Assembly: GCA_021297855.1 (NCBI GenBank)
Contig: JAJTHM010000045.1
Coordinates: 233-64,232 of the forward strand
DNA from: Sphingobacteriales bacterium
Lineage (GTDB): Bacteria; Bacteroidota; Bacteroidia; Chitinophagales; JADJOU01
Reading direction: 5' to 3'
DNA: 64,000 nucleotides
Shown piece by piece: positions 1 through 64,000 of this stretch. A program made the translations under genes and the position numbers. The notes beneath the pieces are model-generated. The model was not told where the DNA came from. It searched no databases and saw nothing but the letters and a program-made list of their open reading frames with translations. Positions within the stretch are counted from its first letter, which is position 1, and every line of letters begins with the position of its first letter.

Positions 1-377
1 TTTAAAACATAATTCGACGCAAGGTCTAGTTTTTTGTTTAAAGCATGATATTTGTAGAAAAAATCTTCTGCCTGTACTTTGTTTTTGAGCGCTATTTCTA
101 TATGGTATAAGTCTAAATAATAAAAAGGATTATCCTTATAATCATTCATGCATTTATAGAGTGCTTTTTGAGCTTCTCTGTATTTACAGAGTTTGAAACA
201 GAGTAAACCATACTTGTAATTTAAGTTAACATCTTTTGGCTTTCTTGTCAGCTTAGACTCTACGACCTTTAGTTCAGATCGAAATGTTTTTCTGAATCCC
301 TCCTCATTATTCTCTTGTGAACGCATTATAAATGCTGAGAGTAGTATAGCGAGGAGTAAATTTAACTTTAGAATCAT
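1..377 (-). CDS. TPR-like secreted protein, N-terminal part (gene runs off the left window edge)
   Basis: Manual minus-strand translation from the ATG at 377-375 gives MILKLNLLLAILLSAFIMRSQENNEEGFRK... and stays open to base 1. Signal-peptide-like start. Absent from the ORF track because no stop lies in the window. Confidence 0.45.
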   Translation of the reverse strand, partial: MILKLNLLLAILLSAFIMRSQENNEEGFRKTFRSELKVVESKLTRKPKDVNLNYKYGLLCFKLCKYREAQKALYKCMNDYKDNPFYYLDLYHIEIALKNKVQAEDFFYKYHALNKKLDLASNYVL

Positions 378-448
378 TTCATTGCAAAATGCCTCACAAA
401 GTTACAATTATTGTATAAAAGGCTGAAAATAAATGTGTTTAGGTTTTT

Positions 449-1636
449 TTATTTGCCTTTGGATTCAGCGATTAAAAAATGTTCAAATCTATGTTTCAGA
501 TACTGACCACAGTCGAATACCATTTGTTCATCATTCGGAAATGGTAAAAACGGAGAGTGCTTGATTTTGCGTAGAAATTTATCTTCTAGCGCCATTTCAT
601 TGCCTTCTATTTTGTAGGCTAGATTGTCAAAATCAAAGCGGCTATTGATAGGAGAAATTCGGGAAAGCAATCGCTGCTGTGCATCTAGGATGATAAACTC
701 TGACTGTATAATGGCTGATTTTTTCTGAAATATTTCGAAAACTTTGCAGCTTGCTTTTTTCTGAGTATATTGTCTTATCTGACGTCCAGAGCTGTCTTTA
801 AGAGGTCTCCCACGTTCATCACTCACATATGTACTAGAGTCTATCCATATTTTCTCCACCACGCTCATTTTTCTATCTATCAGTTCAGGAGTGATGGATA
901 TATCTTTAAAATTTAACTCTACAAAATAATCTACGAAGAAATTGCCAGGTTGGTTATGAAATTTTTGCCAGAAAAATTGATTATTGTCCATCTGCAAATA
1001 GGTCAAATCTTGATGCAGGTTTCTAGGGAGTATGGCTCTAGAATCGTTATTGACCGTGATCAAAATATGAGTCAATCCTGTTTGATAGGCTAAATCCATG
1101 CGGTCTTTCAACATAGGGTAGCTTGGCATCAGTTGTGCTATTTCAGAAAATTTACCAAAGGCATTTCGCGCGTCAAACTTATCCACATTTTTGAGCAATA
1201 GTTCACCCTCCATATATAATGCATCTGCCAGTTTGTGCCGCGAGCTCTCCAGCTGAGTGTAGAAGTTTTCATGGTGGATAGGAATGGTGACTTCATTTAC
1301 CTTTATTGGTAAATAAGGTTTGAGTTTATCGTATCTAGTTTGTAGAGATACATAGTTATTATAAATGGTTCTATATTTTTCGCTACTTTCTACTAGAAAT
1401 TGACTTCGCTGAATGTGTTCGATATTTTCCATATTCGCTTTCGTATAAGCTTCATTAAACAAAACAGCCCATCGTTGAATATCTTTTTCTTTAATACTGC
1501 GCTTGGCATATTTTTTTAGCATGCCATCTAGGACCTCATCGAAGTTTCCTGAGTATATTTCTTTCTGCGCATGCTTATAGGTATTGCACCCTGTGAATAA
1601 TCCTACTAGTAATAGTAAAAGTAAATAATTTCTCAT
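449..1636 (-). CDS. hypothetical lipoprotein
   Basis: 395-aa ORF. The N-terminus MRNYLLLLLLVGLFTGCN has a lipobox-like LFTGC. No family recognised. Confidence 0.6.
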   Translation of the reverse strand: MRNYLLLLLLVGLFTGCNTYKHAQKEIYSGNFDEVLDGMLKKYAKRSIKEKDIQRWAVLFNEAYTKANMENIEHIQRSQFLVESSEKYRTIYNNYVSLQTRYDKLKPYLPIKVNEVTIPIHHENFYTQLESSRHKLADALYMEGELLLKNVDKFDARNAFGKFSEIAQLMPSYPMLKDRMDLAYQTGLTHILITVNNDSRAILPRNLHQDLTYLQMDNNQFFWQKFHNQPGNFFVDYFVELNFKDISITPELIDRKMSVVEKIWIDSSTYVSDERGRPLKDSSGRQIRQYTQKKASCKVFEIFQKKSAIIQSEFIILDAQQRLLSRISPINSRFDFDNLAYKIEGNEMALEDKFLRKIKHSPFLPFPNDEQMVFDCGQYLKHRFEHFLIAESKGK

Positions 1637-2028
1637 ATCTAATGTATTTGGAAGTTAGAGAAGGGAAGAGGAGGGAAGGTTTAAAGTACAATTTGTTTCT
1701 TTTTCTATTGCAACTAGTTTCACAAAGTTAAACACAAGGTATCGCTAAGTTTTTTTAATTATTTTTGGGTCTATGTTTTATAGTGTGGGTTGATTTGGAG
1801 CCATGAATCACATGCCACCCCTCTGGGGTTTAAAAGTTATAGGCTAATATTGTCTATTACAAACAGACCACTCCTACGGAGTTAAAAGCCGAAAGTTAAC
1901 TTGAACTATAAACGGGATTCAATTGAAGCTAATTTATATAGCCACATTCGGGGCTAGCTGTTAATAATATAGCTCAAAAAAGTGCTAAGCTCTATTGGAG
2001 CGACCCAATTTTATATAGCTTTATTATT

Positions 2029-2132
2029 CAATGTCGTTTCGTTAGTGTTTGGTTCGTGGGGACACGAACCATTGCAGTTCGCCATGCTGCGTGTCTCACA
2101 CAGCACTCGCATTTCTTATCTAATCGACATTG
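2029..2132 (+). repeat. 104-bp MITE-like element, family A (terminal inverted repeats CAATGTCG...CGACATTG)
   Basis: Second, inverted copy at 26509-26611. Internal hairpins include GGTTCGTG-GGGA-CACGAACC. Confidence 0.7.
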
Positions 2133-2241
2133 CTTTATTATTTCATAAACTCTAAATTAACAAATTCTACTATTTTTATGTTGTTATTAATTTCGAGTAT
2201 AGGTATCCATACCAATCAACTTAGAGCCTCTATTTTTTATA

Positions 2242-2342
2242 TTTCTCCTATAAATTATAATTCTTAGATTTACCGCTATAGTTGAATTCCCATTAAAATT
2301 TTTATTTGTCTGTGTGAAAATGTCCGAATAAAAATTTTAATG
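2242..2342 (-). repeat. ~101-bp palindromic element, family B (18-bp stem hairpin)
   Basis: Reverse complement matches 16630-16730. Core is CATTAAAATTTTTATT(C/T)G ~16-nt loop CGAATAAAAATTTTAATG. Confidence 0.7.
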
Positions 2343-2567
2343 GGAATTTGGAAGTACAATTTTTTTAAAAAAAGTCCAAGTGTCCCATAAAATATTATTG
2401 GACAAAAAAGTGAAAAATCCAATTTCCATAGTGTAAGGTTGAAAGGTAGTATTCGAATAATTATGAAACTTCAAGCTAATTTGTGAACATCAAACCAATA
2501 ATAACCTTCGCCACCTTTGCGCAAGACTCTGCGCACTTTGCGTTATACCATTTATGATATAAAAATC

Positions 2568-3134
2568 CTATGCGCTCAAATACTTCTCCACCAAGCCTTT
2601 CAGCTCTGCATAAGCCACTTCTAGTTCATCGTTGATAATTTTCTTATCAAAAAAATTGGCAAATTTCATTTCACTGATGGCCTTGTATAGGCGCGCTTGG
2701 ATTCTTTCTTCTGTTTCTGTATGTCTTTTTCGCAGCCTTTCTTCAAGCACTTGAAGACTTGGAGCCGCTATAAATATGGACAGGACATCATTGCAAAGAA
2801 TTTTTTTCACACTCATAGCCCCCATAATATCGATATCGAAAATAGGAATTTTCCCTAGGCCATAAATTCTATCTATTTCAGACTTAGGCGTTCCGTAAAA
2901 TGAGCCCTGATAAACTTCTTCCCATTCTAAAAATTCATTATTCTCGATTCTACTCTTGAACATAGTCTCGGTAATGAAATGATAATCCACACCATTTTTT
3001 TCATGTTCTCTCGGTTCGCGGGTAGCAGCCGAAATAGAGAATTCTAGATGGGGAAAATCTTGAAGTAATTTTTTTACCAAGGTCGTTTTGCCTGCGCCAG
3101 ATGGAGCCGTAATGAGTATAGATTTCTTCTTCAT
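2568..3134 (-). CDS. gmk: guanylate kinase
   Basis: P-loop APSGAGKTTL. SAATREPREHEKNGVDYHF matches the guanylate kinase signature region. 188 aa. Confidence 0.9.
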   Translation of the reverse strand: MKKKSILITAPSGAGKTTLVKKLLQDFPHLEFSISAATREPREHEKNGVDYHFITETMFKSRIENNEFLEWEEVYQGSFYGTPKSEIDRIYGLGKIPIFDIDIMGAMSVKKILCNDVLSIFIAAPSLQVLEERLRKRHTETEERIQARLYKAISEMKFANFFDKKIINDELEVAYAELKGLVEKYLSA

Positions 3135-3164
3135 ATAATACTATTTTTTCGAGACTGATTTGAA

Positions 3165-4028
3165 TTAAACGACGTTGTTCAGCTGTTCTTTGATTCTCTC
3201 TAATAAATCTTTCATATCTACTACTAGATGTTGTATTTCGCTGTCATTAGCTTTGGAGCCAATTGTATTGATTTCTCTACCCATTTCCTGGGCTATAAAT
3301 CCGAGTTTTTTGCCAGTGTATTCGGGGCTGCTGACTGTTTGCAGAAATAAATGTATATGCTGCTGTAGTCTGCTTAATTCTTCACTTATATCCAGTCTTT
3401 CTATATAATAAATTACCTCTTGTCCTAAGCGATTATAATCTATTTCATTGGCTGTGACTATTTCCTGAATGCCTTGAAGCAATTTTTCCCTTCGCGTCTC
3501 GATGCGTTTATCTCCCAGTCCTGCAATGATGTTTTTAGTATTCTCAATTTTGGACACCCATTCTAATAGGTCATTTTTTATGACATCTCCTTCTTGGATT
3601 CTAAATAGATTTACCTTCTCACAGAGAACCTCTACCGCCGAGAGAAATCCCTCTATTTCCTCTGGAGACATTTCCTCCACTTCCATCAAACTATTGTAAT
3701 TTTGGACCACGAGAGGAAAAACTTCTGCGACAGATCCTACTTTAGTGGAGAGTGTTTTTAAAAAACTGTACTGCTGTGAAAATAGTTCTTCATTGATTGC
3801 ACTAAACCCTTTTTTATTGTCTTTCGATTGAACCGATAACTCAAGTTTGCCGCGTTCTAGATTTTTTTGAATCAACCCTTTAACTTGGATTTCTAAATTT
3901 CTAAAAAGGGAAGGGGATTTAAATATGAAATCCAATCCTTTGCTATTCAGCGTTTTTAGTTCCAGAGTATAATTAATATCTCTTAGAGTGATATTCTCCG
4001 TAGCAAAACCTGTCATTGAATTAACCAT
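3165..4028 (-). CDS. yicC: YicC family stress-induced protein
   Basis: N-terminal SMTGFA, C-terminal DISEELSRLQQH and FIAQEMGREINTIGSKAND motifs typical of YicC. 287 aa. Confidence 0.85.
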   Translation of the reverse strand: MVNSMTGFATENITLRDINYTLELKTLNSKGLDFIFKSPSLFRNLEIQVKGLIQKNLERGKLELSVQSKDNKKGFSAINEELFSQQYSFLKTLSTKVGSVAEVFPLVVQNYNSLMEVEEMSPEEIEGFLSAVEVLCEKVNLFRIQEGDVIKNDLLEWVSKIENTKNIIAGLGDKRIETRREKLLQGIQEIVTANEIDYNRLGQEVIYYIERLDISEELSRLQQHIHLFLQTVSSPEYTGKKLGFIAQEMGREINTIGSKANDSEIQHLVVDMKDLLERIKEQLNNVV

Positions 4029-4044
4029 AGGAGGAAGCTGGAAT

Positions 4045-4926
4045 TTATTTTTTATTTATGAGCCAAAGTCCAAATATAATCAAAATACCGCCAAATGCAG
4101 TATATAATGTCATTTCTTCCGTCGTCAAGAAGACAGAAATTAGAATAGCAAAGAGTGGTTGTAAATAAATAAAACTACTCACTGTGGTAGGAGATACAGA
4201 CAGCATAGCCATATTGTTTAATAAATAGACTAAGAAGGTAGCAGCGAGTATTACAAAACCAAAACTCCAATAAAATATAGGTGGTACTTGTGTAAAATTG
4301 ACTTCTCTTGCCTGTTGTAATCCAAAAAAAGCAACCCATATACTTCCTGTTAGAAACATTAGAAAAGTAATCGTCAATGGATGGTATCGACTCATTAAGG
4401 GTTTGACGAGTACGAGATATATAGAAAAGGAAATGGCATTGATAACAATAAATAGATCTCCGTAGGCGCTCGCAGATTGATTCCCTTTTGCAGAGCTTAA
4501 TATTAGACTAGATGCACCTAATAGACCAACAATGATACCCGTAATTTTTTTGAGTTTGATACTTCTCTTATTGATGAGTTGCGATATTAAATAGGTTATA
4601 ATTGGGGAAGTGATCATCAGCAGAGAGGCATGTATGGAACTGGTCATACTGATACCTTTGAAAAAAAATAGTTGATTGAGCGCTATCCCAAAGAGCCCGC
4701 AAGCGAAGATCCTCAGCCAATCTGAACTCAGAATTCTCTCTCTAAGGAAGATGAAATAGATAATGGCAAATAAAAATAGAGAAACAAAAACACGATAAAA
4801 TATAAACCCATAAGGTCCAATATAGGCTGGCATAATGCTTTTGGCTATAGAGTAGTTTGCTCCGTATATTAGGTTGACGAGTATAAGCAGAAAATAAGCT
4901 AGCCTAAAAGGAGTTTTGGAAGCCAT
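4045..4926 (-). CDS. EamA/DMT family transporter
   Basis: 293 aa, about 10 hydrophobic segments in a two-fold EamA-like layout. Confidence 0.75.
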   Translation of the reverse strand: MASKTPFRLAYFLLILVNLIYGANYSIAKSIMPAYIGPYGFIFYRVFVSLFLFAIIYFIFLRERILSSDWLRIFACGLFGIALNQLFFFKGISMTSSIHASLLMITSPIITYLISQLINKRSIKLKKITGIIVGLLGASSLILSSAKGNQSASAYGDLFIVINAISFSIYLVLVKPLMSRYHPLTITFLMFLTGSIWVAFFGLQQAREVNFTQVPPIFYWSFGFVILAATFLVYLLNNMAMLSVSPTTVSSFIYLQPLFAILISVFLTTEEMTLYTAFGGILIIFGLWLINKK

Positions 4927-5933
4927 TAAAAAATACTTGGAATTAGGCTCTCAAAATATTCTAGTGTTTCTTTTAAACTCTTTTTACTCATACCTCCAGC
5001 AGCGTTTACATGACCACCACCGTTGAAGTATTGTCGAGCTATTTTGTTGACATCCGTATCATTTTTACTGCGAAATGAAATGCGAATTTTATCATAATCC
5101 TGTTTGAAAAGTACCGAGACTTCTATGTCTAGAACTTTCAACGGATAATTGACCAGTCCTTCTGTATCCCCATCTTGAATATCAAATTTAGTCTTTGTAT
5201 TTCGATCAATCCACAGATAGGCCAGCTTTTTATCCTCTACAATGGTCATATTGTTGGTTATGCAGTATCCAAAAAGTTTCAGTCTATTGAAACTGAAATT
5301 ATTAAAAGCTAAATTGTAAATCTCATTGGGGTTAATACCAATCTCTATTAGCCTAGCTGCCATGATCAAGGTGCTGCTGTGCGTAGAGTTAAACTGAAAA
5401 CCTCCGGTGTCCGTGAGCAAGCCAGTGTATAAACAAGTAGCCATGTTCTTATTCAAGGGAGTAATGCCAAATTTTGCCATAAAATCATATACCAATTCAC
5501 AGGTACTGCTCGTGCCGGGATAGCTAAAACTCAAATCGAACTCAGGGCTGGGATCTACGTGATGGTCTATTAATATTTTTTTCGCTTTCGAATTTCCTAA
5601 AAACTCTGATAGTTGATTGACTCTGGAAGGATGATTGAAGTCTAGGCAGAATATGATTCTATCTTCCGAGAAATAGTTGGCAAAGTTTACTTTTTCTTTT
5701 TCGCTGAAAATTAATACTTCAGATACATTTGGAACCCAATTATAGTAGGACGGAAAAGGCGAAGGAAAAATACTGTCAACGGTCAATCCTAAGGCTTCAA
5801 AATATAATTTGAGCGCCATGGTGGATCCTATTGCGTCTCCATCGGGGTTGAAATGGGTAATAATGGTGATGAGGGGCTTGGAATCCAGCCATTTTCTTAT
5901 AATTTCTATGTCTTTTTGGGGAAAACGCTCCAT
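4926..5933 (-). CDS. DHH family phosphoesterase (NrnA-like oligoribonuclease/pAp phosphatase)
   Basis: Motifs HFNPDGDAIGS, IDHH and GGGHVNAAGG. Confidence 0.8.
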   Translation of the reverse strand: MERFPQKDIEIIRKWLDSKPLITIITHFNPDGDAIGSTMALKLYFEALGLTVDSIFPSPFPSYYNWVPNVSEVLIFSEKEKVNFANYFSEDRIIFCLDFNHPSRVNQLSEFLGNSKAKKILIDHHVDPSPEFDLSFSYPGTSSTCELVYDFMAKFGITPLNKNMATCLYTGLLTDTGGFQFNSTHSSTLIMAARLIEIGINPNEIYNLAFNNFSFNRLKLFGYCITNNMTIVEDKKLAYLWIDRNTKTKFDIQDGDTEGLVNYPLKVLDIEVSVLFKQDYDKIRISFRSKNDTDVNKIARQYFNGGGHVNAAGGMSKKSLKETLEYFESLIPSIF

Positions 5934-6233
5934 AATTTATTCTAGAATTAGCTTAATTTATTGATAATCAATAAAATTTACATTTTTCTAAAACCGACGC
6001 AAATATAACTTGAAATCAATATAGTAAATGGGAATTAGGAAATTTTCATAATCCTGTTTTATTTATCCACAGGGTTTAATTTAGAATTAACATATTGATA
6101 TTCAATATAATGAATGATTCAATATCTTTTTGCATAGATCTATTTTTAGTATGTTTTAAAACTTAGTTTGAATCAAAAAGTCTAATTTTGCTCTTCAAAA
6201 TTTAAATTAACCCCCTAATTAAAACGAAATAAA

Positions 6234-6653
6234 ATGGCAGGTAATCGCACATACACGATGATAAAACCAGATGCAGTAGCGAATGGTCACATCGGAGGAA
6301 TTTTAGATATGATCATCAAAGATGGCTTTAAAATTAAGGCTATGAAATATACTCGTATGTCAGAAGAATTGGCTAAAGAGTTCTATGGCGTGCATAGAGA
6401 GAGACCTTTTTATATGGATTTAGTCAATTTTATGACTTCTGGACCTATCGTGGCGGCTATCTTAGAAAAAGAAAACGCTGTGGAGTCTTTTAGAAAATTA
6501 ATTGGAGCTACCAACCCTGCCAATGCGGAAGAAGGTACAATTAGAAAAAAATATGCGGAAAGCATTGAGGCAAACGCTGTTCATGGCAGTGATAGCGATG
6601 AGAATGCTAAAATAGAAGGAGATTTATTGTTCTCTCCAGGCGAAGTTTTCTAG
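6234..6653 (+). CDS. ndk: nucleoside diphosphate kinase
   Basis: [10 protein letters not shown] and NAVHGSDS active-site region. 139 aa. Confidence 0.95.
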
Positions 6654-6720
6654 TATTATCAATAAAAAAATAAACATATACCAATCCATAACTGTTTTAG
6701 CCAACAATTTTTGGTATAGT

Positions 6721-6750
6721 GCCGATGATTTATCGTCGGCATTTTTTTTT
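6721..6750 (+). terminator. rho-independent terminator downstream of ndk
   Basis: GCCGATGA-TTTA-TCGTCGGC hairpin followed by a T9 run. Confidence 0.6.
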
Positions 6751-6957
6751 GTAAGAACGCGCCTGGAGGTGCGTTCCTAAGAGGGGTATTCCTAGGATAC
6801 TTACTCTACACTCTAAACTCAAAAGTATCTTCTGACAAGAAAAATGAATCACTATTCAAGCCCAATTACTTGTAGTAGATATTCATAATATTTACCTTCA
6901 GGTGGAGGAGGAACTCTTAATTCACCTTAATCATATTGAGGGCTTGGATATAGATTT

Positions 6958-7083
6958 ATACCAATAGCGGTTTTAAAATGGTCCAACCCATTTTAAAACC
7001 TTGCTATGGTAAATGCCGTAGCTGTATTTGTTTAGTGCAATGAGCCATGCGACATTGGACTATTACTAATACGCTTACGGTAT
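6958..7083 (+). repeat. 126-bp dispersed repeat, family C (copy 1)
   Basis: One mismatch to 30004-30129, same orientation. Contains the long hairpin CCAATAGCGGTTTTAAAATGG...CCATTTTAAAACCTTGCTATGG. Confidence 0.85.
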
Positions 7084-7284
7084 TACTTTTTTTAAATCTA
7101 TACAAAACCATATTGGATTTCGCAAATAGATATTATCAAAAATACTATCTTGAATTATTATGGCCTTTATAACTTCGTGAATGTCCTTGAGTCTTTCTTT
7201 ACTTGGTTGTATTTGAGGATTCTCTTCACATCCTAGGAAAGTGAGACAAGTAATTAGGGAAATAAAAAACTTGGTAATCTTCAT
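7075..7284 (-). CDS. small putative lipoprotein; its 3-prime end runs into repeat family C
   Basis: 69 aa with an LTFLGC lipobox. The last codons and stop lie inside the 126-bp repeat, so the gene may be truncated. Confidence 0.3.
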   Translation of the reverse strand: MKITKFFISLITCLTFLGCEENPQIQPSKERLKDIHEVIKAIIIQDSIFDNIYLRNPIWFCIDLKKVIP

Positions 7285-7314
7285 TAATAGTTATTCATTA
7301 TTAACTATTAATTA

Positions 7315-8919
7315 CTACTGCTCTATCTTCAACATTCCCTTCAAGACATTCCCTTTTTCAAGAATGATTTCGTAGAGATAGATTCCAGTTCCCAAACCTT
7401 GACCACTAAAGTCATTTTGGTATATCCCCGCACTGCGGTAGACGATTTTACCTTCTAAGTTCATCACCTGCAGACTAAGATTAGGATAATCTTCCAGCAT
7501 AGAGATAGGTAATACCCAAAAGTCGTTTTGTCCATCATTATTTGGTGTGATAAGGTTTTGTATATTCTCTCCTTTGAATTTCTCATTCAATTTGATCGTG
7601 TAGCGGGTCGTATCGATCGTTTGTATTCCCAGCGAATTGTAATCCGCTTTTAGTATAAATACTACGTTGTCGGTTTCATCTTTTATCTTGGAAGTGTATT
7701 CATACAACCCTTTCTCGAGGTCAAGTAGTTGGCCTTTTTCAGAGATCATGGAGTGTACCACTTTTACTTCATTTCCTACTTCCATTTTTTTACCTAGTGT
7801 AATCTTAGGATTATTATTCATAGCTAACTGGGTATCATTTTGGTGATACTGCACCATGACTTCGTTATAGAAAGTATCATAGGATAACACAAAAGTGGGT
7901 TTATTAAAAATAATCGCTATGGTTTTAATCGTATCTACACCAATGTGAAAATTAGATGCCTTATAGGCATATCCTTCATTGGTTACATTGATTAGCGTTC
8001 CATATTTAGGTTCAGAATGATGAATAGAAATATCAAAATCTGTATTCTTGGTCATATCTATATCGGCGTCGTATTGAATTGCTGCGGATTGTGAATGCTT
8101 CACCCGTTTCTTGCCTGATTTAGTAAAAAAGTATTGGAATTTACCTGGAGTCAAACCTGCTAAAGTGTAAACCGAATAGGCGTTTAAATCAATTTCCATA
8201 TTAGTGGTAATAGAACCTTGCGCTATATTCGAGGAGGATCCAAAAAGTGAATAGACATCTACAGTTGATGGCAAAACCTCCCATTCATTTCCGTTCCAGC
8301 CTACTATTGTTAGATTTTTCAAACCACCATTGGTCAGCTTTTTGATTTCACTTTTGTCATTCCAACTCAATGAAAGTTTAGCTAAAACATTTCCATTGAC
8401 ATCCCAGTATTCTTTCGAACTCACTTGATAGAGTGAGGCTTGTTTTTTATTTGTAGGATAAGGACCATCGACAGGTAGCACTTGACTCACTCCTCCAAAA
8501 AAGGGACTAGTAATGGCTAGATTTGGACTCACGCCATAGTATGCCGCTTCGGTAGGACTTGTATATGCGGCCTTGTCTATTGCAGCTGGCTTGAATTGAT
8601 TATTGTCTCCAATAGGAAAAATAAATTTATTCGACATAAAGGTGCGCACATAACCATCTACATAGGCCTTATCTGTAACACCTGACCATGAGGAGCCTGG
8701 CATAAAGCTGATAAAACTCTTATTAAGTCTGCGCTCCGTTCCTAAAATTCCAGAATTTGGATTGCCGTTGAATAAGCTTCTAAAATCCCACTCTTTATAT
8801 ACTCGCATATCGCCATTATTCTCAATAATCGTTCTACCATACGATTTTATCTGAGCATAACTTCTCTGCCCACAAATCAGTAGGAAACAACTAAAAAATA
8901 AAAGCGACCAGTTTTTCAT
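7315..8919 (-). CDS. secreted protein with T9SS type-B (gliding motility-associated) C-terminal sorting domain
   Basis: Signal peptide. The C-terminus ITPNNDGQNDFWVL...GIYLYEIILEKGNVLKGMLKIEQ matches the TPNGDGxND type-B CTD pattern. Confidence 0.75.
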   Translation of the reverse strand: MKNWSLLFFSCFLLICGQRSYAQIKSYGRTIIENNGDMRVYKEWDFRSLFNGNPNSGILGTERRLNKSFISFMPGSSWSGVTDKAYVDGYVRTFMSNKFIFPIGDNNQFKPAAIDKAAYTSPTEAAYYGVSPNLAITSPFFGGVSQVLPVDGPYPTNKKQASLYQVSSKEYWDVNGNVLAKLSLSWNDKSEIKKLTNGGLKNLTIVGWNGNEWEVLPSTVDVYSLFGSSSNIAQGSITTNMEIDLNAYSVYTLAGLTPGKFQYFFTKSGKKRVKHSQSAAIQYDADIDMTKNTDFDISIHHSEPKYGTLINVTNEGYAYKASNFHIGVDTIKTIAIIFNKPTFVLSYDTFYNEVMVQYHQNDTQLAMNNNPKITLGKKMEVGNEVKVVHSMISEKGQLLDLEKGLYEYTSKIKDETDNVVFILKADYNSLGIQTIDTTRYTIKLNEKFKGENIQNLITPNNDGQNDFWVLPISMLEDYPNLSLQVMNLEGKIVYRSAGIYQNDFSGQGLGTGIYLYEIILEKGNVLKGMLKIEQ

Positions 8920-8957
8920 CTATTATCTCAAATCTAAAATCTAATTTCTATCAAAAA

Positions 8958-9761
8958 CTATTCATGGAGACTTACCCAAGCCGTACCATTGTATCCTTCA
9001 AATCTTCCTAAAGTTTGATTATAACGAATCATACCAGCCTCAGGAGCATCAGTTGTTTTTGCTTCATTGCCCAGCTTCAAAGCACCATTTATCACTAGTT
9101 TTACAGGAGCTGTAGTAGTGCCAATGGCCAAATTGCCACCCGTGAATACATGGTGTTTCAACGTATCTTCCGTATGGTAATTCATGTGGTTCGGGAGCAT
9201 TCCAATTTTCCCTACTATTTGATTTGAAGGGTTGGTTATTTCCACAGAACCACTGTTACTTCCATTTCCTTGTTTGAGATGCACCTGACCAGTATTAGCA
9301 CCTCCACTTACTTTGACATTTCCATTCACATCGAGCGCTTCGGCAGGAGTATTGACACCAAGTCCCATTTTGCCGCTTCTATACACATTTTGGTTTTCTT
9401 GATTCGCTGGGGATCCGTCCACGCTGTTTAACCATACACGATTCATCTCCTGCTCAGAGAGCACTCTTTGCCACTTTGAACCATCATTGTAGTAATAGCC
9501 AGGAAAAACCTTATTAGGGTCAGCGCCAGCTGTAACTGTATTGTAAACAATCATGCCAGCTACGTGCGCACCCAATGGATAGAAATCATTGGTGGCTCTT
9601 AACCTGAGTCTAGGCATTAATAATCCTTTTCGTGTGCCATCGGCTGTATCTATTTGCACTACAGCATTTGGGTCTAGTACATCGCCAATACCAAATCGCA
9701 TCTGCGCCTTGGTCATGACAACCCCACTAAATAATAATGTGGTAAGTAAAATCTTCTTCAT
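8958..9761 (-). CDS. secreted hypothetical protein with KGLLMPRL motif and GMIRYN...FEGYNGTAWV C-terminal tag
   Basis: Signal peptide MKKILLTTLLFSGVVMTKAQ. The C-terminal 25 aa are shared with the upstream gene product. Confidence 0.6.
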   Translation of the reverse strand: MKKILLTTLLFSGVVMTKAQMRFGIGDVLDPNAVVQIDTADGTRKGLLMPRLRLRATNDFYPLGAHVAGMIVYNTVTAGADPNKVFPGYYYNDGSKWQRVLSEQEMNRVWLNSVDGSPANQENQNVYRSGKMGLGVNTPAEALDVNGNVKVSGGANTGQVHLKQGNGSNSGSVEITNPSNQIVGKIGMLPNHMNYHTEDTLKHHVFTGGNLAIGTTTAPVKLVINGALKLGNEAKTTDAPEAGMIRYNQTLGRFEGYNGTAWVSLHE

Positions 9762-9813
9762 CTTAGTTGATTTATTTTTTTTATGCTTATCTCTAATTTT
9801 TAACCTCTAGCTT

Positions 9814-11908
9814 CTAATTGTCTAATATTACCCACTCAAATCCATCAAATCCTTCGAAATGATTATTTACCTGATTGAAACGCATTGTACCTTCTAAGAA
9901 TGGCGGAGTTGCAGGTTTTTTGGTATAGTTTCCTTCATTTTGATTCGTTACGCGAATCATACATCCTCCACTATTTCTATCTATATTTGTTTGATTTCCC
10001 CATTGTTTGTAGGCCACTCCGTTTATGGCGCCTGTAGCAATAGGTCCTAGTGGATATATAGGTATAAATAAACCTTGAGGTCTTAAATCATTTGGTATTT
10101 TGACTGGGGTGAGCGTCTTAAACCATAATTCTGGACTGATATGATTAGCAGAAACTGAATTTTTAAACTTGGTAGCTTCCGTTAATGTATCATCCAAAAG
10201 ATCATAGTTATGGAAGAATCGAATATTGACAAAACCATCCTGTGTCCCAGATGTGAGCTCTATAGTCCAGGTGATACCCATCACGAAACTTCCATCTTGG
10301 CCATCTATTCTACTAAATACTTTTGGACCATTGGGTGAACAGAGACATTTTCTGATTTTGATTTGGGTAGCAAATGCAGTCGTATTGGCACCTGCGCCTA
10401 CAGGATTATGCTCGATTGCAAAGAAATAGCTATTGTCTACTGTTCCTGGCAGACCATAATAGGACCAGCCATTGGCTTCAAAAATTTTAATACAGGTGAT
10501 ATCGTCAAATGGGAATTTGTGACAATCAATCAACTTACTTGTCAAACAATCAGGACTTGCATTATCACTGGTTTTAACCAAATTCAATTTCGTAGAACCT
10601 TCTGTGCCGATACTCGCAGAATCTAGCTTAGTCTCGGCTATTACTGTATTATTCGCACCTAACCAATCCTGCAATATGGTGCCATAAATTTGTCTATAGT
10701 CATATTTGCGCTCACTAGCTGGATAATAAAAGGCCGTAGAACTAGATTGATTTGCATTAGCAGGTACATTCAAACTCGGGTGAGCTCCAATTATACCACT
10801 CTGAACCCCTTTTCCAATGACAAAAAATGGTGCAATATTCCCATGGTCAGTACCTGTACTTCCATTTTGTTTGACTTGTCTACCAAACTCACTAAAGGTT
10901 ACGGTCATGACTTTATCCCCTATACCTAGCAATTCAATATCATTTTGGAATGAAGATATAGAATTAGAAACATCACCGAGTAGATTGGCATGAGCGCCTA
11001 TATGAGTAGTTCCCGGAATCGCCTGTGTGTCATGTGTATCAAACCCACCGATAGTGACCATAAAAACTTTGGTTTTGGAACCACCCTTTATCAATCTAGC
11101 TACTGTTCGCAACTGTCGAGCCAAATTTGAATTAGGATAGGTGACTGGACTATTATTACCTGCAGTAAATACAGATATAATTCTGTTGTAGTAGGCATCC
11201 ATACCTTTTTTCTACACCGCGAAGGAACTGCTGTATTTTACCATAATCACTTTCATCGGGAAGGTAGATCTCAGGTGCCAGCATACCAAATAGGGTTCCT
11301 TGCATGGAGGTGGCATTATATTCGATATTTTTATTATGGGTATGGTTGAAAATGAGACATGGATTGGAATTCCCAAAATGTAAGGCTACTGGGTCTTCCA
11401 TAAGTCTATTTGGTGATCCAGCCATACCAGGCAAAACTGATTCTAGGTATCTTCCCATCATCCCATCGACCAAATTGGTCGGATTATTTCCATCTCTACC
11501 AGCAAACATCATATTTTCTGAGTCGAAATGGGAGTAGTTTGGTTTTGGATAGCCTACCCCATTTATAATAGCTAGTTTCCCAGCATTCAACAAGTCTGAG
11601 AAGGCAAACATCGAAGGGTGGAGACCAATATCAGAATTGAGGGCTATGATTGAGTTTGGACCAGTGTTGTTTAATTTTATATCGGGTCTTAAAAAGCTGT
11701 ACTGTGCATATTCATTAAGGGGAATGACGGTATTTAATCCATCATTCGCGCCTGCCATTCTTACCATGACCACTACTCTATCTGAAACAGGATCACAGTT
11801 GGCAAATGGCGCAGCAGAGGCCCATGCATAGGAATTATTTAGAATCAATGGACTCGATAACCCTAGTGTGCCCGATACTTTTAAAAAACCTCTTCTTCCT
11901 ATTCCCAT
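9814..11908 (-). pseudogene. DUF1501 family protein (Tat signal) with ~280-aa C-terminal extension; frame broken once at a homopolymer
   Basis: ORF 11156-11908 carries RRGFLK, AGANDGLNTVIP and GYPKPNYSHFDS. ORF 9814-11202 carries GGFDTHDTQ, SEFGRQVKQNGSTGTDHG and ILQDWLGA. The two frames meet at the T6 run at 11206-11211 (A6 on the coding strand); removing one A gives ...GVEKGMDAYYNR... Confidence 0.75.
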
Positions 11909-11918
11909 ATACAGTACT

Positions 11919-13643
11919 TTACATCACTTGATATTCAGTAGATCTAGCCATAGCTAGCAGCAATCTATTCACCGCAGTTCTTACTGCATTTTTTTTGGTA
12001 GCATTATTCACATCCGCTATCCATGTGTTCCATGTAGTCTGCCAATTGGCCTTTGATAGTCCATTGAGCAGCGCATTTTCAAAATAGCCATAGCGCAATC
12101 CCTTGGGCTTTGAAGGAAATAAAAGGTCCATTATTTCATCGATAAGTGTATCTGCATTGCCAGGATCTGTGAACCAACCAGATAATCTTAAATAATCAGG
12201 TGAATCTAATCGAGTGGTGAAGCCATTATTTGTATATCCGTTCAAATAGGTTTCTATCCAACCAGATTTATAGCGTTGATTTAGCGTAGCTATCGTCACC
12301 CAATTTTTATCATAATCGGGCTTGGCGCTATAGCCAGGATAACCACTGACATCTACGGAGTTAAATAATTGTATCCCTGATATCCAGATTCTGGAGCGCA
12401 GTGTATTATAAAAATTATGGAAATGCAATGGATTGGTCGTTGGATTTACAGTAGCTATATTTGTCTCTGCCATAAAATTTAACATCAATTCCACAGGGGA
12501 TTTAATCTTACTGCCTATGTGTTCGTCTCCGACAATACTATCCTCTTCATCATAAAAATGCCAACTTTTAAGAAGCATTTTAACAGCGGATTCCAAGTTA
12601 TAGGTAATCCCATTTTGGGTGCTCAAAAGGTGAGTAGACAAAGGGGTAATTATGTCAATTTCAACTTCTTGTGTAATATTTGAATTGACAAAGAAGCGAT
12701 ACAATCTTCTGGCATAGTTTCTAGCAGTTTCTTGTTGATTGAAAACCATATTGATAAAAGCCTGTAACTCGTCATAGACTGTATAAGCGCCTGTCAGGGT
12801 ATTTGAGCCATTGATTGTCTGTCCGCCAAAGGCAGAACTGAAGGTTTTGTTCCCAGTATCATGTTGAGCTAAATTGCAAAGTCCTGTGGGAAGATTGGTG
12901 GCTGCATAGGTCCACCCCGCATTGGTAGGATTAGGTGCATGACCAGCGATATTGGTCGTCAACCCTTTATCTAGATAGTTCATACGCACATTGCCTCCAT
13001 AGGTGCCAGTAAAGCCAGTAAGAACTCTCGCCGCCTGCTGCACATCGTGCTCTGTATAGTTGGTATAATTGCCTTCTTCTATTTGTTCTCCTTTTAGTAT
13101 AGTGAATAACTCTAAGAATTCCCTGGAGTAGTTTTGGTTCGGGTTTGTTTTAATATTCAGGTAATTGCTCAAAAAATAAATCATTCGTTGATTTAATGTC
13201 ATTTTAAATGCCAATTCCTTTAAACTCTTGTTGGTGTATTGCAAGAGGAGAGCCATATTGTCCCACTGCATATAAACAGAGGTATATGTAGTAATATATA
13301 TACTGTGTAGAAACATAGAAAGCTTCCACTGAATGGTATCGCTTTTATGAGCATTGTGTAGCCAATAATTTATAAATTCATAAGAATAGTCATTATTATA
13401 GGTGGCATCAAAAGTTGCCCCTGGATTGTTAAAGTCCGGAAAATATTGAGAGCCATCTGTATTTTTGATAGGTTTGGCTTGGGCAGGAGCAGTAAATGTA
13501 AATAACTGATCTAGAGCCTGTGCTGGAGTTAGACCAGCCAATGCATTAGCTCGTGCCTTTGAGGGCCTATATGTAGCCCTTCGCAGAAGGTGCATGGCAC
13601 CAGCAAATCCAAGTGGGGTGTTCTTCTCAGCTATTGAAGCCAT
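11919..13643 (-). CDS. DUF1800 family protein
   Basis: HLLRRATYRPS N-terminal motif, 574 aa, and the canonical position upstream of DUF1501. Confidence 0.75.
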   Translation of the reverse strand: MASIAEKNTPLGFAGAMHLLRRATYRPSKARANALAGLTPAQALDQLFTFTAPAQAKPIKNTDGSQYFPDFNNPGATFDATYNNDYSYEFINYWLHNAHKSDTIQWKLSMFLHSIYITTYTSVYMQWDNMALLLQYTNKSLKELAFKMTLNQRMIYFLSNYLNIKTNPNQNYSREFLELFTILKGEQIEEGNYTNYTEHDVQQAARVLTGFTGTYGGNVRMNYLDKGLTTNIAGHAPNPTNAGWTYAATNLPTGLCNLAQHDTGNKTFSSAFGGQTINGSNTLTGAYTVYDELQAFINMVFNQQETARNYARRLYRFFVNSNITQEVEIDIITPLSTHLLSTQNGITYNLESAVKMLLKSWHFYDEEDSIVGDEHIGSKIKSPVELMLNFMAETNIATVNPTTNPLHFHNFYNTLRSRIWISGIQLFNSVDVSGYPGYSAKPDYDKNWVTIATLNQRYKSGWIETYLNGYTNNGFTTRLDSPDYLRLSGWFTDPGNADTLIDEIMDLLFPSKPKGLRYGYFENALLNGLSKANWQTTWNTWIADVNNATKKNAVRTAVNRLLLAMARSTEYQVM

Positions 13644-13748
13644 AATTAAAAACTACTTGTTTAAAATTTACAATCACAAAAATAAATTAATTTTTTTTAA
13701 ATTCCCTTTTTTTTTATGACTAATTGGATTAGTCTTGATTTCGATAGC

Positions 13749-14291
13749 TTATTGATTGTCAGTTTCTTTTCCGAACCATACAACGCCAAAGCTTTTGTAG
13801 ATTCCTATGCCAATGGCATTCCACTTATCTGTTTTCCACATCCCTTCATTTATTATCACCGAATAGTGGCCTTTGCTTGCTTTCCAGCTTTTCAATGCAT
13901 ATTCAGCAGACATGACGAAGTCAGCGCAACATGCATTGGATCCACAGGCGATTTCATAACCATTGCCAGTATATGATGTCAATTCCTTTGGCTTGGACCA
14001 CATACATTTAGATTCCGCATGGTTGGGTGTGTAGCAGCATGGTGTCCATTTTCCTTTTGCTGACCAACTGTGGGCATTGCAGTTGGCATTATCTGGTTTA
14101 TTATTTACTAGGTCTTTTACATGCGCCTGGGCTACAGTTGTCAATGCAGGAGATAGCGGTATTGCGGGTAGTCCCTTTTCTTTGCGGTATTGCATCAGTA
14201 TATCATACAGTTTTTTTTCCTCACTGCTCAAGGTTTGAGCATAGGAATTTTCAGAAATAAAGAAGAGGGCAATAGCAACGATGAATTTCAT
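13749..14291 (-). CDS. secreted CAP/SCP-like domain protein, cysteine-rich
   Basis: Signal peptide. YRKEKGLPAIPLSPALTTVAQAHVKDL and GHYSVIIN resemble bacterial CAP domains. Confidence 0.55.
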   Translation of the reverse strand: MKFIVAIALFFISENSYAQTLSSEEKKLYDILMQYRKEKGLPAIPLSPALTTVAQAHVKDLVNNKPDNANCNAHSWSAKGKWTPCCYTPNHAESKCMWSKPKELTSYTGNGYEIACGSNACCADFVMSAEYALKSWKASKGHYSVIINEGMWKTDKWNAIGIGIYKSFGVVWFGKETDNQ

Positions 14292-14338
14292 GTTGATGAG
14301 TTTTACTTAATTATACAAATATACTAAAAAAAATCACC

Positions 14339-14413
14339 TGGTGATATGCTTATTTAGAGGGTAAATTATAAATCTACTAACATACGAACATAGTGGGAGA
14401 CTATGCTCAGCGG
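14339..14413 (+). repeat. 75-bp dispersed repeat, family D (copy 1)
   Basis: GGTGATATGCTTATTTAGAGGGTAAATTATAAAT...GGAGACT(A/G)TGCTCAGCGGG recurs at 17075-17149 in the same orientation. Confidence 0.8.
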
Positions 14414-14503
14414 GGGGTATTACAATATTATGTATTCTATCTAGCCCTCTGAGTCCCTTGCAGGAGAATCAAAGGAAGGGAATTATCTAGACTATTTAGT
14501 TCA

Positions 14504-15199
14504 TTAAATACCATAACAGATTTGAGTTAGCTTATCTATAATTTTATTGAACCGAAGTTCTTGATCTTCATAAAAAAGATTACCCAATATTGCTTCTTGC
14601 TTCACATTATCTTGTAAAATATCTTGAAAACAAGCTTGTAAGTATTTTTTAACCTCAGCATCTGCTGATGAAATAAGTTCGACAATATTAGCGGTGTAAT
14701 TGAGAATGTAAACAATGTCTTCAAAATCATGACTTGTTCTTGGGTCAGAAATACCTCTGTCATAAAACGCAGTCAATTTAGTAGCTAAATAATATGGTAA
14801 GGAGAGGCATTTTATCTTTGTTCCGTCCAAATCTAATTCCAGCAATTGGCTAAACCCAGGTGCAAACCAAGGATTAGCGGATGCCCAACCTACTGCTTTT
14901 GTGGCCATCACATCTACTTTGATATCTTTATAGCGAAAACGACAAATAACATTGTCTTCGCTTGATTGATAAAAACCTTTTTGTATTAGGGTTGCTTGTA
15001 TTTTTTCCAATTCACTCAGGCTCGCAATCTCCATACTGATATCGATGTCTTTTGTTGGGCGAACATCGTCAGCCGAACTATCATCAATATACATACTCAC
15101 TACAGCACCTCCCACATAAACAACTTTATCGTTGAGTTCACCCAAGGCTAAAGCAATAGTGCGCGTTGCAATTCTATTAATTTGCGTGTTCTTTAGCAT
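14504..15199 (-). CDS. nucleotidyltransferase-fold protein (TA-toxin-like, AbiEii-like logic)
   Basis: Minimal NTase motif VGGAVVSMY...RPTKDIDIS. Overlaps the upstream wHTH gene by 7 nt. Confidence 0.55.
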   Translation of the reverse strand: MLKNTQINRIATRTIALALGELNDKVVYVGGAVVSMYIDDSSADDVRPTKDIDISMEIASLSELEKIQATLIQKGFYQSSEDNVICRFRYKDIKVDVMATKAVGWASANPWFAPGFSQLLELDLDGTKIKCLSLPYYLATKLTAFYDRGISDPRTSHDFEDIVYILNYTANIVELISSADAEVKKYLQACFQDILQDNVKQEAILGNLFYEDQELRFNKIIDKLTQICYGI

Positions 15200-15738
15200 A
15201 ATTTTTTGCGAAGAATTTCAATGGCTTTATTTTTTTCTCTTGCACGACCTACACGTAACGCATCACACAAAGCCATGTATTCATAAAATTCGGGATCTTT
15301 CAAACATGCTTCCGGTACTTTTTGATGCAAAGGTTCAATGGATTCACCACGCACTGTTCCTTCACCATAGGGCCATACATAAGCTTCTTCACTCACAATT
15401 TCTTGATTTAATGGTGGTGCTGAATGTGCCGTAGGTACACCTCTTACCTTTGCACCGAGCTGTTGTGGGTACACATAGCGCAAACCATGTTCTAAGAAAT
15501 CTAAAATAGAAAGTTTCATCAAGCGTTTTTTGTCTTTAGCTATCAAACCCGACATGGAAGAACGGTGCAGACTTTCACTTACCTCGCTGCCACTGATGCC
15601 CAGTTCGATAGCTAAATCTTTCATTTGCCAAGACGTATCTTTTTTGGCCGCTATTTTCAATAAAATTACTATGTCGTGTGGGCGCATGCCGCTATGTTTT
15701 TTCATTGGCGTCTCTATTAATTGCGACAAAGATAGCAA
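15193..15738 (-). CDS. winged-helix DNA-binding protein, partner of the NTase
   Basis: HTH-like MKDLAIELGISGSEVSESLHRS. Coupled to the downstream NTase gene. Confidence 0.5.
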   Translation of the reverse strand: MLSLSQLIETPMKKHSGMRPHDIVILLKIAAKKDTSWQMKDLAIELGISGSEVSESLHRSSMSGLIAKDKKRLMKLSILDFLEHGLRYVYPQQLGAKVRGVPTAHSAPPLNQEIVSEEAYVWPYGEGTVRGESIEPLHQKVPEACLKDPEFYEYMALCDALRVGRAREKNKAIEILRKKLC

Positions 15739-15741
15739 TTA

Positions 15742-15772
15742 ATTCTCAATTCGCGAATCGCGAATTGAGAAT
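15742..15772. promoter_or_regulatory. 31-bp perfect palindrome (15-bp arms), candidate operator upstream of the wHTH gene
   Basis: ATTCTCAATTCGCGA-A-TCGCGAATTGAGAAT lies 4 bp upstream of the start at 15738. Confidence 0.4.
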
Positions 15773-15787
15773 TTGGATAAATTTTAC

Positions 15788-15846
15788 TGTCGGCTTCCCC
15801 ATTTTAAGTACAAATTCAAACTGGCCGTACTATGGGGAAGCCGACA
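15788..15846. repeat. 14-bp-stem hairpin (TGTCGGCTTCCCCA ... TGGGGAAGCCGACA)
   Basis: Perfect inverted arms at 15788-15801 and 15833-15846. Confidence 0.6.
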
Positions 15847-15881
15847 AGATATCTCATTCTGAAAATTTAGTAATGATTAGA

Positions 15882-15904
15882 TTGTTGGTGAATAACACCA
15901 ACAA
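15882..15904. repeat. REP-like hairpin, family E (TTGTTGGTG-N5-CACCAACAA)
   Basis: The same palindrome recurs at 49756-49780, 57211-57234 and 57605-57626. Confidence 0.7.
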
Positions 15905-15927
15905 AATGAATAGCTAATGTCTAGCTA

Positions 15928-16572
15928 TTATTTTAATTCGACGAGTACTTCATTGCGCATCATCCATGGCGGTGTCCATGGGGCATTGTATCCAGCGTAG
16001 GATGGATTCCCTTGTGTTTCTATGCCTTCCTTCGCCAGAGCCGCTAGTAACTGCGCTTGTACGCTTTTTATGCGGGCATCCGAGCGATACCAAGAGAAGC
16101 GCATCACGGCATATTTCAAAGCAGGAAGCTCGATGATTTCTATCCTCTTATCATTGGGTATGGGCAGTGATTCCATGGTATAGGAGCTGGGCATACCAAA
16201 AGATATGACATGAGCGTCTCCACGATTCACAGCTATCACCGGCGCTGTCATAGCTATGCTCTCGGAGGTCTGGCCGCTCTCACCCTTTTTTGCGACTACG
16301 GGCGCTGTCATGGCTATGTTTTCTTTTTTAGTATTGCCGCCAAAAATATAAGAGGCCAATATCCTAAATCCAGCTCGCATGGCTTCTTCATAAGATCCCT
16401 TGACGGTGGTGCGTGCCACGATATGCGGTGGATAGTCTCGTAGTTCGTAGCCATCCATCTTTTTGACTACAGTATAGGCTGCCTGCTCTACATTAGAGCC
16501 AAAATAGCCCCATATAGACCAGAGGCCAATAAGAGCCCCCAAGGCGATAAGTATATAATTCATTTTTTTCAT
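15928..16572 (-). CDS. SOUL heme-binding family protein
   Basis: VEQAAYTVVKKMDGYELRDYPPHIVA and a duplicated IAMTAPV motif. 214 aa with an N-terminal anchor. Confidence 0.75.
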   Translation of the reverse strand: MKKMNYILIALGALIGLWSIWGYFGSNVEQAAYTVVKKMDGYELRDYPPHIVARTTVKGSYEEAMRAGFRILASYIFGGNTKKENIAMTAPVVAKKGESGQTSESIAMTAPVIAVNRGDAHVISFGMPSSYTMESLPIPNDKRIEIIELPALKYAVMRFSWYRSDARIKSVQAQLLAALAKEGIETQGNPSYAGYNAPWTPPWMMRNEVLVELK

Positions 16573-16629
16573 TCGTTTAATTTAAGAATGTGGTTGTGTC
16601 TGGTGTTGGTTATCTATACATCAAATGTA

Positions 16630-16730
16630 CATTAAAATTTTTATTCGGACATTTTCACACAGACGAATAAAAATTTTAATGGGAATTCAACTATACCCTT
16701 AAATCTAAGAATTATAATTTATAGGAGAAA
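16630..16730 (+). repeat. ~101-bp palindromic element, family B (copy 2)
   Basis: Matches the reverse complement of 2242-2342. Perfect 18-bp stem. Confidence 0.7.
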
Positions 16731-16858
16731 GCTATACATTTTTATACCGTTTTCTCTTTCTCCTTCACTCCTCACATCTGACCAATTTATATTTTCTCCT
16801 AGCTGAGTCTCTCAGAGTGGACTCAGCATTGCTTATATATGGCTTCTTTTTTAGCACG

Positions 16859-16906
16859 AGTTACAAACTCGCGCTAGCGGGGGGTTACAAACTCGCGCTA
16901 GCGGGG
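16859..16906 (+). repeat. 24-bp tandem duplication (x2)
   Basis: (A/G)GTTACAAACTCGCGCTAGCGGGG occurs twice, head to tail. Confidence 0.85.
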
Positions 16907-17053
16907 CTTCATCTATTCGTCATGGCGGCTCATCTACTCGCCTTGGTGGTTCATCTGCTCGTCATGGCGCCTTATCTATCCGTCATGGTGGCTCATCTAT
17001 TCGCCTTGGTGCCTCATCTATTCGTCATGGCGCCTCATCTGCTCGTCCTAGTG
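16907..17053 (+). repeat. 21-bp tandem repeat x7 (minisatellite)
   Basis: Seven contiguous units of consensus (G/C)CTCATCT(A/G)(T/C)TCG(T/C)C(A/T)TGG(C/T)G, with no spacers. Confidence 0.9.
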
Positions 17054-17074
17054 GCTATACTAGAGGCAAGGTCG

Positions 17075-17149
17075 GGTGATATGCTTATTTAGAGGGTAAA
17101 TTATAAATTTACTAACACAAGAGCATAGTAGGAGACTGTGCTCAGCGGG
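17075..17149 (+). repeat. 75-bp dispersed repeat, family D (copy 2)
   Basis: Direct-orientation match to 14339-14413. Confidence 0.8.
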
Positions 17150-17210
17150 ACGAGTGCTTGTGTGGCGGCTAGTACGACTTGGTAATGGTTATGACTGCGA
17201 AGTGTTAGCA

Positions 17211-17708
17211 TTATCTGTGTGTCGCTATTGATACAATTTTAAAAATATCTTGTCCTGCTCTTAAAGCATCCAAGAGTTGTTTGAACATAAATGCTGTTTC
17301 CATGTTCGTTTTCTCTTGAATCATCAAGAGTCTAGCAATTAAAATCAGAAATTTTATGCTATATTCTCCCTTGTCGGCAAGTGATTCATATTTCAGTGCC
17401 TCTTGATTTACTTCCTTCAACAAAGTTTCTACATTTAAAAGATTCATCCGCTCTTCTTCTGTCCTTAAAGGTTTAATATGTTCATTCCAAGCTGTAATTA
17501 AGAAGTCAAGAAATTGTTTAGTTTCTTCTTCGTTGGAGTGCATTTTCAAGAGTACGTCAACTGCCCAATGTATATGCTTAGGTGTTCTAATATTTGTCCA
17601 TCCTGATCTCCTTGATTCATCTTTTTGTCTGTATTTCAGAAGGAGGTCAAACTCAGAAAGAGTTCCTTTGTATACAGCTAAAACATATCTGCCGTTTACT
17701 AGATACAT
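17211..17708 (-). CDS. hypothetical protein in the position where a DpnII-type cassette would carry its endonuclease
   Basis: 165-aa ORF 40 bp downstream of the truncated dpnA-like gene. No motif recognised, and it does not resemble DpnII as I recall it. Confidence 0.35.
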   Translation of the reverse strand: MYLVNGRYVLAVYKGTLSEFDLLLKYRQKDESRRSGWTNIRTPKHIHWAVDVLLKMHSNEEETKQFLDFLITAWNEHIKPLRTEEERMNLLNVETLLKEVNQEALKYESLADKGEYSIKFLILIARLLMIQEKTNMETAFMFKQLLDALRAGQDIFKIVSIATHR

Positions 17709-17748
17709 GCCAAAGGCTGATTTCCTTTTGAAATCATATTTGGTAAAC

Positions 17749-18429
17749 TCATAAGATTAATTCATTTCCATATTCAAGAATTGGTTCTTCTACTAAAAAT
17801 AGTTCAAGTTCTTTTTTGTCATTGAAACCACCAATTTTTTGTCTGTAAGTAGTTGCTGTTTTTGGGTTTTCAATTTCAAGTTTTCTGTTTTTACTTATTG
17901 TCAAAAAATCTGCTTCTTGATCTATTCCTAAAAAGCGTCTGTTCGCTAAATTAGCTGCAATTCCTGTTGTCGAACTTCCTGTAAATGGATCCAAAATCCA
18001 AGCGTTTGGCTTTGTTGAAGCCAAAATTAAACGTGTCAAAACAGAAAGAGGTTTTTGAGTTGGGTGTTTTCCACAAGTTTTTTCCCAAGGTGCAATTGCA
18101 TTTAATTTCCAGACATCTTTCATTTGTTTGTCACCGTTAAGTTGCTTCATTAGTTTATAATTGAAGTAATGTGGGACCTTTTCACTTTTTCTCGCCCAAA
18201 TGATTTGTTCTGTTGAATATGTAAAATAGCGACAAGAAAAGTTTGGTGGTGGATTGGTTTTTTCCCAAGTAACAACATTTAGGATTTTAAAACCTAGTTC
18301 AGTTAAAATTTGTCCAACTGAAAAAATATTGTGTATTGTTCCGCTTATCCAAATGGTGGCATCATCTTTCATTTTATCGCGAACAGAAATTTGTTGGATT
18401 CTAACACACTTGAGTAATGTCAATTCCAT
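17749..18429 (-). pseudogene. dpnA: DpnA-like beta-class N6-adenine DNA methyltransferase lacking its N-terminal DPPY-containing part
   Basis: WISGTIHNIFSVG, GFKILNVVTWEKTNPPPNFSCRYFT, GKHPTQKP and ILDPFTGSSTTGIAA track DpnA from roughly residue 90 onward. No DPPY motif is present, and the upstream sequence belongs to other ORFs. Confidence 0.7.
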
Positions 18430-18622
18430 AAACTAAACTAAACAATTCTAAATCTTCTAGTTGATTGAATTCACAAACTTCATTAATTGAAAAATCATTT
18501 TTGTCTATAAATTCTCTTAGAAATTTTGAAATAATAATTTCCCGAATAGGAATATCCATACCCCAAAACAAGATATTATTTTGTTCTATCATATAGAAAT
18601 TATTACCATTACTTATTTCCAT
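18401..18622 (-). CDS. hypothetical 73-aa ORF bridging rhuM and the truncated dpnA
   Basis: ORF only. Overlaps both neighbours and may be junction sequence rather than a gene. Confidence 0.2.
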   Translation of the reverse strand: MEISNGNNFYMIEQNNILFWGMDIPIREIIISKFLREFIDKNDFSINEVCEFNQLEDLELFSLVYGIDITQVC

Positions 18623-19625
18623 ACTTTTTGATTTTTTTTACTTCTTTATCAAAATCAGAAATGAACTTTTGGTCTTGAATTCTTCTGAACTTTGAATATT
18701 CTGATTCCGCTTTTTTAATTGCCATCTCGTGAGATATTTTACCAGGATTGTTTAATAAATCGTAACGGTTTATTTTTAAAAATGAATCCAATGCTTCAAC
18801 CCATTCATTCATTTTCATTGGAATATTTCTTTCTGCTTGTAATTCAGCAAAATTCAAATAAAGTTCTACAAGTCTGTTCAATTCGCTTATTTCCTTTTCC
18901 GATAAATAGTTTTTTGCAATGTTTGTATCTGACTTTAGAATTTTTCCATCTGGCGAATTTTTCCAAGTAGTTAAGCCCATATTAGGATTGTCAGCATTTG
19001 CTCTACTTTCAATGATTTCAGCAGCTGTATTTCCTGTAATTGCCCAATGAAGTTTATTTTGAACGGTTTTGTAAAAGTTTAACGTCAGGTCTGATTTAAG
19101 GTCATAATCTATACTACATTGAGCATAAATGTCCGTTATTTTTTGGTAGAATCTTCTTTCAGAAGCTCGGATTTCCCGAATTCTCTCAAGTAACTCTTCA
19201 AAATAATCCTTGCCAAATACCTGACCACCTTGTTTCAAGCGTTTATCATCTAAAACAAATCCTTTGATGATAAACTCTTTTAGCGTTTTGGTAGCCCAAA
19301 TACGAAATTGAGTGCCTCTTTGAGATTTGATTCTGTATCCAACTGATATTATTACATCAAGATTATAATAGGAAACCTCATAATCTTTACCATCATCGGC
19401 AGTTGTTCGGAATTTCCGAACAACTTGATTTTCCTCTAATTCTCCTTCCTTAAAAACATTACTAATATGTTCACTTACCGTTGATTTTGACCTTTCAAAC
19501 AACTCTTGCATTGCCTTTTGAGTAAGCCAAACTGTTTCATCATTAACAAAAACGTCTACCTTTACTTCGCCATCTTGAGAAGTGTATAAAATAAAATCGG
19601 AATTACTTGGAGTTATGTTTGACAT
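18609..19625 (-). CDS. rhuM: RhuM family virulence/defence-island protein
   Basis: VWLTQKAMQELF, YYNLDVIISVGYRIKSQRGTQFRIWATKTLKEFIIKGF and ASERRFYQKITDIY are characteristic RhuM blocks. Confidence 0.85.
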   Translation of the reverse strand: MSNITPSNSDFILYTSQDGEVKVDVFVNDETVWLTQKAMQELFERSKSTVSEHISNVFKEGELEENQVVRKFRTTADDGKDYEVSYYNLDVIISVGYRIKSQRGTQFRIWATKTLKEFIIKGFVLDDKRLKQGGQVFGKDYFEELLERIREIRASERRFYQKITDIYAQCSIDYDLKSDLTLNFYKTVQNKLHWAITGNTAAEIIESRANADNPNMGLTTWKNSPDGKILKSDTNIAKNYLSEKEISELNRLVELYLNFAELQAERNIPMKMNEWVEALDSFLKINRYDLLNNPGKISHEMAIKKAESEYSKFRRIQDQKFISDFDKEVKKIKKYGNK

Positions 19626-19631
19626 CTTTTA

Positions 19632-19823
19632 CTATTCTGATTTTAAAAATTCTGTTTCAACATAATCATCAGCATCTAGTACAATTTCTTCTTTCTTGTA
19701 TAAATCTTGAATCTTTGAAAATGCTTCATCAGCAGAATTAGCTTCAATCTCAATAATTCTTGAAAGTGTTTCTTTTACTTCAATCTTAAATGTTTCCATA
19801 TTTGATTTTTTTATAATTACCAC
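19632..19823 (-). CDS. dpnD: DpnD/PcfM-like small protein
   Basis: FKIEVKETLSRIIEIEANSADEAFSKIQDLYKKEEIVLDADDYVETEF fits the DpnD/PcfM pattern. The start could instead be the internal METFK at 19799. Confidence 0.6.
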   Translation of the reverse strand: MVIIKKSNMETFKIEVKETLSRIIEIEANSADEAFSKIQDLYKKEEIVLDADDYVETEFLKSE

Positions 19824-20565
19824 GACTTACAAATTCAATTATACCTTTATCCCGTAATACTTGAAGTTGCTGTCTTATTTTGTCTTTGATGAAATTGTTA
19901 CTTGGGTATTTCAACTTGAGTTTATCCTCAAATTTATAGACATCTTCTAACGAAAAGGTTTCTTTCTTAATTGAATCAACACAAGCCATTAAATCTAAAA
20001 TCCAACCTTTTGAATCGATTGATTTTCCTCTTAAAAACAAAGTTTTATTAAAAGAGGATTCTACAATTTTCCTGTCAATTAATTTAGAATCTTTTATTAA
20101 AAAAACTTTACCTGCCTCAGCAACATTTGAAATGTCAATATTACAGCCAATCCAACCCGCACGTCTTGCAGTGGTTGATAGTGGTTTTCTTTTAATAATA
20201 ATTTCTGTTGTAAAAAACTGCTTTGGAATAATAAGGAAATTCTCAACTAGCCAATTATTAGAATAGGTTAAAAAGAAAAAATTAGGATTTTGATTTGAAT
20301 TTATCCTTTCAATCATTGTAGAATAAGCTCCGTCATTTATTGTAGTAGAAAGTTTTCCGTTTTTGCTTTTTAATTCAAATTCTTCTTTGCACTTTTTGCA
20401 ATAAAAATCTGCTACAGGTCTATTATTTTCAAATTCATTTAATGGTATTTCTCCGCAGCAAGGACAATATGAGTTTTCTTTAACCCAATTCTCAGTTAAA
20501 ACTCTAGCGATTTGCGAATTACTAGAATATCCCTCCGCAAGTTTTGTATTAAAACTCAAGTTCAT
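19786..20565 (-). CDS. dpnC: DpnI-like methyl-directed (G6mATC) type IIM restriction endonuclease
   Basis: From the internal Met (MNLSFNTKLAEGYSSNSQIARVLTENW) the product aligns along its whole length with DpnI as I recall it. Shared blocks: NRPVADFYC, EEFELKSK, TINDGAY, NPNFFFLTY, RKPL..TARRAGWIGCNI, and the C-terminal wHTH IRQQLQVLRDKGIIEF. The 41-codon extension in the ORF track overlaps dam and is probably not translated. Confidence 0.85.
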   Translation of the reverse strand: MNLSFNTKLAEGYSSNSQIARVLTENWVKENSYCPCCGEIPLNEFENNRPVADFYCKKCKEEFELKSKNGKLSTTINDGAYSTMIERINSNQNPNFFFLTYSNNWLVENFLIIPKQFFTTEIIIKRKPLSTTARRAGWIGCNIDISNVAEAGKVFLIKDSKLIDRKIVESSFNKTLFLRGKSIDSKGWILDLMACVDSIKKETFSLEDVYKFEDKLKLKYPSNNFIKDKIRQQLQVLRDKGIIEFVSRGNYKKIKYGNI

Positions 20566-20566
20566 T

Positions 20567-21526
20567 TTATGCAGCGAGTTTTGCGTTAGGGATTGCAGTG
20601 GAAATCCTTTTGTGAGGAACGAACAAAAGATTGGAACGGAAAGCCCGCCCGAAGGGAACGCCCAAATAATATTTTTCAGGATTTGCATTGATGCTTCTTC
20701 TTGCCTTTACTCTTGAAATAGAAAATTCAGAATAAATTTCATCAAAAAAATTGTCGTTTGTGTCTTTTCCCTTCACATCTGAATTGCTCAACATCCATTT
20801 GTGTCCTTGCTTTTCAAGTTTCGAGCAAAAATTTCTTAGTCTTATTTGTTCCTCATCATTGAATTCATCTTTTGCATAAGAATTGAAACTTGATGTATTA
20901 CTCAATGGTTTATATGGTGGATCAAAATAAAAGAATGAATTAACAGAAGCGTTATTTAAGGTCTCTACATAATCTCCACAGAGAATTTCTACTTTCTGTA
21001 AAACATTACTTACAGCCATAATATTCTGGTCATCACAGATGGTGGGCTTCTTATAACTACCCATTGGAACATTATAACCATTGCTTTTATTTACTCTGTA
21101 TAAACCGTTAAAACAAGTGCGATTGAGAAAAATAAACAAAGCGGCTTGTCCGCTTTTTTCTTCTTTTCTTGTGTTGTACAATTCTCTTTTTATGTAGTAA
21201 TATTCCTTTTTTTCTTCATCCTTTCCTTCAAGGTCGTGATATTCATTTTGAAGAATTTGGAGAATAGAAATAAGTTCCTTTGGCTTTGACGCTATGATTC
21301 TATAAGCGTTTATCAAATCAGTATTTATGTCGTTAATAACAGCATTTTCTAATTTCGGAAAATTATCAAGCATCCAAAATAAAACAGCCCCACTTCCAAC
21401 AAATGGTTCTATATATGTAAACTTTTTGCTAGTTATTTCAATTGGCAGAGACTTTTCAATCTCTGAAATTAGTTGGGTTTTTCCACCTGCCCATTTAAGA
21501 AAAGGTTTTGCAGTTCCGTTTTTCAT
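20567..21526 (-). CDS. dam: Dam/DpnM-like alpha-class N6-adenine DNA methyltransferase with a non-canonical C-terminal tail
   Basis: PFLKWAGGK, EPFVGSGAV (motif I), NRTCFNGLYRVN, FYFDPPY (motif IV) and ARRSINANPEK. The last ~34 aa show no Dam-like sequence. Confidence 0.85.
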   Translation of the reverse strand: MKNGTAKPFLKWAGGKTQLISEIEKSLPIEITSKKFTYIEPFVGSGAVLFWMLDNFPKLENAVINDINTDLINAYRIIASKPKELISILQILQNEYHDLEGKDEEKKEYYYIKRELYNTRKEEKSGQAALFIFLNRTCFNGLYRVNKSNGYNVPMGSYKKPTICDDQNIMAVSNVLQKVEILCGDYVETLNNASVNSFFYFDPPYKPLSNTSSFNSYAKDEFNDEEQIRLRNFCSKLEKQGHKWMLSNSDVKGKDTNDNFFDEIYSEFSISRVKARRSINANPEKYYLGVPFGRAFRSNLLFVPHKRISTAIPNAKLAA

Positions 21527-21813
21527 ATTAATGTTTTTAAAATATTTTTTGCTTTATTCAAACCTTGCATTGCGAAAGGGTCATTTTCAATGGTGTCGAG
21601 AAGCTTGTCACTAAGCCAAAGAGTAAGCAATTCTTCGTCCGTTGCGTTGTAAAATTTAGCAAGTTTAACTACTTGTTCTCTGGTCAGTCTTCTTTCGCCT
21701 CGTTCAATTTTACTAATTAAAGCGGTGTCGATTTCGAGATAAGCCGCAACCTGTCGTAGTAGTATACTCTTCGATTCTCTTATTGTCCTTATTTTTTCTC
21801 CGAGTGAATTCAT
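21523..21813 (-). CDS. XRE-family HTH regulator (controller-like) heading the R-M operon
   Basis: IRESKSILLRQVAAYLEIDTALISKIERGERRLT HTH. 4-nt overlap with the dam start. Confidence 0.75.
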   Translation of the reverse strand: MNSLGEKIRTIRESKSILLRQVAAYLEIDTALISKIERGERRLTREQVVKLAKFYNATDEELLTLWLSDKLLDTIENDPFAMQGLNKAKNILKTLI

Positions 21814-21966
21814 TGTACACAGCTTGATTTGTCAATATGTGTCAAATGTAGCCAAAATAATTATTCCGTTGTCTATTAATTGTCGAGAAATTATTCACAT
21901 TCTGGGTGCGTTGGCTAGAAAGCGGCTTCCCGAAAAGTCGTGACAGGCTTTTTGGTTTTGCGATGG

Positions 21967-22036
21967 GTATTTACTCCCACACGTGCGGCATAAGATTTAT
22001 ATCTATTGGCATAAGACATAAATCTCATTGGTAATA
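21967..22036 (+). repeat. dispersed repeat, family F (ACTCCC(A/G)CACGTGCGG core), copy 1
   Basis: Resembles 58687-58748. The ends GGTAT...CATTGGTA(A/T)TAC are shared. Confidence 0.4.
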
Positions 22037-22064
22037 CTTGGAAAAATAATAATAGATTTGTCTA

Positions 22065-25000
22065 ATGTTAAATTTACAATTGCGAATGTATCAATCGAAA
22101 GAAAACAGATTTAAGCATCCTATTTTGGGCTATTTCCCCTTGACTCTTTTATTTTTTACTCTCTTATGGTTTGAAACGCCTCTTTTAGCACAAGAAACGA
22201 GCTTCAAAACCAATGGTCCTGATGATTTCAGAGAGAGCCATTACGCCCTTATCCATGCTAAGGTATACAAAGATTTCCAAACCATTTTGCCAAATGCTAC
22301 CGTGGTGATTAAAAACGGAAAAATTGTCGATATCAATACTAGTGGAACTTTCCCGGTCGGAGCTGTGGTTCGTGATTTGAAAGGAAAATTCATTTATCCT
22401 TCTTTTATAGATATCTACTCAGATTATGGTATGCCTAAGGTCAAAAAAGGAACCAAAGAAGAAGGAGTACAATACGAATCCAATACTAAAGGGGCTTATG
22501 GCTGGAATCAAGCCATACACAGTGATTTCGATGCTAGTAGAAATTTTGTAAAAGACGACTCGGCTGCTATGGTTTATCGCAAGCAAGGTTTTGGTACCGT
22601 CGTATCGCATCAGAAAGATGGTATAGCCAGAGGAACAGCCACTCTCGTGCTACTGGGCAATGAAAAAGAAAATGTATTGATAAAAAATAGCCGAATGGCT
22701 TCGGTATTTTCTTTTGATAAAGGGAGCTCCACCCAAGAGTATCCAACTAGCTTGATGGGCTCTATAGCGCTACTTCGCCAAACACACCTAGATGCCAATT
22801 GGTATTCAAAAGCGTTGGCCACCAAGGAGTACAACATCCATTTAGAGGCCTGGAATGAGAATAAGAAACTCATTTCCTTTTTTGATGCAGGAAACTGGGA
22901 AACTATTTTGCGAGCAGATAAGGTCGGCGATGAATTTGGCATTCAATATATATTTCGAACCGATGGGAGCGAGTATCAACGTATAGAGGAAATCAAAAAT
23001 ACCAAAGGCAAACTCATTGTGCCGCTCAACTACCCAAAGGCCTATGAGGTGAGCGATATATACAAAACACAATTTGTCGATTTAATCGAGATGAAGCATT
23101 GGGAGCACGCTCCTGCTAATTGTACCTATTTGGATAGAAATAAAATTGATTTTGCCATTACATCGGATCAATTGGAAAAGCGCGATGACTTCTTAAAAAA
23201 CCTTCGAATAGCATTGAAATATGGGATATCAGAGTCGGCTTTGCTCAAAGCTTTGACCTATAATCCTGCACAATTTTTAAATATATACAATGAGTTTGGA
23301 AGTATAGAAAAAGGAAAATGGGCGAATTTCTTTATCTCAGATAAAAATATATTTGATGAGCGCGCGCAGATAATAGAAAACTGGGTAGGGGGTAAAAAGT
23401 ATATCATTCAAAAAATAGAAGACTATGATATTAGGGGCAGCTATCGTTTATCGACCCTCGCAGGAATACCTTCCTTATCGACTAAAAAAATGATTTTGAG
23501 CGGGGAAAAAAACGCACCGAAAATGCAAGTAATATTTACCGATACCCTCAAGATAGATGTCAAACTGGAACGCAATGGCAAGGATATCGCTTTTTCAATG
23601 ATTCCTTTTCCTTCAGACGAGAATAAAAAATATTTTTTCACAGGCACCATAGACCCAGCAAGCCATAGTTGGCAAGGCATAGGGAAGTACCCAAATGGCT
23701 CTGAGTTCAAATGGATAGTTCAGCGGGATAGCAGCTACACGGACACGAGCAAGCGAAAAATGGATAGTGTGGCTATCGCATCGCTCAGTAAAATAACCTA
23801 TCCTATGCATGGATACGGATTTGATAAACTACCTATACATGAAAATGTCTTATTCAAAAATGCTACGCTCTGGACGAATGAGGCTGAAGGAATTTCACCG
23901 TTATCCGATTTAATAATAAAAAATGGAAAGATAGTCCAAGTGGGCAAAAATCTATCTTGTGCAGATTGCAAAATAGTGGATGCCACAGGCAAGCATTTGA
24001 CAGCAGGTATCATAGATGAGCATACGCACATAGCGCTGCGTGGGGTCAATGAAGGCTCAAAGAGTATCAGCGCTGAGGTGCGTATGGGCGATGTCATTAA
24101 TCCTTCAGATATCAATATCTATAGACATTTAGCTGGTGGAGTTACAGCTGCCCAGTTGCTTCATGGCTCAGCCAATGCTATAGGCGGTCAGTCTGCCTTA
24201 ATAAAAATGCGTTGGGGCTACACTGGAGATCAAATGAAGATTGAAGGTGCCGATGGATTTATAAAATTTGCATTAGGAGAAAATGTTAAACAGTCCAACT
24301 GGGGTCCTAAATTTAATACGCGTTATCCGCAAACGAGAATGGGTGTGGAGCAGACTTATGTCAATTATTTTACCAAGGCTCAAGAGTATTTGAAAAATGT
24401 GCAAACAGACCCCAATAATACGAGAAAGGATTTGGAGCTTGAAGCGATGGCTGAGATTTTGAATAAGAAAAGATTCATCACTTGCCACTCTTATGTTCAG
24501 TCTGAAATCACTATGCTGATGAGGGTTGCTGAGCGGTTCAATTTTAAAGTAAATACATTTACCCATATTCTCGAAGGATACAAAGTGGCGGATAAAATGA
24601 AAAATCATGGGGTGTACGCCTCTTCATTTTCAGACTGGTGGGCCTATAAGTTTGAAGTGATTGATGCGATCCCGCAAAATGCAGGCATTTTGACCCAAAT
24701 GGGTGTCACGACCGCTATCAATTCCGACGATGCGGAGATGGCACGCAGGCTCAATCAGGAAGCGGCCAAAAGTGTGAAGTATGCCAAAATGAGCGAGGAA
24801 GATGCCTGGAAAATGGTTACCCTCAATCCTGCGAAAATGCTTCATTTGGATCATAAAATGGGTAGTCTTAAAGTGGGTAAAGATGCCGATATAGTGCTGT
24901 GGTCAGACAATCCATTATCCATTTATGCTGTAGCAGAGCGCACCTATGTGGATGGCAAGTGCTTCTATTCATTAGAACAAACCAATACCTTGAATGAACG

Positions 25001-25133
25001 CATCAAGATAGAGCGCGCCAAACTGATTCAAAAGATGACCGAGGAGAAAAAAACGGGTGCAGAGACGCAAGAACCCGCAAAAAAACAAAAATATTCATTT
25101 AGCTGCGGCAATGAATCTGAATGTTTACATTGA
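22065..25133 (+). CDS. large secreted amidohydrolase family protein
   Basis: 1022 aa with an N-terminal hydrophobic signal. DEHTHIALRG metal-binding motif and GSLKVGKDADIVLW C-terminal amidohydrolase motif. Confidence 0.75.
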   Translation: MLNLQLRMYQSKENRFKHPILGYFPLTLLFFTLLWFETPLLAQETSFKTNGPDDFRESHYALIHAKVYKDFQTILPNATVVIKNGKIVDINTSGTFPVGAVVRDLKGKFIYPSFIDIYSDYGMPKVKKGTKEEGVQYESNTKGAYGWNQAIHSDFDASRNFVKDDSAAMVYRKQGFGTVVSHQKDGIARGTATLVLLGNEKENVLIKNSRMASVFSFDKGSSTQEYPTSLMGSIALLRQTHLDANWYSKALATKEYNIHLEAWNENKKLISFFDAGNWETILRADKVGDEFGIQYIFRTDGSEYQRIEEIKNTKGKLIVPLNYPKAYEVSDIYKTQFVDLIEMKHWEHAPANCTYLDRNKIDFAITSDQLEKRDDFLKNLRIALKYGISESALLKALTYNPAQFLNIYNEFGSIEKGKWANFFISDKNIFDERAQIIENWVGGKKYIIQKIEDYDIRGSYRLSTLAGIPSLSTKKMILSGEKNAPKMQVIFTDTLKIDVKLERNGKDIAFSMIPFPSDENKKYFFTGTIDPASHSWQGIGKYPNGSEFKWIVQRDSSYTDTSKRKMDSVAIASLSKITYPMHGYGFDKLPIHENVLFKNATLWTNEAEGISPLSDLIIKNGKIVQVGKNLSCADCKIVDATGKHLTAGIIDEHTHIALRGVNEGSKSISAEVRMGDVINPSDINIYRHLAGGVTAAQLLHGSANAIGGQSALIKMRWGYTGDQMKIEGADGFIKFALGENVKQSNWGPKFNTRYPQTRMGVEQTYVNYFTKAQEYLKNVQTDPNNTRKDLELEAMAEILNKKRFITCHSYVQSEITMLMRVAERFNFKVNTFTHILEGYKVADKMKNHGVYASSFSDWWAYKFEVIDAIPQNAGILTQMGVTTAINSDDAEMARRLNQEAAKSVKYAKMSEEDAWKMVTLNPAKMLHLDHKMGSLKVGKDADIVLWSDNPLSIYAVAERTYVDGKCFYSLEQTNTLNERIKIERAKLIQKMTEEKKTGAETQEPAKKQKYSFSCGNESECLH

Positions 25134-25159
25134 TATATTTTATACATAAAAATCGACCC

Positions 25160-26464
25160 ATGAGATGTCCGAATATTAAATTTTTAATTCATTTCGTTTT
25201 AATTCCGTTGCATGTTGTTTCGCAAGATATTCCAACTCCAGCACTCAAGCAGTCTGAACAAATTTGCATTAAAGGTGCTACTATTCATGTCGGCAATGGT
25301 CAGGTTTTGGAAGATGCTTATCTAATTTTTGAAAATGGAAAAATCTTAGATATCTATTCCGCTAAAGTTGGCAAAGGAAAGGAACCAGCATGTAAAACGA
25401 TTGATGCAGGCGGCAAACATATTTATCCAGCATTGATAGGACTAAATACGCATCTCGGTCTAGCTGAAATAGAGGCAGTGCGCGCTACCAACGATGGAAT
25501 AGAACAGGGAAGTCAAAATGCGAATGTCCGTTCTATCGTGTCCTACAATACGGATTCACGTGTGACCCCTACTGTGCGGAGCAATGGTGTATTGTATGCC
25601 CAGATAGTGCCCGGAGGCGGCATTGTCTCAGGAACTACTTCTCTGGTGCAGCTCGATGCTTGGAACTGGGAGGATGCAGCTATAGTAGCAGAAGAAGGAG
25701 CTGTATTAAATTGGCCTAGATTATTCAACAAGTCGGGTTGGTGGGCAGAGGCCAAAGGGTTTGAAGTGAATAAAGATTATGAGCAGCAACGTCAAGAAAT
25801 CATAGACTATTTCATGGAAGCGAGAGGTTATTCGCAGGCAGATTATCCAAAGAAGAATTTGAGATTTGAGAGTTTGAAAGAGGTCGTTCACGGCAAACGC
25901 AGACTATACATCAATGCCAATCATATCAAGGAAATATTGCATGCAATTGATTTTGCAGAGCAATTGGGTTTGAAGATAACCTTGATTGGCGCAGCCGATG
26001 CCTATCATATAGCTGATCTGCTAGCCAAGAAAAATATACCAGTGATACTCGGACGAACGCATGAACTGCCGAATTATGCAGATGAAGACATTCACCAACC
26101 TTACAAAACTCCTGCCATTTTGAAAAAGGCAGGGGTACTCTTTGCTATCAGCAATGAAGGTTTCTGGCAGGTGCGAAACCTCGCATTTCAAGCGGGACAG
26201 TCCGTTCCCTTTGGATTGACCAAAGAAGAAGCTATTATGTCTATTACCCTCCATCCAGCTAAAATTTTAGGTGTGGAGAATAGATTAGGTTCCCTAGAGA
26301 TAGGCAAAGATGCGAGTTTTATCATATCGGATGGCGACGTGCTAGATATGCGCACATCCATTATATCTAGTGCTTATATTGAAGGCAGGCTGGTGGATTT
26401 GGGAAATAAGCAAACAGACTTGTACCATAAATATTTGCAGAAATACGGTCTCGAGGTGAAGTGA
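25160..26464 (+). CDS. secreted amidohydrolase family protein
   Basis: GSLEIGKDASFIISDGD C-terminal motif. The start is placed at MRCPNIKF, ahead of a signal-like segment; the ORF track begins at 25121. Confidence 0.7.
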   Translation: MRCPNIKFLIHFVLIPLHVVSQDIPTPALKQSEQICIKGATIHVGNGQVLEDAYLIFENGKILDIYSAKVGKGKEPACKTIDAGGKHIYPALIGLNTHLGLAEIEAVRATNDGIEQGSQNANVRSIVSYNTDSRVTPTVRSNGVLYAQIVPGGGIVSGTTSLVQLDAWNWEDAAIVAEEGAVLNWPRLFNKSGWWAEAKGFEVNKDYEQQRQEIIDYFMEARGYSQADYPKKNLRFESLKEVVHGKRRLYINANHIKEILHAIDFAEQLGLKITLIGAADAYHIADLLAKKNIPVILGRTHELPNYADEDIHQPYKTPAILKKAGVLFAISNEGFWQVRNLAFQAGQSVPFGLTKEEAIMSITLHPAKILGVENRLGSLEIGKDASFIISDGDVLDMRTSIISSAYIEGRLVDLGNKQTDLYHKYLQKYGLEVK

Positions 26465-26508
26465 AAATAATATTGAATATTTTTTCTAAGAATCATTTAA
26501 TTAGGATT

Positions 26509-26611
26509 CAATGTCGTTTAGATAAGAATACGAATGCTGCGCGAGACACGCAGCATGGCGAACTGCAATGGTTGGTGTCCCCAGGAACCAAACACGAACT
26601 AAACGACATTG
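26509..26611 (-). repeat. MITE-like element, family A (copy 2, inverted)
   Basis: Its reverse complement is roughly 85-90 percent identical by eye to 2029-2132. Confidence 0.7.
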
Positions 26612-26785
26612 AAATAGGATTCTTCAACTTTCTGTGTCTCCATGTTTTTATTGTATGAATTAGCCTTGTTTTGAAGTAATTTAACACTGACAGATTTCAT
26701 TTTGTATTTTCTTTTTTATAGATTTGCCAAGTTGTAAGTTTTGCAGCTAATTCAAATTAGAATTTTAAATAAATAATTTTTATAA

Positions 26786-27448
26786 ATGAGCACAAAAGGG
26801 CTTTCTTCATTGACCAAGAAGTACATTATGGGACTTTCTGGGATTTTTCTCATCCTATTTCTCATCGTTCACTGCGGATTAAACTGTTTGGTCTTTTTGC
26901 GAGATGGTGGAGTTACCTTCTCTCATGCTGCCCACTTTATGGGAAGTAATATCCTAATGCGAACGCTAGAATGGGGATTAGTAATTGGTTTTCTGGTACA
27001 CATTTTTGACGGATTCACCCTTTGGTATCAAAACGCCAAGGCTCGTCCGCAAGGATATGCTAAAGTCGATGCTTCTAAAAATTCACCTTGGTATTCCAGA
27101 AGTATGGGCATACTAGGTAGCCTGCTACTCATGTTTTTAATTATTCATGCAGGTGATTTTTGGATTCCAAATAGACTGAGTCAATTTAATACTGGTCAAG
27201 AAAAAGATTTGTTTGCTATGATGAAAGAAGAATTTAGCAATCCTTTTATAGTATTTTTGTATGTGGCATCTTGCTTTTCTTTGTTTTGGCATTTATTGCA
27301 TGGGTTCAAATCAGCTTTCCAATCCTTGGGGTTGAATCATAGCAAATATAATGGCGCGATAGAAAAGGCAGGAATTGCATTCTCTATTATTGTACCAACT
27401 CTATTTGCTTTGATGCCTTTAGGTTTTTATTTTGGAATTGTAAAGTAA
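26786..27448 (+). CDS. sdhC: succinate dehydrogenase/fumarate reductase cytochrome b subunit (b558 family)
   Basis: 220 aa, 5 TM segments, KKYIMGLSGIFLILFLIVH start, positioned upstream of sdhA. Confidence 0.8.
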   Translation: MSTKGLSSLTKKYIMGLSGIFLILFLIVHCGLNCLVFLRDGGVTFSHAAHFMGSNILMRTLEWGLVIGFLVHIFDGFTLWYQNAKARPQGYAKVDASKNSPWYSRSMGILGSLLLMFLIIHAGDFWIPNRLSQFNTGQEKDLFAMMKEEFSNPFIVFLYVASCFSLFWHLLHGFKSAFQSLGLNHSKYNGAIEKAGIAFSIIVPTLFALMPLGFYFGIVK

Positions 27449-27476
27449 TTAATTGAATTAATAGAATAACATAGAT

Positions 27477-29477
27477 ATGTCATTAGAAAGTAAAATACCA
27501 GCAGGAAATATTTCAGAAAAATGGACTAATTTTAAGTCTAACTGTAAATTGGTCAATCCAGCGAATAAGCGTTCGATTGATGTCATAGTTGTAGGAACAG
27601 GATTGGCTGGTAGTTCGGCTGCTGCATCCCTAGCAGAGATGGGTTATAATGTCAAGGCATTTTGTTTTCAAGATAGTCCCCGCAGGGCACATTCTATAGC
27701 TGCTCAGGGTGGTATCAATGCAGCGAAGAATTATCAGAATGATGGTGATAGTGCCTATAGATTGTTTTACGATACCATCAAAGGAGGAGATTATAGAGCA
27801 AGGGAGGCCAATGTGCATAGATTGGCAGAAGTTTCCGCCAGCATAATCGATCAATGCGTAGCGCAAGGTGTTCCTTTTGCTAGAGATTATGGTGGATTAT
27901 TAGATAATCGTTCTTTCGGGGGCACACAGGTTCAGCGTACTTTTTATGCAGCAGGTCAAACTGGTCAGCAGCTTTTGTTGGGGGCTTATTCGGCTCTTTC
28001 TCGTCAAATAGCCAAGGGTACTGTAGTTATGTACAATAGACATGAAATGCTCGATATTGTCATCATAGATGGAAAAGCGAGAGGTATTATCGCTCGAAAT
28101 TTGATGACAGGAGAAATCGAAAGGCATTCGGCACATGCAGTATTGCTCTGTACAGGAGGTTATGGGAATGTATTTTTCTTATCGACCAACGCAATGGGCA
28201 GCAATGTGACAGCGGCTTGGAAGGCTTATAAAAAAGGAGCTTATTTTGCTAATCCGTGTTACACACAGATACATCCAACTTGTATCCCCGTGAGTGGTGA
28301 CCATCAGTCCAAACTGACTTTGATGTCCGAATCATTGAGAAATGATGGTAGGATATGGGTACCAGCAAAGCTTGAAGATGCCAAGGCAATCCGTGAAGGA
28401 AAATTGAAGCCTACTCAACTGAAAGAAGAAGAACGAGATTATTACTTAGAGAGAAGATACCCAGCTTTTGGCAACCTGGTTCCGAGAGATATAGCTTCCC
28501 GAGCAGCCAAAGAGCGCTGTGATGCGGGCTTTGGGGTCAATAAAACAGGTGAAGCGGTATATCTAGACTATTCAGCTGCCTTCGTTCGATACGGAAAGAC
28601 GCAAGCCAAACTCAAGAATATAGAAAACCCGTCGGAGGAGGAAATATTGGCACTAGGTAAGGCTGTTGTGAAAGAAAAATATGGCAATCTTTTCCAGATG
28701 TATGAAAAGATCGTAGATGAAAATCCATATGAAACGCCGATGATGATTTATCCAGCGGTGCATTATACGATGGGTGGTCTTTGGGTAGATTATCATTTGA
28801 TGACCTCTATACCTGGTTGCTATGCACTAGGAGAAGCGAATTTCAGCGATCATGGAGCGAATAGACTAGGCGCTTCGGCTTTGATGCAAGGTCTGGCTGA
28901 TGGATATTTCGTGATTCCATATACCATTGGAGAATATTTGTCGAGTGAAATCAGAACGGGTCCTATTTCTGAAGATTTGCCTGAATTTGTAGAAGCTGAG
29001 AAAAAAGTTGTAGATATGCTGAATCAGTTCGTCAATAACAAAGGATCACATTCGGTGGATTATTACCACAAAAAATTGGGTAAGATCATGTGGGATAAGT
29101 GTGGTATGGCGCGAAATGAGGCAGGATTGAATCAAGCAATTACAGAAATTCAAGCATTGAGAAAAGAGTTCTGGGCAGAAGTTAAAGTGCCTGGCAAGGT
29201 AAATGAGCTCAATCCAGAACTAGAAAAAGCAGCAAGAGTGGCGGACTTCATCGAATTAGGTGAACTTATGTGTCGCGATGCTTTGATGCGAAATGAAAGC
29301 TGCGGTGGACATTTCCGTGAAGAATATCAAGACTCTGAAGGAGAAACTCTGCGCGATGATGAAAATTTCAAATTCGTAGGAGCTTGGCAATTCAATGGAG
29401 TAGAAGCAGATCCTACCCTGCATAAGGAAGAACTTGTCTATGAGAATATTAAGATAGCGAGTCGAAATTATAAATAG
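27477..29477 (+). CDS. sdhA: succinate dehydrogenase/fumarate reductase flavoprotein subunit
   Basis: FAD motif [30 protein letters not shown] and NRLGASAL. 666 aa. Confidence 0.92.
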
Positions 29478-29600
29478 TTATCTAGTGGAAAGACAAAGTT
29501 TAAGGGTTGTTAACCAATTTCATTAACTACCGTGGATACTTATTTGGGTCTTGCGAAGTATGAAAAATGGATACAATATCAATTAAACTCATTTCTTCAA

Positions 29601-29828
29601 TTAAACAATGGATGATAATATAGGGAAATTTAGGCAGCGGAAATACTCTATAATCAGAAATTTTTTCTTCAAAGAAAGGTGCTTAAGCAATATTTGAAAA
29701 CACTCATCTAGTTCTTCATCGAAGTTAAATACAATTCTAGGACTGATTTGTAAATAATAATTTAACGCAAGTTCAATATCAGCTACAGCTTCTTTTCTTA
29801 GCGTAATTTCAAAAGCCATAATCAGCAT
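29601..29828 (-). pseudogene. degenerate ParE/RelE-like toxin remnant, with an antitoxin C-terminal remnant just upstream
   Basis: FEITLRKEAVADIELALNYY...FDEELDECFQIL follows the ParE-like N-terminal pattern. Manual translation of 29823-29925 (minus strand) gives ...ESITLNELKSRIKDKYADYGF* with no start codon. Confidence 0.35.
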
Positions 29829-30003
29829 ATTTGTCTTTAATTCTTGACTTTAGTTCATTTAAGGTAATAGATTCATCAAGCGAAACAGAGCGTCTTGATT
29901 CTAATCTTGAATCATTTTAGGAGTGAATACATTTTCAAATTAATCTACTTTATTCTCAAATGAAATATCCTTAAACTCGGCAAGCATTTGTTTGTAATAA
30001 CTA

Positions 30004-30129
30004 ATACCAATAGCGGTTTTAAAATGGTCCAACCCATTTTAAAACCTTGCTATGGTAGATGCCGTAGCTGTATTTGTTTAGTGCAATGAGCCATGCGACA
30101 TTGGACTATTACTAATACGCTTACGGTAT
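30004..30129 (+). repeat. 126-bp dispersed repeat, family C (copy 2)
   Basis: One mismatch to 6958-7083. Confidence 0.85.
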
Positions 30130-30237
30130 AAGTTTATTGTCCGGTATATGAATAGTAATCAATGCCATATCAATTTGTTTAATACAAAAATAACGATCTT
30201 ATGGTGAATTTGTTAGAAGATCCTTAATGTACAGGTA

Positions 30238-30600
30238 TCAAAAACTAATTTTCGTGCCCAGAACAATTGCTACTAAACAAAGAGTAAATTTACCAATAGA
30301 ATATAAAAGCACTTGTCCCCAAGCACCTGAATTAATTTGCTGTAAGACTTCATAACTAAACGTGGAATAAGTGCTCATGCCTCCACAAATTCCAATAGCA
30401 ATGAGGAGTTTTAGTTGATTGTTTTCATTATGCTGAATGAGGTAATTCATCGTTATTCCTAATATAAAACATGCTAAAACATTAGAAATAAGTGTGTAAA
30501 TAGGAAGGATGAAATTGTATTTATTGAGCAATAGAGACAACGCATATCGAATGCATCCGCCAACTCCACTGCCTAGAAAAACATAAAGGAAATTTTGCAC
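30238..30600 (-). CDS. crcB: fluoride ion channel CrcB/FluC
   Basis: 120 aa, 4 TM segments, GSGVGGCIRY and GGMSTYSTFS motifs. Confidence 0.85.
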   Translation of the reverse strand: MQNFLYVFLGSGVGGCIRYALSLLLNKYNFILPIYTLISNVLACFILGITMNYLIQHNENNQLKLLIAIGICGGMSTYSTFSYEVLQQINSGAWGQVLLYSIGKFTLCLVAIVLGTKISF

Positions 30601-31832
30601 TAATCAATGCTGGATAATGAGTTTTCAATAATGCCAACGGCCTCTATGATTTGAGCTTCATTAATGACAAGTGGTGGCGCAAAACGAATGATATTGCCAT
30701 GAGTTGGTTTTGCTAGTAAGCCATTTTCTGCCATTTTTATACAAATATTCCATGCGGTCTTACTTTCTTGGGTGTCGTTTATTTCTAATGCATTAAGCAA
30801 TCCTCGTCCTCTTATTTCTTTAATCCACTTAGACTTCACTTTGCCTAATTCTGTTCTAAACAATACACCCATTTTCTCTGCGTTCTCAGCTAGTTTTTCC
30901 TCTATCACTACTTTTAGAGCTTCGGTAGCTACTGCACAAGCCAATGGATTTCCACCATAGGTAGATCCATGCTCACCAGGTTTAATGCAGAGCATAATAT
31001 CGTCATCGGCAAGTACGGCAGATACTGGCAACACTCCACCTGATAAAGCTTTGCCAAGGATGAGCATATCGGGCTTTATGCCCATATGATCACAAGCTAA
31101 CATTTTACCTGTTCGTGCGATTCCTGTCTGAATTTCGTCAGCTATAAATAGAACTTTATTTTCTTTACAGATTTGAGCACAAGATTTTAGATAATCATCC
31201 TCTGGTATAATGATACCAGCTTCACCTTGTATGGGCTCTATAAAGAATCCTACAATGTTTTTATTAGTTGAAATTTCTGTTTTAAAAGCCTCTAAATTTC
31301 CATATTCTACCACTTTTAGATTGGGTAGATAAGGCCCAAAATCATTTCGGCTACTAGCTTCGGTACTCGCCGAAATGATGGCTAATGTTCTACCATGAAA
31401 ATTTCCTGTAGCAAACAATATAACTGCTTCATTTTGAGGAATACCCTTTTTGAGATAAGCCCATTTTCTGCAAAGCTTCAAGGCCGTTTCTACAGCCTCA
31501 GCACCAGAATTCATAGGTAATAATTTGTCGTATCCAAACAACTTGGTGACAAATTCTTCGTATTTCCCGAGTTCACTATTGTAAAATGCTCGAGAAGTCA
31601 AGGTGATTTTTTTTGCTTGATCTGTCAGAGCTTTTAAGATTCTCGGATGGCTGTGTCCTTGGTTGACAGCGGAATATGCTGAGAGAAAGTCAAAATATCT
31701 CTTTCCATCCACGTCCCACACATAAACACCTTTACCCCTCTCCAGCACGACTGGAATAGGATGATAGTTATGCGCTCCATATCTTTCTTCTATGGATATT
31801 AATTGCTCACTTAAAGACATGGTTTGATTCAT
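30600..31832 (-). CDS. rocD: ornithine aminotransferase (class III PLP aminotransferase)
   Basis: YGAHNYHPIPVVLERGKGVYVWDVDGKRYFDFLSAYSAVNQGH and ADEIQTG...LGKALSGG. Confidence 0.85.
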   Translation of the reverse strand: MNQTMSLSEQLISIEERYGAHNYHPIPVVLERGKGVYVWDVDGKRYFDFLSAYSAVNQGHSHPRILKALTDQAKKITLTSRAFYNSELGKYEEFVTKLFGYDKLLPMNSGAEAVETALKLCRKWAYLKKGIPQNEAVILFATGNFHGRTLAIISASTEASSRNDFGPYLPNLKVVEYGNLEAFKTEISTNKNIVGFFIEPIQGEAGIIIPEDDYLKSCAQICKENKVLFIADEIQTGIARTGKMLACDHMGIKPDMLILGKALSGGVLPVSAVLADDDIMLCIKPGEHGSTYGGNPLACAVATEALKVVIEEKLAENAEKMGVLFRTELGKVKSKWIKEIRGRGLLNALEINDTQESKTAWNICIKMAENGLLAKPTHGNIIRFAPPLVINEAQIIEAVGIIENSLSSID

Positions 31833-31937
31833 GTTTAATCAATTAGAAATAGTTATCCTTTGGCAAAAAGTAATCGTAAGTTTGTATCGTCAATAAGTCA
31901 AAAAAATTAAAACGTATAATTCACCACTTACAACTAG

Positions 31938-33359
31938 TTAAGGCCAAATACCCATCTGAGCATAATCGCTACCTACCTTGTTTAGAGCGACTATAAATGC
32001 AGCAGTGCGCATATCATATTGACCATTGCCGTTCTTCCATTGTTGACGAATCGTTGAGTAGGCCTTTGCCATGGTATCAGCCAAGCCAGAATTAACTAAA
32101 TCTACCTCTTCAGGTCCTTTAGTGAACATTTTGCGCTCCATTTCATCCATTTTCTTGCCTGTCATCTTTTCTAGAAGAGCAGCGATATCTGCATTGTGTT
32201 CCTCTTCATGTTTCTTTTGCATTCTGCCAAATCGAACGTGTGATAAGTTTTTTAACCATTCGAAATAGGAGACAGTAACACCGCCAGCATTGATATACAT
32301 ATCAGGAATAATCAGTACTCCTTTTGAAAACAATATTTCTGAAGCCTCTGCTGATACTGGACCATTAGCCGCTTCACCGATCACTTTGGCTTTGATATTT
32401 TCTACATTCGCCATGGTGATTTGATTTTCTAAGGCTGCAGGTATTAATATATCACATGCTAATTCTAAAGCATCCGAACTTTTCGCCATATTGGTAGAAC
32501 CAGGGAAATTCAAAATAGAACCTGTCGCCTTTCTATGCTGAAATACGGCTTCGACATCAAGACCATTTTCATTAAATATAGCGCCTTCGTATTCTGCAAT
32601 AGAAACTACCTTACAGCCATACTGCTGCATAAATAGTGCCGAGTAGTAGCCTACATTGCCTAAACCTTGCACCACAACGGTTTTTCCTTCTAGTCCTGTG
32701 GTCAAGCCAAGCGCTTTCATGTCATCTTCATAGCTAAATACTTCTTTTAATGCGTAAGAAACACCTCGACCTGTGGCTGCTGTTCTACCCGCTACACCAC
32801 CCAGACTCACTGGTTTACCTGTGACACAACCTAGTCCATCTAGTTCACCATTGCTAAATGTCATATAGGTATCTACAATCCATGCCATTTCTCGTTCTCC
32901 AGAACCATAATCTGGCGCTGGAACATCAAGACCAGGACCTATAAAATTTTTCTTGATAAGTTCAGAAGTATATCTTCTAGTTACTTTTTCAACTATTTCC
33001 GCAGGCTCGTTTTTAGAGTCAATTTTTATTCCCCCTTTAGCACCACCAAATGGTACATCAACTAAGGCACATTTATATGTCATAAGGGATGCCAAAGCCA
33101 TGACTTCTTCCTGATCTATATGCATACTGTATCGGATGCCACCTTTGGTAGGCATTCTGTGATGACTATGCTGAACTCTGTACGCCTCGAAAACACGCAC
33201 CTTCCCGTCCTCTCCTTTCACAGGAAAATTTAAGCGTAATACATTATTACAAGTTTTGATTTGTGACAATAATCCTTCTTCCATATTGATAAATTTGGAA
33301 GCTTTATCGGTATAGTAGCCTACACCTTCAAAAAAACTGAGTTCTTTTTTTGCTGACAT
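31938..33359 (-). CDS. Glu/Leu/Phe/Val-family (glutamate) dehydrogenase
   Basis: KGGIRY, VPFGGAKGGI and the Rossmann motif VQGLGNVG. 473 aa. Confidence 0.85.
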   Translation of the reverse strand: MSAKKELSFFEGVGYYTDKASKFINMEEGLLSQIKTCNNVLRLNFPVKGEDGKVRVFEAYRVQHSHHRMPTKGGIRYSMHIDQEEVMALASLMTYKCALVDVPFGGAKGGIKIDSKNEPAEIVEKVTRRYTSELIKKNFIGPGLDVPAPDYGSGEREMAWIVDTYMTFSNGELDGLGCVTGKPVSLGGVAGRTAATGRGVSYALKEVFSYEDDMKALGLTTGLEGKTVVVQGLGNVGYYSALFMQQYGCKVVSIAEYEGAIFNENGLDVEAVFQHRKATGSILNFPGSTNMAKSSDALELACDILIPAALENQITMANVENIKAKVIGEAANGPVSAEASEILFSKGVLIIPDMYINAGGVTVSYFEWLKNLSHVRFGRMQKKHEEEHNADIAALLEKMTGKKMDEMERKMFTKGPEEVDLVNSGLADTMAKAYSTIRQQWKNGNGQYDMRTAAFIVALNKVGSDYAQMGIWP

Positions 33360-33371
33360 GTTTTGAAAAAA

Positions 33372-33497
33372 TTATTTTTTTAGTTGTTTGGATAGATGTA
33401 ATAATGCGAAACTAATTCCTAGGAAAATAATAAACAAAACAATCACCACGACGGCGAATTTATCACTATTAACTACCCATTGATTGAGACTTTCCAT
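33372..33497 (-). CDS. possible 41-aa single-TM peptide upstream of gdh
   Basis: Manual translation gives MESLNQWVVNSDKFAVVVIVLFIIFLGISFALLHLSKQLKK. Too short for the ORF track. Confidence 0.2.
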   Translation of the reverse strand: MESLNQWVVNSDKFAVVVIVLFIIFLGISFALLHLSKQLKK

Positions 33498-33822
33498 TTT
33501 TCTCGCTTATTACAAAGTATAAAGAAGCAAAAGTAAGCCTTTTGACATGCTAATTGGAATCTTTTTTCAACAATAATAGCCTATATTGTGGAATTTCAGG
33601 ATGTTATATTGAAATTAGAATTTGCACGGATAATAATACTCAAACACGGACAGACCTAGCTTTAGATCCAAATCATTGGGAAATTATACTTATTGGCGGC
33701 AAACCATGATTTGAAATTTTCATTAAACGGAGATGTCATATTATAAAAAATGGGGTTTGTCAGTTAAACCTTAACGTAATTTGCATCATCTTAGAATCAT
33801 AAATAGTTTAATTAATTAATAT

Positions 33823-34248
33823 ATGAAGAAGTTATTTTTAGTATTAGCTCTTATGACAAATGGTACAGCATCCCTTATGGCGTTTCAAACTGCTCCAGCC
33901 CAGGCTGGCACAGCCCAAGAAAGAGCTAAAAAAGGCGCAGACTATATGTCTAAGGAATTAGGTCTAAGCGATGACCAAAAGGCAAAATGGGAAGCAGCTG
34001 CTCTGGAGAGAATTATAGCCAATGCGCCTGCAGTAGAGAAGCTGAAGGGAAGCACGACTCCTCAAGAAAGGAAATCTATGCGTGCTGCCATCAAATCAAA
34101 TCAGGAAAGGTTTGACGCTGCGGTATCGGCTTTTTTAACCGCCGAGCAAAAGACGAAATATAATGCAGTGAAGGAATCTATCAAAAAGAAAATGATAGAA
34201 AGAGTCAAGCATAGAAAGAGCCAAGAAGGCGCAGATATAGACTTTTGA
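33823..34248 (+). CDS. secreted helical protein with LTxxQ-like motifs (Spy/CpxP-like)
   Basis: Signal peptide. LSDDQKAKW and LTAEQKTKY motifs. Confidence 0.4.
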   Translation: MKKLFLVLALMTNGTASLMAFQTAPAQAGTAQERAKKGADYMSKELGLSDDQKAKWEAAALERIIANAPAVEKLKGSTTPQERKSMRAAIKSNQERFDAAVSAFLTAEQKTKYNAVKESIKKKMIERVKHRKSQEGADIDF

Positions 34249-34733
34249 CGAATTTATACTGACGTTCGTTATAGCCCTTCTACATTAAATTATAGATTAT
34301 ACATAATGTCGGCTCCCCTATGTTCTGGGCATAGAATTTGCAGTCTCCGCTCGCAGTAGGGTGAAGAAATGTTTCACGAAGTTGGAACTTTGTTAAAATT
34401 TAGGTCAATTCGTAATTTAAGAAGAAACGTTCGGTCATTGAAGGCAATAAGAGTGAAGAATCAGAATGATGAAAAGTGTATTGAGAAATAAAAGATTCCA
34501 CTACACTACGACAACTTGTCCTGTTGAAACGATAGAATCACAGATTCTGAGCGGTTTGTTAATACAAATGTATTAGCAACTTTCCACCCATACTCATTTA
34601 CTAATCATTCAATGATTGGTAAATCGGTAGAAGTAGCTTCTTTAATCCAAATTAATCATTAGAAATTATTAATCGCATAATATTTTGTAATTCAGCCAAA
34701 TAAAATTTGACTGAAACAAAATCTATATCGGGT

Positions 34734-35723
34734 TTAATTTTCATGTTCATTAATTTTATCAATAATCTTTTCAGTTAGTATTTTGAAATCAATGTAAGCA
34801 CTTCTCACAGCATTTAAATGAGCACCTATTGCACCATCAGATGGCTTTAATAAGAAAATAGGCTTTCTTGATTCCATAGCCATAGGAATAAGACTATGAT
34901 AATGCTTCAGAAGAGATAAACAATTTTCGTCTTCATCAACAGTTTTATCGATAAGTAGTGATCCCTTCAAAACCGCTTCTACAAAAACTCGTGGAATTCT
35001 ATTAGCCCATTTTAAATAAGACTTTACTGGACGACTTTCTTTAATACCATGCTGCATAATAACATACCCTAGAGGCTTTATTGCAGAATGCGGCAATTTC
35101 AAATCTTTATCTGGATTTTCAGTTTTCCTCTTATCCCATTCTTTTCTCCATTTATCTAATCTGCTTCCAAGGTTTTTGAGACCTTGCAAAGAAAACAAAT
35201 CTGCTGCCATAGGCACAACTACATAATCAACCGCAATAAGTGTTGCTCTATTAATTGCTCCAAAGTTGGGACCAATATCAATTACACAGTAATCTGCATT
35301 CATTCGATTCCCAGATTCATCAATTGCTCTATAAAAAGATGAAATTATCCTGAAAGCTGCCTCATCGCCATCATTGCATTTTCCCCAATTTTCACTTAAT
35401 TTATCTTCAAACATTGATAGTTCTAGGTCGCCTGCTAGTAATCCTATTTTATCAGTTATTGTATGTATTGTTGCAGGTTTTATATCGCCAATACCTCTAT
35501 CTAAGGGTTTTACTGCATCTAAAATTGTTGGTCTTTCATTTTCATTTTCATAAATATCCGCCAACTTCTCATCGCTAAGAAACATTGAAGTTAGATTTGC
35601 CTGTGGATCTAAATCTACAGCTAAACATCTGTAACCCAGCTCAGCTAACATGTATGAGAAATGATAGACTAATGTTGTTTTGCCAACTCCACCTTTATTA
35701 TTAAAGAAAGCTATTGTTTTCAT
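34734..35723 (-). CDS. ParA/MinD-superfamily ATPase (orphan, no ParB nearby)
   Basis: Deviant Walker A NNKGGVGKTT, then DLDPQANLT and VIDIGPNFG. 329 aa. Confidence 0.8.
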   Translation of the reverse strand: MKTIAFFNNKGGVGKTTLVYHFSYMLAELGYRCLAVDLDPQANLTSMFLSDEKLADIYENENERPTILDAVKPLDRGIGDIKPATIHTITDKIGLLAGDLELSMFEDKLSENWGKCNDGDEAAFRIISSFYRAIDESGNRMNADYCVIDIGPNFGAINRATLIAVDYVVVPMAADLFSLQGLKNLGSRLDKWRKEWDKRKTENPDKDLKLPHSAIKPLGYVIMQHGIKESRPVKSYLKWANRIPRVFVEAVLKGSLLIDKTVDEDENCLSLLKHYHSLIPMAMESRKPIFLLKPSDGAIGAHLNAVRSAYIDFKILTEKIIDKINEHEN

Positions 35724-36904
35724 TCTGGTTTTTTATATATTATGGCGGAAAAACTAGTTGGTTGATCAAACAAAAATTCTGGCTCTGGATTCCCATTTTT
35801 TATTAATGCAGCACTAGCCCTTTGCACACCTAAATTAAATCTGTTTACATAACCTAAGTTATATGCTGCTTCAGCTATTGTTGGATTCCTATAATCATTT
35901 TCTCTTGGAAAATTTTCAGGTCTGGCTTTACCAAACAAACCACCTGCATTGGATATTTCAATCCTATTATTGAATTCATAAAACTTGATAGCGGCATTCG
36001 ACTGGTAATCTCTATGGATAATGGCATTAAATAGTAATTCTTTAATAGCTGAAATAGGCAAATTAAACTGATGTTCTTCCCCAATATTATACAAAACCTT
36101 TCTTATAATATTCGATTTGATAAACTCTTCCATGACTCTCATTTGGGTGCATAAATCACCTTCAAATCTTGTCTCAAAATCAAAATCACTAACTTCGTCA
36201 TCACCACTAAACCGAACATATTGAACAGCAGCACCGTGAATGAAAAATCGAGGGTTGGCTCCAAACATCAAGATAGCCGCATTGGTGGGGCAATCCGCAT
36301 TTAGGTCATAAAACTTTAATGAGGCTAATTGTTCCTTTATTTCTCTGCCATTGGCTAATAATGATTCTTCATCAATTGCAGTAGGTAAATAGGTAAGTTT
36401 GAAAATATCAATACTTATATCGCTTAAAGTGCTACCATAACAAGGTAAGGTATCCCAAGAAGTAGCAAAAGAACTTCTTTTTTCACTCAATATCCTTTCT
36501 TCAACATCTGTTGCATAGCCTTTTCGAGGGCCAATTCTAATACATACTTTCCCCTTAAATCTTGCTGGGGGCTGAAAACTTGGCTGAACCTCTGCCACCG
36601 CTACATAACCATCTGTGTATTCAAAACCTGCGACAACAATAACGGGTGGAGGAACTATCCTTCCATCAGTTCTATAATCCATCAATGTTTGAAGTATTTT
36701 TTCATCTTTTGGCAAACCACAGCGGCTTCCATTATCATTAACCCCTACAATTAAATAACCAGGTTTAATATGGGCAGGAAAGTCATTACAAAACGAGCAT
36801 ATTGCTTCTCCAAATTTGTTAGCATCATTTGTAGAAATTGTTTTTTCTACTCTATCTTGCTCTATATCGGCTATTAATTTATCTAATTCTTCTCTCGTTA
36901 TCAT
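35720..36904 (-). CDS. Schlafen/AlbA_2 domain + HATPase-like domain protein (COG2865-like, no C-terminal HTH)
   Basis: AlbA_2-like N-terminus ending GYLIVGVNDNG. C-terminal LLFNAIIHRDYQSN...IEISNAGGLFG matches the COG2865 ATPase-like module. ATGA overlap with the ParA-like gene. Confidence 0.65.
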   Translation of the reverse strand: MITREELDKLIADIEQDRVEKTISTNDANKFGEAICSFCNDFPAHIKPGYLIVGVNDNGSRCGLPKDEKILQTLMDYRTDGRIVPPPVIVVAGFEYTDGYVAVAEVQPSFQPPARFKGKVCIRIGPRKGYATDVEERILSEKRSSFATSWDTLPCYGSTLSDISIDIFKLTYLPTAIDEESLLANGREIKEQLASLKFYDLNADCPTNAAILMFGANPRFFIHGAAVQYVRFSGDDEVSDFDFETRFEGDLCTQMRVMEEFIKSNIIRKVLYNIGEEHQFNLPISAIKELLFNAIIHRDYQSNAAIKFYEFNNRIEISNAGGLFGKARPENFPRENDYRNPTIAEAAYNLGYVNRFNLGVQRASAALIKNGNPEPEFLFDQPTSFSAIIYKKPE

Positions 36905-36913
36905 AGTGCAAAT

Positions 36914-37027
36914 TTAGTTTATTTCAGTTTTTCTTTTAATTTCTTCTTCGAAATCATCTTCAACAAATTCAAAACCCCAAACATCTGTTAATACTTGATT
37001 GATTTTATTTTGGGCTTCGTTTTTCAT
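36914..37027 (-). CDS. possible 37-aa acidic peptide upstream of the Schlafen-like gene
   Basis: Manual translation gives MKNEAQNKINQVLTDVWGFEFVEDDFEEEIKRKTEIN. The stop lies 9 nt before the next ATG. Confidence 0.2.
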   Translation of the reverse strand: MKNEAQNKINQVLTDVWGFEFVEDDFEEEIKRKTEIN

Positions 37028-37501
37028 TTTTATTAATCGTGTCAAAACTTCAATTTGTGTCTAATTCTGAAACGATTTAATGTTGAATTTCTATTGTTGC
37101 TAAAGGAATTTCAATATTCGTACCCCTTTTTTTACTTCCAAACCATTGCCCAACTCCACTTGTTTTAACTTCTATAAAGATGTTAAAAGTGTCTTTACGT
37201 AAATGATAGCAGCCTAAATATCTGGGTAGTATATTTGAAGATGTTCGAAAGCAAGTCTATTTAAAATTTACTCATAAAAAACATTTATACAAATATACAT
37301 GATTTTTGGATTTTTTACCGCTTCGTTCATCTTAGTTCTATATAGTATTAGGCTACATTAGACATATTATACAAAGAATTCAGAGATTTCAAAACTCAGC
37401 GACAGAGTCATAGAATGCCGAACGGGAGATAATTGTGAATCTCAGCATTGATATAGATGTTCATGCCCTATTATATGGACTATATAGTTTTTCATTTGGT
37501 A

Positions 37502-38233
37502 TTACATGTTTTGTGTATAAAAGTTATAATCCTTTAACACCGTTTTGATAAAGTCTATATCATTTCCAGATACGTTTTTAGAGCCAGTTACCTCCTCGAT
37601 TTTGACGCGAAGCTTGCGAAGTGTTTCCGTATCCATCTTCTTGCTAGCTATCATAAAGGAATTTTTAATAATGCGTGCATCGTTGTCTGAAAGCTTGACC
37701 ACCAAGGGGTAGACAGGCTGATATGCTTCCCCAATATTTTCGAGGATAGTGCTATCTATGGTGTATTTATTTTTTAAAGAAATAACGGCAGTGCCCGCTG
37801 CCATATCGCCGAGTCTCTGCGAATTTTTACTAGAAACGATGGCCATAATACCTACGATGGCACTATTGGAATATATATCCACCAGACGCATGACCCAACG
37901 AATAAGATAATCGCCAAAACTAGCCTGATAGCCATCAATCTTGACCACCTTGGTTTTCATTATGCGCTTTCCTATGGTTTGACCTTCCAGCATGGTTTCT
38001 AGAAATAAGGAATAGAAAATGGCGGGGATAAAGAACACGATGTAAATAGCCATGATAGACCATTGGTCCATATCTCCTGTAAAGTCCAAATAGGATAAGA
38101 GCAAGGCTATAGTCAAAATATAGGCAAATTTGATAATCTCATCGATAAGATAGCCTAGCATTCGATCCCCAAAGGAGGCCAGGTTGAAATTGATATTGAC
38201 GTTTTGTGTAGTGTTGATCGCTACTTGGTCCAT
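37502..38233 (-). CDS. RDD family membrane protein
   Basis: GDRMLGYLIDEII and GQTIGKRIMKTKVV motifs with 3 TM segments. Confidence 0.75.
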   Translation of the reverse strand: MDQVAINTTQNVNINFNLASFGDRMLGYLIDEIIKFAYILTIALLLSYLDFTGDMDQWSIMAIYIVFFIPAIFYSLFLETMLEGQTIGKRIMKTKVVKIDGYQASFGDYLIRWVMRLVDIYSNSAIVGIMAIVSSKNSQRLGDMAAGTAVISLKNKYTIDSTILENIGEAYQPVYPLVVKLSDNDARIIKNSFMIASKKMDTETLRKLRVKIEEVTGSKNVSGNDIDFIKTVLKDYNFYTQNM

Positions 38234-38381
38234 GATAGTATATGGGCTTTGTTTATCGTTTTACAGACTTTGAAGTCGTTTTTACCGTCGGTAAATATAG
38301 TGACTATTTATAATTCGTATTTTAATTTAGTAAGACTCTTGTTACAAGAAATATTTTCCTTTATATTTGTGCCAATACCAA

Positions 38382-39374
38382 ATGAGAGAAGTAGCTTTTA
38401 TAAAACAAAACAAAACCAAATGGGAGCAATTTGAAGCTGCCATCATGGGAAGGAGTCTCAAAGGTCCCGATGAAATGGCTCAACTCTATATTCATTTGGT
38501 CAATGATTTGTCTTATGCCCAATCCTATTATCCCAAAAGCAATACGACCAAATATCTGAATTATCTGGCTTCACAGATTTACCAAAGAATCTATCAAACC
38601 AAGCGACAAGAAACCAATCGATTCGTCTATTTTTTTAAGACGGAGGTTCCACTGCTCATGCATGAGTATAGATTCATGACATTATTTACCTTTATTCTTT
38701 TTTTTACCTTCGTTGGTATCGGGGTGATTTCTGCTATCTACGATCCTGATTTTGTGCGATTGATACTGGGAGACGGATATGTAAACGATGCCTTGGAGAA
38801 TATTGAAAATGGAAATCCTATGGCGGTGTATGAGTCGGGATCCGACTGGGGGAGCTTTATAGGAATTACCTTCAATAATTTATATGTAGGTCTGCGATGC
38901 TATGTTTACGGAGTATTTGGAGGTTTAGGCACATTTTATGTTTTATTGACCAACTGTATTATGTTAGGTTCGTTTCAATATTTTTTTTATGAACACAAAG
39001 TATTCATTGAAAGCATTCGCGGTATTTGGGTTCACGGCAGTATGGAGATATTTGCTATAGTCATCGAAGCTACATCAGGATTTATACTGGGAGCCAGTAT
39101 CCTATTCCCGAAAACCTACTCTCGATTTAATTCATTTAAAATCGGCTTTCGCAATTCCTTCAAGATTTTGCTCAGCACTATGCCATTTACATTTTGCGCG
39201 GGTGTTTTGGAAGGGTTTATCACACGCTATGCCTTGGATATGCCGCTTGCATTGAATTTATTTATTATACTGGGCACCTTAGCTGTTATTTCATTTTATT
39301 ATTTGATATATCCATATTTTGTCATAAAAAAAACAGAGAGATTAAAATCCATTCTACATTTACAAACAAGTTAA
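38382..39374 (+). CDS. SpoIIM-like (stage II sporulation protein M family) membrane protein
   Basis: MREVAFIKQNKTKWEQFE start, and multi-TM with HGSMEIFAIVIEATSG. The ORF track starts at 38367. Confidence 0.65.
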   Translation: MREVAFIKQNKTKWEQFEAAIMGRSLKGPDEMAQLYIHLVNDLSYAQSYYPKSNTTKYLNYLASQIYQRIYQTKRQETNRFVYFFKTEVPLLMHEYRFMTLFTFILFFTFVGIGVISAIYDPDFVRLILGDGYVNDALENIENGNPMAVYESGSDWGSFIGITFNNLYVGLRCYVYGVFGGLGTFYVLLTNCIMLGSFQYFFYEHKVFIESIRGIWVHGSMEIFAIVIEATSGFILGASILFPKTYSRFNSFKIGFRNSFKILLSTMPFTFCAGVLEGFITRYALDMPLALNLFIILGTLAVISFYYLIYPYFVIKKTERLKSILHLQTS

Positions 39375-39435
39375 AAAATATTCATAACCCCAAATTCCTA
39401 GCTTTCAACTTTTCACTTTAAATTTTCAACATACC

Positions 39436-40377
39436 ATGTTTCAACTATACAAAAAAAGAGGTTTTAGCGATTTTCTGAATGACACCTTTGCATTTTTGAA
39501 ACTCAATGGCAAGCATTATTTAAAAAACTATACTATCCTTTGTGGTGGGTTTCTTTTAATATTGACCATACTGGGATATATTTTGGGTAAAGCCTATGTG
39601 GCTTTTATGTTTAGTGCCATACAAGGAAAATTTAGATTAGAGGGTTTGTTTGGTGGAAATATTGCCTTGTTTGTAGCTATCGTCATTCTATTTGTCATCA
39701 TTATTATCATCTTTAGCTTTCTCAGTTATCTCTACCCAATGGTATATTTGAGGCTATATGACGAGCACGGACATGCAGCGTTTTCGACCAAAGTCATTGG
39801 CGATCGATTAAGGGCAGATATTGGACGAACAGTTAAATTTACTCTTCTGACCTTACTATTCACTTTTTCTGTAGGATTATTGTTAATGGCTATCATAGTG
39901 CTACTTTTTTTTACAGTCATTGGTATTCCCTTTGCATTTATAGGCCTATTTGCTCTCGCTGGGGTTTACAATTTGGCATTTTTTCTATACGTCAACGATA
40001 AGGGCATGGGTTTTATTGATTCCTTTAAAACGGCTTTTGAATTCGTAAAAAATAATTTGTGGCCTGTCGTCGGTTCTAATTTTGCCATGTCTATGTTGAT
40101 ACAAATCATTGGCTCTGTGTTCTCAATGATTCCTTTCATTATTGGAATAATTTCTTTGATGTCCAGCCTTGAAAAATCGAGTTCTAATATACCAGAAACA
40201 GCAGGTTTTGCTGTAGCTATGGGCATTACCTTTGCCATTTCTTTATTGGTTAGCTATTTCTTGCAAAATTTATTGATATTAAATAACGGTATGATTTATT
40301 ATACCATGCAGGAGGCGAATCATAGCCATTTTTCTAAAAGTGAAATAGACCTCATAGGGACAGAAAGTGAATTTTAA
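39436..40377 (+). CDS. polytopic membrane protein, function unknown
   Basis: 313 aa, multiple TM segments, within the MoxR neighbourhood. Confidence 0.5.
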   Translation: MFQLYKKRGFSDFLNDTFAFLKLNGKHYLKNYTILCGGFLLILTILGYILGKAYVAFMFSAIQGKFRLEGLFGGNIALFVAIVILFVIIIIIFSFLSYLYPMVYLRLYDEHGHAAFSTKVIGDRLRADIGRTVKFTLLTLLFTFSVGLLLMAIIVLLFFTVIGIPFAFIGLFALAGVYNLAFFLYVNDKGMGFIDSFKTAFEFVKNNLWPVVGSNFAMSMLIQIIGSVFSMIPFIIGIISLMSSLEKSSSNIPETAGFAVAMGITFAISLLVSYFLQNLLILNNGMIYYTMQEANHSHFSKSEIDLIGTESEF

Positions 40378-41158
40378 AGGTTTACCATTTATTGTTCTAT
40401 TATTTTTTGTCACCTTGATCGAGGCACAGGAGACCGATTCTGCCTATATGGAAGAATCCCAAATTGCTGTTGATACTAGTTATTACGAAGAAGATGAAAA
40501 AGTTATCTCCTATGTGCATCCAGAAGATATAGAGCGGAGATATTTTGATTCTAATTTTAAGTCTAGATATAATACAGACCATTTTAACTATGAACCCAAG
40601 GTGCAAAAATTTACTCAATGGGAGCAGTTTAAACAGTGGTTATTGCGATGGCTACAGGATTTTTTCAATCTGCAAGACAAGAATGCGGCCTCCAAATGGT
40701 TTGAATATTTACAGAATTTTTTAGCCTTTATTTTAGTCGTCGGTGTTGTCTATTTTATCGTGAAGGCTATACTAAATAAAGAAGGAGGCTGGATTTTTGG
40801 GAGAGATAGCAAGGCGGAAACGATAGACCACACTAATGTTGAAGCAAAACTCCAATTAGCTAATTTTAGTGAATTGGTCGCAAGTTCTAGAAAAAAAGGA
40901 GATTATCGATTGGCCATTCGTTTTTATTATCTATGGCTTTTGCGAAAGATGTCGGACAATAAACTCATAGAATGGGATATCAATAAGACCAATATGGACT
41001 ACCTCTATGAGATAAAGAATGAAGGATTGCGGGAGCGATACAGCTATCATTGCTACGTGTATGACTATATATGGTACGGAGAATTTAATTTAGAGGAAGA
41101 GGAGTTTCGAAAAGTGGAAACGAGTTTTAATGAAACATTGAGAAGCATAGATGGATAA
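40367..41158 (+). CDS. DUF4129-like protein
   Basis: Signal peptide and one TM segment. AIRFYYLWLLRKMSDNKLIEWDINKTNMDYLYEI matches the DUF4129 core. Confidence 0.6.
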   Translation: MNFKGLPFIVLLFFVTLIEAQETDSAYMEESQIAVDTSYYEEDEKVISYVHPEDIERRYFDSNFKSRYNTDHFNYEPKVQKFTQWEQFKQWLLRWLQDFFNLQDKNAASKWFEYLQNFLAFILVVGVVYFIVKAILNKEGGWIFGRDSKAETIDHTNVEAKLQLANFSELVASSRKKGDYRLAIRFYYLWLLRKMSDNKLIEWDINKTNMDYLYEIKNEGLRERYSYHCYVYDYIWYGEFNLEEEEFRKVETSFNETLRSIDG

Positions 41159-42374
41159 TCGATTAAAAATATATGTTGCTATCTTAATTCTGATTTTTAT
41201 TGGAATAGCCTTTATCGAAGTTAATAGACCGCAAGAGATAGACTGGAGACCCCATTATACCACCAGTAAGAAGACTCCATATGGTCTATATGTGCTGGAT
41301 AAAGAATTGAAAAAATTATGCAATGGAATTTATATAGAGAAGCTGAACGAAACTCCTTATGAATTTTTTGATAAGCAATACGATTATGATTCTTCTATCG
41401 CCAATTACACCATTCGAGGTACTTATTTCTCTGTAGAAGAAAATTCTAACTTAGATCAAGAATCAGCAAGTGAAATACTTCATTTTGTATCCAAGGGCAA
41501 TGAAGCTTTTCTAGCTGCTAGTTCTTTCTCCCAAACTATTTTTGATTCGCTAAAAATAAAACTAGATTATTCTTATGACTTCAACGACACAGTTCAGCTA
41601 AAATTGGACTATGTGGATACGAATACCTACTATTTCAATAAAATTAATTACTTGTCTTTTTTCGACTCCTTTGATACGAGCAAAGTAACTGTGCTAGGAC
41701 ATGTTCAGGTTAGTTTTGGAGATTCTATCAAGAGTCACGTGAATTTTATCCGAGTGGCTTACGGGGATGGGTTTATTTTCCTACATAGTTTGCCTAATGT
41801 ATTTACCAATTATCACCTACTCAAGTCCAATAACCACCTCTACACGTCAGGAGTATTGTCCTTCATACAAAATTCGCGGCCCATCTACTGGAATACCAAT
41901 GAATATGATCGGGGAAATAGAGCAGAAACACCCCTGCGAGTGATACTCGAGCACGCTTCTCTCCGCTGGGCTTGGTATTTTATGTTGATTGGATTTCTGA
42001 TTTATCTTCTATTCAATGCCAAGCGAAAACAACGCATCATTCCTATCATACCACCTGTATTGAATACGACCGTGGACTTTACAAAAACGATTGCGAATAT
42101 GTATTTTCAAGAAGGACATTTTAAAACGGTCATGGAAAAGCGAATCATCTATTTTCTGGAGAGAGTGCGCTCAGAGTTTCATCTAGATACCCAAAAACTG
42201 GATGATAAGTTTATACATAAACTGCAATTGAAGTCGGGAAGACCAAAGGACCTTATAGAAAAAATAGTCAAAAAGATAACGAATAAAAAAATGAACCGAT
42301 ATTTGTCAGAGAATGACTTGGTGGAGTTGAATGGACTTTTAGAAGATTTTTGGACAACTAAAACATATAATTAA
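41151..42374 (+). CDS. DUF4350-like protein
   Basis: N-terminal TM segment followed by KKTPYGLYVLDKEL. Conserved position before MoxR. Confidence 0.55.
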   Translation: MDNRLKIYVAILILIFIGIAFIEVNRPQEIDWRPHYTTSKKTPYGLYVLDKELKKLCNGIYIEKLNETPYEFFDKQYDYDSSIANYTIRGTYFSVEENSNLDQESASEILHFVSKGNEAFLAASSFSQTIFDSLKIKLDYSYDFNDTVQLKLDYVDTNTYYFNKINYLSFFDSFDTSKVTVLGHVQVSFGDSIKSHVNFIRVAYGDGFIFLHSLPNVFTNYHLLKSNNHLYTSGVLSFIQNSRPIYWNTNEYDRGNRAETPLRVILEHASLRWAWYFMLIGFLIYLLFNAKRKQRIIPIIPPVLNTTVDFTKTIANMYFQEGHFKTVMEKRIIYFLERVRSEFHLDTQKLDDKFIHKLQLKSGRPKDLIEKIVKKITNKKMNRYLSENDLVELNGLLEDFWTTKTYN

Positions 42375-42384
42375 ATATAACATT

Positions 42385-43398
42385 ATGGACAATAACAATG
42401 AACAATCCACACCCATGGAACAGTCAGAGCTCAATTTTAAAAATAGAATTGATCTTTCAGGTCTGCAAAACGCCGTTCTTGGCATCAAGGCTGAATTAGC
42501 TAAAGTCATCGTCGGTCAGGAAAGAATGATTGACCGCATATTAGTTTCTATTTTGGCTAATGGACATATTCTGCTAGAAGGAGTTCCTGGTGTAGCGAAA
42601 ACGATTACTGCTAAATTGATATCCAAGACGATTGACATTGGTTTTTCTCGCATTCAGTTTACGCCTGATTTGATGCCGTCAGATATATTAGGGACTTCCG
42701 TTTTTAATCTAAAAACCACGGAATTCGAATTTAAAAAAGGCCCTATTTTTTCTAATTTGATTCTGATTGATGAAATCAATCGTGCACCAGCAAAAACGCA
42801 GGCAGCGCTCTTTGAGGTAATGGAGGAACGACAAATAAGCATCGATGGTCACCAATATATCATGGAACAACCTTTTTTGGTTATCGCTACACAAAATCCT
42901 ATAGAGCAGGAAGGTACCTATCGTCTGCCAGAAGCACAATTAGACAGGTTTTTATTTAAAATTAATATTGACTATCCTAGTTTGGAAGAAGAAGTCAATA
43001 TTTTGATGCGTGAACACGAATTGCAAAATGATGATAAACTAGAACAAGTCAATAAAGTAATTAGTGGTGCCCAATTGCGAGAATATCAACATGCCGTCAA
43101 ACAGATTCAGGTGGAGAAACACCTTATGGAGTATATCGCGCGGATAGTGGCCAATACGCGCGAGAATTCATTTTTGTATTTAGGTGCTTCGCCGAGGGCT
43201 TCTATCGCTATTCTCAATGCAGCCAAAGGGTATGCCGCTATCAGAGGAAGAGATTTTGTGACTCCAGATGATATCAAAGAATCAGCCATACCTGTTCTGC
43301 AGCATCGTGTGGTCGTAGCGCCCGAAAGAGAAATGGAAGGCATGACCGGACAGGAAATTATTTTACAAATTTTGGAGACAATTGAAGTCCCTAGGTAG
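42385..43398 (+). CDS. moxR: MoxR-family AAA+ ATPase
   Basis: LLEGVPGVAKT Walker A, ILIDEINRA Walker B, VIATQNPIEQEGTYRLPEAQLDRF. Confidence 0.92.
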   Translation: MDNNNEQSTPMEQSELNFKNRIDLSGLQNAVLGIKAELAKVIVGQERMIDRILVSILANGHILLEGVPGVAKTITAKLISKTIDIGFSRIQFTPDLMPSDILGTSVFNLKTTEFEFKKGPIFSNLILIDEINRAPAKTQAALFEVMEERQISIDGHQYIMEQPFLVIATQNPIEQEGTYRLPEAQLDRFLFKINIDYPSLEEEVNILMREHELQNDDKLEQVNKVISGAQLREYQHAVKQIQVEKHLMEYIARIVANTRENSFLYLGASPRASIAILNAAKGYAAIRGRDFVTPDDIKESAIPVLQHRVVVAPEREMEGMTGQEIILQILETIEVPR

Positions 43399-43437
43399 TG
43401 GTCCGTTTTCAGTGGTCCGTCGCAGTAGATTATATAC

Positions 43438-44769
43438 ATGAAGTTTTATAGACAGCTTTATTTAAATCAACTTTTTTTCGCTTGCATCCTGGTGATCATT
43501 GTAGGATTTGCAGTATCCTTTATATTTCCAGCACTCTATATGGTCGTATGGTATGCCTTCTTTGCTTTGATGACCTTTGTGTTGCTAGATATTTTAATTT
43601 TATTTGGAAAGGCGAGAGGTGTCATAGGACATAGAACTGTGCCTGAAAAATTCTCTAATGGAGATCAAAATGATGTTCTGCTGACCATAGAAAATAACTA
43701 TACATTTAATATATTTACCACTACTATTGATGAAATTCCCTTTCAATTTCAACTTCGAAATTTTAGTATAAAGCAAAAAATTAAACCGAGGAAAGTAATA
43801 GATTTCTCTTATTCCTTGCGCCCGTTGGAGCGCGGAGAATATGTTTTCGGAAATTTAAACATTTATGTTTCGTCGCCCCTTCGACTCGTCGCAAGAAGAT
43901 TTACCTTCGGAGCCAATGAAATGGTCCCCACCTATCCCGGTTTTCTGCAATTGAAGAAGTACGATTTACTGGCATTTTCTAATAACTTGCATCAATATGG
44001 TACAAAGAAAATACGGCGCGTAGGTTATTCGATGGAGTTCGAACAAATCAAAGAATATGTACAGGGTGATGATATTCGTACCTTAAACTGGAAGGCTACT
44101 GCAAAAAAAAATGCCCTCATGGTCAATCAATACCAGACCGAGCGATCACAGACGATATACATGGTTATAGATAAAGGGAGAGTCATGAAAATGCCCTTCA
44201 ATGATTTGTCCCTTTTGGACTATGCGATTAATGCCACCTTGGTGCTAAGTAATATAATATTGAAAAAAGAGGATAGAGCGGGGATGCTCACCTTTTCAAA
44301 AAAAGTGGAGAATCGAGTAGTAGCAGAGAAGAGAGGCTCGCAAATGAATAAACTATTGGAAGCGCTATATAATGTAGAAACTAACTTTCAAGAGAGCGAT
44401 TTCGGACGATTGTATATCGATATAAAAAAGCATATTCAGCATCGGAGTTTGATTATGCTCTATACCAATTTTGAAACAATGGATGGGCTCTATCGTCAGC
44501 TTCCATACTTAAAAGGTATCGCTAAAAATCATCTATTGGTTGTTGTTTTTTTTCAGAATACCGAGCTTCATGATATGGTGAGTCAAAAGGCCAGGAATGT
44601 GCAGGAGGTTTATGATAAAGCGATTGCTGAGAAATTTATTTTTGAGAAAAAATTGATTGTCAATGAGCTCCGCAAGTATGGTATTTACTCTCTACTCACG
44701 CGACCGGAAGATCTCACAGTAGATAGTATCAATAAATATTTGGAGATTAAAACCAGAGGGTTGATTTGA
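43438..44769 (+). CDS. DUF58 domain protein (vWA-like MoxR partner)
   Basis: GDDIRTLNWKATAKKNALMVNQYQTERSQ motif and two N-terminal TM segments. Confidence 0.85.
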   Translation: MKFYRQLYLNQLFFACILVIIVGFAVSFIFPALYMVVWYAFFALMTFVLLDILILFGKARGVIGHRTVPEKFSNGDQNDVLLTIENNYTFNIFTTTIDEIPFQFQLRNFSIKQKIKPRKVIDFSYSLRPLERGEYVFGNLNIYVSSPLRLVARRFTFGANEMVPTYPGFLQLKKYDLLAFSNNLHQYGTKKIRRVGYSMEFEQIKEYVQGDDIRTLNWKATAKKNALMVNQYQTERSQTIYMVIDKGRVMKMPFNDLSLLDYAINATLVLSNIILKKEDRAGMLTFSKKVENRVVAEKRGSQMNKLLEALYNVETNFQESDFGRLYIDIKKHIQHRSLIMLYTNFETMDGLYRQLPYLKGIAKNHLLVVVFFQNTELHDMVSQKARNVQEVYDKAIAEKFIFEKKLIVNELRKYGIYSLLTRPEDLTVDSINKYLEIKTRGLI

Positions 44770-44928
44770 TGTTAAATTTGAAAATGTGCCAATCCGATAG
44801 TTTGAAAATGTGTTTGATGTGATGATGAGTGGAGGTAAAAATGTTATGTTGAATTCGTTTTTATATACTTACTGAATTCTCAGAATACTCAGAAATTATT
44901 GTCGGCAAGGAGGAAACTTAAATATATT

Positions 44929-45567
44929 TTACTCTGCGTCCTCTGCGACTTTGCGGTGAAATAGTTTCCCATTTTCAATCCATATTCTATTCGTTGAAAT
45001 TTCGTTTATATCTTCGGCATAGTGATCAACGATAACAATTCCTTTCATTTTACTTTTTTCGACAATCAATTTTTTAATAGCTTCTTTATGAAGCGGAGCT
45101 AGCAGGGAAAAAGGCTCATCTAAAAGAATAAACGGATGCCAAAGATGAAGAATCACAACAATCTCAATATAACGGGCTGCACCATGGGATAATTCACTCA
45201 ATTTTTTTAATGAATAGTCTGCCACATAGGGCATAGAAAATAAAGGTTTCTGATTCTCATGTGTCTTAAATAGCATAGCAATAATTTCACTCGGGGTCAG
45301 ATCTCTGGGAAGAAAACTATCTTGCGGTAGCATAGCTATCAGTTTATTTTTCGGCGAGGGTTTCCCAAGTGGTTTAGAATCCAATGACCACTTTAATTGA
45401 TCCGATTTGTGAGTGCCAAATAAAGCTTTCATGAGCGTAGACTTGCCACAGCCATTGACACCGGATATAGTCAAAATGTCTCCAGTTTGAACGGACAAAG
45501 AACTATTCTCAAGAAGTCTTCGTTTCCCCTGACTTATGCTTATGCTTTGAACATTAACTTGGTGCAT
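44929..45567 (-). CDS. ABC transporter ATP-binding protein (divergent signature motif)
   Basis: GVNGCGKST Walker A, LSHGAARY signature, ILLDEPF Walker B. The last 11 codons lie in a CTCTGCG...CTTTGCGGTGAAA repeat motif. Confidence 0.7.
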   Translation of the reverse strand: MHQVNVQSISISQGKRRLLENSSLSVQTGDILTISGVNGCGKSTLMKALFGTHKSDQLKWSLDSKPLGKPSPKNKLIAMLPQDSFLPRDLTPSEIIAMLFKTHENQKPLFSMPYVADYSLKKLSELSHGAARYIEIVVILHLWHPFILLDEPFSLLAPLHKEAIKKLIVEKSKMKGIVIVDHYAEDINEISTNRIWIENGKLFHRKVAEDAE

Positions 45568-45824
45568 TGAGCAAATGAAAATAGGATGAAAGCGAAAATG
45601 GCATTGACTAGGATGGTTTTGGTCATAAGTTCATTTTTCGTATAACCATAATTGTAGTAAAAATAATATTCATGTCCTTTGTGATACTGGTAGGCAAGGA
45701 AAGATACCAGACTGCCAAATGTGGCAAAACAAATATAAAAATTTCCCGCAAATCCTACAATGATGGAAAACACAAGATTGTAGATAAAAGTATCTCGGTA
45801 GTATTGGAGGAAGAGGCTGCGCAT
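45540..45824 (-). CDS. small 3-TM membrane protein coupled to the ABC ATPase
   Basis: 94 aa. Overlaps the ATPase gene by 28 nt. Confidence 0.4.
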   Translation of the reverse strand: MRSLFLQYYRDTFIYNLVFSIIVGFAGNFYICFATFGSLVSFLAYQYHKGHEYYFYYNYGYTKNELMTKTILVNAIFAFILFSFAQCTKLMFKA

Positions 45825-45903
45825 AGGGACTATAAATTTTAATCACTCTAGGATTTGAAAAAAACTAGGATAAAAAAAATCCATTAAAGATAGTTTCTAG
45901 CTG

Positions 45904-46305
45904 TTAAATCTTAGCATAAACCTTCGCCAACTCAGCTTCGAGGTGGGCTATCCTATCTTTGAGTAGCTCTATGGTTTTATCCTTCTGATTGAGAAGGCTT
46001 TTGACTATAGGTTTATCTGAATAGTTTATCGTTCCACCATTTACTTGTCCTATTCCTATAGCATTATCGTTATTCTCTTGGTGTTGAATAAAATTTTTTC
46101 CTTCTATTTCTTTGAAAAATTCTTCTACAGGTTTTTTATAATGGTCGAGCAGTACGAAGAGGTATTTGCCCCATGATTTATTCGTCCCATTTTCTATTTT
46201 ATACAAGGTCGATTCGTCTATTTTTAGCTGACTAGCTACGTTCATTGGTTTGAGTCCTTGGTTCACTCTGATATCTCTGAGTTTTTGCCCTATTTGTTTT
46301 TCCAT
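45904..46305 (-). CDS. XRE-family HTH regulator with C-terminal coiled coil
   Basis: IGQKLRDIRVNQGLKPMNVASQLKIDESTLYKIENG. Confidence 0.7.
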   Translation of the reverse strand: MEKQIGQKLRDIRVNQGLKPMNVASQLKIDESTLYKIENGTNKSWGKYLFVLLDHYKKPVEEFFKEIEGKNFIQHQENNDNAIGIGQVNGGTINYSDKPIVKSLLNQKDKTIELLKDRIAHLEAELAKVYAKI

Positions 46306-46678
46306 AATTGAGTATTGAGTTTTTATTTTGTTTATGTTTAGGCGAATTTAGCAAAATTATTTTTAGTTTTTCGCCTTATTCACCTTGACTTTTTCCATTA
46401 ACTAGAAAATGAGCATTTTATTTTGGACAATTTCGCCAAATTTTCTGCCAAACTCGCCTAGGATATCTCAGGAAGTAGTCTCATCTTTGCAGTAGATTTT
46501 TTGGGGGAATAAAACAAAACTCTTAAATTTTCCGATAGCTATCAGCTCATCTAGTGCACACAAAATACAAAACCATAAAGCTACTGGGGGATAATATGAA
46601 GCCGTAAGAAAGGGGTAAAATAAAAACCGATAAAAATCTACCGAATAAAAAATTTGTTTTAACTTTAAAATTACAAAA

Positions 46679-47341
46679 ATGAAAAAAATGAAATTTAAAT
46701 TTAGGGCTCTATTTTTAGGCCTTTTTATTATGGCAGTTATTGAGTCGAATTCTCAAATAAGCCGAGCTGATTTGATCGCAATGACTCCTGAGAATCAGCA
46801 GTCTGCTTTCGTTTCTCTTCCAAACAATTACAGATTAGCACTTTTTGTTAATAAACTGAACGAAATCAAATCATCTGGTTATTTTAACCCTACTGAAATT
46901 AGCTTCGTAGATGGTATTATATCAGATATAAATGAAAATATATACATACAACAGCCATCAATTGGCACCATTGACAATTATAAAAATTATTCTATCAATA
47001 CACTTGGTTGGGCGGAAATTAAATGGAAAGTGGTTTTTGAGACTCTATACACCCCTTTAGAGTTCAATCAAAGGTTTTTAATTGAATCAGACCCTGGACC
47101 AGAAAGTGTAGTACCAGGTGGAACTGGTTCTCAAGGAGTATGTCATTGTAGATGGAGTTTAGGATGTCCGGGTGATATGTCGTGTAATAAAAAACTTGAC
47201 TGCTCAGCATCTGGTGGTTGCGGTTGGTTTTGGTCTCAAGAATGTGAAGGAAAATGTGATTGGGCATACATACCACCAGGTGGAGGTTTCAAAGGAACAG
47301 GTGAAACATTAGTTAGTTTAAAAGCTGGATTAGGTTTTTGA
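46679..47341 (+). CDS. secreted precursor with C-terminal fulvocin-C-like cysteine-rich bacteriocin domain
   Basis: Signal peptide. The C-terminal CHCRWSLGCPGDMSCNKKLDCSASGGCGWFWSQECEGKC (10 Cys) aligns by cysteine spacing with fulvocin C as I recall it (CSCS..YCP..FCTTGTACS..TGCGTGWVYCAC). Confidence 0.55.
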   Translation: MKKMKFKFRALFLGLFIMAVIESNSQISRADLIAMTPENQQSAFVSLPNNYRLALFVNKLNEIKSSGYFNPTEISFVDGIISDINENIYIQQPSIGTIDNYKNYSINTLGWAEIKWKVVFETLYTPLEFNQRFLIESDPGPESVVPGGTGSQGVCHCRWSLGCPGDMSCNKKLDCSASGGCGWFWSQECEGKCDWAYIPPGGGFKGTGETLVSLKAGLGF

Positions 47342-47347
47342 TCATAC

Positions 47348-48172
47348 ATGAAATTAAAATTTTTAATTAGTACTATTGTATTATTCAGCTCCATAGCTTT
47401 GGTTATGGGGCTATTTTCAAATTTTCAAGAATTTCTTCCTTTTATATTGCCAATTTATATAATTGTTGTACTATATCTTATTGAAAAGTATATTTATAAG
47501 CCTGTATATATCCCATGTATTCTAACATTATTAATAATCTCGTTTGGTTTTGTATTTGAGTTCTTACATTTTGGTAATATAAGAATTCCATATGTTGCAT
47601 ACTTACATCTTTTATCAGTTCCGATTTCCTTTTTGTTTTATTATGCAGTTAAAGAACGTTTTTTATTCCCCATGTCATTTAGTATATTGCTCTTAGGTGC
47701 GATTTTCATTTTAAATTATAAATTTAGAACTGAAATAATTGATTTATATTTATATGGACGACCATCTACCTTATTAAGTAAAGATATTCGTATTAATAGT
47801 ATTGCTGTTATAACAAAAGGAAATATTGATACAGCTTTAACTTTTAGTGATAAAGCTTATATTATTGATATATGGGGTGTATATTGTCCAGTATGTTACT
47901 CTGATATGACCTTATTAGATTCTGTCAAAAAGTCAGATTCAAACTTTCGATTAGTTTCACTTCTGGCATATAGTAAACTGGATAGTGCAAAGTCAATAAA
48001 AAAAATAGGAGAGTTGAGTAATTGTTATTCTTCTTATCTTTTAAAAGATACCGCACTTTTAAGGCGTCTTGAAATAGATAAATTTCCAAATTATCTTATC
48101 CTATTTAAAAATAAAATTGTTTTTAGAAATAGTTTAGAAAATGTACTTGATAAGTATTACAAACTAAATTAG
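47348..48172 (+). CDS. polytopic membrane protein with C-terminal thioredoxin-like (TlpA-like) domain
   Basis: Four to five TM segments, then IIDIWGVYCPVCY (CxxC). Confidence 0.55.
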   Translation: MKLKFLISTIVLFSSIALVMGLFSNFQEFLPFILPIYIIVVLYLIEKYIYKPVYIPCILTLLIISFGFVFEFLHFGNIRIPYVAYLHLLSVPISFLFYYAVKERFLFPMSFSILLLGAIFILNYKFRTEIIDLYLYGRPSTLLSKDIRINSIAVITKGNIDTALTFSDKAYIIDIWGVYCPVCYSDMTLLDSVKKSDSNFRLVSLLAYSKLDSAKSIKKIGELSNCYSSYLLKDTALLRRLEIDKFPNYLILFKNKIVFRNSLENVLDKYYKLN

Positions 48173-48267
48173 TTCTAGTTGCTATAAAATAAAATTCCCC
48201 CTTTGTTTGTATTATTTCCTAACAAACACTAGCAAACCACAATCTTTAACCATTCAAAATTAATATT

Positions 48268-48639
48268 ATGATACTATTCAATATAATCTCCATCCTCCTC
48301 ACCCTAGGCACGAGTCCAGACTGTGACGGCTTCGGTATGTGCATCCTAGAGCAGCAGACGGAGCAGGCGCTCGAGACCTGCATGAAGTATGATAACTGCC
48401 TAGAAGCAGAGCTAGGTTATCAAGACCGTGAGCTGCTCATCTCTGTATCGCATAAAAAAATGAAAGATAATATCTATATCAAGCACTTCACTACAGAAAA
48501 CTTCAGACTAGATAAAGATTTTACTATTCCGAATAATGTAGCGGAGTCCATAGGTTGTCCGCAAGGACTGACTATCCCCGCAGGGAAGTATCCTATCTAT
48601 GAAGAAGGGGGGAAAATAGTGGTGAGAATTAGATTTTAG
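48268..48639 (+). CDS. hypothetical cysteine-containing small protein
   Basis: 123-aa ORF. The 5-prime third is visibly more GC-rich than its surroundings. Confidence 0.35.
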   Translation: MILFNIISILLTLGTSPDCDGFGMCILEQQTEQALETCMKYDNCLEAELGYQDRELLISVSHKKMKDNIYIKHFTTENFRLDKDFTIPNNVAESIGCPQGLTIPAGKYPIYEEGGKIVVRIRF

Positions 48640-48646
48640 ATGTTAG

Positions 48647-48664
48647 TCCCGATAGCTATCGGGA
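48647..48664. repeat. perfect palindrome TCCCGATAGCTATCGGGA just after a stop codon
   Basis: The same TTAGTCCCGATAGCTATCG string follows the stop at 58508 (58505-58523). A partial copy lies at 46532-46543. Confidence 0.6.
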
Positions 48665-48836
48665 AGAAGTTAGATAAATGGTCACTGCTTCTCACATGTC
48701 TGTCCGCCCAAGGAGAAATTACAGAATTTCTTTGGAACTTTGTACCTCTGCGGTGAAAAAACTTTATGCCCCTCTGTGTATCTCTGTGATATAGCCTCCA
48801 TCTGACCTATTATATAGCTGTCTTCTTAATTTCTAA

Positions 48837-49643
48837 ATGGAAAAAATAAAATTTATGCCTAAAATATATTCATTTATCACACTTATACTTCTGTCGAGCA
48901 TCTTGCACGGACAGGTGCCTACCGCTAGTCCGCAGGCTACTACCAGCATGAATTCTCGTGACTTTTATAGAAAGTATGAGTTTATCCTAGAGTGCCCAAT
49001 GTACCGCTGCGATCTTGAAGGAGCTAAATTAGACAATGATCGACTCACCGCTCAGATAGGCTCCAAGTTTCTTCTGATAGAGATGAAGCGAGATACTTGT
49101 ATCATACGATTTATTCTACCTTCTAAAAAGCGCAAGGGAAAAAGATTGAATTTTGAAGATGATGACATAGAATATTACAAATATTTTAGAATCACAAAAG
49201 CCCAACTTGATTATAAAGCCATCCCATCTAATACCCAGAAGTATGCCTTCACACTCGGAAGTGTGATTACGCCTATCAAGCTGCGTTTCGGTCCTTTTGA
49301 TTTCTCGAAAGATTTTACTATTGGTTCTACTTTTGGAGTGAAATACACTAAGAGTGATTTTGCACCAGTCAGCTTTAGTGGTTTGATCGGAATAGGAGTT
49401 TCTGGTGTCACCCTCGATAGTTTTTCTACGAATGGAAAAGTGAGAAATCGTCAGGAAACCATTGCATTCACACCATCTATCGGAGTTATGATGGAGTTTG
49501 GCAATGCCCAGATAGGCTTATTTACGGGAATAGATATGCTCAGCGGCAGTAATCCTATTTTTGATAGTTATATATACCGAAACAAACCTTGGCTGTCCAT
49601 CGGACTAGGTTACTCGATATTCACCGCGAATGGCAGGAGGTAA
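48837..49643 (+). CDS. hypothetical secreted protein
   Basis: 268 aa with a signal-like N-terminus. Gly/Ser/Phe-rich C-terminal half. Confidence 0.45.
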   Translation: MEKIKFMPKIYSFITLILLSSILHGQVPTASPQATTSMNSRDFYRKYEFILECPMYRCDLEGAKLDNDRLTAQIGSKFLLIEMKRDTCIIRFILPSKKRKGKRLNFEDDDIEYYKYFRITKAQLDYKAIPSNTQKYAFTLGSVITPIKLRFGPFDFSKDFTIGSTFGVKYTKSDFAPVSFSGLIGIGVSGVTLDSFSTNGKVRNRQETIAFTPSIGVMMEFGNAQIGLFTGIDMLSGSNPIFDSYIYRNKPWLSIGLGYSIFTANGRR

Positions 49644-49755
49644 TCTGCTAGTGGTTGCTTAGAATACTATTAATTTATCACTTTACACTTTGGTTGGTCT
49701 TATTGACCAACATATAAATTGTTCTAAATAAGAATCAAAGTTTTTTGTCAAAATT

Positions 49756-49780
49756 GTTGTTGGTGAAAAACACCAACAAC
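49756..49780. repeat. REP-like hairpin, family E
   Basis: GTTGTTGGTG-AAAAA-CACCAACAAC. Confidence 0.7.
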
Positions 49781-49838
49781 GGTATTAAATTCAGAAACAC
49801 TTCTAACTTTATGCTTGAAACTATTAACTGAAATACTC

Positions 49839-51815
49839 CTATCCCTTCTTGGTCAATATAATTTTAATCTTATTAAAATCTGCTGCTGCGTTAATGACAT
49901 TTTTAAATGCAGGATAGTCTGATTTCGGATAATTGGTTTTAGAGTAAAATTCTGCTACGTCAATATACAGGATATTTCCTTCCACCTTATAGTTTGAATA
50001 AAAGGCAGAAGATACCTTATTCCCTTCTTTGAGCTCGTGGGACATGCTGAGTGCTTCTAGATTATTGTATTCGTACTCTGCTGGAATTATGACTTTAAAA
50101 TGTCTTTTATAAGTATGAGGGAAAGGCATCTCTATCGGCATAGCTCTTTCTTTCTCTTGATAAAGCTCAGCTTGTGGACCGATGGATTCACCTAATTTTA
50201 AGATTATATTTTCCCCATTCCTCTCCAACAATTTGTTGCTGCTGAATTCAGCCGAAACTATAAACGGCTTCTGACCTAAATTCTCTTTGCCTCCATTTTC
50301 ATGCATATATTCTAGGTCCGTTTCTCCACAATAGTTTTTAATATAGGATTCTAACATTTCTCTCTTCTGCTTATCATCGACAAAGCTAAAGGCAAATTGA
50401 AAATTCTCTGCATCATGACCAAAAAGAGTTGAGACGATTTTTGTCTTTGGTTGGCTCATAGATTCTGTAAAGTCATAGGTAATGTCTAGCGAATCCTTGC
50501 CATAATCGGATGGTAATTCTATCTTTTTTAATTCTTTGACAACGAGTTCCGTGCCTCCTATATCCTGTGTCTTTATGAGTAGTCCATAGTTGGATCCATA
50601 TCCATAGGGAATATTCGGATAGCGCGATGATTGGGCCGCAGGGCAGAGAAATTTCTTAGTATCCGGAAAATAACTCAGGAAGGCCTCGAGTTGATTTACA
50701 TTTTCAAATTTATGATCAAAGGGATAACTGAATCGATTGTTTGTAATCACTACTTGTGATTTTATTCCTAATTGTTTAAATATATTTTCGTAGAGAATAG
50801 TGAGGTCTTGCTCATTGGCTTTTTTCGTTTGCAGCATCTGGGCCAGATTTTCGTTTTCGGTTGGCATATCTTCTACATATACGATATCTAGTTTAATAGC
50901 ATGTTCAATAATCTTGATAGAATCATCCAAGGTGCTATTCTCGGGAAAATTAAACTTGGAGATATATTCTTTCAATGCTTTATCAGACTTTTTGTCTAGC
51001 TCCTTATGCACAATGCCATGGAGGGTTTCTGCTATGGAGTTGAAACTATTGAGATTAAAACTATTGGCTGCTTTATTCGCTATGAGTTTATAGGCTAGAT
51101 ATTTTAGATTGGCATTGTAGTTGCTATATTTTTCATCTTCTAGCTCTTCGATCGAATCAGCGATTATTCGATGAACGATTTTCTTTTCGTAGAGCGTATC
51201 ATCAATAATTGCTTTTGGTAATCCATTGTAAGATTTGACTTCAAATTTTAAAAACGATGGATAAATAATTTCTATTTCTACATTCTTCTTATAGTCACTC
51301 GTTTGAACAGGGATTATTTTACCATTCAGGCTGGCGGATGATTTGGAGACCACTAGTTCTTCTATGATACTGCCTATTTCTAGACCTTTTACAGCATAGT
51401 ATTTGTATTTTGACTTGGTGGTTTCATCCACAGCTTCCTGTATATCCTCCTTGGTCAGCTCTACTATGGTTCCATTAGGATTGATGACGCGAAGTTTATT
51501 CACAAGTATTTCTGTGCGCTTACCTTCATAAATATAAACTCTATTGCTCTTTTCTATACCGTGATCTGTATGGACCTTTTTTATAGTATGTTTGAGTTCA
51601 AAAGTGATGACTCCTATTTTATCAACCACTAACTCAGTCACACGTTTTTCCTTTAATACCACCACGGGTTTTTTGGATTCATATTCACTTAACTCAAATT
51701 TTTGAAGGGTATCCTTCCAAGTATAATTATAGTATTGGAATCTTTGTGCATGGGAGATAGCTGTGCAGGCTATAAAGGTCAAAAGAAGAACTATTTTCAT
51801 GTGACGTGAGGTCAT
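49839..51815 (-). CDS. DUF3857/DUF3858-like secreted protein
   Basis: 658 aa with a signal peptide. Its size and layout parallel the upstream transglutaminase-like paralogue, but it has no recognisable catalytic Cys motif. Confidence 0.45.
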   Translation of the reverse strand: MTSRHMKIVLLLTFIACTAISHAQRFQYYNYTWKDTLQKFELSEYESKKPVVVLKEKRVTELVVDKIGVITFELKHTIKKVHTDHGIEKSNRVYIYEGKRTEILVNKLRVINPNGTIVELTKEDIQEAVDETTKSKYKYYAVKGLEIGSIIEELVVSKSSASLNGKIIPVQTSDYKKNVEIEIIYPSFLKFEVKSYNGLPKAIIDDTLYEKKIVHRIIADSIEELEDEKYSNYNANLKYLAYKLIANKAANSFNLNSFNSIAETLHGIVHKELDKKSDKALKEYISKFNFPENSTLDDSIKIIEHAIKLDIVYVEDMPTENENLAQMLQTKKANEQDLTILYENIFKQLGIKSQVVITNNRFSYPFDHKFENVNQLEAFLSYFPDTKKFLCPAAQSSRYPNIPYGYGSNYGLLIKTQDIGGTELVVKELKKIELPSDYGKDSLDITYDFTESMSQPKTKIVSTLFGHDAENFQFAFSFVDDKQKREMLESYIKNYCGETDLEYMHENGGKENLGQKPFIVSAEFSSNKLLERNGENIILKLGESIGPQAELYQEKERAMPIEMPFPHTYKRHFKVIIPAEYEYNNLEALSMSHELKEGNKVSSAFYSNYKVEGNILYIDVAEFYSKTNYPKSDYPAFKNVINAAADFNKIKIILTKKG

Positions 51816-51816
51816 A

Positions 51817-53748
51817 TTAGTTTAATTTTTTAAATGAAATGGTTTCCGAAAGGAGGTCTAAGACCTTGTTTTGATAGTCCTTCAGCGTTTTGTATTTAGA
51901 CTTTGGTAGTATGATAAAATCATGGACGAATTCATAGTAAAGTTTTATTTTATCTTCCTTTACATCAAGTTCTGAGGTAAAAAACAACTCGTCGTACTCT
52001 ATAAATTCATTTTTAGGTTTATATTTTACTTCATATCCAGTGGGCATTTCTATTTCCAAATCAATCGATTGTTTAGATTGAAAATCCATTTTTATATCGG
52101 AAATTCTTTTATCATTGAGGTCGTCCGTGCTACTATATTTTTCTAAATATGGATTGATGAAAATTTCATCCTTAATCTTGGATACATAGTTGAGAATTGC
52201 AAAATCAAACGTTACGATATAGGGACTATCTATAGCATCAATATTGAATTCTTTATGATTTTGAAGAATAAATTTATTGTTACCCAGTTGTACAAAATTT
52301 TTCAAATACTGGAATCGGTCATTGCCTTTGAGATGATCAGTCCGCATGATAAAGTAGTCTTTCAGATAGCCTGTGAGTTTTACACTGCCACTTCCCTTTA
52401 AGGTATCTCCAGCAATTTTAGCCTTGACTTTGATTTCTTTCAAATTTTCTTCATCTGCTACAGGTGCTATCGTTAGTATTTCAAATTCAGTAGGACTCAG
52501 CCCGATAAAGGCCTGCTTGGTCTGAATAAAGCTGGAAGGCAATCCCCATTTGGTATACGAATTAGTAGCGTCCAAAATATAAGTTCTACCTTTGTGTTTC
52601 CATGTGGCTATCATGTGATTGAATACGCCCGGACAGGGGAACTCTTCGATCTTATAGGGAATTTTATCTGAGCCTATCCAGGTGAGATAGACACTGTCTA
52701 GCTTGGCATATTTAAAGGATTTATGAATAATATTAGCCATATCCTTGCAGTCTCCATATTTCTTGGTAAAAATATCATCTGCATCTCTAGGAATATAACC
52801 TTGAAATCCACTTTCAAAGGCTATATATTTTATATTTTTCTGCACCCATTGATATATCTTTTTTGCTTTGATCTCGTCATCATCGACGCCTTTTACTAAG
52901 GAGTCTATCGTTTTTTTATACTCGGAGTTGCTGCATTCTTTGAGATTGGCTACAAATTGATAATTGAATTTATATAAGTCTGCGGGTGTTTGCAGCACTT
53001 TGATGGTATCCTTATTTTTGTCAAGATAGTGAGAAATAAGAAATCGAAGGTGAGGAGCGAAATATAAAAAGTCACACGATGCGCTTTCAGACTTATACTT
53101 CGGCAGGTTTTTAAATCTCCAGGTATAGATGGTTTTATTTTTTTCTATCTTTTTTTCAAATTCAAATTTTTTATCTTCGAGATAGTACTCTTTGAAGTTA
53201 ATAGCTATTTCATTGTCCACTTCTAGCTCCACATCGTACTGCTCTATAGGCGATTGGCTCATGAGTATGACATAGTCAAACATTTGTGGCAGTTCAAACT
53301 CATAGTTCGTTTTCAGACATCGTTTAGCCCCTCTTTTTAGGTCCGTATAGTTAAAAACTTTTTCTTCTTGATCATCATGAAAAATAGCATTGTCGAGTTC
53401 CTTCTTCGTTTCAAATTTGGAAACTTTTATTTTCTTATACTCATCCTTGACAGGGGTCATGGTCCATGCCTCAATATCTGTCAGTTTCCTAAATTTGGAA
53501 TATCCCACACTACTTTCCCCTATTCCACGAAGAAAATCATTCATGAGTATAGATTCAGAATAACTCTCAAGGGAGACTTTCGGACTATTATTTTTTAATT
53601 CTATTTTAAACTTTTTCGTTTCTTGGAGAGTAATAAAGTTTTCCTTTGGATATTTGGCTTCCAATTTTTTCACATATTCTTCTACCTGTCCTTGAAGCGA
53701 GGATGAAATAAGGAGAAGTGCGAATGCTAATTTATTCTCCCATTTCAT
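51817..53748 (-). CDS. DUF3857 + transglutaminase-like domain protein
   Basis: YGDCKDMANI transglutaminase-core-like Cys motif. 643 aa with a signal peptide. Confidence 0.65.
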   Translation of the reverse strand: MKWENKLAFALLLISSSLQGQVEEYVKKLEAKYPKENFITLQETKKFKIELKNNSPKVSLESYSESILMNDFLRGIGESSVGYSKFRKLTDIEAWTMTPVKDEYKKIKVSKFETKKELDNAIFHDDQEEKVFNYTDLKRGAKRCLKTNYEFELPQMFDYVILMSQSPIEQYDVELEVDNEIAINFKEYYLEDKKFEFEKKIEKNKTIYTWRFKNLPKYKSESASCDFLYFAPHLRFLISHYLDKNKDTIKVLQTPADLYKFNYQFVANLKECSNSEYKKTIDSLVKGVDDDEIKAKKIYQWVQKNIKYIAFESGFQGYIPRDADDIFTKKYGDCKDMANIIHKSFKYAKLDSVYLTWIGSDKIPYKIEEFPCPGVFNHMIATWKHKGRTYILDATNSYTKWGLPSSFIQTKQAFIGLSPTEFEILTIAPVADEENLKEIKVKAKIAGDTLKGSGSVKLTGYLKDYFIMRTDHLKGNDRFQYLKNFVQLGNNKFILQNHKEFNIDAIDSPYIVTFDFAILNYVSKIKDEIFINPYLEKYSSTDDLNDKRISDIKMDFQSKQSIDLEIEMPTGYEVKYKPKNEFIEYDELFFTSELDVKEDKIKLYYEFVHDFIILPKSKYKTLKDYQNKVLDLLSETISFKKLN

Positions 53749-56700
53749 AGGCTATATTTTTTCTGTAAATCAGGTTGACTTTAGCATTTCCTTGTTCATC
53801 CTTGACTATGGTGCGACCATGCACCTGATCAAATTTAAATTCTTCCTTGATAACCAATGAGCCGTCTAGTCTATAAAAGGTTTTTTCTGTGAGTTGACCT
53901 TTATCATACTTGTTAGAGCTAAGCAATTTTCCATTGGTATAGTAAAATTCTTTCTTGGTATCGTTCCCATTTTCTTCCCCTTGATAGATGAATAGGAGCT
54001 GTCCCTTTTCATCGTAGTAATCTGAATTCACAAGATTGTCTAACTTGATAGATTCTTTGACAGCAATTTTCCCATCTTTATAATTAGCTTCGAATTCCAA
54101 TGTTTCATTTTTGGCCTTGATCGTATCCGTGAGTTCTCCCGAGCTATTATTTCGAACTATACCATAGAAATAACCTAGTTTGAAAATTTTTTGAAGCACC
54201 AGCTCTCCGTTGATTCCATAAATATTCTCGAATCCGTCTCGATTATCATTGATATAGTTTCTTTCTAACCATAAATTTCCATTGTAGTAGTATCGGGTAT
54301 ATTTACCATAATTTACTCCCAATACATTATTTTCAACTGAAAATAAGGTGCCATCGTGATAGAAGGAAGAGTCGGTGCCATCCTTGTTATCTAATAAATA
54401 GTTTGCCGATACATATTTATTTCCATTGCTAAAGTAGTGTGTGAAGAGGCCATGCGTTTCTCCAGCTAAGTAGTTGCCTCTAAAATCATAAACCCCTGGC
54501 ACAGGTTCACTGTAGGTTTCTCCTTCATTTAGGCCAAATATTTTTTCTCTTTTATAACTAGCGAAATTCAATTTGGAACATGGTTTCATTTCCGTTTTCG
54601 TTTCGGATATAGTCACTTTATTGAGCTCCTTACCATCTCTATCTAGGTTAGTATAAGAAATAAATTCATCATCTTTGTAGTTGTAGTAGGCTATAACTTT
54701 TCCCTCTGGATCGTATTCAGCATGTTTTCCTTCTACGTCACCATCCACATAGTACACCTCATTCATTATAGTACCATCGATATAATATTCATACCACGGA
54801 CCATTTAATTTTCCCTCTACATACCAGCCCTCTGATTTTAATTCTCCAGTAGTATAATATGTTCTATTATAACCATGGTTTTCATCGTCCTTCATAACAT
54901 ATTCATTCGTCAATATACCTAGATAATTATACTCTTTTTGAAGTCCATTTTTAATGCCAAATTCATAATTTGATTCTCTGTCTTTGGTACCATTGATGTT
55001 ATAAAAGACCCATCTTCCATGCCTTCTTCCCTTTTTATAATTCCCCTGCATGGATCTATTATTTGTGTAGAACCATTTTCCGACAAATTCGTCATTTTTA
55101 CCTATGGATTCTTTCTCCAATTCTTCCCCTTTCTTATCATAAGTAATCACCTGCTTTAGATAGTCGTTTTTAAATTTATAAGTGGTGGTATGGTTCCCAT
55201 CATAGTCATACATATCCATGGATTCTAACTCCCCTTTTTTATAACCATACTTGGTATATAAGGCTCCACTTACATAATAGTCTTTTTGATCCACGAGTTC
55301 GCCATCTTCATACTTCGTTTCTTCTTTCAAAACGCCATTGATAAAATATTCTTTATGTTCTCCGATTCGTTTGCCAAGATTGAATTCTCCTTCGTTCTCT
55401 TTATTGCCATTCAAATGATAGGTTTCTTGTTTGCCATCCAGTTTACCATTTTTATAGTTGAGTTTAGATAACATTGTTTTCCCATCTATAGCGTAGGTGG
55501 TATATTCTCCATCAAATAGATCCTCCTTGTAGTTAAATACCCCCTTCGGATTGCCATTTACATAATAGGTTCGCCATTCGGAATCATATTTATTATTTAT
55601 ATAATTTCCCTTTGTTTTTAGATTTCCATTCATATAGTATGTTTTGGACTCACCATCCAAACTATCCTCTATATAACTCCCTTCTTCACGCAGTTTTCCA
55701 TTGGGATAGTATCGTTTATATGGGCCATTCTTATTGTCGTCCTTAAAGGTATATTCTGCGCTTTTGTTACCATCAGCATAGAAGTACTCCCATACATTTG
55801 TTGCTTTTCCATTTTGGAGTTCTCCATATCTATTTAGATTGCCATTGGTGTGAAACACATACCAGACTCCTTCTTTTTTATTATCATCATTGAAATTACC
55901 GCAGCTTTTTATCCCTTTTCCAAAATGACAAGCTAAATTTAGCTTCTTGTCCATAATGGTTAAGTCACGTCTATTGACCGTCTTGGCGAGCTTGACACCT
56001 AGCTCTTCTGCAAACTCTAATACTTCCTTTCCTCGTTTGCCAATAATTCTTTGTATTTGCGGATCATCGACGCTTATGAAAATGATATCAATAAATCGAT
56101 CAAACTTACCATCTTTTGCCAATTCCTTATAGAATGGCACATAGTAGGTATCAAAATAACCATTCCCTGGTTCATAGTTTTCTAATTGTGCAAAGAGCAG
56201 GTGCAATTGTCGCACAATAGGGTAATCAATTTCCGTATTGATTTTATACTTTTTTTGGAGTGATGCCTGCGTTCTGAGGAGATTTTCGATATCGGAAAAT
56301 TGATCGCCCTCAGCACTAAAGACAATGTTTTTTGGATTTTCTTCGATTTTTTTTGCCGCCAGTTTATTCATTTCGGAGAGAATAGATAAGTGGCTTTTCG
56401 TGCCTATGGAATACAATAAAGCATGACTATAGGCCAAAAGAGCTTGGGTGAGAAATCCTTCTTCCTCAGCCAACTGGGCTATGGCCAGCTGGTTTTTGAT
56501 ATATCCAGAATACTCTACATTGACTTCTTTAAATAAGTCCAGAGCCTTTTGATATTCCTTCGACTTTTTATAGACCATGGCCTTATTGTGCTGAAGACTG
56601 ACATTTTTAGGATATCTGACCAAGGCGTCATCAAAATTTTGCAAAGCCTCCGTATATTTTTCTAATTCTGATAAAGACTTGCCTCGCATGATCACGGCAC

Positions 56701-57013
56701 TCTCATACATAGTAGATTCACTAAACTGAATACACTCTGTGGAGTAGTAGACGGCAGAGTCGTAATTTTTAGCTTCGAAGAAACTTAAAGCTATTTCGTA
56801 CAAAGCGAGCGGGTAACTCGGGTCATTGGGGGATACTAGTTTGTATGATTCTATCGCCTTTTGATATTGTTCTTTGTCATGCTGCACTACACCGCGGAAA
56901 ATCGCCGAGTCAGGAGATATATACTCTTTGATTCTTTGAGCATCAGCTTGAGTGCAAATCGCTAATAACCATAGTACTAGCAATTTTGGGTTCCACAATA
57001 ATTTGTTCTGCAT
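53732..57013 (-). CDS. TPR + MORN-variant (YwqK-like) repeat giant protein
   Basis: N-terminal TPR-like helices, then more than 20 repeats of the Y..NG.L...G.Y..GK..G.W..YY.NG type. 1093 aa. Confidence 0.8.
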   Translation of the reverse strand: MQNKLLWNPKLLVLWLLAICTQADAQRIKEYISPDSAIFRGVVQHDKEQYQKAIESYKLVSPNDPSYPLALYEIALSFFEAKNYDSAVYYSTECIQFSESTMYESAVIMRGKSLSELEKYTEALQNFDDALVRYPKNVSLQHNKAMVYKKSKEYQKALDLFKEVNVEYSGYIKNQLAIAQLAEEEGFLTQALLAYSHALLYSIGTKSHLSILSEMNKLAAKKIEENPKNIVFSAEGDQFSDIENLLRTQASLQKKYKINTEIDYPIVRQLHLLFAQLENYEPGNGYFDTYYVPFYKELAKDGKFDRFIDIIFISVDDPQIQRIIGKRGKEVLEFAEELGVKLAKTVNRRDLTIMDKKLNLACHFGKGIKSCGNFNDDNKKEGVWYVFHTNGNLNRYGELQNGKATNVWEYFYADGNKSAEYTFKDDNKNGPYKRYYPNGKLREEGSYIEDSLDGESKTYYMNGNLKTKGNYINNKYDSEWRTYYVNGNPKGVFNYKEDLFDGEYTTYAIDGKTMLSKLNYKNGKLDGKQETYHLNGNKENEGEFNLGKRIGEHKEYFINGVLKEETKYEDGELVDQKDYYVSGALYTKYGYKKGELESMDMYDYDGNHTTTYKFKNDYLKQVITYDKKGEELEKESIGKNDEFVGKWFYTNNRSMQGNYKKGRRHGRWVFYNINGTKDRESNYEFGIKNGLQKEYNYLGILTNEYVMKDDENHGYNRTYYTTGELKSEGWYVEGKLNGPWYEYYIDGTIMNEVYYVDGDVEGKHAEYDPEGKVIAYYNYKDDEFISYTNLDRDGKELNKVTISETKTEMKPCSKLNFASYKREKIFGLNEGETYSEPVPGVYDFRGNYLAGETHGLFTHYFSNGNKYVSANYLLDNKDGTDSSFYHDGTLFSVENNVLGVNYGKYTRYYYNGNLWLERNYINDNRDGFENIYGINGELVLQKIFKLGYFYGIVRNNSSGELTDTIKAKNETLEFEANYKDGKIAVKESIKLDNLVNSDYYDEKGQLLFIYQGEENGNDTKKEFYYTNGKLLSSNKYDKGQLTEKTFYRLDGSLVIKEEFKFDQVHGRTIVKDEQGNAKVNLIYRKNIAYEMGE

Positions 57014-57072
57014 AATATTGGAGTAGTTCGTTTTTTATTTGGTGCAATATAACCCAACAAAAATATGAAAAT

Positions 57073-57205
57073 CGAGTAAAAACGTATTAAAAAAGCACAT
57101 TTACAGCCCCACCACCTTAAAAAAGGCATTGACAAATAAGGCTCCGTTATTTTTATGCGGGGGTATGTACATTTTGAAGTCTTTATTTCCTCTTAGTTTT
57201 ATTTT
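57073..57205 (+). repeat. duplicated copy of the 3-prime end and downstream flank of the 999-aa gene (direct repeat DR1)
   Basis: 57101-57205 matches 58745-58849, and 57074-57099 matches 58602-58627. On the minus strand the copy would encode ...GNKDFKMYIPPHKNNGALFVNAFFKVVGL*. Confidence 0.85.
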
Positions 57206-57206
57206 T

Positions 57207-57629
57207 CCCCTTTGTTGGTGTTATCACCAACAAACAAGCTACTAGTCCCCCACCTTTCCAAGGTGTTACCACCTTGAAACAAAGCAAAAAGTAAACGATG
57301 AAGTACAGTTGAAGAAATATATTGATTGATGTTAGATTCAAGGTCGCAAGACCTTGAATGGCATGAATTTCAAAAAACTCATCTGTACTTTTTCTTTAGT
57401 ATTTGCCTTTATCTGCCAGATGATATGGATATGATTGTCCATGATTACAAATGCATAAAGTTTTATTCTTTTTCCCTTGACTAAAAAGTTCAAACTATCC
57501 AAGATAATCTTTTTATATTTGGTTGGCTTTAGTAGTTTTTTTTTATTCTAAGCAAGTAGCTGTAAAAAATGAAGGATGATAATTCATTTGGTAAAATTAG
57601 TTTGTTTGTTGGTGATAACACCAAAAGGG
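57207..57629 (-). mobile_element. degenerate REP/RAYT (IS200-like Y1 transposase) element bounded by ~27-bp inverted REP hairpins
   Basis: The reverse complement of 57207-57235 matches 57604-57629. An internal transposase fragment is present. Confidence 0.6.
57338..57536 (-). pseudogene. IS200-like/REP-associated tyrosine transposase fragment (HUH motif region only)
   Basis: Manual translation gives KPTKYKKIILDSLNFLVKGKRIKLYAFVIMDNHIHIIWQIKANTKEKVQMSFLKF... It contains HIH (the HUH motif) but no start codon and no catalytic Tyr region. Confidence 0.6.
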
Positions 57630-57650
57630 AAGGAAGTATAATTAAACTGT

Positions 57651-58508
57651 ATGAACCAGAAAAGAATAAATGTATCTGATGGAATTTATATCAATTGTGT
57701 AAATGATTTTTATAATATTTTAGTGGTTGAAAAATACGTTAATAAAGAAAATTTTTCAATTTTAAAAGCTACTAGAGATTATAAAGTTAAACATGTAGTT
57801 TGTGATGTGAATGTTAATCAATCTTTATTCGAATCTCTTATAGAAGTTGAATCATTTGTCTTTATAAATAATAATAAATTTGAGGGTAGTTTTTTACATA
57901 TTGTTAAAAATTTACGCGGCTTTTGTTGTGAGAATTTACCTGAATTGAATATTGATTGGCAACTTCTTGGCAATCTGGAGGAAGTTGACATACCATGGTC
58001 TCAGTTAATATCTTTTAAGCATTCTGTAAATTTAAGACATCTCATACTGAGAAAAATTAATCATAATAATTTGGATTTAATCTTACCAGAAAATTTAGAG
58101 TACTTACAATTAATTCAAGGTAAAATAAATAGTATAGAAGGGTTAAGTATATGTCGATCACTAAAAGCAGTAGTTCTATATTCTTTAAAGAACATAGAAG
58201 ATTTTTCGCCAATAAACAAACTAATTAGTCTTGAATTCATACATCTTTATAATTGTAAAGTACTTGATTTAAGTTTTCTTTCTGTTCTTGTTAACTTAAA
58301 ATGGGTTGTCTTAGAAAATTGTGGAGATATTCATTCTTTAAAGCCAATACACAAATTAAAGGGAATAGAAGGCATTAAATTGATAGGAAAAACAAAAATT
58401 GTTGATAATGATCTGAGTCTAGTTAATCTAAAAACAAATTTTAAATATCGATATCCTTATTATGGCCTAAAGGCAGAATATGGCCAACCCCCGTCTGGCA
58501 GATATTAG
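57651..58508 (+). CDS. leucine-rich repeat protein without a signal peptide
   Basis: Successive L..L..L.L..C..I.. units such as LEYLQLIQGKINSIEGL, LKAVVLYSLKNIEDFSPI, LEFIHLYNCKVLDLSFL and LKWVVLENCGDIHSLKPI. Confidence 0.75.
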   Translation: MNQKRINVSDGIYINCVNDFYNILVVEKYVNKENFSILKATRDYKVKHVVCDVNVNQSLFESLIEVESFVFINNNKFEGSFLHIVKNLRGFCCENLPELNIDWQLLGNLEEVDIPWSQLISFKHSVNLRHLILRKINHNNLDLILPENLEYLQLIQGKINSIEGLSICRSLKAVVLYSLKNIEDFSPINKLISLEFIHLYNCKVLDLSFLSVLVNLKWVVLENCGDIHSLKPIHKLKGIEGIKLIGKTKIVDNDLSLVNLKTNFKYRYPYYGLKAEYGQPPSGRY

Positions 58509-58686
58509 TCCCGATAGCTATCGCGGACGATATTTGTTCCTATGTTTATAGTAAATTGTGTGCAGAAATAGCACAGACTTCGTTTATGTCTGCACTAGAA
58601 TGAGTAGAAACTTATTAAAAAAGCAGTTTTATACCGAATGGATATCTTTAACAGACCAATTTATTGGTCTGAAAATCTATCACATC

Positions 58687-58748
58687 GGTATATACTCCCG
58701 CACGTGCGGGATAGGCTTTGGTCTATGACCAAATCACATTGGTATTAC
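58687..58748 (+). repeat. dispersed repeat, family F (CCCGCACGTGCGGG palindrome core), copy 2
   Basis: Resembles 21967-22036. It splits the downstream-flank part of DR2. Confidence 0.4.
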
Positions 58749-61744
58749 AGCCCCACGACCTTAAAAAAGGCATTGACAAATAAGGCTCCGTTATTTTTAT
58801 GCGGGGGTATGTACATTTTGAAGTCTTTATTTCCTCGTAGTTTAATTTCCTGGTCTGCCCAGAAGCTAGGCCAGTCCAGATTCTTATTGTTTCGCAGGAT
58901 TTCTCGAATCGATTTGAGCATAGGGTCATTGATATTCATGGTTCCTACCTGTTTGGTAGATAGGATTTGTGCATCTGGCGATCGAACCAATAGTTCAGAG
59001 ATTTTATAGTAACCTCCGCAGCTTCCCATAAAAATAAACTTAGGGCTTCCGACCATTTGATCGATCGTCTTTTGACTGTGATAGCTGTGTCCTCGGTGTA
59101 CGATGATCGATGGCTCTAATTTATTGTAGACAAGATAGTCACGAATAGCTTGCTGACCTGAAACTTCATGTTGCGGTTTATTCGCGAAGATGTCATAGTC
59201 ATTTCCTTCTAGTGAGGATATATAATAATAGCTACCCAAATCCTGTATATACCACTTGGGCATTAAGCGAAATAGTTGAATGTAATTATTGAATGAGGCT
59301 ATACCATCTCCATCATTGTAGAAAAAATTGACTTCAATAATTTTGTTGTGCTTGCTTTTAAGCTCTGCTACATCGATATAATTCAACGAATATTTAGCGA
59401 AATTTTCTTTTTTATTTTTAAACCAATCCTGATGAACCAATGCGCGCTGACCTATATTGCTTGCTAGCAGACTATATACGGCCATGGCCAATTGGTCTTT
59501 TTTAATTTCAGCTAGATCGTATTCCGATTTTATAATATTTTGAATTGAGGACTGTATCTCCGTGTGATCGCAGTTATTGATGAACTCACAAAGTACCGAT
59601 GCCTCTTCAATGCAGTTGATATCGCTAAAATCTATTTTGGTCAATTTTTCTAGAAATTCTTGCCTCGATTCGGGCGTACTATTTCTATAAAAAAGCTCAG
59701 GGAATTTATGAAAAGTCGCCAAGAGGGACGAAAACTCTCTGAATTTATAATGATTTACTTTGGGTAGAAAGTCTATCAAGCTAGTTTCTCCTAAATTTTG
59801 TAGTAAAACATAGTAGCAATTGTCAAATGCGAATTGGAAAATTTCTTCCTTGCCCAATACCATCAGTGAATAAATTTCTTTCGCATTGAATTGCTTTATT
59901 TCTTTCAAATTTGGATGCGACTGGGAAGGGTTATCATTTATAGACCGAATAAATTTAAGCGAAAGTTGGTTTTGTTCTTCTTCTACGCTATGCAAACCTA
60001 TTGGATTCTTCTGCACAGTAATATGCATCAAAGCTTTTAAATACTGCACATCCGACTGTCCTATCCGGTGTGCCTCATCTATGGTCAGCTCTCTATTTAA
60101 AATTTTATGAATTAATGAGTAAGATTTTGTATTAAACTGATGTTGATTAAAAATTTGAATCAGTGTTTTAGGTATAGGTTCGTTTGAGGCCATTATTTGC
60201 TTGGTCAGCAGATGATCTGGATTGCCTAAATATTTTTTAATAGAATTGGGAGAAAAGTAGGCTAGTTTATTTATTATATTGGGGAACTCAGGTTGAGTCT
60301 TTAATGATTCTTTATTTTTTAATATAATATGAGGGTGATAGGCTGCGAGGTAATCTATGAATCTACTACCTATGGGACTCTTTAGAATTGAGTTTAAATT
60401 GCTATCTACTTTATTTATATTTCGCGCCCAGGATAACAGGGAGAGCTGCGTCTTATTTAGATGAAACGTAGTAGTAATGGCCTTAGATAGCTCTTGTTTT
60501 TTTTGTCTAATTTCAGTTTCATAGGTGTATTTTCTCATGAACCAATCTTCATTTTTGGGGCTGAGTTTTGCCTGGCTATTATTCGCTAAATCAAGGCAAT
60601 AATTATAAGCAGATTCAGTCAAAGATTTTTTTAGTTCATTTTCCAGATTGGCTTTGTAAATTTTCTGAACAAAACTCTTTATAATATCGGCGGGCAATAT
60701 TTGCAAAGTCTCAACTGAAGTCAAATCATCATCATACTTAGCTAAATACTGAAGTATAGCTATTATCTCCGACGGATTGGAGGATTCATGGGTTAAAACT
60801 AAAAGCGTCATTATTTCTTTGGTGCTATACTGACTCAAACCTCCAGGACCATTATCAAAAAAATCGTCCAATACCCATTCTCCTTTTTTCGACAAGAATT
60901 GCATGGCAGAATTTCGGGCATAGGCATTTGGATCAAGGCAGGCAGCTAATAACTTTTTGGTGAGAATGAATTGGTTTTGTTTGAATTCCCATTCATGAGA
61001 ATCATTGAACGAATTTTTGATTATGTCATCCAATAAATAATATAATTCGGAATTCACTCCCATTCTAGATTTTATCTCTAAGACTTTTTTTACCAACTGG
61101 CTATTAGAGCTTGCTGCCAAGTCAGAGAGAAATTGGTGTTTATCCAGCATTTTCACCCATGATACTGGATCATAACTGATCACTAAATTGAGCAATTGTT
61201 GTAAATCGCCCAGTTGAGCAAAATCTTCCACTTGACCATAAAAAAGTTTGGGCTTTTCAGTTGCATACTCGACAAGAAATTTTTTTGCATCTGGGTCTTT
61301 AAAAATATAGGGAAGTGCACGTATAGCATCTTGATGATTCTGTTTGAGATACTCTACAAGAAGCCCTTGCTGCTTATAATAAAAGATAGAAGGCATCATT
61401 CGGATAGCCCTTCTATAATCATGGTCTTCTATTTTTTTCGTCGCGTATAAGTTGTTGTTGATATCCTTGATCAATAGGTAGAGGTAGTCATAATAATCCA
61501 GTTTAGTATCTGTAGCGAACTGGTCAGTAATAGCCAAGGACACCAATACTTCTTCAAAATCATTAAATAAAAGCGAATCTTTATGATTGTAATTAATAGA
61601 TGCCTTTAGGAATTCTGATTCAATTAATGCCAGAATTTCATTTTCCTTATTGGGAGCATCTCCTGCTCTCAAAGTGAAGTAAAAAATAGAGGAAAGAAAA
61701 ATAAAAATAAGTTTCAAAATACTTCGTATCAATTGAATATGCAA
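58745..61744 (-). CDS. large hypothetical protein (N-terminal membrane anchor; C-terminal His/Cys-containing module)
   Basis: 999-aa ORF with a TTG start. No family recognised. The C-terminus contains IIVHRGHS...FIFMGSCGG. Confidence 0.6.
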   Translation of the reverse strand: MHIQLIRSILKLIFIFLSSIFYFTLRAGDAPNKENEILALIESEFLKASINYNHKDSLLFNDFEEVLVSLAITDQFATDTKLDYYDYLYLLIKDINNNLYATKKIEDHDYRRAIRMMPSIFYYKQQGLLVEYLKQNHQDAIRALPYIFKDPDAKKFLVEYATEKPKLFYGQVEDFAQLGDLQQLLNLVISYDPVSWVKMLDKHQFLSDLAASSNSQLVKKVLEIKSRMGVNSELYYLLDDIIKNSFNDSHEWEFKQNQFILTKKLLAACLDPNAYARNSAMQFLSKKGEWVLDDFFDNGPGGLSQYSTKEIMTLLVLTHESSNPSEIIAILQYLAKYDDDLTSVETLQILPADIIKSFVQKIYKANLENELKKSLTESAYNYCLDLANNSQAKLSPKNEDWFMRKYTYETEIRQKKQELSKAITTTFHLNKTQLSLLSWARNINKVDSNLNSILKSPIGSRFIDYLAAYHPHIILKNKESLKTQPEFPNIINKLAYFSPNSIKKYLGNPDHLLTKQIMASNEPIPKTLIQIFNQHQFNTKSYSLIHKILNRELTIDEAHRIGQSDVQYLKALMHITVQKNPIGLHSVEEEQNQLSLKFIRSINDNPSQSHPNLKEIKQFNAKEIYSLMVLGKEEIFQFAFDNCYYVLLQNLGETSLIDFLPKVNHYKFREFSSLLATFHKFPELFYRNSTPESRQEFLEKLTKIDFSDINCIEEASVLCEFINNCDHTEIQSSIQNIIKSEYDLAEIKKDQLAMAVYSLLASNIGQRALVHQDWFKNKKENFAKYSLNYIDVAELKSKHNKIIEVNFFYNDGDGIASFNNYIQLFRLMPKWYIQDLGSYYYISSLEGNDYDIFANKPQHEVSGQQAIRDYLVYNKLEPSIIVHRGHSYHSQKTIDQMVGSPKFIFMGSCGGYYKISELLVRSPDAQILSTKQVGTMNINDPMLKSIREILRNNKNLDWPSFWADQEIKLRGNKDFKMYIPPHKNNGALFVNAFFKVVGL

Positions 61745-62067
61745 AATAACTCAAAAAATCTCATTTACAGACTAGTAGTTTCATTAAAAATTCACAATAA
61801 GATGGGTAAGTGTAGTATTTTTACGATTAAAAATTAGACTATTTCACAACTTCATTCTTATTTCATTGACGACATTTTATTTTAAGATTCCTAAATTTCC
61901 CCTGCCTGTTGGGCAGAAAGGGCTTTGCTCATCAGGAATTAAATTTACTCTATGCACTTTGTCATTTCTACGAACCTGGACAGACCGAAGTGTCGATATA
62001 CAGGAATCTAACCAAAACTTTTGGCAGAAAATGGATAAATATAATATTGAACTAAAGATAGTTCCTC

Positions 62068-63093
62068 ATGTTTGAGTTAAAATCAATCTTGCTAAAGCGT
62101 TTCAGTCGCAATCGATTTGCCATTTGGGGAGGGATTTATATTTTGTTTTTGTTTCTATTGTCCCTATTTGGTCGATGTATATCTCTCGATAAGTCGGAGC
62201 ATGCAAACCACCAGAACCTAGCCCATAGATTCAAAAAACCAGGTTATCGATATCAGAAGAAGTCCTCCGTCATCAATGACAGCTTGACTCCTGCGTCTGA
62301 TTGGCTAATGAATTACAAAAACGGTGCTATGCACTGTAGAGATAGTATGACAAAAAAAAGTTCGAAGGATATAAATCGAATGCGTCATCCTTCGGATGCA
62401 GATTATGAATTTGTTTATTATCTGGGTTCAGATGCACTCGGTCGGGATGTGCTTAGCCGGCTTGTCTTGGGTACAAAGGTTTCAATTCAAGTAGGAATTA
62501 TAGCCGTGCTTATATCTCTTCTTATTGGCGTGTTTGTAGGTAGTATGGCAGGTTTTTATGGTGGGGTCATTGATTCGTTCGCGCTTTGGTTGATGAATGT
62601 TTTTTGGGCCATACCCACCATTTTGTTGGCTATGGTTTTGCTTATGCATTTTAATTCAAATACCAAGTACCAGATTTGGTTGGTGTTTTTGGCAGTTGGA
62701 CTCACTATGTGGGTAGATACCGCTAGAGTGATACGAGGCTTATTCATGCAGCTGAGAGAAAGGCAATTTGTCGAGGCTGCTAGAGTATTGGGTTTTTCGA
62801 ATCTGCGCATTATTTTCCGGCATATTTTTCCTAACACTATACCTTTTTTGATCGTTATTACTGCCTCCAATTTTGCTACGGCTATCTTGATGGAATCTGG
62901 CTTGAGTTATTTAGGATTAGGGGTGCAGCCTCCAGCGCCCTCGTGGGGTTCTATGCTTCGTGAATATTACGGATATTTGGGCACAGATGTATCTTACCTC
63001 GCCTTTTTTCCAGGCTTGGCTATCACACTGGCAGTGCTGGCATTTTATGCACTGGGAAATGGATTGCGAGATGCGCTGGATGTGAAGGGGTAA
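62068..63093 (+). CDS. oligopeptide/dipeptide-type ABC transporter permease (DppC/OppC family)
   Basis: LGSDALGRDVLSRLVLGTKVSIQVG and the EAARVLGFSNLRIIFRHIFPN (EAA loop) motifs. Confidence 0.85.
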   Translation: MFELKSILLKRFSRNRFAIWGGIYILFLFLLSLFGRCISLDKSEHANHQNLAHRFKKPGYRYQKKSSVINDSLTPASDWLMNYKNGAMHCRDSMTKKSSKDINRMRHPSDADYEFVYYLGSDALGRDVLSRLVLGTKVSIQVGIIAVLISLLIGVFVGSMAGFYGGVIDSFALWLMNVFWAIPTILLAMVLLMHFNSNTKYQIWLVFLAVGLTMWVDTARVIRGLFMQLRERQFVEAARVLGFSNLRIIFRHIFPNTIPFLIVITASNFATAILMESGLSYLGLGVQPPAPSWGSMLREYYGYLGTDVSYLAFFPGLAITLAVLAFYALGNGLRDALDVKG

Positions 63094-63122
63094 AGTTTAT
63101 CATTTAAATTAATTAAAAGAAG

Positions 63123-64000
63123 TTGAAGAATTATTCAGAATTAGAAATAGAAAAGATTCAAGACCGATTTGCAATTTTCGCTGAACAAGAATGCAAGTCC
63201 AGTTCTGCATTTTATTATGACCTAAGTCTTAAAATTTCTAAGGACGAGGAATTATCTAGAATGGCTTCCTATGCTTGTTATGGACAGCCTATCCCTAATA
63301 TTTTTTTCGGTGCGGTGCATTACCTAGTATTGAAAGATAAGAATTGTCAATTGGCGAGTTATTATCCATCGATTACAAAAAGCCTAAAGAATCCAGCGCT
63401 TCCATTTGATGTATTTAAAGATTTCTGTATTCATAATGAAAGCCAGATTGTGGAACTCATATCCAGTAAGATAGTACAAACCAATGTGATCAATCGTTGT
63501 TCGTATTTGACACCTATACTATCTGAACTGATTAATAAAGGGCAAAAGAATGCTTGTGTCATCGATATTGGAGCTAGTGTGGGGTTAAATTTAAATTTTG
63601 ACCTTTATGAGTATTGGACGGATGGACAAAAAATTTTTGGAGATAGTTCTGTGAAAATAGAATTTGAAACTAAGGATTCAGCTATCAAACCTATCTTGCC
63701 TACAAATTATTTTGTGAGAAAGATAGGTATAGACCAACATCTTATCAATCCACAAAATGAGGATGAAAAATTGTGGTTAAATGCCTTGATATGGCCAGAT
63801 CATTTGGAGCGATTTAACTCTATGGAAAAGGCATTAGAGCTCAGGCAGAATGGAGGAATAGAAATGCTCCAAGCTTCTACTGTGCCTCAATTTGAAGAAA
63901 TAATCAATGAGCAACTCAATAATGAAACTTTAATCATTTATTCTACACATACTTTGTATCAGTTTAGTCAAGAAAATCGTCAAGATTTTTTCAATATGCT
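63123..64000 (+). CDS. DUF2332-like protein, N-terminal part (gene runs off the right window edge)
   Basis: Manual translation from TTG 63123 gives LKNYSELEIEKIQDRFAIFAEQE...IDIGASVGLNLNFDLYEYW...LNALIWPDHLERF and is open to base 64000. The start codon is uncertain. Confidence 0.55.
   Translation, partial: MKNYSELEIEKIQDRFAIFAEQECKSSSAFYYDLSLKISKDEELSRMASYACYGQPIPNIFFGAVHYLVLKDKNCQLASYYPSITKSLKNPALPFDVFKDFCIHNESQIVELISSKIVQTNVINRCSYLTPILSELINKGQKNACVIDIGASVGLNLNFDLYEYWTDGQKIFGDSSVKIEFETKDSAIKPILPTNYFVRKIGIDQHLINPQNEDEKLWLNALIWPDHLERFNSMEKALELRQNGGIEMLQASTVPQFEEIINEQLNNETLIIYSTHTLYQFSQENRQDFFNM

Follow-up and report, generated by a model that had tools for sequence, protein, structure and literature searches.

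Gene content of the locus

The locus lies in a 64,000-nucleotide stretch of Sphingobacteriales DNA, referred to below as the window. On the minus strand, the gene order is XRE, M1 (a D12/Dam methylase), a DpnI-like nuclease, DpnD, RhuM, a 73-aa ORF, the remnant of a second methylase (M2), and a 165-aa ORF. The features are as follows.

21523–21813, minus strand: XRE-type HTH gene, 96 aa (PF13560 and PF01381; PADLOC 'control protein')
20672–21526, minus strand: M1 body, codons 1–285 (full PF02086 profile; alignment to intact alleles)
20567–20671, minus strand: M1 foreign tail, codons 286–319 and stop (junction DNA alignment; Flavo-1 match)
20578–20654, plus strand: Flavo-1 repeat/RNA motif (RF01705, 52.9 bits against a gathering score of 42)
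19786–20565, minus strand: DpnI-like, predicted Gm6ATC-dependent endonuclease, 259 aa, PD-(D/E)XK and winged helix (4esj, PF06044, PF17726)
19632–19799, minus strand: DpnD-like small gene, 55 aa (PF14207, E = 2.5e-14; gene calls on identical contigs)
18609–19625, minus strand: RhuM-family gene, 338 aa (PF13310, E = 3e-112; PADLOC candidate defence family PDC-S05)
18401–18622, minus strand: 73-aa ORF between RhuM and the M2 remnant (no Pfam or PADLOC match)
17749–18429, minus strand: M2 remnant, DpnA-like N6_N4 methylase (PF01555, positions 39–221 only)
17211–17708, minus strand: 165-aa ORF (tblastn homologues in L023, L026, L027, and L030; no Pfam match)

The initial annotation had described a single minus-strand string headed by the XRE gene, with the methylase stop 1 nt before the nuclease ATG and a DpnD-like gene next in line; the gene calls and the PF14207 match agree with this description. 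The end of the XRE gene overlaps the start of M1 by 4 nt. The M1 ORF (20567–21526) closes with a TAA at 20569–20567, and a single base separates this stop from the DpnI-like ATG at 20565. A homologue of the XRE gene is also the first gene of intact DpnII-type operons at related loci, and the XRE gene in the window is the predicted controller (C) protein of an ancestral restriction–modification operon. A promoter and terminator scan of positions 17000–22100 gives counts at chance level, using sigma-70 rules that suit Bacteroidota poorly.

The DpnI-like protein aligns without gaps to the structure of DpnI (4esj) over residues 1–254 (E = 6e-102), in accordance with the earlier description of an end-to-end match that includes the catalytic residues and the winged helix. 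It has the full-length, two-domain architecture of the DpnI family (PF06044 at residues 1–179, E = 8e-80; PF17726 at residues 184–253, E = 3e-35), and the PADLOC profile mREase_II covers it over positions 1–255 of 256. The gap-free alignment shows identity to DpnI at the catalytic residues D53, E64, and K66. Residues N48, D78, R126, L129, R135, W138, and G140 are kept as well, together with four cysteines, which we take to be the zinc cysteines. The dN/dS of DpnI is 0.03–0.1. With all catalytic and Gm6ATC-reading residues kept (for their roles, see PMC4117772), the protein is predicted to be competent and to cut Gm6ATC.

RhuM and the DpnA-like remnant, which lie downstream in the same string, are absent from the initial annotation. 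RhuM travels with the DpnI cassette in some related loci (L011–L014 and others) and is not found in L022 and L048–L050. Relatives of the 73-aa ORF (about 40% identity) occupy the equivalent position in L013 and L019. The 165-aa ORF has a 184-aa homologue that goes with M2 in intact DpnII-type operons; compared with that gene, it carries a frameshift at the 5′ end (ATG...MSLPNMISKGNQPLACI-stop, near 17752–17699).

Methylase remnants and their intact relatives

M1 carries the N-terminal region (KPFLKWAGGK, with KWAGGK), motif I (EPFVGSGAV, FxGxG), and motif IV (FYFDPPYKPL, DPPY) of the Dam/DpnM family, and matches PF02086 over profile positions 1–253 of 253 (E = 2e-67). The fold of the family is not complete, for the C-terminal strand that follows RSIN(A/S)N (in close relatives, KRGELNELLITNY) is missing. 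M1 matches the structure of DpnM (2dpm, E = 1e-48), but the alignment extends only to DpnM residue 266 of 284; the alignment to E. coli Dam ends at residue 254 of 278, and the PADLOC methylase profiles end 13–14 positions short. Similarity to intact relatives ends at Lys285. The close relatives of M1 (85–93% identical) end with ...PEKRGELNELLITNY, which is the final β strand of the fold. In the window, residues 286–319 (YYLGVPFGRAFRSNLLFVPHKRISTAIPNAKLAA) are the translated Flavo-1 element and stand where intact alleles have their ...RGELNELLITNY... end. The frame in which the tail is read varies among related loci, and the tail is not conserved as a protein. Therefore, of the initial description of an intact methylase with both catalytic motifs, the motifs stand and the intactness does not, as the C-terminal strand has been replaced by a repeat element. 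Alignment of the pair to DpnM and DpnI gives the same picture, with all catalytic and Gm6ATC-reading residues of the DpnI-like protein kept and the end of M1 missing. Judged by its missing last strand, the seemingly intact M1 is most likely dead.

In the AlphaFold2 model of the window M1, there is no strand at residues 265–319, and the pLDDT is below 50 from residue 265. In contrast, the model of an intact allele, built with the same 60-sequence alignment, has strands at residues 272–279 and 291–298 (block pLDDT 73–78), with a connecting loop at residues 281–287 (pLDDT below 50). The shallow alignment leaves both models with low confidence (mean pLDDT 58.7 and 67.3 for the two), and the contrast between their C-termini is supportive of a lost strand. 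Most Flavo-1 tails hold an NLLFV-like stretch, which in principle is a possible substitute for the lost strand.

The Flavo-1 match spans model positions 1–76 of 76 and, being above the gathering score, belongs to the family. Running antisense to the operon, the element makes up the left junction of the DpnI cassette insert. It is found in the equivalent position in six related DpnI loci (51–59 bits), precedes DpnI even in loci without M1, and is absent from 12 DpnII-type loci. A search for further copies across the window finds none, indicating that the element is not a locally amplified repeat. Flavo-1 is an orphan motif without an assigned function (PMC9723704), and it gains a concrete context here as a recurrent cassette junction. 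A hairpin gating the translation of DpnI was considered and dropped, because the Flavo-1 region folds on either strand with a stability not exceeding that of shuffled sequence (z 0.6–0.7).

The M2 remnant corresponds to residues 81–292 of a 292-aa protein. Its homology begins at position 18387 and runs downstream, and tblastn with intact M2 proteins gives 92–95% identity over these residues. Residues 1–80, including FADPPYF, have no counterpart in any frame of the window by tblastn. The remnant does not have the arrangement of DpnA-like (PF01555) methylases, namely an N-terminal DPPY followed by the target-recognition region and motif I. In short, the last strand of the fold is gone from M1, and the start and the catalytic DPPY are gone from M2. 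The M2 start is never kept in the fetched DpnI loci, where its 5′ end falls at no fewer than 20 different points, and some of these copies also contain stops, or DSPY or NPQY instead of DPPY.

The intact relatives are arranged as XRE–M1–R.DpnII (PF04556, E = 1e-95)–variable genes–M2 (292 aa, FADPPYF). The PF04556 endonuclease gene, which belongs to a DpnII-type operon, is present in 14 related loci; tblastn with two proteins of the intact relatives against positions 17000–22100 of the window gives nothing significant (best E = 0.04). In the window, DpnI–DpnD–RhuM stands in place of R.DpnII, the M1 3′ end, and M2 codons 1–80. The homology of M1 ends at codon 285 or 288, where Flavo-1 begins, and the homology of M2 starts from codon 81. 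The locus thereby has the pattern of a drg-type insertion, with a DpnI-family gene in the place of a methylase operon and truncated remnants at the junctions, and the pattern is found in 45 loci. M1 is without its C-terminus in 45 of 45 copies followed by an m6A-dependent nuclease (43 DpnI and two PLD–winged-helix fusions) and keeps it in 14 of 14 copies followed by R.DpnII, a contrast that overstates the statistical weight because the fetched loci are not phylogenetically independent.

A survey anchored on DpnI yields 73 informative loci. M1 is present without its C-terminus in 30, as remnants of 24–153 aa in eight, and only as a KPFLK... leader ending at the DpnI ATG in 18, while 17 have no trace of it; a complete M1 is found in none of the 73. 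The erosion of M1 is stepwise, down to a leader of 10–25 aa. The XRE gene is missing in several of the related DpnI loci. The ratio of observed to expected GATC in the window is 0.54, a depletion that fits past GATC restriction and does not separate the DpnI and DpnII states.

Proposed cassette replacement and its alternatives

We consider it likely that a DpnI cassette has replaced a DpnII one and left this locus as a scar with both methylases disabled, and that the pair is not a self-killing module. The ancestral operon, as seen in relatives, would have comprised the XRE controller, M1 (DpnM-like), an R.DpnII-family gene, variable genes, and M2 (DpnA-like). A Flavo-1–DpnI–DpnD(–RhuM) module would have taken the place of the endonuclease gene and removed the M1 3′ end and the M2 5′ end with it. 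Neither M1 nor M2 would then methylate GATC, and so the host DNA would be unmethylated at GATC. The DpnI-like enzyme would be harmless to the host and would cut incoming Dam-methylated DNA. DpnI may now be expressed from what were once the promoter and start region of M1; as the M1 frame ends 1 nt before the DpnI ATG, M1 is probably a translated leader. The module may also move between genomes with the M1 body as a homologous arm, which would keep M1 healthy-looking until deletions reduce it to a short leader. A difficulty for this scheme is that a GATC-methylated recipient would have to survive the arrival of DpnI.

The initial annotation had offered four ways out of the conflict between the two enzymes. 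We favor the first of these, a silently dead gene, and the other three fare worse. Expression separated by the XRE controller is unlikely, since a single operon contains both genes with 1 nt between them and XRE has been lost in several DpnI loci; the other two are taken up below.

An alternative that we regard as unlikely, but the best of the remainder, is that M1 no longer methylates and is kept for another job, either as a ribosome-delivering translated leader, as a GATC- or AdoMet-binding regulator of DpnI, or as a promoter-bearing homologous arm. This alternative overlaps the cassette-replacement scar and differs from it only by claiming present-day selection on the M1 protein. At every locus, the long M1 bodies have all motifs and an uninterrupted frame whose stop lies only a few bases from the DpnI ATG, and the short M1 remnants likewise finish at that ATG. 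M2 remnants, by contrast, contain stops, so selection could still act on the M1 protein. However, translational coupling would favor an open frame, not an amino-acid sequence. Moreover, M1 is dispensable, being at most 153 aa long or absent in 43 of the 73 DpnI loci.

The substitution data are read in the same light. The pairwise dN/dS of M1 is 0.05–0.1 at dS 0.5–2, as expected if M1 had another job, but the catalytically dead M2 fragments have the same low values, indicating that the signal is history in intact operons. In addition, recombination has made mosaics of the M1 alleles. In the M1 tree of 120 sequences, A and B alleles are intermixed (24 parsimony changes), with pairs only 0.4% apart, and L049 and L050 have an identical DpnI cassette and a mosaic M1. 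For these two reasons, dN/dS is uninformative as a test of M1 function and was set aside. A general caution for selection tests follows, as dead fragments reach a dN/dS below 0.1 when alleles are recombination mosaics. At positions that do not vary among intact alleles, DpnI-linked M1 is almost as conserved, with a slight excess of changes (0.72 per sequence versus 0.53, P = 0.02). The excess is concentrated at residues 260–280, beside the junction, which counts against another job, although as a whole it fits both junction-side decay and a largely constrained body.

There is a slim chance that the remodelled M1 is a conserved partner of DpnI, acting as a weak, unstable, or conditional GATC methylase or as a GATC-binding regulator in an infection-triggered methylate-then-cut defence or suicide switch. 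If so, the tail supplied by Flavo-1, often -LAA, would keep M1 off in healthy cells, and the open frame, the intact motifs, and a dN/dS near 0.07 would reflect present-day selection. It is quite improbable, too, that M1 is an active or conditionally active GATC methylase and that the pair is a triggered module. M1 would be held very low by XRE or by an unstable -LAA/-IAA tail resembling an ssrA tag and would rise on infection, whereupon DpnI would destroy phage and host DNA. The catalytic motifs of M1 are all conserved, and so is the arrangement in many Bacteroidota. Most tails end with ...KLAA, ...KIAA, or ...SAA, even in L033 and L035 with other junctions, and their NLLFV-like stretch resembles the lost ELLIT strand. 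However, the frame of the tail is variable, with no conservation at the protein level, the low-confidence AlphaFold2 model predicts no strand in it, and its -AA ending is accounted for by the conserved GCNGCATAAAATG at the DpnI start. Furthermore, every DpnI locus has a disabled M2, and this is understandable only where methylation has to be absent; DpnI is often retained after deletion of M1, and several DpnI loci are without the XRE gene. The methylate-then-cut suicide suggested by the initial annotation is thus not needed and has no positive support.

It is highly improbable that both enzymes are active on different targets, such that the site of M1 is not GATC or the DpnI-like protein needs another methylated site. 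Some winged-helix enzymes of the DpnI family do tolerate m6A outside GATC (PMC11037411). However, intact alleles 85–93% identical to the window M1 are paired with DpnII-family endonucleases, DpnM is the closest solved relative of M1, and the DpnI-like protein retains the Gm6ATC-reading residues of DpnI in a gap-free alignment. Different targets would also leave the constant loss of the M1 C-terminus and the M2 start without an account.

The chance that the adjacency is an assembly or binning artefact is negligible, although the window comes from a metagenome-type contig, for the same order recurs with an identical DpnI protein and the same neighbours on at least 22 contigs from independent assemblies (JGI, NCBI MAG, and Logan) and in dozens of diverged loci.

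Relation to known systems

Lacks et al. are said to have described in 1986 that pneumococcal DpnI and DpnII are alternative, mutually exclusive cassettes that recombine in shared flanks. The pneumococcal cassettes are exchanged whole between chromosomal flanks that they have in common, and they are not known to leave a methylase remnant behind. The pneumococcal analogy drawn by the initial annotation is apt, as the locus shares with dpnC–dpnD versus dpnM–dpnA–dpnB both the families (DpnM-like, DpnA-like, and DpnII versus DpnI and DpnD) and the logic of exclusive cassettes. Here, however, the swap is inside a DpnII-type operon, where the methylase genes serve as the flanks, and therefore both persist as clipped remnants. 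The order is M1–R–...–M2 with an XRE controller, and the operon is found in different chromosomal contexts across genomes. In the pairs examined, DpnI-type and DpnII-type operons with near-identical M1 have different contexts, which excludes for them an allelic swap at one chromosomal site. The 1986 work is cited in PMC3812788.

In Neisseria, insertion of drg has left dam truncated, and drg is toxic to E. coli that is dam+; a DpnII-B-like gene adjoins in some drg strains (PMC4269198). The locus resembles drg/NmeBII in that a DpnI-family Gm6ATC-dependent endonuclease lies within a dam-type gene, with a truncated remnant and mutually exclusive activities. The setting of drg is a solitary dam next to leuS, whereas the target here is a complete DpnII-type operon of Bacteroidota, with a controller, two methylases, and an endonuclease. 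Unlike in drg, a Flavo-1 repeat is at the junction, a second methylase has lost its 5′ end, and M1 is short of only its last ~25 residues and therefore looks intact.

PD-(D/E)XK–winged-helix genes adjoining a 4mC/6mA methylase inactivated by a frameshift, for example in the Bacteroidota genome CP064983.1, have been described together with PLD–winged-helix fusions (PMC11037411), the fusion type that occurs in L020 and L035. That account makes the point in one sentence, without the ancestral DpnII-type operon, the Flavo-1 replacement of the C-terminus, the clipped M2, or the erosion series.

The apparent methylase/nuclease paradox would thereby be resolved, as M1 passes motif checks and has a full Pfam match yet is broken at its last strand. 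A gene can pass all motif checks and still be broken, and therefore calls of such conflicts need a full-length comparison with intact relatives. The mutual replacement of GATC-methylating and Gm6ATC-cutting systems would also be widespread in freshwater and other Bacteroidota, where the methylase genes would act as recombination arms and the erosion series is visible from a near-complete methylase to a short leader peptide.

Gene order in the window and the C-terminus of M1

The DpnI-like gene lies within a single tight gene string on the minus strand, at 17.2-21.8 kb.

Gene string in the window (coordinates, strand, description)
21523-21813, minus, XRE-type HTH gene
20567-21526, minus, M1, D12/Dam-family methylase, 319 aa, full PF02086 profile (E 2e-67)
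19786-20565, minus, DpnI-like gene, 259 aa, PF06044 and PF17726, starting one base past the M1 stop
19632-19799, minus, DpnD-like gene
18609-19625, minus, RhuM-family gene, matching candidate defence family PDC-S05 (PADLOC)
18401-18622, minus, 73-aa ORF
17749-18429, minus, fragment of M2, a DpnA-like N6_N4 methylase
17211-17708, minus, 165-aa ORF, homologue of a ~184-aa gene of DpnII-type operons

The initial annotation had described an intact-looking methylase adjoining an intact-looking DpnI-like nuclease, a pairing that should be self-lethal if both are active on GATC. The motifs that it quoted are all present, and the adjacency of the gene pair is real, not an artefact of assembly: 22 or more contigs assembled independently (JGI, NCBI MAG and Logan; one labelled 'Chitinophagales bacterium') carry a DpnI protein of identical sequence between the same flanking genes. 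The product of the DpnI-like gene aligns with R.DpnI (4esj; E 6e-102) gap-free over 254 residues. As judged from this alignment, with positions per PMC4117772, the protein keeps N48, D53, E64, K66, D78, R126, L129, R135, W138, G140, and four cysteines. The gene, whose dN/dS is 0.03-0.1, looks fully competent.

M1, by contrast with that description, is not intact. Its C-terminal end is replaced by residues encoded by Flavo-1 (RF01705, 52.9 bits), an RNA motif that runs antisense to the operon at 20578-20654 (+) and coincides exactly with the M1/DpnI junction; the final 34 residues (YYLGVPFGRAFRSNLLFVPHKRISTAIPNAKLAA) are the translated element. Among the 120 closest M1 homologues (77-100% identity), 76 terminate ...RSINANPEKRGELNELLITNY... 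and 44 have a Flavo-1-encoded tail instead, with break points that vary slightly (after PEK, PEI or PEKRGEL). Since the reading frames through Flavo-1 differ among homologues, the tail shows no conservation at the protein level.

The closest solved relative of M1 is DpnM (2dpm, E 1e-48). The alignment ends at residue 266 of 284 in DpnM and at residue 254 of 278 in E. coli Dam, and the last 13-14 positions of the PADLOC methylase profiles are missing. We take the lost segment to be the last strand (beta-7) of the class I methyltransferase fold, inside the central sheet. The intact allele P0027 and the window M1 were modelled with AlphaFold2 from the same 60-sequence alignment. P0027 has predicted strands at 272-279 and 291-298 (mean pLDDT of their 10-residue blocks, 73-78) with an intervening loop, 281-287, of pLDDT below 50; the window M1 is predicted to be strandless from residue 265 to the end, with pLDDT below 50. 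Since both models are of modest quality, this contrast supports, rather than proves, loss of the terminal strand. Clipped M1 proteins mostly end ...KLAA, ...KIAA or ...SAA (window 20567-20581), resembling the ssrA degradation tag. Such endings also occur at M1 junctions without Flavo-1 (L033, L035) and may simply stem from the conserved GCNGCATAAAATG where DpnI begins.

An AbiEii-family toxin gene (PF08843 annotation on the identical contig L001; 14504-15199 (-)) and an overlapping upstream ORF (15193-15738 (-)) lie ~2 kb from the operon in the window, a stretch that resembles a small defence island. The operon island as a whole occupies differing chromosomal sites in different genomes. Tandem repeats at 16860-17056, between the operon and a SOUL-family gene, comprise a 24-nt unit repeated twice exactly and then a 21-nt unit repeated ~6.6 times (77% matches). 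Some palindromic tetranucleotides are depleted over the whole window (observed/expected: CCGG 0.36, GATC 0.54, ACGT 0.59, GGCC 0.62), which suggests restriction pressure at those sites, past or present.

The DpnII-type operon and the displaced segment

A scan for M1 in one genome per species yielded 33 loci. Where M1 is complete, the operon reads XRE, M1, R.DpnII-family endonuclease (PF04556, E 1e-95), variable genes (DndB-like and others), and complete M2 (DpnA-like, 292 aa, FADPPYF). In Flavo-1-tailed loci, M1 is followed by DpnI, DpnD, sometimes RhuM, and then an M2 remnant. Intact M2 is matched by the window copy over residues 81-292 (92-95% identity); neither M2 residues 1-80 nor R.DpnII has a counterpart in the window. 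In DNA alignments, the left junction falls after M1 codon 285 and the right one at M2 codon 81. Flavo-1, DpnI, DpnD, and RhuM have therefore taken the place of the M1 3' end, R.DpnII, and the M2 5' end.

Apart from Flavo-1, no Rfam family exceeds its threshold anywhere in the 64 kb of the window. The motif was found in 0 of 12 complete-M1, DpnII-type loci. In L011-L014, L021, L022, and many of L051-L113 it again bounds the DpnI cassette on the 5' side; it is retained in L074 and L082 despite loss of the methylase, and in L020 lies upstream of another nuclease, a PLD-winged-helix fusion. The folding stability of the Flavo-1 region at the M1/DpnI junction is not unusual. This orphan Bacteroidota motif may mark cassette junctions.

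The conserved ~184-aa gene often lies beside M2 in DpnII-type loci (as at L023 9738-10292 and L026 12447-13001) and has no matches in Pfam or PADLOC. Its window homologue (17211-17752 (-)) is frameshifted at the 5' end (MSLPNMISKGNQPLACI-stop) and restarts at MYLVNGRY.... Several DpnII-type loci of different taxa (L017 5642-5914, L015 12706-12969, L018 5945-6217) share one ~90-aa 'ORF' (MPTLRSHTHLQATQSQAQ...) after M2; situated at the island's right end, it resembles a conserved repeat or non-coding element. In Sphingobacterium thermophilum (L027 12457-13564 (-)), the DpnII-type operon has a group II intron (RF00029, RF01999) closely downstream.

M1 and M2 across related loci

Among the loci fetched, what follows M1 predicts its condition without exception. 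The C-terminus is lost in 45 of 45 copies followed by an m6A-dependent nuclease (43 DpnI and two PLD-winged-helix fusions, L020 and L035) and kept in 14 of 14 followed by an R.DpnII-family endonuclease. The truncations are of several types: two are Flavo-1 junctions, and others fall at residue 271 (L033), residue 270 (L035), and further positions (L111, L130). No DpnI locus keeps the M2 start codon, and the 5' limit of M2 falls at no fewer than 20 distinct positions, ranging from codon 5 to codon 200. Stop codons, or DSPY or NPQY where DPPY is expected, occur in some copies, and others are wholly lost. In DpnII-type loci M2 is complete in most and apparently broken in two (L028, L047).

A survey anchored on DpnI (70-97% identical), and thus unbiased as to M1, gave 73 informative loci, none with complete M1. 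An M1 body extending to residue 262 or beyond, but in every case lacking the C-terminus, is present in 30, a shorter remnant (24-153 aa) in eight, and only the N-terminal leader (..KPFLKWAGGK..) in 18, where in the cases read a short frame ends at the DpnI ATG; 17 have no trace of M1. The survey thus traces this DpnI lineage largely to insertions into DpnII-type operons; M1 erodes step by step, its promoter-proximal end apparently being retained as an expression platform for DpnI.

The 264-aa fusion of a PLD nuclease with a DpnI-type winged helix (PF13091 and PF17726; L020 8952-9746, L035 866-1660) directly follows a C-terminally truncated M1, in the usual place of DpnI, and is presumed to be a second kind of m6A-dependent nuclease at the M1 junction. 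Some m6A-dependent-nuclease loci also carry, on the opposite strand, a small methylase with NPPY that belongs to the phage-type Dam family (PF05869, 166-179 aa; L020 9938-10447, L035 1855-2355, L044 11930-12469, all minus). Were it to target GATC, the conflict between methylase and nuclease would be reopened at those loci.

Activity of M1 and origin of the locus

We infer that M1 no longer methylates GATC. Support comes from the missing terminal strand, the exceptionless link between M1 state and downstream gene, the invariable disabling of M2, which would be pointless unless GATC methylation must be absent, and the ability of a DpnI locus to dispense with M1. A differing specificity of either partner, raised initially, is unlikely, since DpnII-family endonucleases are partnered by intact M1 alleles of up to 93% identity.

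Against this inference, the frames of long M1 copies are always open, with all motifs present, and sites invariant in intact alleles are nearly as well preserved in DpnI-linked M1 (0.72 changes per sequence versus 0.53, P = 0.02; the excess falls at residues 260-280, adjoining the junction). The contrast with M2, which is sometimes broken, leaves some room for present-day constraint on M1, for example if translation of DpnI is coupled to the M1 frame, but we consider such constraint unlikely. M1 also has a pairwise dN/dS of 0.05-0.1 at dS 0.5-2, which we rejected as evidence of function on three grounds. M2 fragments, which are unable to methylate, have values just as low (0.03-0.09). DpnI- and DpnII-linked alleles are interleaved in the M1 tree (24 parsimony changes among 120 sequences), some such pairs being just 0.4% apart. 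M1 is mosaic between L049 and L050, different genomes with an identical DpnI cassette, in which 100%-identical and 80-90%-identical patches are mixed. The interleaving and the mosaic thus point to the M1 body as a recombination arm, repeatedly swapped with intact alleles, and its history was probably spent mostly inside working operons. A conditional module in which M1 methylates and DpnI then cuts is very unlikely, as is residual or conditional methylase activity of M1.

With M1 inactive, host GATC sites would be unmethylated. On the anatomy of the locus, the old M1 promoter would drive transcription of DpnI, controlled by XRE where the XRE gene survives, and translation would follow once ribosomes complete the M1 frame 1 nt upstream. 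By homology, DpnI would restrict incoming Dam-methylated DNA. DpnD and RhuM move together with it.

The locus shares gene families and logic with the pneumococcal DpnI and DpnII cassettes. In pneumococcus, however, entire cassettes are exchanged between neutral flanks, whereas the replacement in the window lies inside an operon. The neisserial dam-replacing gene offers the nearest precedent: a DpnI-family enzyme within dam that leaves a truncated dam behind, is toxic in dam+ E. coli, and sometimes has a DpnII-B-like neighbour (PMC4269198). A 2024 survey of winged-helix nucleases described PD-(D/E)XK-wH genes beside a frameshift-inactivated 6mA or 4mC methylase, naming a Bacteroidota genome in that connection, so methylase inactivation next to such a gene is already known (PMC11037411). 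The new details are replacement within an operon of controller, M1, endonuclease, and M2; clipping of both M1 and M2; a recurrent left junction, Flavo-1, with a highly variable right junction; and a series of M1 erosion ending in a leader peptide. On the sequence comparisons, the apparent self-lethal paradox dissolves, and the locus is most probably an ordinary, instructive evolutionary scar.

What the first reader, a model, noticed from the sequence alone, without database searches (positions are those of the whole stretch)
34734..36904. Translationally coupled ParA-like ATPase + Schlafen/AlbA_2-HATPase pair in an AT-rich, ORF-poor pocket: candidate uncharacterised conflict/defence module
The two genes overlap by ATGA. 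The upstream product combines an AlbA_2/Schlafen-like N-terminal domain with the COG2865-type ATPase-like C-terminal module (AIIHRDY...ISNAGG), but lacks the usual terminal HTH. The downstream product is a 329-aa ParA/MinD ATPase (KGGVGKT, DLDPQANLT) with a long C-terminal extension. There is no ParB, plasmid, replication or division context. The pair sits between about 490 bp and about 600 bp of ORF-free DNA that contains gene fragments, and it is visibly more AT-rich than the flanking gdh and RDD/MoxR blocks. COG2865/Schlafen-like proteins are recurrent in defence islands. I do not recognise this pairing with a ParA-like ATPase as a named system.
Basis: partly seen in the sequence, partly recalled or inferred. 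Interest (0 to 1): 0.6.

Follow-up and report, generated by a model that had tools for sequence, protein, structure and literature searches.

The report
Schlafen nuclease paired with ParA-like ATPase
Two overlapping genes, a Schlafen-type RNase fused to a small ATP-binding domain and a dedicated ParA-like ATPase, form a conserved mobile two-gene module found in several bacterial phyla; it is most likely an unnamed anti-phage or toxin-type system, though nobody has tested it.

Summary
The two genes are real and sit at the stated coordinates, with an ATGA overlap. The upstream protein has a SLFN_AlbA_2 nuclease fold plus a GHKL (HATPase_c_4) domain, a unit recently named "Schlatpase", and it has no HTH. 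The downstream protein is a complete ParA-fold ATPase of the DIP2308/3PG5 subfamily.

All 80 related reference-genome loci, from four phyla, keep the same gene order. The two proteins co-evolve (r = 0.91). One lineage carries them fused into a single 731-aa protein. No ParB or any other third gene is conserved, and no close copy occurs on plasmids or phages.

In 14 of 80 loci the pair is nested in or beside BREX or Hma defence operons. Relatives of the ATPase pair in the same way with SIR2 or HEPN effector genes.

The most likely function is a two-gene abortive-infection or toxin-type module: an RNase effector controlled by a ParA-like ATP switch. This is inferred, not shown. The AT-rich-pocket and gene-fragment claims are weak. 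PADLOC v2 and the papers I read do not name this system. I rate it a new variant of a known kind.

The parts
35720..36904 (-). Gene 1: standalone 'Schlatpase' (Schlafen/AlbA_2 nuclease-fold domain plus GHKL-type HATPase_c_4 domain), 394 aa, no HTH
   Evidence: ORF. Pfam. AF2 model pLDDT 84.9. Foldseek matches 3LMM over the full length, SLFN11/13/5/14 N-domains and the SAMD9 tRNase, and PDK/HK853 GHKL domains.
36521..36862 (-). SLFN_AlbA_2 domain (aa 15-128). The putative active site is E15, E20 and D57; T22 sits at the canonical Lys position (motif codons at 36839-36862).
   Evidence: Pfam. Residue counts over 66 family members: E15 66/66, E20 66/66, T22 66/66, D57 58 D and 6 N. The motif definition Ex4(E/D)xK comes from PMC13056530.
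35741..35992 (-). GHKL / HATPase_c_4 domain (aa 305-388 by Pfam). The N-box E289/N293 lies just upstream of it, and the G-rich ISNAGGL motif is at aa 317-323.
   Evidence: Pfam. E289 66/66, N293 65/66, G321/G322/G325 conserved. PDB 3LMM sequence match at aa 281-376. GHKL fold matches.
35720..35723 (-). ATGA stop/start overlap (translational coupling)
   Evidence: Read directly. The same -4 overlap occurs in 38 of 60 related loci, and 57 of 60 junctions lie between -4 and +1 nt.
34734..35723 (-). Gene 2: ParA-fold (SIMIBI-class) ATPase of the DIP2308/3PG5 subfamily, 329 aa
   Evidence: Pfam and NCBIfam. PDB 3PG5 sequence match E=2e-33 over the full length. AF2 pLDDT 86.7, pTM 0.89. Foldseek finds 3PG5 first, then Soj/ParA.
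35673..35696 (-). Deviant Walker A KGGVGKTT (aa 10-17), including the signature Lys K10 and the P-loop Lys K15
   Evidence: translation. K10 71/73, K15 71/73, D37 73/73, D39 72/73, D149 73/73.
36909..36916 (-). TAAATTTG, a match to the Bacteroidota -7 promoter consensus TAnnTTTG, starting 12 nt upstream of the gene-1 ATG. It is a possible own promoter with a very short leader.
   Evidence: Sequence. The motif lies at -11 to -14 in 10 of 51 Bacteroidota-type loci, including the closest relatives L001-L003. That this consensus is the Bacteroidota promoter element is my own knowledge, and function was not tested.

Best explanation
The pair is a self-contained, horizontally mobile two-gene conflict module, most likely an abortive-infection type anti-phage system.

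Gene 1 encodes the effector. Its Schlafen-fold domain would cut RNA, probably tRNA. By analogy with the Runella SLFN-pAgo protein, nuclease activity would depend on ATP-driven oligomerisation through the attached GHKL domain.

Gene 2 encodes a ParA-type ATP-dependent dimer switch. It is made in step with the effector through translational coupling and binds at or near the effector's C-terminus. That is the position where some of the effector's closest relatives carry a winged-helix DNA-binding domain. I propose that the ATPase holds the nuclease inactive, or licenses it, according to its own nucleotide, DNA or partner state. A phage cue that perturbs this state would release RNA cleavage and stop translation.

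Shown here: the gene architecture, conservation, co-evolution, the natural fusion, intact motifs, nesting inside defence operons, and interchangeable effectors in sister dyads. Inferred: RNase activity, the substrate, a physical complex, the direction of regulation, the trigger, and the anti-phage phenotype.
For: (1) Obligate pairing. All 80 reference-genome loci found through the ATPase have the Schlatpase gene upstream on the same strand, within 74 bp in 79 of them. Only these two genes recur across loci. Junctions are -4 to +1 nt in 57/60 loci. Pairwise distances of the two proteins correlate at r=0.91 over 1830 pairs.
(2) Natural fusion. P0435 (731 aa) carries SLFN_AlbA_2, HATPase_c_4 and the ParA domain in the same order, joined by a roughly 12-residue linker. 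The identical sequence is on 15 contigs from several samples.
(3) Effector credentials. The fold matches Schlafen nucleases and the SAMD9 tRNase. E15 and E20 are invariant and occupy the same positions as RorSlfn5 E15/D20, whose mutation abolishes defence. The GHKL Glu and Asn are invariant or nearly so. In RzAgo the same SLFN+GHKL unit needs ATP binding to form the tetramer that cleaves tRNA (10.64898/2026.05.29.728809).
(4) ATPase credentials. Walker A, A' and B residues are conserved in 71-73 of 73 sequences.
(5) Defence context. The pair lies between pglX and pglZ in 7 loci and next to HmaA and/or HmaB in 7 loci. In the published test of Hma-embedded genes, 7 of 9 candidates gave phage defence (10.1101/2024.01.29.577857).
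(6) Modularity. ATPases of the same subfamily, alignable over the full length at 25-34% identity, are translationally coupled to SIR2_2 genes in 9 loci examined and to a HEPN gene in one. The SIR2 partners resemble ThsA, LmuA and Dsr NADases.
(7) Domain replacement. Among the closest longer relatives of the Schlatpase, 3 of 7 scanned have a clear C-terminal wHTH and 3 have weak HTH hits; the one whose context was checked has no ParA neighbour.
(8) A ParA/Soj-like ATPase next to an RNase toxin was predicted as a toxin-antitoxin type dyad in 2013 (PMC3710099).
Against: No experiment exists for this pair. Most loci (66/80), including the window (between RDD and DUF4890/gdh), are not nested in a BREX or Hma operon; I did not score the other loci individually for defence genes, and many immediate neighbours are housekeeping genes. 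The window protein and its clade have Thr at the canonical catalytic Lys position (Ex4ExT rather than Ex4ExK), so nuclease activity could be altered or lost; a sister dyad (L188) keeps the canonical Lys. The Slfn-HisKinase architectures tested in E. coli gave no protection against the phage panel used (PMC13056530). Solo members of the ATPase subfamily are conserved across many Corynebacterium species without an effector gene, so the ATPase may have other roles. The direction of control (inhibitor or activator) is a guess. I could not run a complex prediction or obtain expression data.
Confidence: 0.58

Rival explanations
1. The pair is a toxin-antitoxin type addiction or stress module with no dedicated anti-phage role. 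The Schlatpase is the RNase toxin and the ParA-like ATPase is its ATP-dependent antitoxin. The pair persists because it is selfish and stabilises the DNA it sits in.
For: This model was proposed for ParA/Soj-like + HEPN dyads (PMC3710099). The pair is compact, translationally coupled and scattered across unrelated contexts, as expected of a selfish mobile module. Two loci show a decayed or IS-interrupted Schlatpase beside an intact ATPase (L055, L061), which fits toxin loss being tolerated.
Against: This largely overlaps with the best explanation, since many TA-like modules also defend against phage. Nesting inside BREX and Hma operons (14/80 loci) is more typical of defence accessories. The pair has no close homologue on 72,556 plasmids, where addiction modules are common. 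The toxin-loss asymmetry cannot be interpreted, because the loci were found through the ATPase.
Confidence: 0.22
2. The pair has a housekeeping or regulatory role. It would be a non-toxic RNA- or DNA-binding COG2865-type regulator whose localisation or activity is controlled by a ParA-like positioning ATPase, for example in RNA processing or nucleoid-associated regulation.
For: COG2865 proteins are often annotated as regulators. The canonical catalytic Lys is replaced by Thr in this clade. Many loci lie among housekeeping genes. Solo DIP2308-type ATPases are conserved across Corynebacterium species.
Against: The protein has lost the HTH that would make it a DNA-binding regulator. The acidic catalytic residues are invariant. 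The distribution is patchy: 247 of 185,579 species representatives matched. Genomes labelled as different Bacteroidota orders share about 90% identity, which suggests horizontal transfer rather than a core function. None of 80 relatives of the neighbouring RDD gene has the pair. Sister dyads carry overtly toxic SIR2 and HEPN partners.
Confidence: 0.12
3. The pair is a DNA partition or positioning system. The ParA-like ATPase would segregate a replicon or cargo, and the AlbA_2 protein would act as an unconventional ParB-like adaptor.
For: The ATPase has a full ParA fold with an intact deviant Walker A, and its best non-3PG5 structural matches are Soj/ParA proteins.
Against: No ParB or centromere-binding gene appears in the window neighbourhood or as a conserved neighbour in 80 loci. 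The loci are chromosomal and their positions vary. No plasmid or phage homologue exceeds 60% identity, and only 2 of 2.9 million viral contigs matched. NCBIfam partition models score far below their cut-offs, for example 57 bits against 180 for ParA_partition. The partner has a nuclease fold and conserved catalytic acids.
Confidence: 0.03

Closest known systems
Prokaryotic Schlafen defence effectors (pSlfn), 'Slfn-HisKinase' class; 'Schlatpase' supradomain (PMC13056530; bioRxiv 10.64898/2026.05.29.728809)
   Same: Same two domains, PF04326 and PF13749, in the same order. The acidic catalytic residues and the GHKL Glu/Asn are conserved. The fold matches Schlafen nucleases. The pair is associated with BREX, as reported for Schlafen-HK-wHTH proteins (PMC12839542).
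   Different: This protein is always encoded with, and in one lineage fused to, a dedicated ParA-like ATPase that those papers' main texts do not mention. It has no HTH, pAgo, Ig-like or other fused sensor. The window clade has Thr in place of the motif Lys. No activity has been shown for this clade.
ParA/Soj-like ATPase + HEPN RNase dyads, predicted toxin-antitoxin systems (Anantharaman et al. 2013, PMC3710099)
   Same: A ParA-fold ATPase is tightly coupled to a predicted RNase toxin. I found a HEPN-linked member of the same ATPase subfamily (L183). That paper notes Schlafen fusions in the HEPN family concerned.
   Different: The effector here is a Schlatpase, not HEPN. The gene order is reversed, with the effector first. 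The L183 partner is HEPN_RiboL-PSP, not the MAE_18760 family named in the paper. I could not test whether the ATPases of the 2013 dyads belong to the same subfamily.
PARIS (AriA ABC ATPase + AriB Toprim tRNase) and other ATPase-plus-effector systems (Gabija, Septu, HEC-02/03)
   Same: The logic is the same: a two-gene module in which an ATPase partner controls a nuclease effector, with effectors exchanged between related ATPases. This is a resemblance in how it works, drawn from my own knowledge.
   Different: The ATPase here is a SIMIBI-class ParA/MinD fold, not an ABC ATPase, and there is no sequence relationship. The trigger and the assembly are unknown.
PDB 3PG5 (DIP2308) and 3LMM (DIP2311), Corynebacterium diphtheriae structural-genomics proteins of unknown function
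   Same: These are the closest solved structures: 3PG5 for the ATPase (E=2e-33, full length) and 3LMM for the Schlatpase (Foldseek E=1.7e-19, full length).
   Different: Identity is about 27% and 18%. 3LMM is a longer chain (583 aa). In the C. diphtheriae contig I could read, the DIP2308 homologue has no AlbA_2 neighbour within 6 kb.
Chromosome and plasmid partition ParA/Soj
   Same: The fold, the deviant Walker A and the acidic Walker A'/B residues are shared.
   Different: There is no ParB, no centromere and no replicon context. The subfamily has its own insertions and C-terminal motifs, and partition HMMs score below their cut-offs.

Membership tests
SLFN_AlbA_2 / prokaryotic Schlafen nuclease | Schlafen (AlbA_2) nuclease fold | tested here: met
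   Pfam PF04326 at 48.2 bits against a cut-off of 25.3. Foldseek matches SLFN11, SLFN13, SLFN5, SLFN14 N-domains and the SAMD9 tRNase at E 2e-4 to 7e-3, and 2KYY.
SLFN_AlbA_2 / prokaryotic Schlafen nuclease | Acidic residues of the catalytic motif Ex4(E/D)xK, plus the downstream Asp | tested here: met
   E15 66/66, E20 66/66, D57 58 D and 6 N of 66. The positions match RorSlfn5 E15/D20.
SLFN_AlbA_2 / prokaryotic Schlafen nuclease | Lys of the Ex4(E/D)xK motif | tested here: not met
   T22 is invariant (66/66). The adjacent K21 is K or R in 59/66. Among full-length representatives at 40% identity or more, 21 are T-type and 2 are K-type; below 40%, 31 are K-type and 7 are T-type. A sister ParA-linked dyad (L188) has the canonical ERK. 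The protein is therefore a member by homology, but its catalytic competence is unproven.
SLFN_AlbA_2 / prokaryotic Schlafen nuclease | tRNA cleavage and phage protection | not testable with these tools
   This needs biochemistry and phage assays.
Schlatpase supradomain (SLFN + GHKL PF13749) | PF13749 GHKL domain following the SLFN domain, with the N-box Glu/Asn for ATP and Mg2+ | tested here: met
   Pfam PF13749 at 48.2 bits against a cut-off of 26. E289 66/66 and N293 65/66. GHKL kinase fold matches. PADLOC pAgo and Aga models align to aa 150-370, the shared module.
COG2865-type Schlafen-HK-wHTH protein (BREX auxiliary) | C-terminal winged-helix/HTH domain | tested here: not met
   No HTH family was found, and the protein ends 6 residues after the GHKL domain. 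Several near relatives of 484-542 aa do have one: 3 of 7 scanned clearly, 3 weakly.
ParA/MinD (SIMIBI) ATPase fold | Deviant Walker A KGGxxK[ST], Walker A' and B acids, ParA fold | tested here: met
   AAA_31 E=7.9e-32. Residue counts. Foldseek matches Soj/ParA at E about 1e-11.
ParABS-type partition system | Cognate ParB or centromere-binding partner, and a replicon or origin context | tested here: not met
   No ParB among the window neighbours. No conserved third gene in 80 loci. Partition HMMs score far below their cut-offs. No close plasmid or phage copies.
DIP2308 (PDB 3PG5)-type ParA-like subfamily | Full-length alignment including the helical insertion and the C-terminal S-[LM]-[IV]-P / DG..GA[QH] motifs | tested here: met
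   hmmsearch E=2e-33 over residues 1-311. Foldseek top hit with TM 0.64-0.72. Multiple alignment with SIR2-, HEPN-linked and solo members.
Named defence systems in PADLOC-DB v2.0.0 (including PDC candidates, Hma, BREX) | A full-length match of either protein to a system component model | tested here: not met
   The ParA protein gives only P-loop-level hits (PDC-M28B 2e-06 over aa 2-42; mad8 0.0095). The Schlatpase gives only shared-domain hits to pAgo and Aga models. It is not HmaC and not among HEC-01 to HEC-09.
BREX or Hma accessory gene | Location inside a BREX or Hma operon | tested here: not met
   The window copy lies between RDD and DUF4890/gdh. However, 7 related loci lie between pglX and pglZ, and 7 lie beside HmaA and/or HmaB.

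The most novel reading that the evidence does not exclude
DIP2308-type ParA-like ATPases are the common sensor or regulator of a previously unrecognised superfamily of two-gene immune modules with interchangeable toxic effectors: a Schlatpase RNase, a SIR2 NADase or a HEPN RNase. To my knowledge this would be the first defence systems built on a SIMIBI-class (ParA/MinD) ATP switch. In it, the ATP-dependent dimerisation or DNA-binding cycle that normally positions cargo is used to detect infection and release the effector.
Probability: 0.35. Interest if true: 0.75.

Novelty: new variant of a known kind. Interest (0 to 1): 0.6.

Why it matters
Standalone Schlafen-GHKL proteins are the commonest prokaryotic Schlafen architecture. 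Yet the two tested in E. coli showed no phenotype, and what senses infection for them is unknown. This work identifies a conserved partner for one large clade, and that partner is sometimes fused to the nuclease. The partner is a concrete candidate for the missing sensor or regulator, and it comes with a defined set of mutants to test. The same ATPase subfamily is coupled to SIR2 and HEPN effectors. If the inference holds, ParA-type ATPases would join ABC, STAND and AAA+ ATPases as a chassis for bacterial immunity. It would also give a function to two structural-genomics structures (3PG5 and 3LMM) that have had none for about 15 years.

Tried and rejected
(1) Partition system. Rejected: no ParB, no conserved third gene, no plasmid or phage carriage.

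(2) The pair is simply part of the Hma system (HmaC) or one of HEC-01 to HEC-09. Rejected by the PADLOC scan and by reading the preprint.

(3) The window flanks are remnants of pglX/pglZ or of other neighbour genes. Rejected: no credible similarity, and no Pfam or Rfam hits in the flanks.

(4) Search for an empty site to define the insertion boundaries. All six contigs examined that carry the identical RDD protein also carry the pair (22 such contigs were read). None of 80 more distant RDD loci has the pair, but they also lack gdh/DUF4890 beside RDD, so no exact empty site was found.

(5) The Lys-to-Thr change as a marker of ParA linkage. Rejected: L188 has the canonical Lys and a 52%-identical ParA partner. 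Some T-type relatives instead carry a wHTH, and the one context checked (P0362) lacks ParA.

(6) DIP2308 and DIP2311 as an adjacent pair in Corynebacterium. Not supported in the one contig I could read. I could not fetch the reference strain.

(7) Toxin/antitoxin decay asymmetry. Two loci have a decayed Schlatpase beside an intact ATPase, but this cannot be interpreted because the loci were found through the ATPase.

(8) Expression evidence from public RNA runs.

(9) The sigma-70 promoter and terminator scan gave fewer promoter-like hits than shuffled sequence and no terminators. It is not informative for Bacteroidota.

(10) A phage-borne origin. Only 2 of 2.9 million viral contigs matched.
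Full report
**1. The observation**

The window has two minus-strand ORFs exactly where stated: 35720..36904 (394 aa) and 34734..35723 (329 aa). The junction reads ...CCA GAA TGA with ATG AAA ACA... overlapping it, so the stop and start codons share ATGA.

The upstream protein matches SLFN_AlbA_2 at aa 15-128 (E=1.9e-12) and HATPase_c_4 at aa 305-388 (E=1.1e-12). Both scores are above Pfam's cut-offs. It has no HTH and ends six residues after the second domain. The downstream protein matches ParA-type models (AAA_31, E=7.9e-32) and carries KGGVGKT and DLDPQANLT. NCBIfam partition models score far below their cut-offs. Both proteins have large homologue families, with the best 120 hits for each at 66-100% identity. 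The genes are therefore real.

Three subsidiary points in the finding do not hold up.
- The ParA protein has no C-terminal extension. All 329 residues align with PDB 3PG5 (E=2e-33, residues 1-311). They model as one globular domain with pLDDT 86.7 and pTM 0.89. The top structural matches are 3PG5 and then Soj/ParA. The extra length comes mainly from insertions inside the fold, including a helical region at about aa 100-141.
- The AT-richness is mild. GC is 0.354 and 0.338, against 0.373 +/- 0.041 for 47 other ORFs in the window. The 485- and 597-nt flanking gaps are long, but five gaps in the window are longer.
- The open stretches in the flanks match no protein or RNA family and no neighbour gene of related loci.

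**2. Is the pairing conserved?**

I built a profile of the ATPase and scanned one genome for each of 185,579 species. It found 247 relatives, and the best 80 loci were kept. By their record titles, these come from many Bacteroidota families, a Caldithrix MAG, Alpha-, Beta- and Gammaproteobacteria, and Acidobacteriota.

Every one of the 80 loci has a homologue of the Schlafen-GHKL gene upstream on the same strand. In 79 it lies within 74 bp. The exception, L061, has a DDE transposase inserted between the two genes. Where both ORFs are complete, 38 of 60 junctions are the same 4-nt overlap, and 57 of 60 lie between -4 and +1 nt. Pairwise distances of the two proteins correlate at r=0.91 over 1830 pairs.

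Clustering all ORFs of the 80 loci shows that only these two genes recur. There is no ParB and no third component.

**3. A natural fusion**

I searched the 50%-identity representative library with the Schlafen-GHKL protein. This turned up P0435, a 731-aa protein with SLFN_AlbA_2, HATPase_c_4 and a ParA-type AAA_31 domain in the same order as the gene pair. Its ParA part is 45% identical to the window ATPase. A short linker (NTPITPAKNKFY) joins the two halves. The identical sequence is on 15 contigs from several samples, between proS and a YhdP-like gene. That argues against an assembly or gene-calling error. Such a fusion is classic evidence that two proteins act together, with the nuclease C-terminus next to the ATPase N-terminus.

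**4. What the two proteins are**

The model of the upstream protein (pLDDT 84.9) matches 3LMM over its full length. Its N-terminal domain matches the nuclease domains of SLFN11, 13, 5 and 14 and the SAMD9 tRNase. Its C-terminal part matches GHKL kinases such as PDK and HK853. This SLFN+GHKL unit was recently named "Schlatpase". [quoted passage not shown] Slfn-HisKinase is also the commonest architecture among prokaryotic Schlafens, and two other Schlafen architectures protect E. coli from phage (PMC13056530).

In this family E15 and E20 are invariant (66/66) and D57 is nearly so. They occupy the positions of the catalytic E15/D20 of RorSlfn5. The GHKL N-box E289 and N293 are conserved.

One departure stands out. 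The Lys of the published Ex4(E/D)xK motif is an invariant Thr here (T22, 66/66), with a basic residue next to it in 59 of 66 sequences. Among full-length representatives, 21 of 23 at 40% identity or more carry Thr. Below 40% identity, 31 have the canonical Lys and 7 have Thr. The change does not track ParA linkage. L188 has the canonical ERK and a 52%-identical ParA partner with a 4-nt overlap. Some T-type relatives carry a wHTH, and the one whose context I checked has no ParA gene nearby.

The ATPase keeps the signature and P-loop lysines (K10, K15) and the Walker A' and B acids in 71-73 of 73 sequences. It should therefore be an active ATP-dependent dimer switch.

**5. Context**

The immediate neighbours vary and many are housekeeping genes. 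However, the pair lies between pglX and pglZ of type 1 BREX operons in 7 loci. It lies beside HmaA and/or HmaB of Hma systems in 7 more. Other neighbours match PtuA, mad3, AAA_21 and a TOTE primase.

Nesting inside multi-gene defence operons has been used as a discovery principle, and 7 of 9 Hma-embedded candidates proved active (10.1101/2024.01.29.577857). This pair is not among those candidates. PADLOC v2, which includes the untested PDC candidates, has no model for either protein beyond shared-domain or P-loop hits. The BREX survey describes Schlafen-HK-wHTH proteins as auxiliaries in at least 1017 taxa but mentions no ParA partner (PMC12839542).

The pair is not plasmid- or phage-borne. 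No hit above 60% identity appears in 72,556 plasmids or 50,697 phages, and only 2 of 2.9 million viral contigs matched.

In the window's own population, all six contigs examined from several samples have the pair in the same place. None of 80 more distant relatives of the adjacent RDD gene has it. Genomes labelled as different Bacteroidota orders share about 90% identity for the ATPase, which suggests horizontal transfer.

A match to the Bacteroidota -7 promoter consensus (TAAATTTG) starts 12 nt upstream of the first ATG. The same motif is present at -11 to -14 in 10 of 51 Bacteroidota-type loci.

**6. The ATPase subfamily has interchangeable partners**

3PG5 is DIP2308 of Corynebacterium diphtheriae, and in that genus the gene stands alone. 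In a clade 41-45% identical to DIP2308, all six contexts examined show the ATPase followed directly by a SIR2_2 gene, overlapping or abutting in most of them. The same ParA-SIR2 dyad is annotated on plasmids of Vibrio ponticus, Salmonella Infantis and Spirosoma oryzicola. The SIR2 partners resemble ThsA, LmuA and Dsr NADases. On a Burkholderia glumae plasmid the partner is a HEPN_RiboL-PSP protein.

All these ATPases align with the window protein over their full length at 25-34% identity. They share the helical insertion and the C-terminal motifs that short canonical ParAs lack. A ParA/Soj-like ATPase next to a HEPN RNase was noted in 2013 and proposed as a toxin-antitoxin system with the ATPase as antitoxin. 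The HEPN family concerned includes Schlafen fusions (PMC3710099).

**7. Mechanism**

The anatomy points to an effector plus a regulator. The Schlatpase would be a toxic RNase whose activity depends on GHKL-driven oligomerisation. The ParA-like ATPase is made in fixed ratio with it and sits at its C-terminus, where some of its closest relatives have a DNA-binding wHTH. I think it most likely that the ATPase restrains or licenses the nuclease according to its nucleotide, DNA or partner state. An infection cue would shift that state, leading to RNA cleavage and translation arrest.

PARIS is the nearest functional analogue that I know of: an ATPase holds a tRNase until a phage protein triggers release. 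It uses an unrelated ABC ATPase.

The shown steps are the architecture, conservation, co-evolution, fusion, motif integrity, defence embedding and effector swapping. The enzymatic activities, the complex, the direction of control, the trigger and the phenotype are all inferred.

Evidence against the model:
- The catalytic Lys is missing in this clade.
- The tested Slfn-HisKinase systems gave no phenotype.
- Most loci are not nested in a BREX or Hma operon, and many have housekeeping neighbours.
- Solo ATPases are conserved in Corynebacterium.

**8. Rivals**

A pure addiction-type toxin-antitoxin role overlaps with the best explanation and cannot be separated from it here. A housekeeping or regulatory role is unlikely, given the lost HTH, the patchy and apparently horizontally transferred distribution, and the toxic partners of sister dyads. 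A partition role is essentially excluded.

**9. Novelty and verdict**

The components and the general idea are known: prokaryotic Schlafen effectors, the Schlatpase unit, and ParA/Soj-RNase dyads. I did not find three things described in the searchable literature or in PADLOC v2:
- this specific, widespread Schlatpase + DIP2308-type ParA dyad;
- its natural fusion;
- the use of one ParA-like subfamily with Schlatpase, SIR2 and HEPN effectors.

Supplementary tables of the Schlafen paper were not available to check. I rate the finding a new variant of a known kind and a good candidate for experiment.

Noticed in passing
PDB entries 3PG5 and 3LMM; locus L083: The closest solved structures of the two adjacent window proteins are DIP2308 (3PG5) and DIP2311 (3LMM). 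Both are Corynebacterium diphtheriae structural-genomics targets whose names are three locus tags apart. In another C. diphtheriae strain's contig, no AlbA_2 gene lies within 6 kb of the DIP2308 homologue. The link may be a strain-specific island or a coincidence.
   Followed up: partly
window 36914-37045 (-): A 43-aa ORF ends 10 nt upstream of the Schlafen gene; JGI calls a 37-aa gene there. Its last codons and the TAAATTTG motif resemble the sequence upstream of the pair in L002 (…EDEIKEEVETN*), but the ORF is broken in L001 and L003. There is no significant Pfam hit, and it shows no similarity to the PglX C-terminus.
   Followed up: partly
window 37080-37256 (-): A 59-codon open stretch contains 'IFIEVKTSG', which is reminiscent of a PD-(D/E)xK nuclease motif. 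It has no Pfam hit and no relative in the related loci. It could be a decayed gene or chance.
   Followed up: partly
protein P0399 (653 aa): This is a Schlafen-GHKL protein fused to a SAVED domain, the cyclic-oligonucleotide sensor of CBASS-type signalling. It has the canonical Ex4ExK motif. It is another sensor attached at the same C-terminal position.
   Followed up: no
L175:2192-6391: A ParA-like + SIR2_2 dyad is followed on the same strand by a MazG-like gene and a gene with the SLFN-g3_helicase domain (PF09848). This may be a larger defence cluster.
   Followed up: no
L061:8770-9726 and L055:9741-9965: In Roseateles (L061), a DDE transposase gene lies between a Schlafen-GHKL homologue that lacks its last ~38 residues and the intact ATPase gene. 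In Ca. Accumulibacter (L055), only about 75 C-terminal codons of the Schlafen-GHKL gene remain next to an intact ATPase, directly after HmaA.
   Followed up: partly
window 37502-44769; loci L096-L173: The divergent SpoIIM / RDD gene pair and the adjoining 313-aa ORF homologue are conserved in most of the metagenome loci that reach that side. In the window this block continues into DUF4350, MoxR and DUF58 genes. The SpoIIM-RDD spacer is about 22 nt in those loci but 133 nt in the window. The DNA beyond RDD differs from the window, where the pair sits.
   Followed up: partly
L009 and L035 (record titles): These MAG records are titled 'Rickettsia typhi' and 'Chryseobacterium gleum', yet their copies of the pair group by identity (69-78%) with the Bacteroidota loci. 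The 'Rickettsia typhi' label in particular looks like a mislabelled bin.
   Followed up: no
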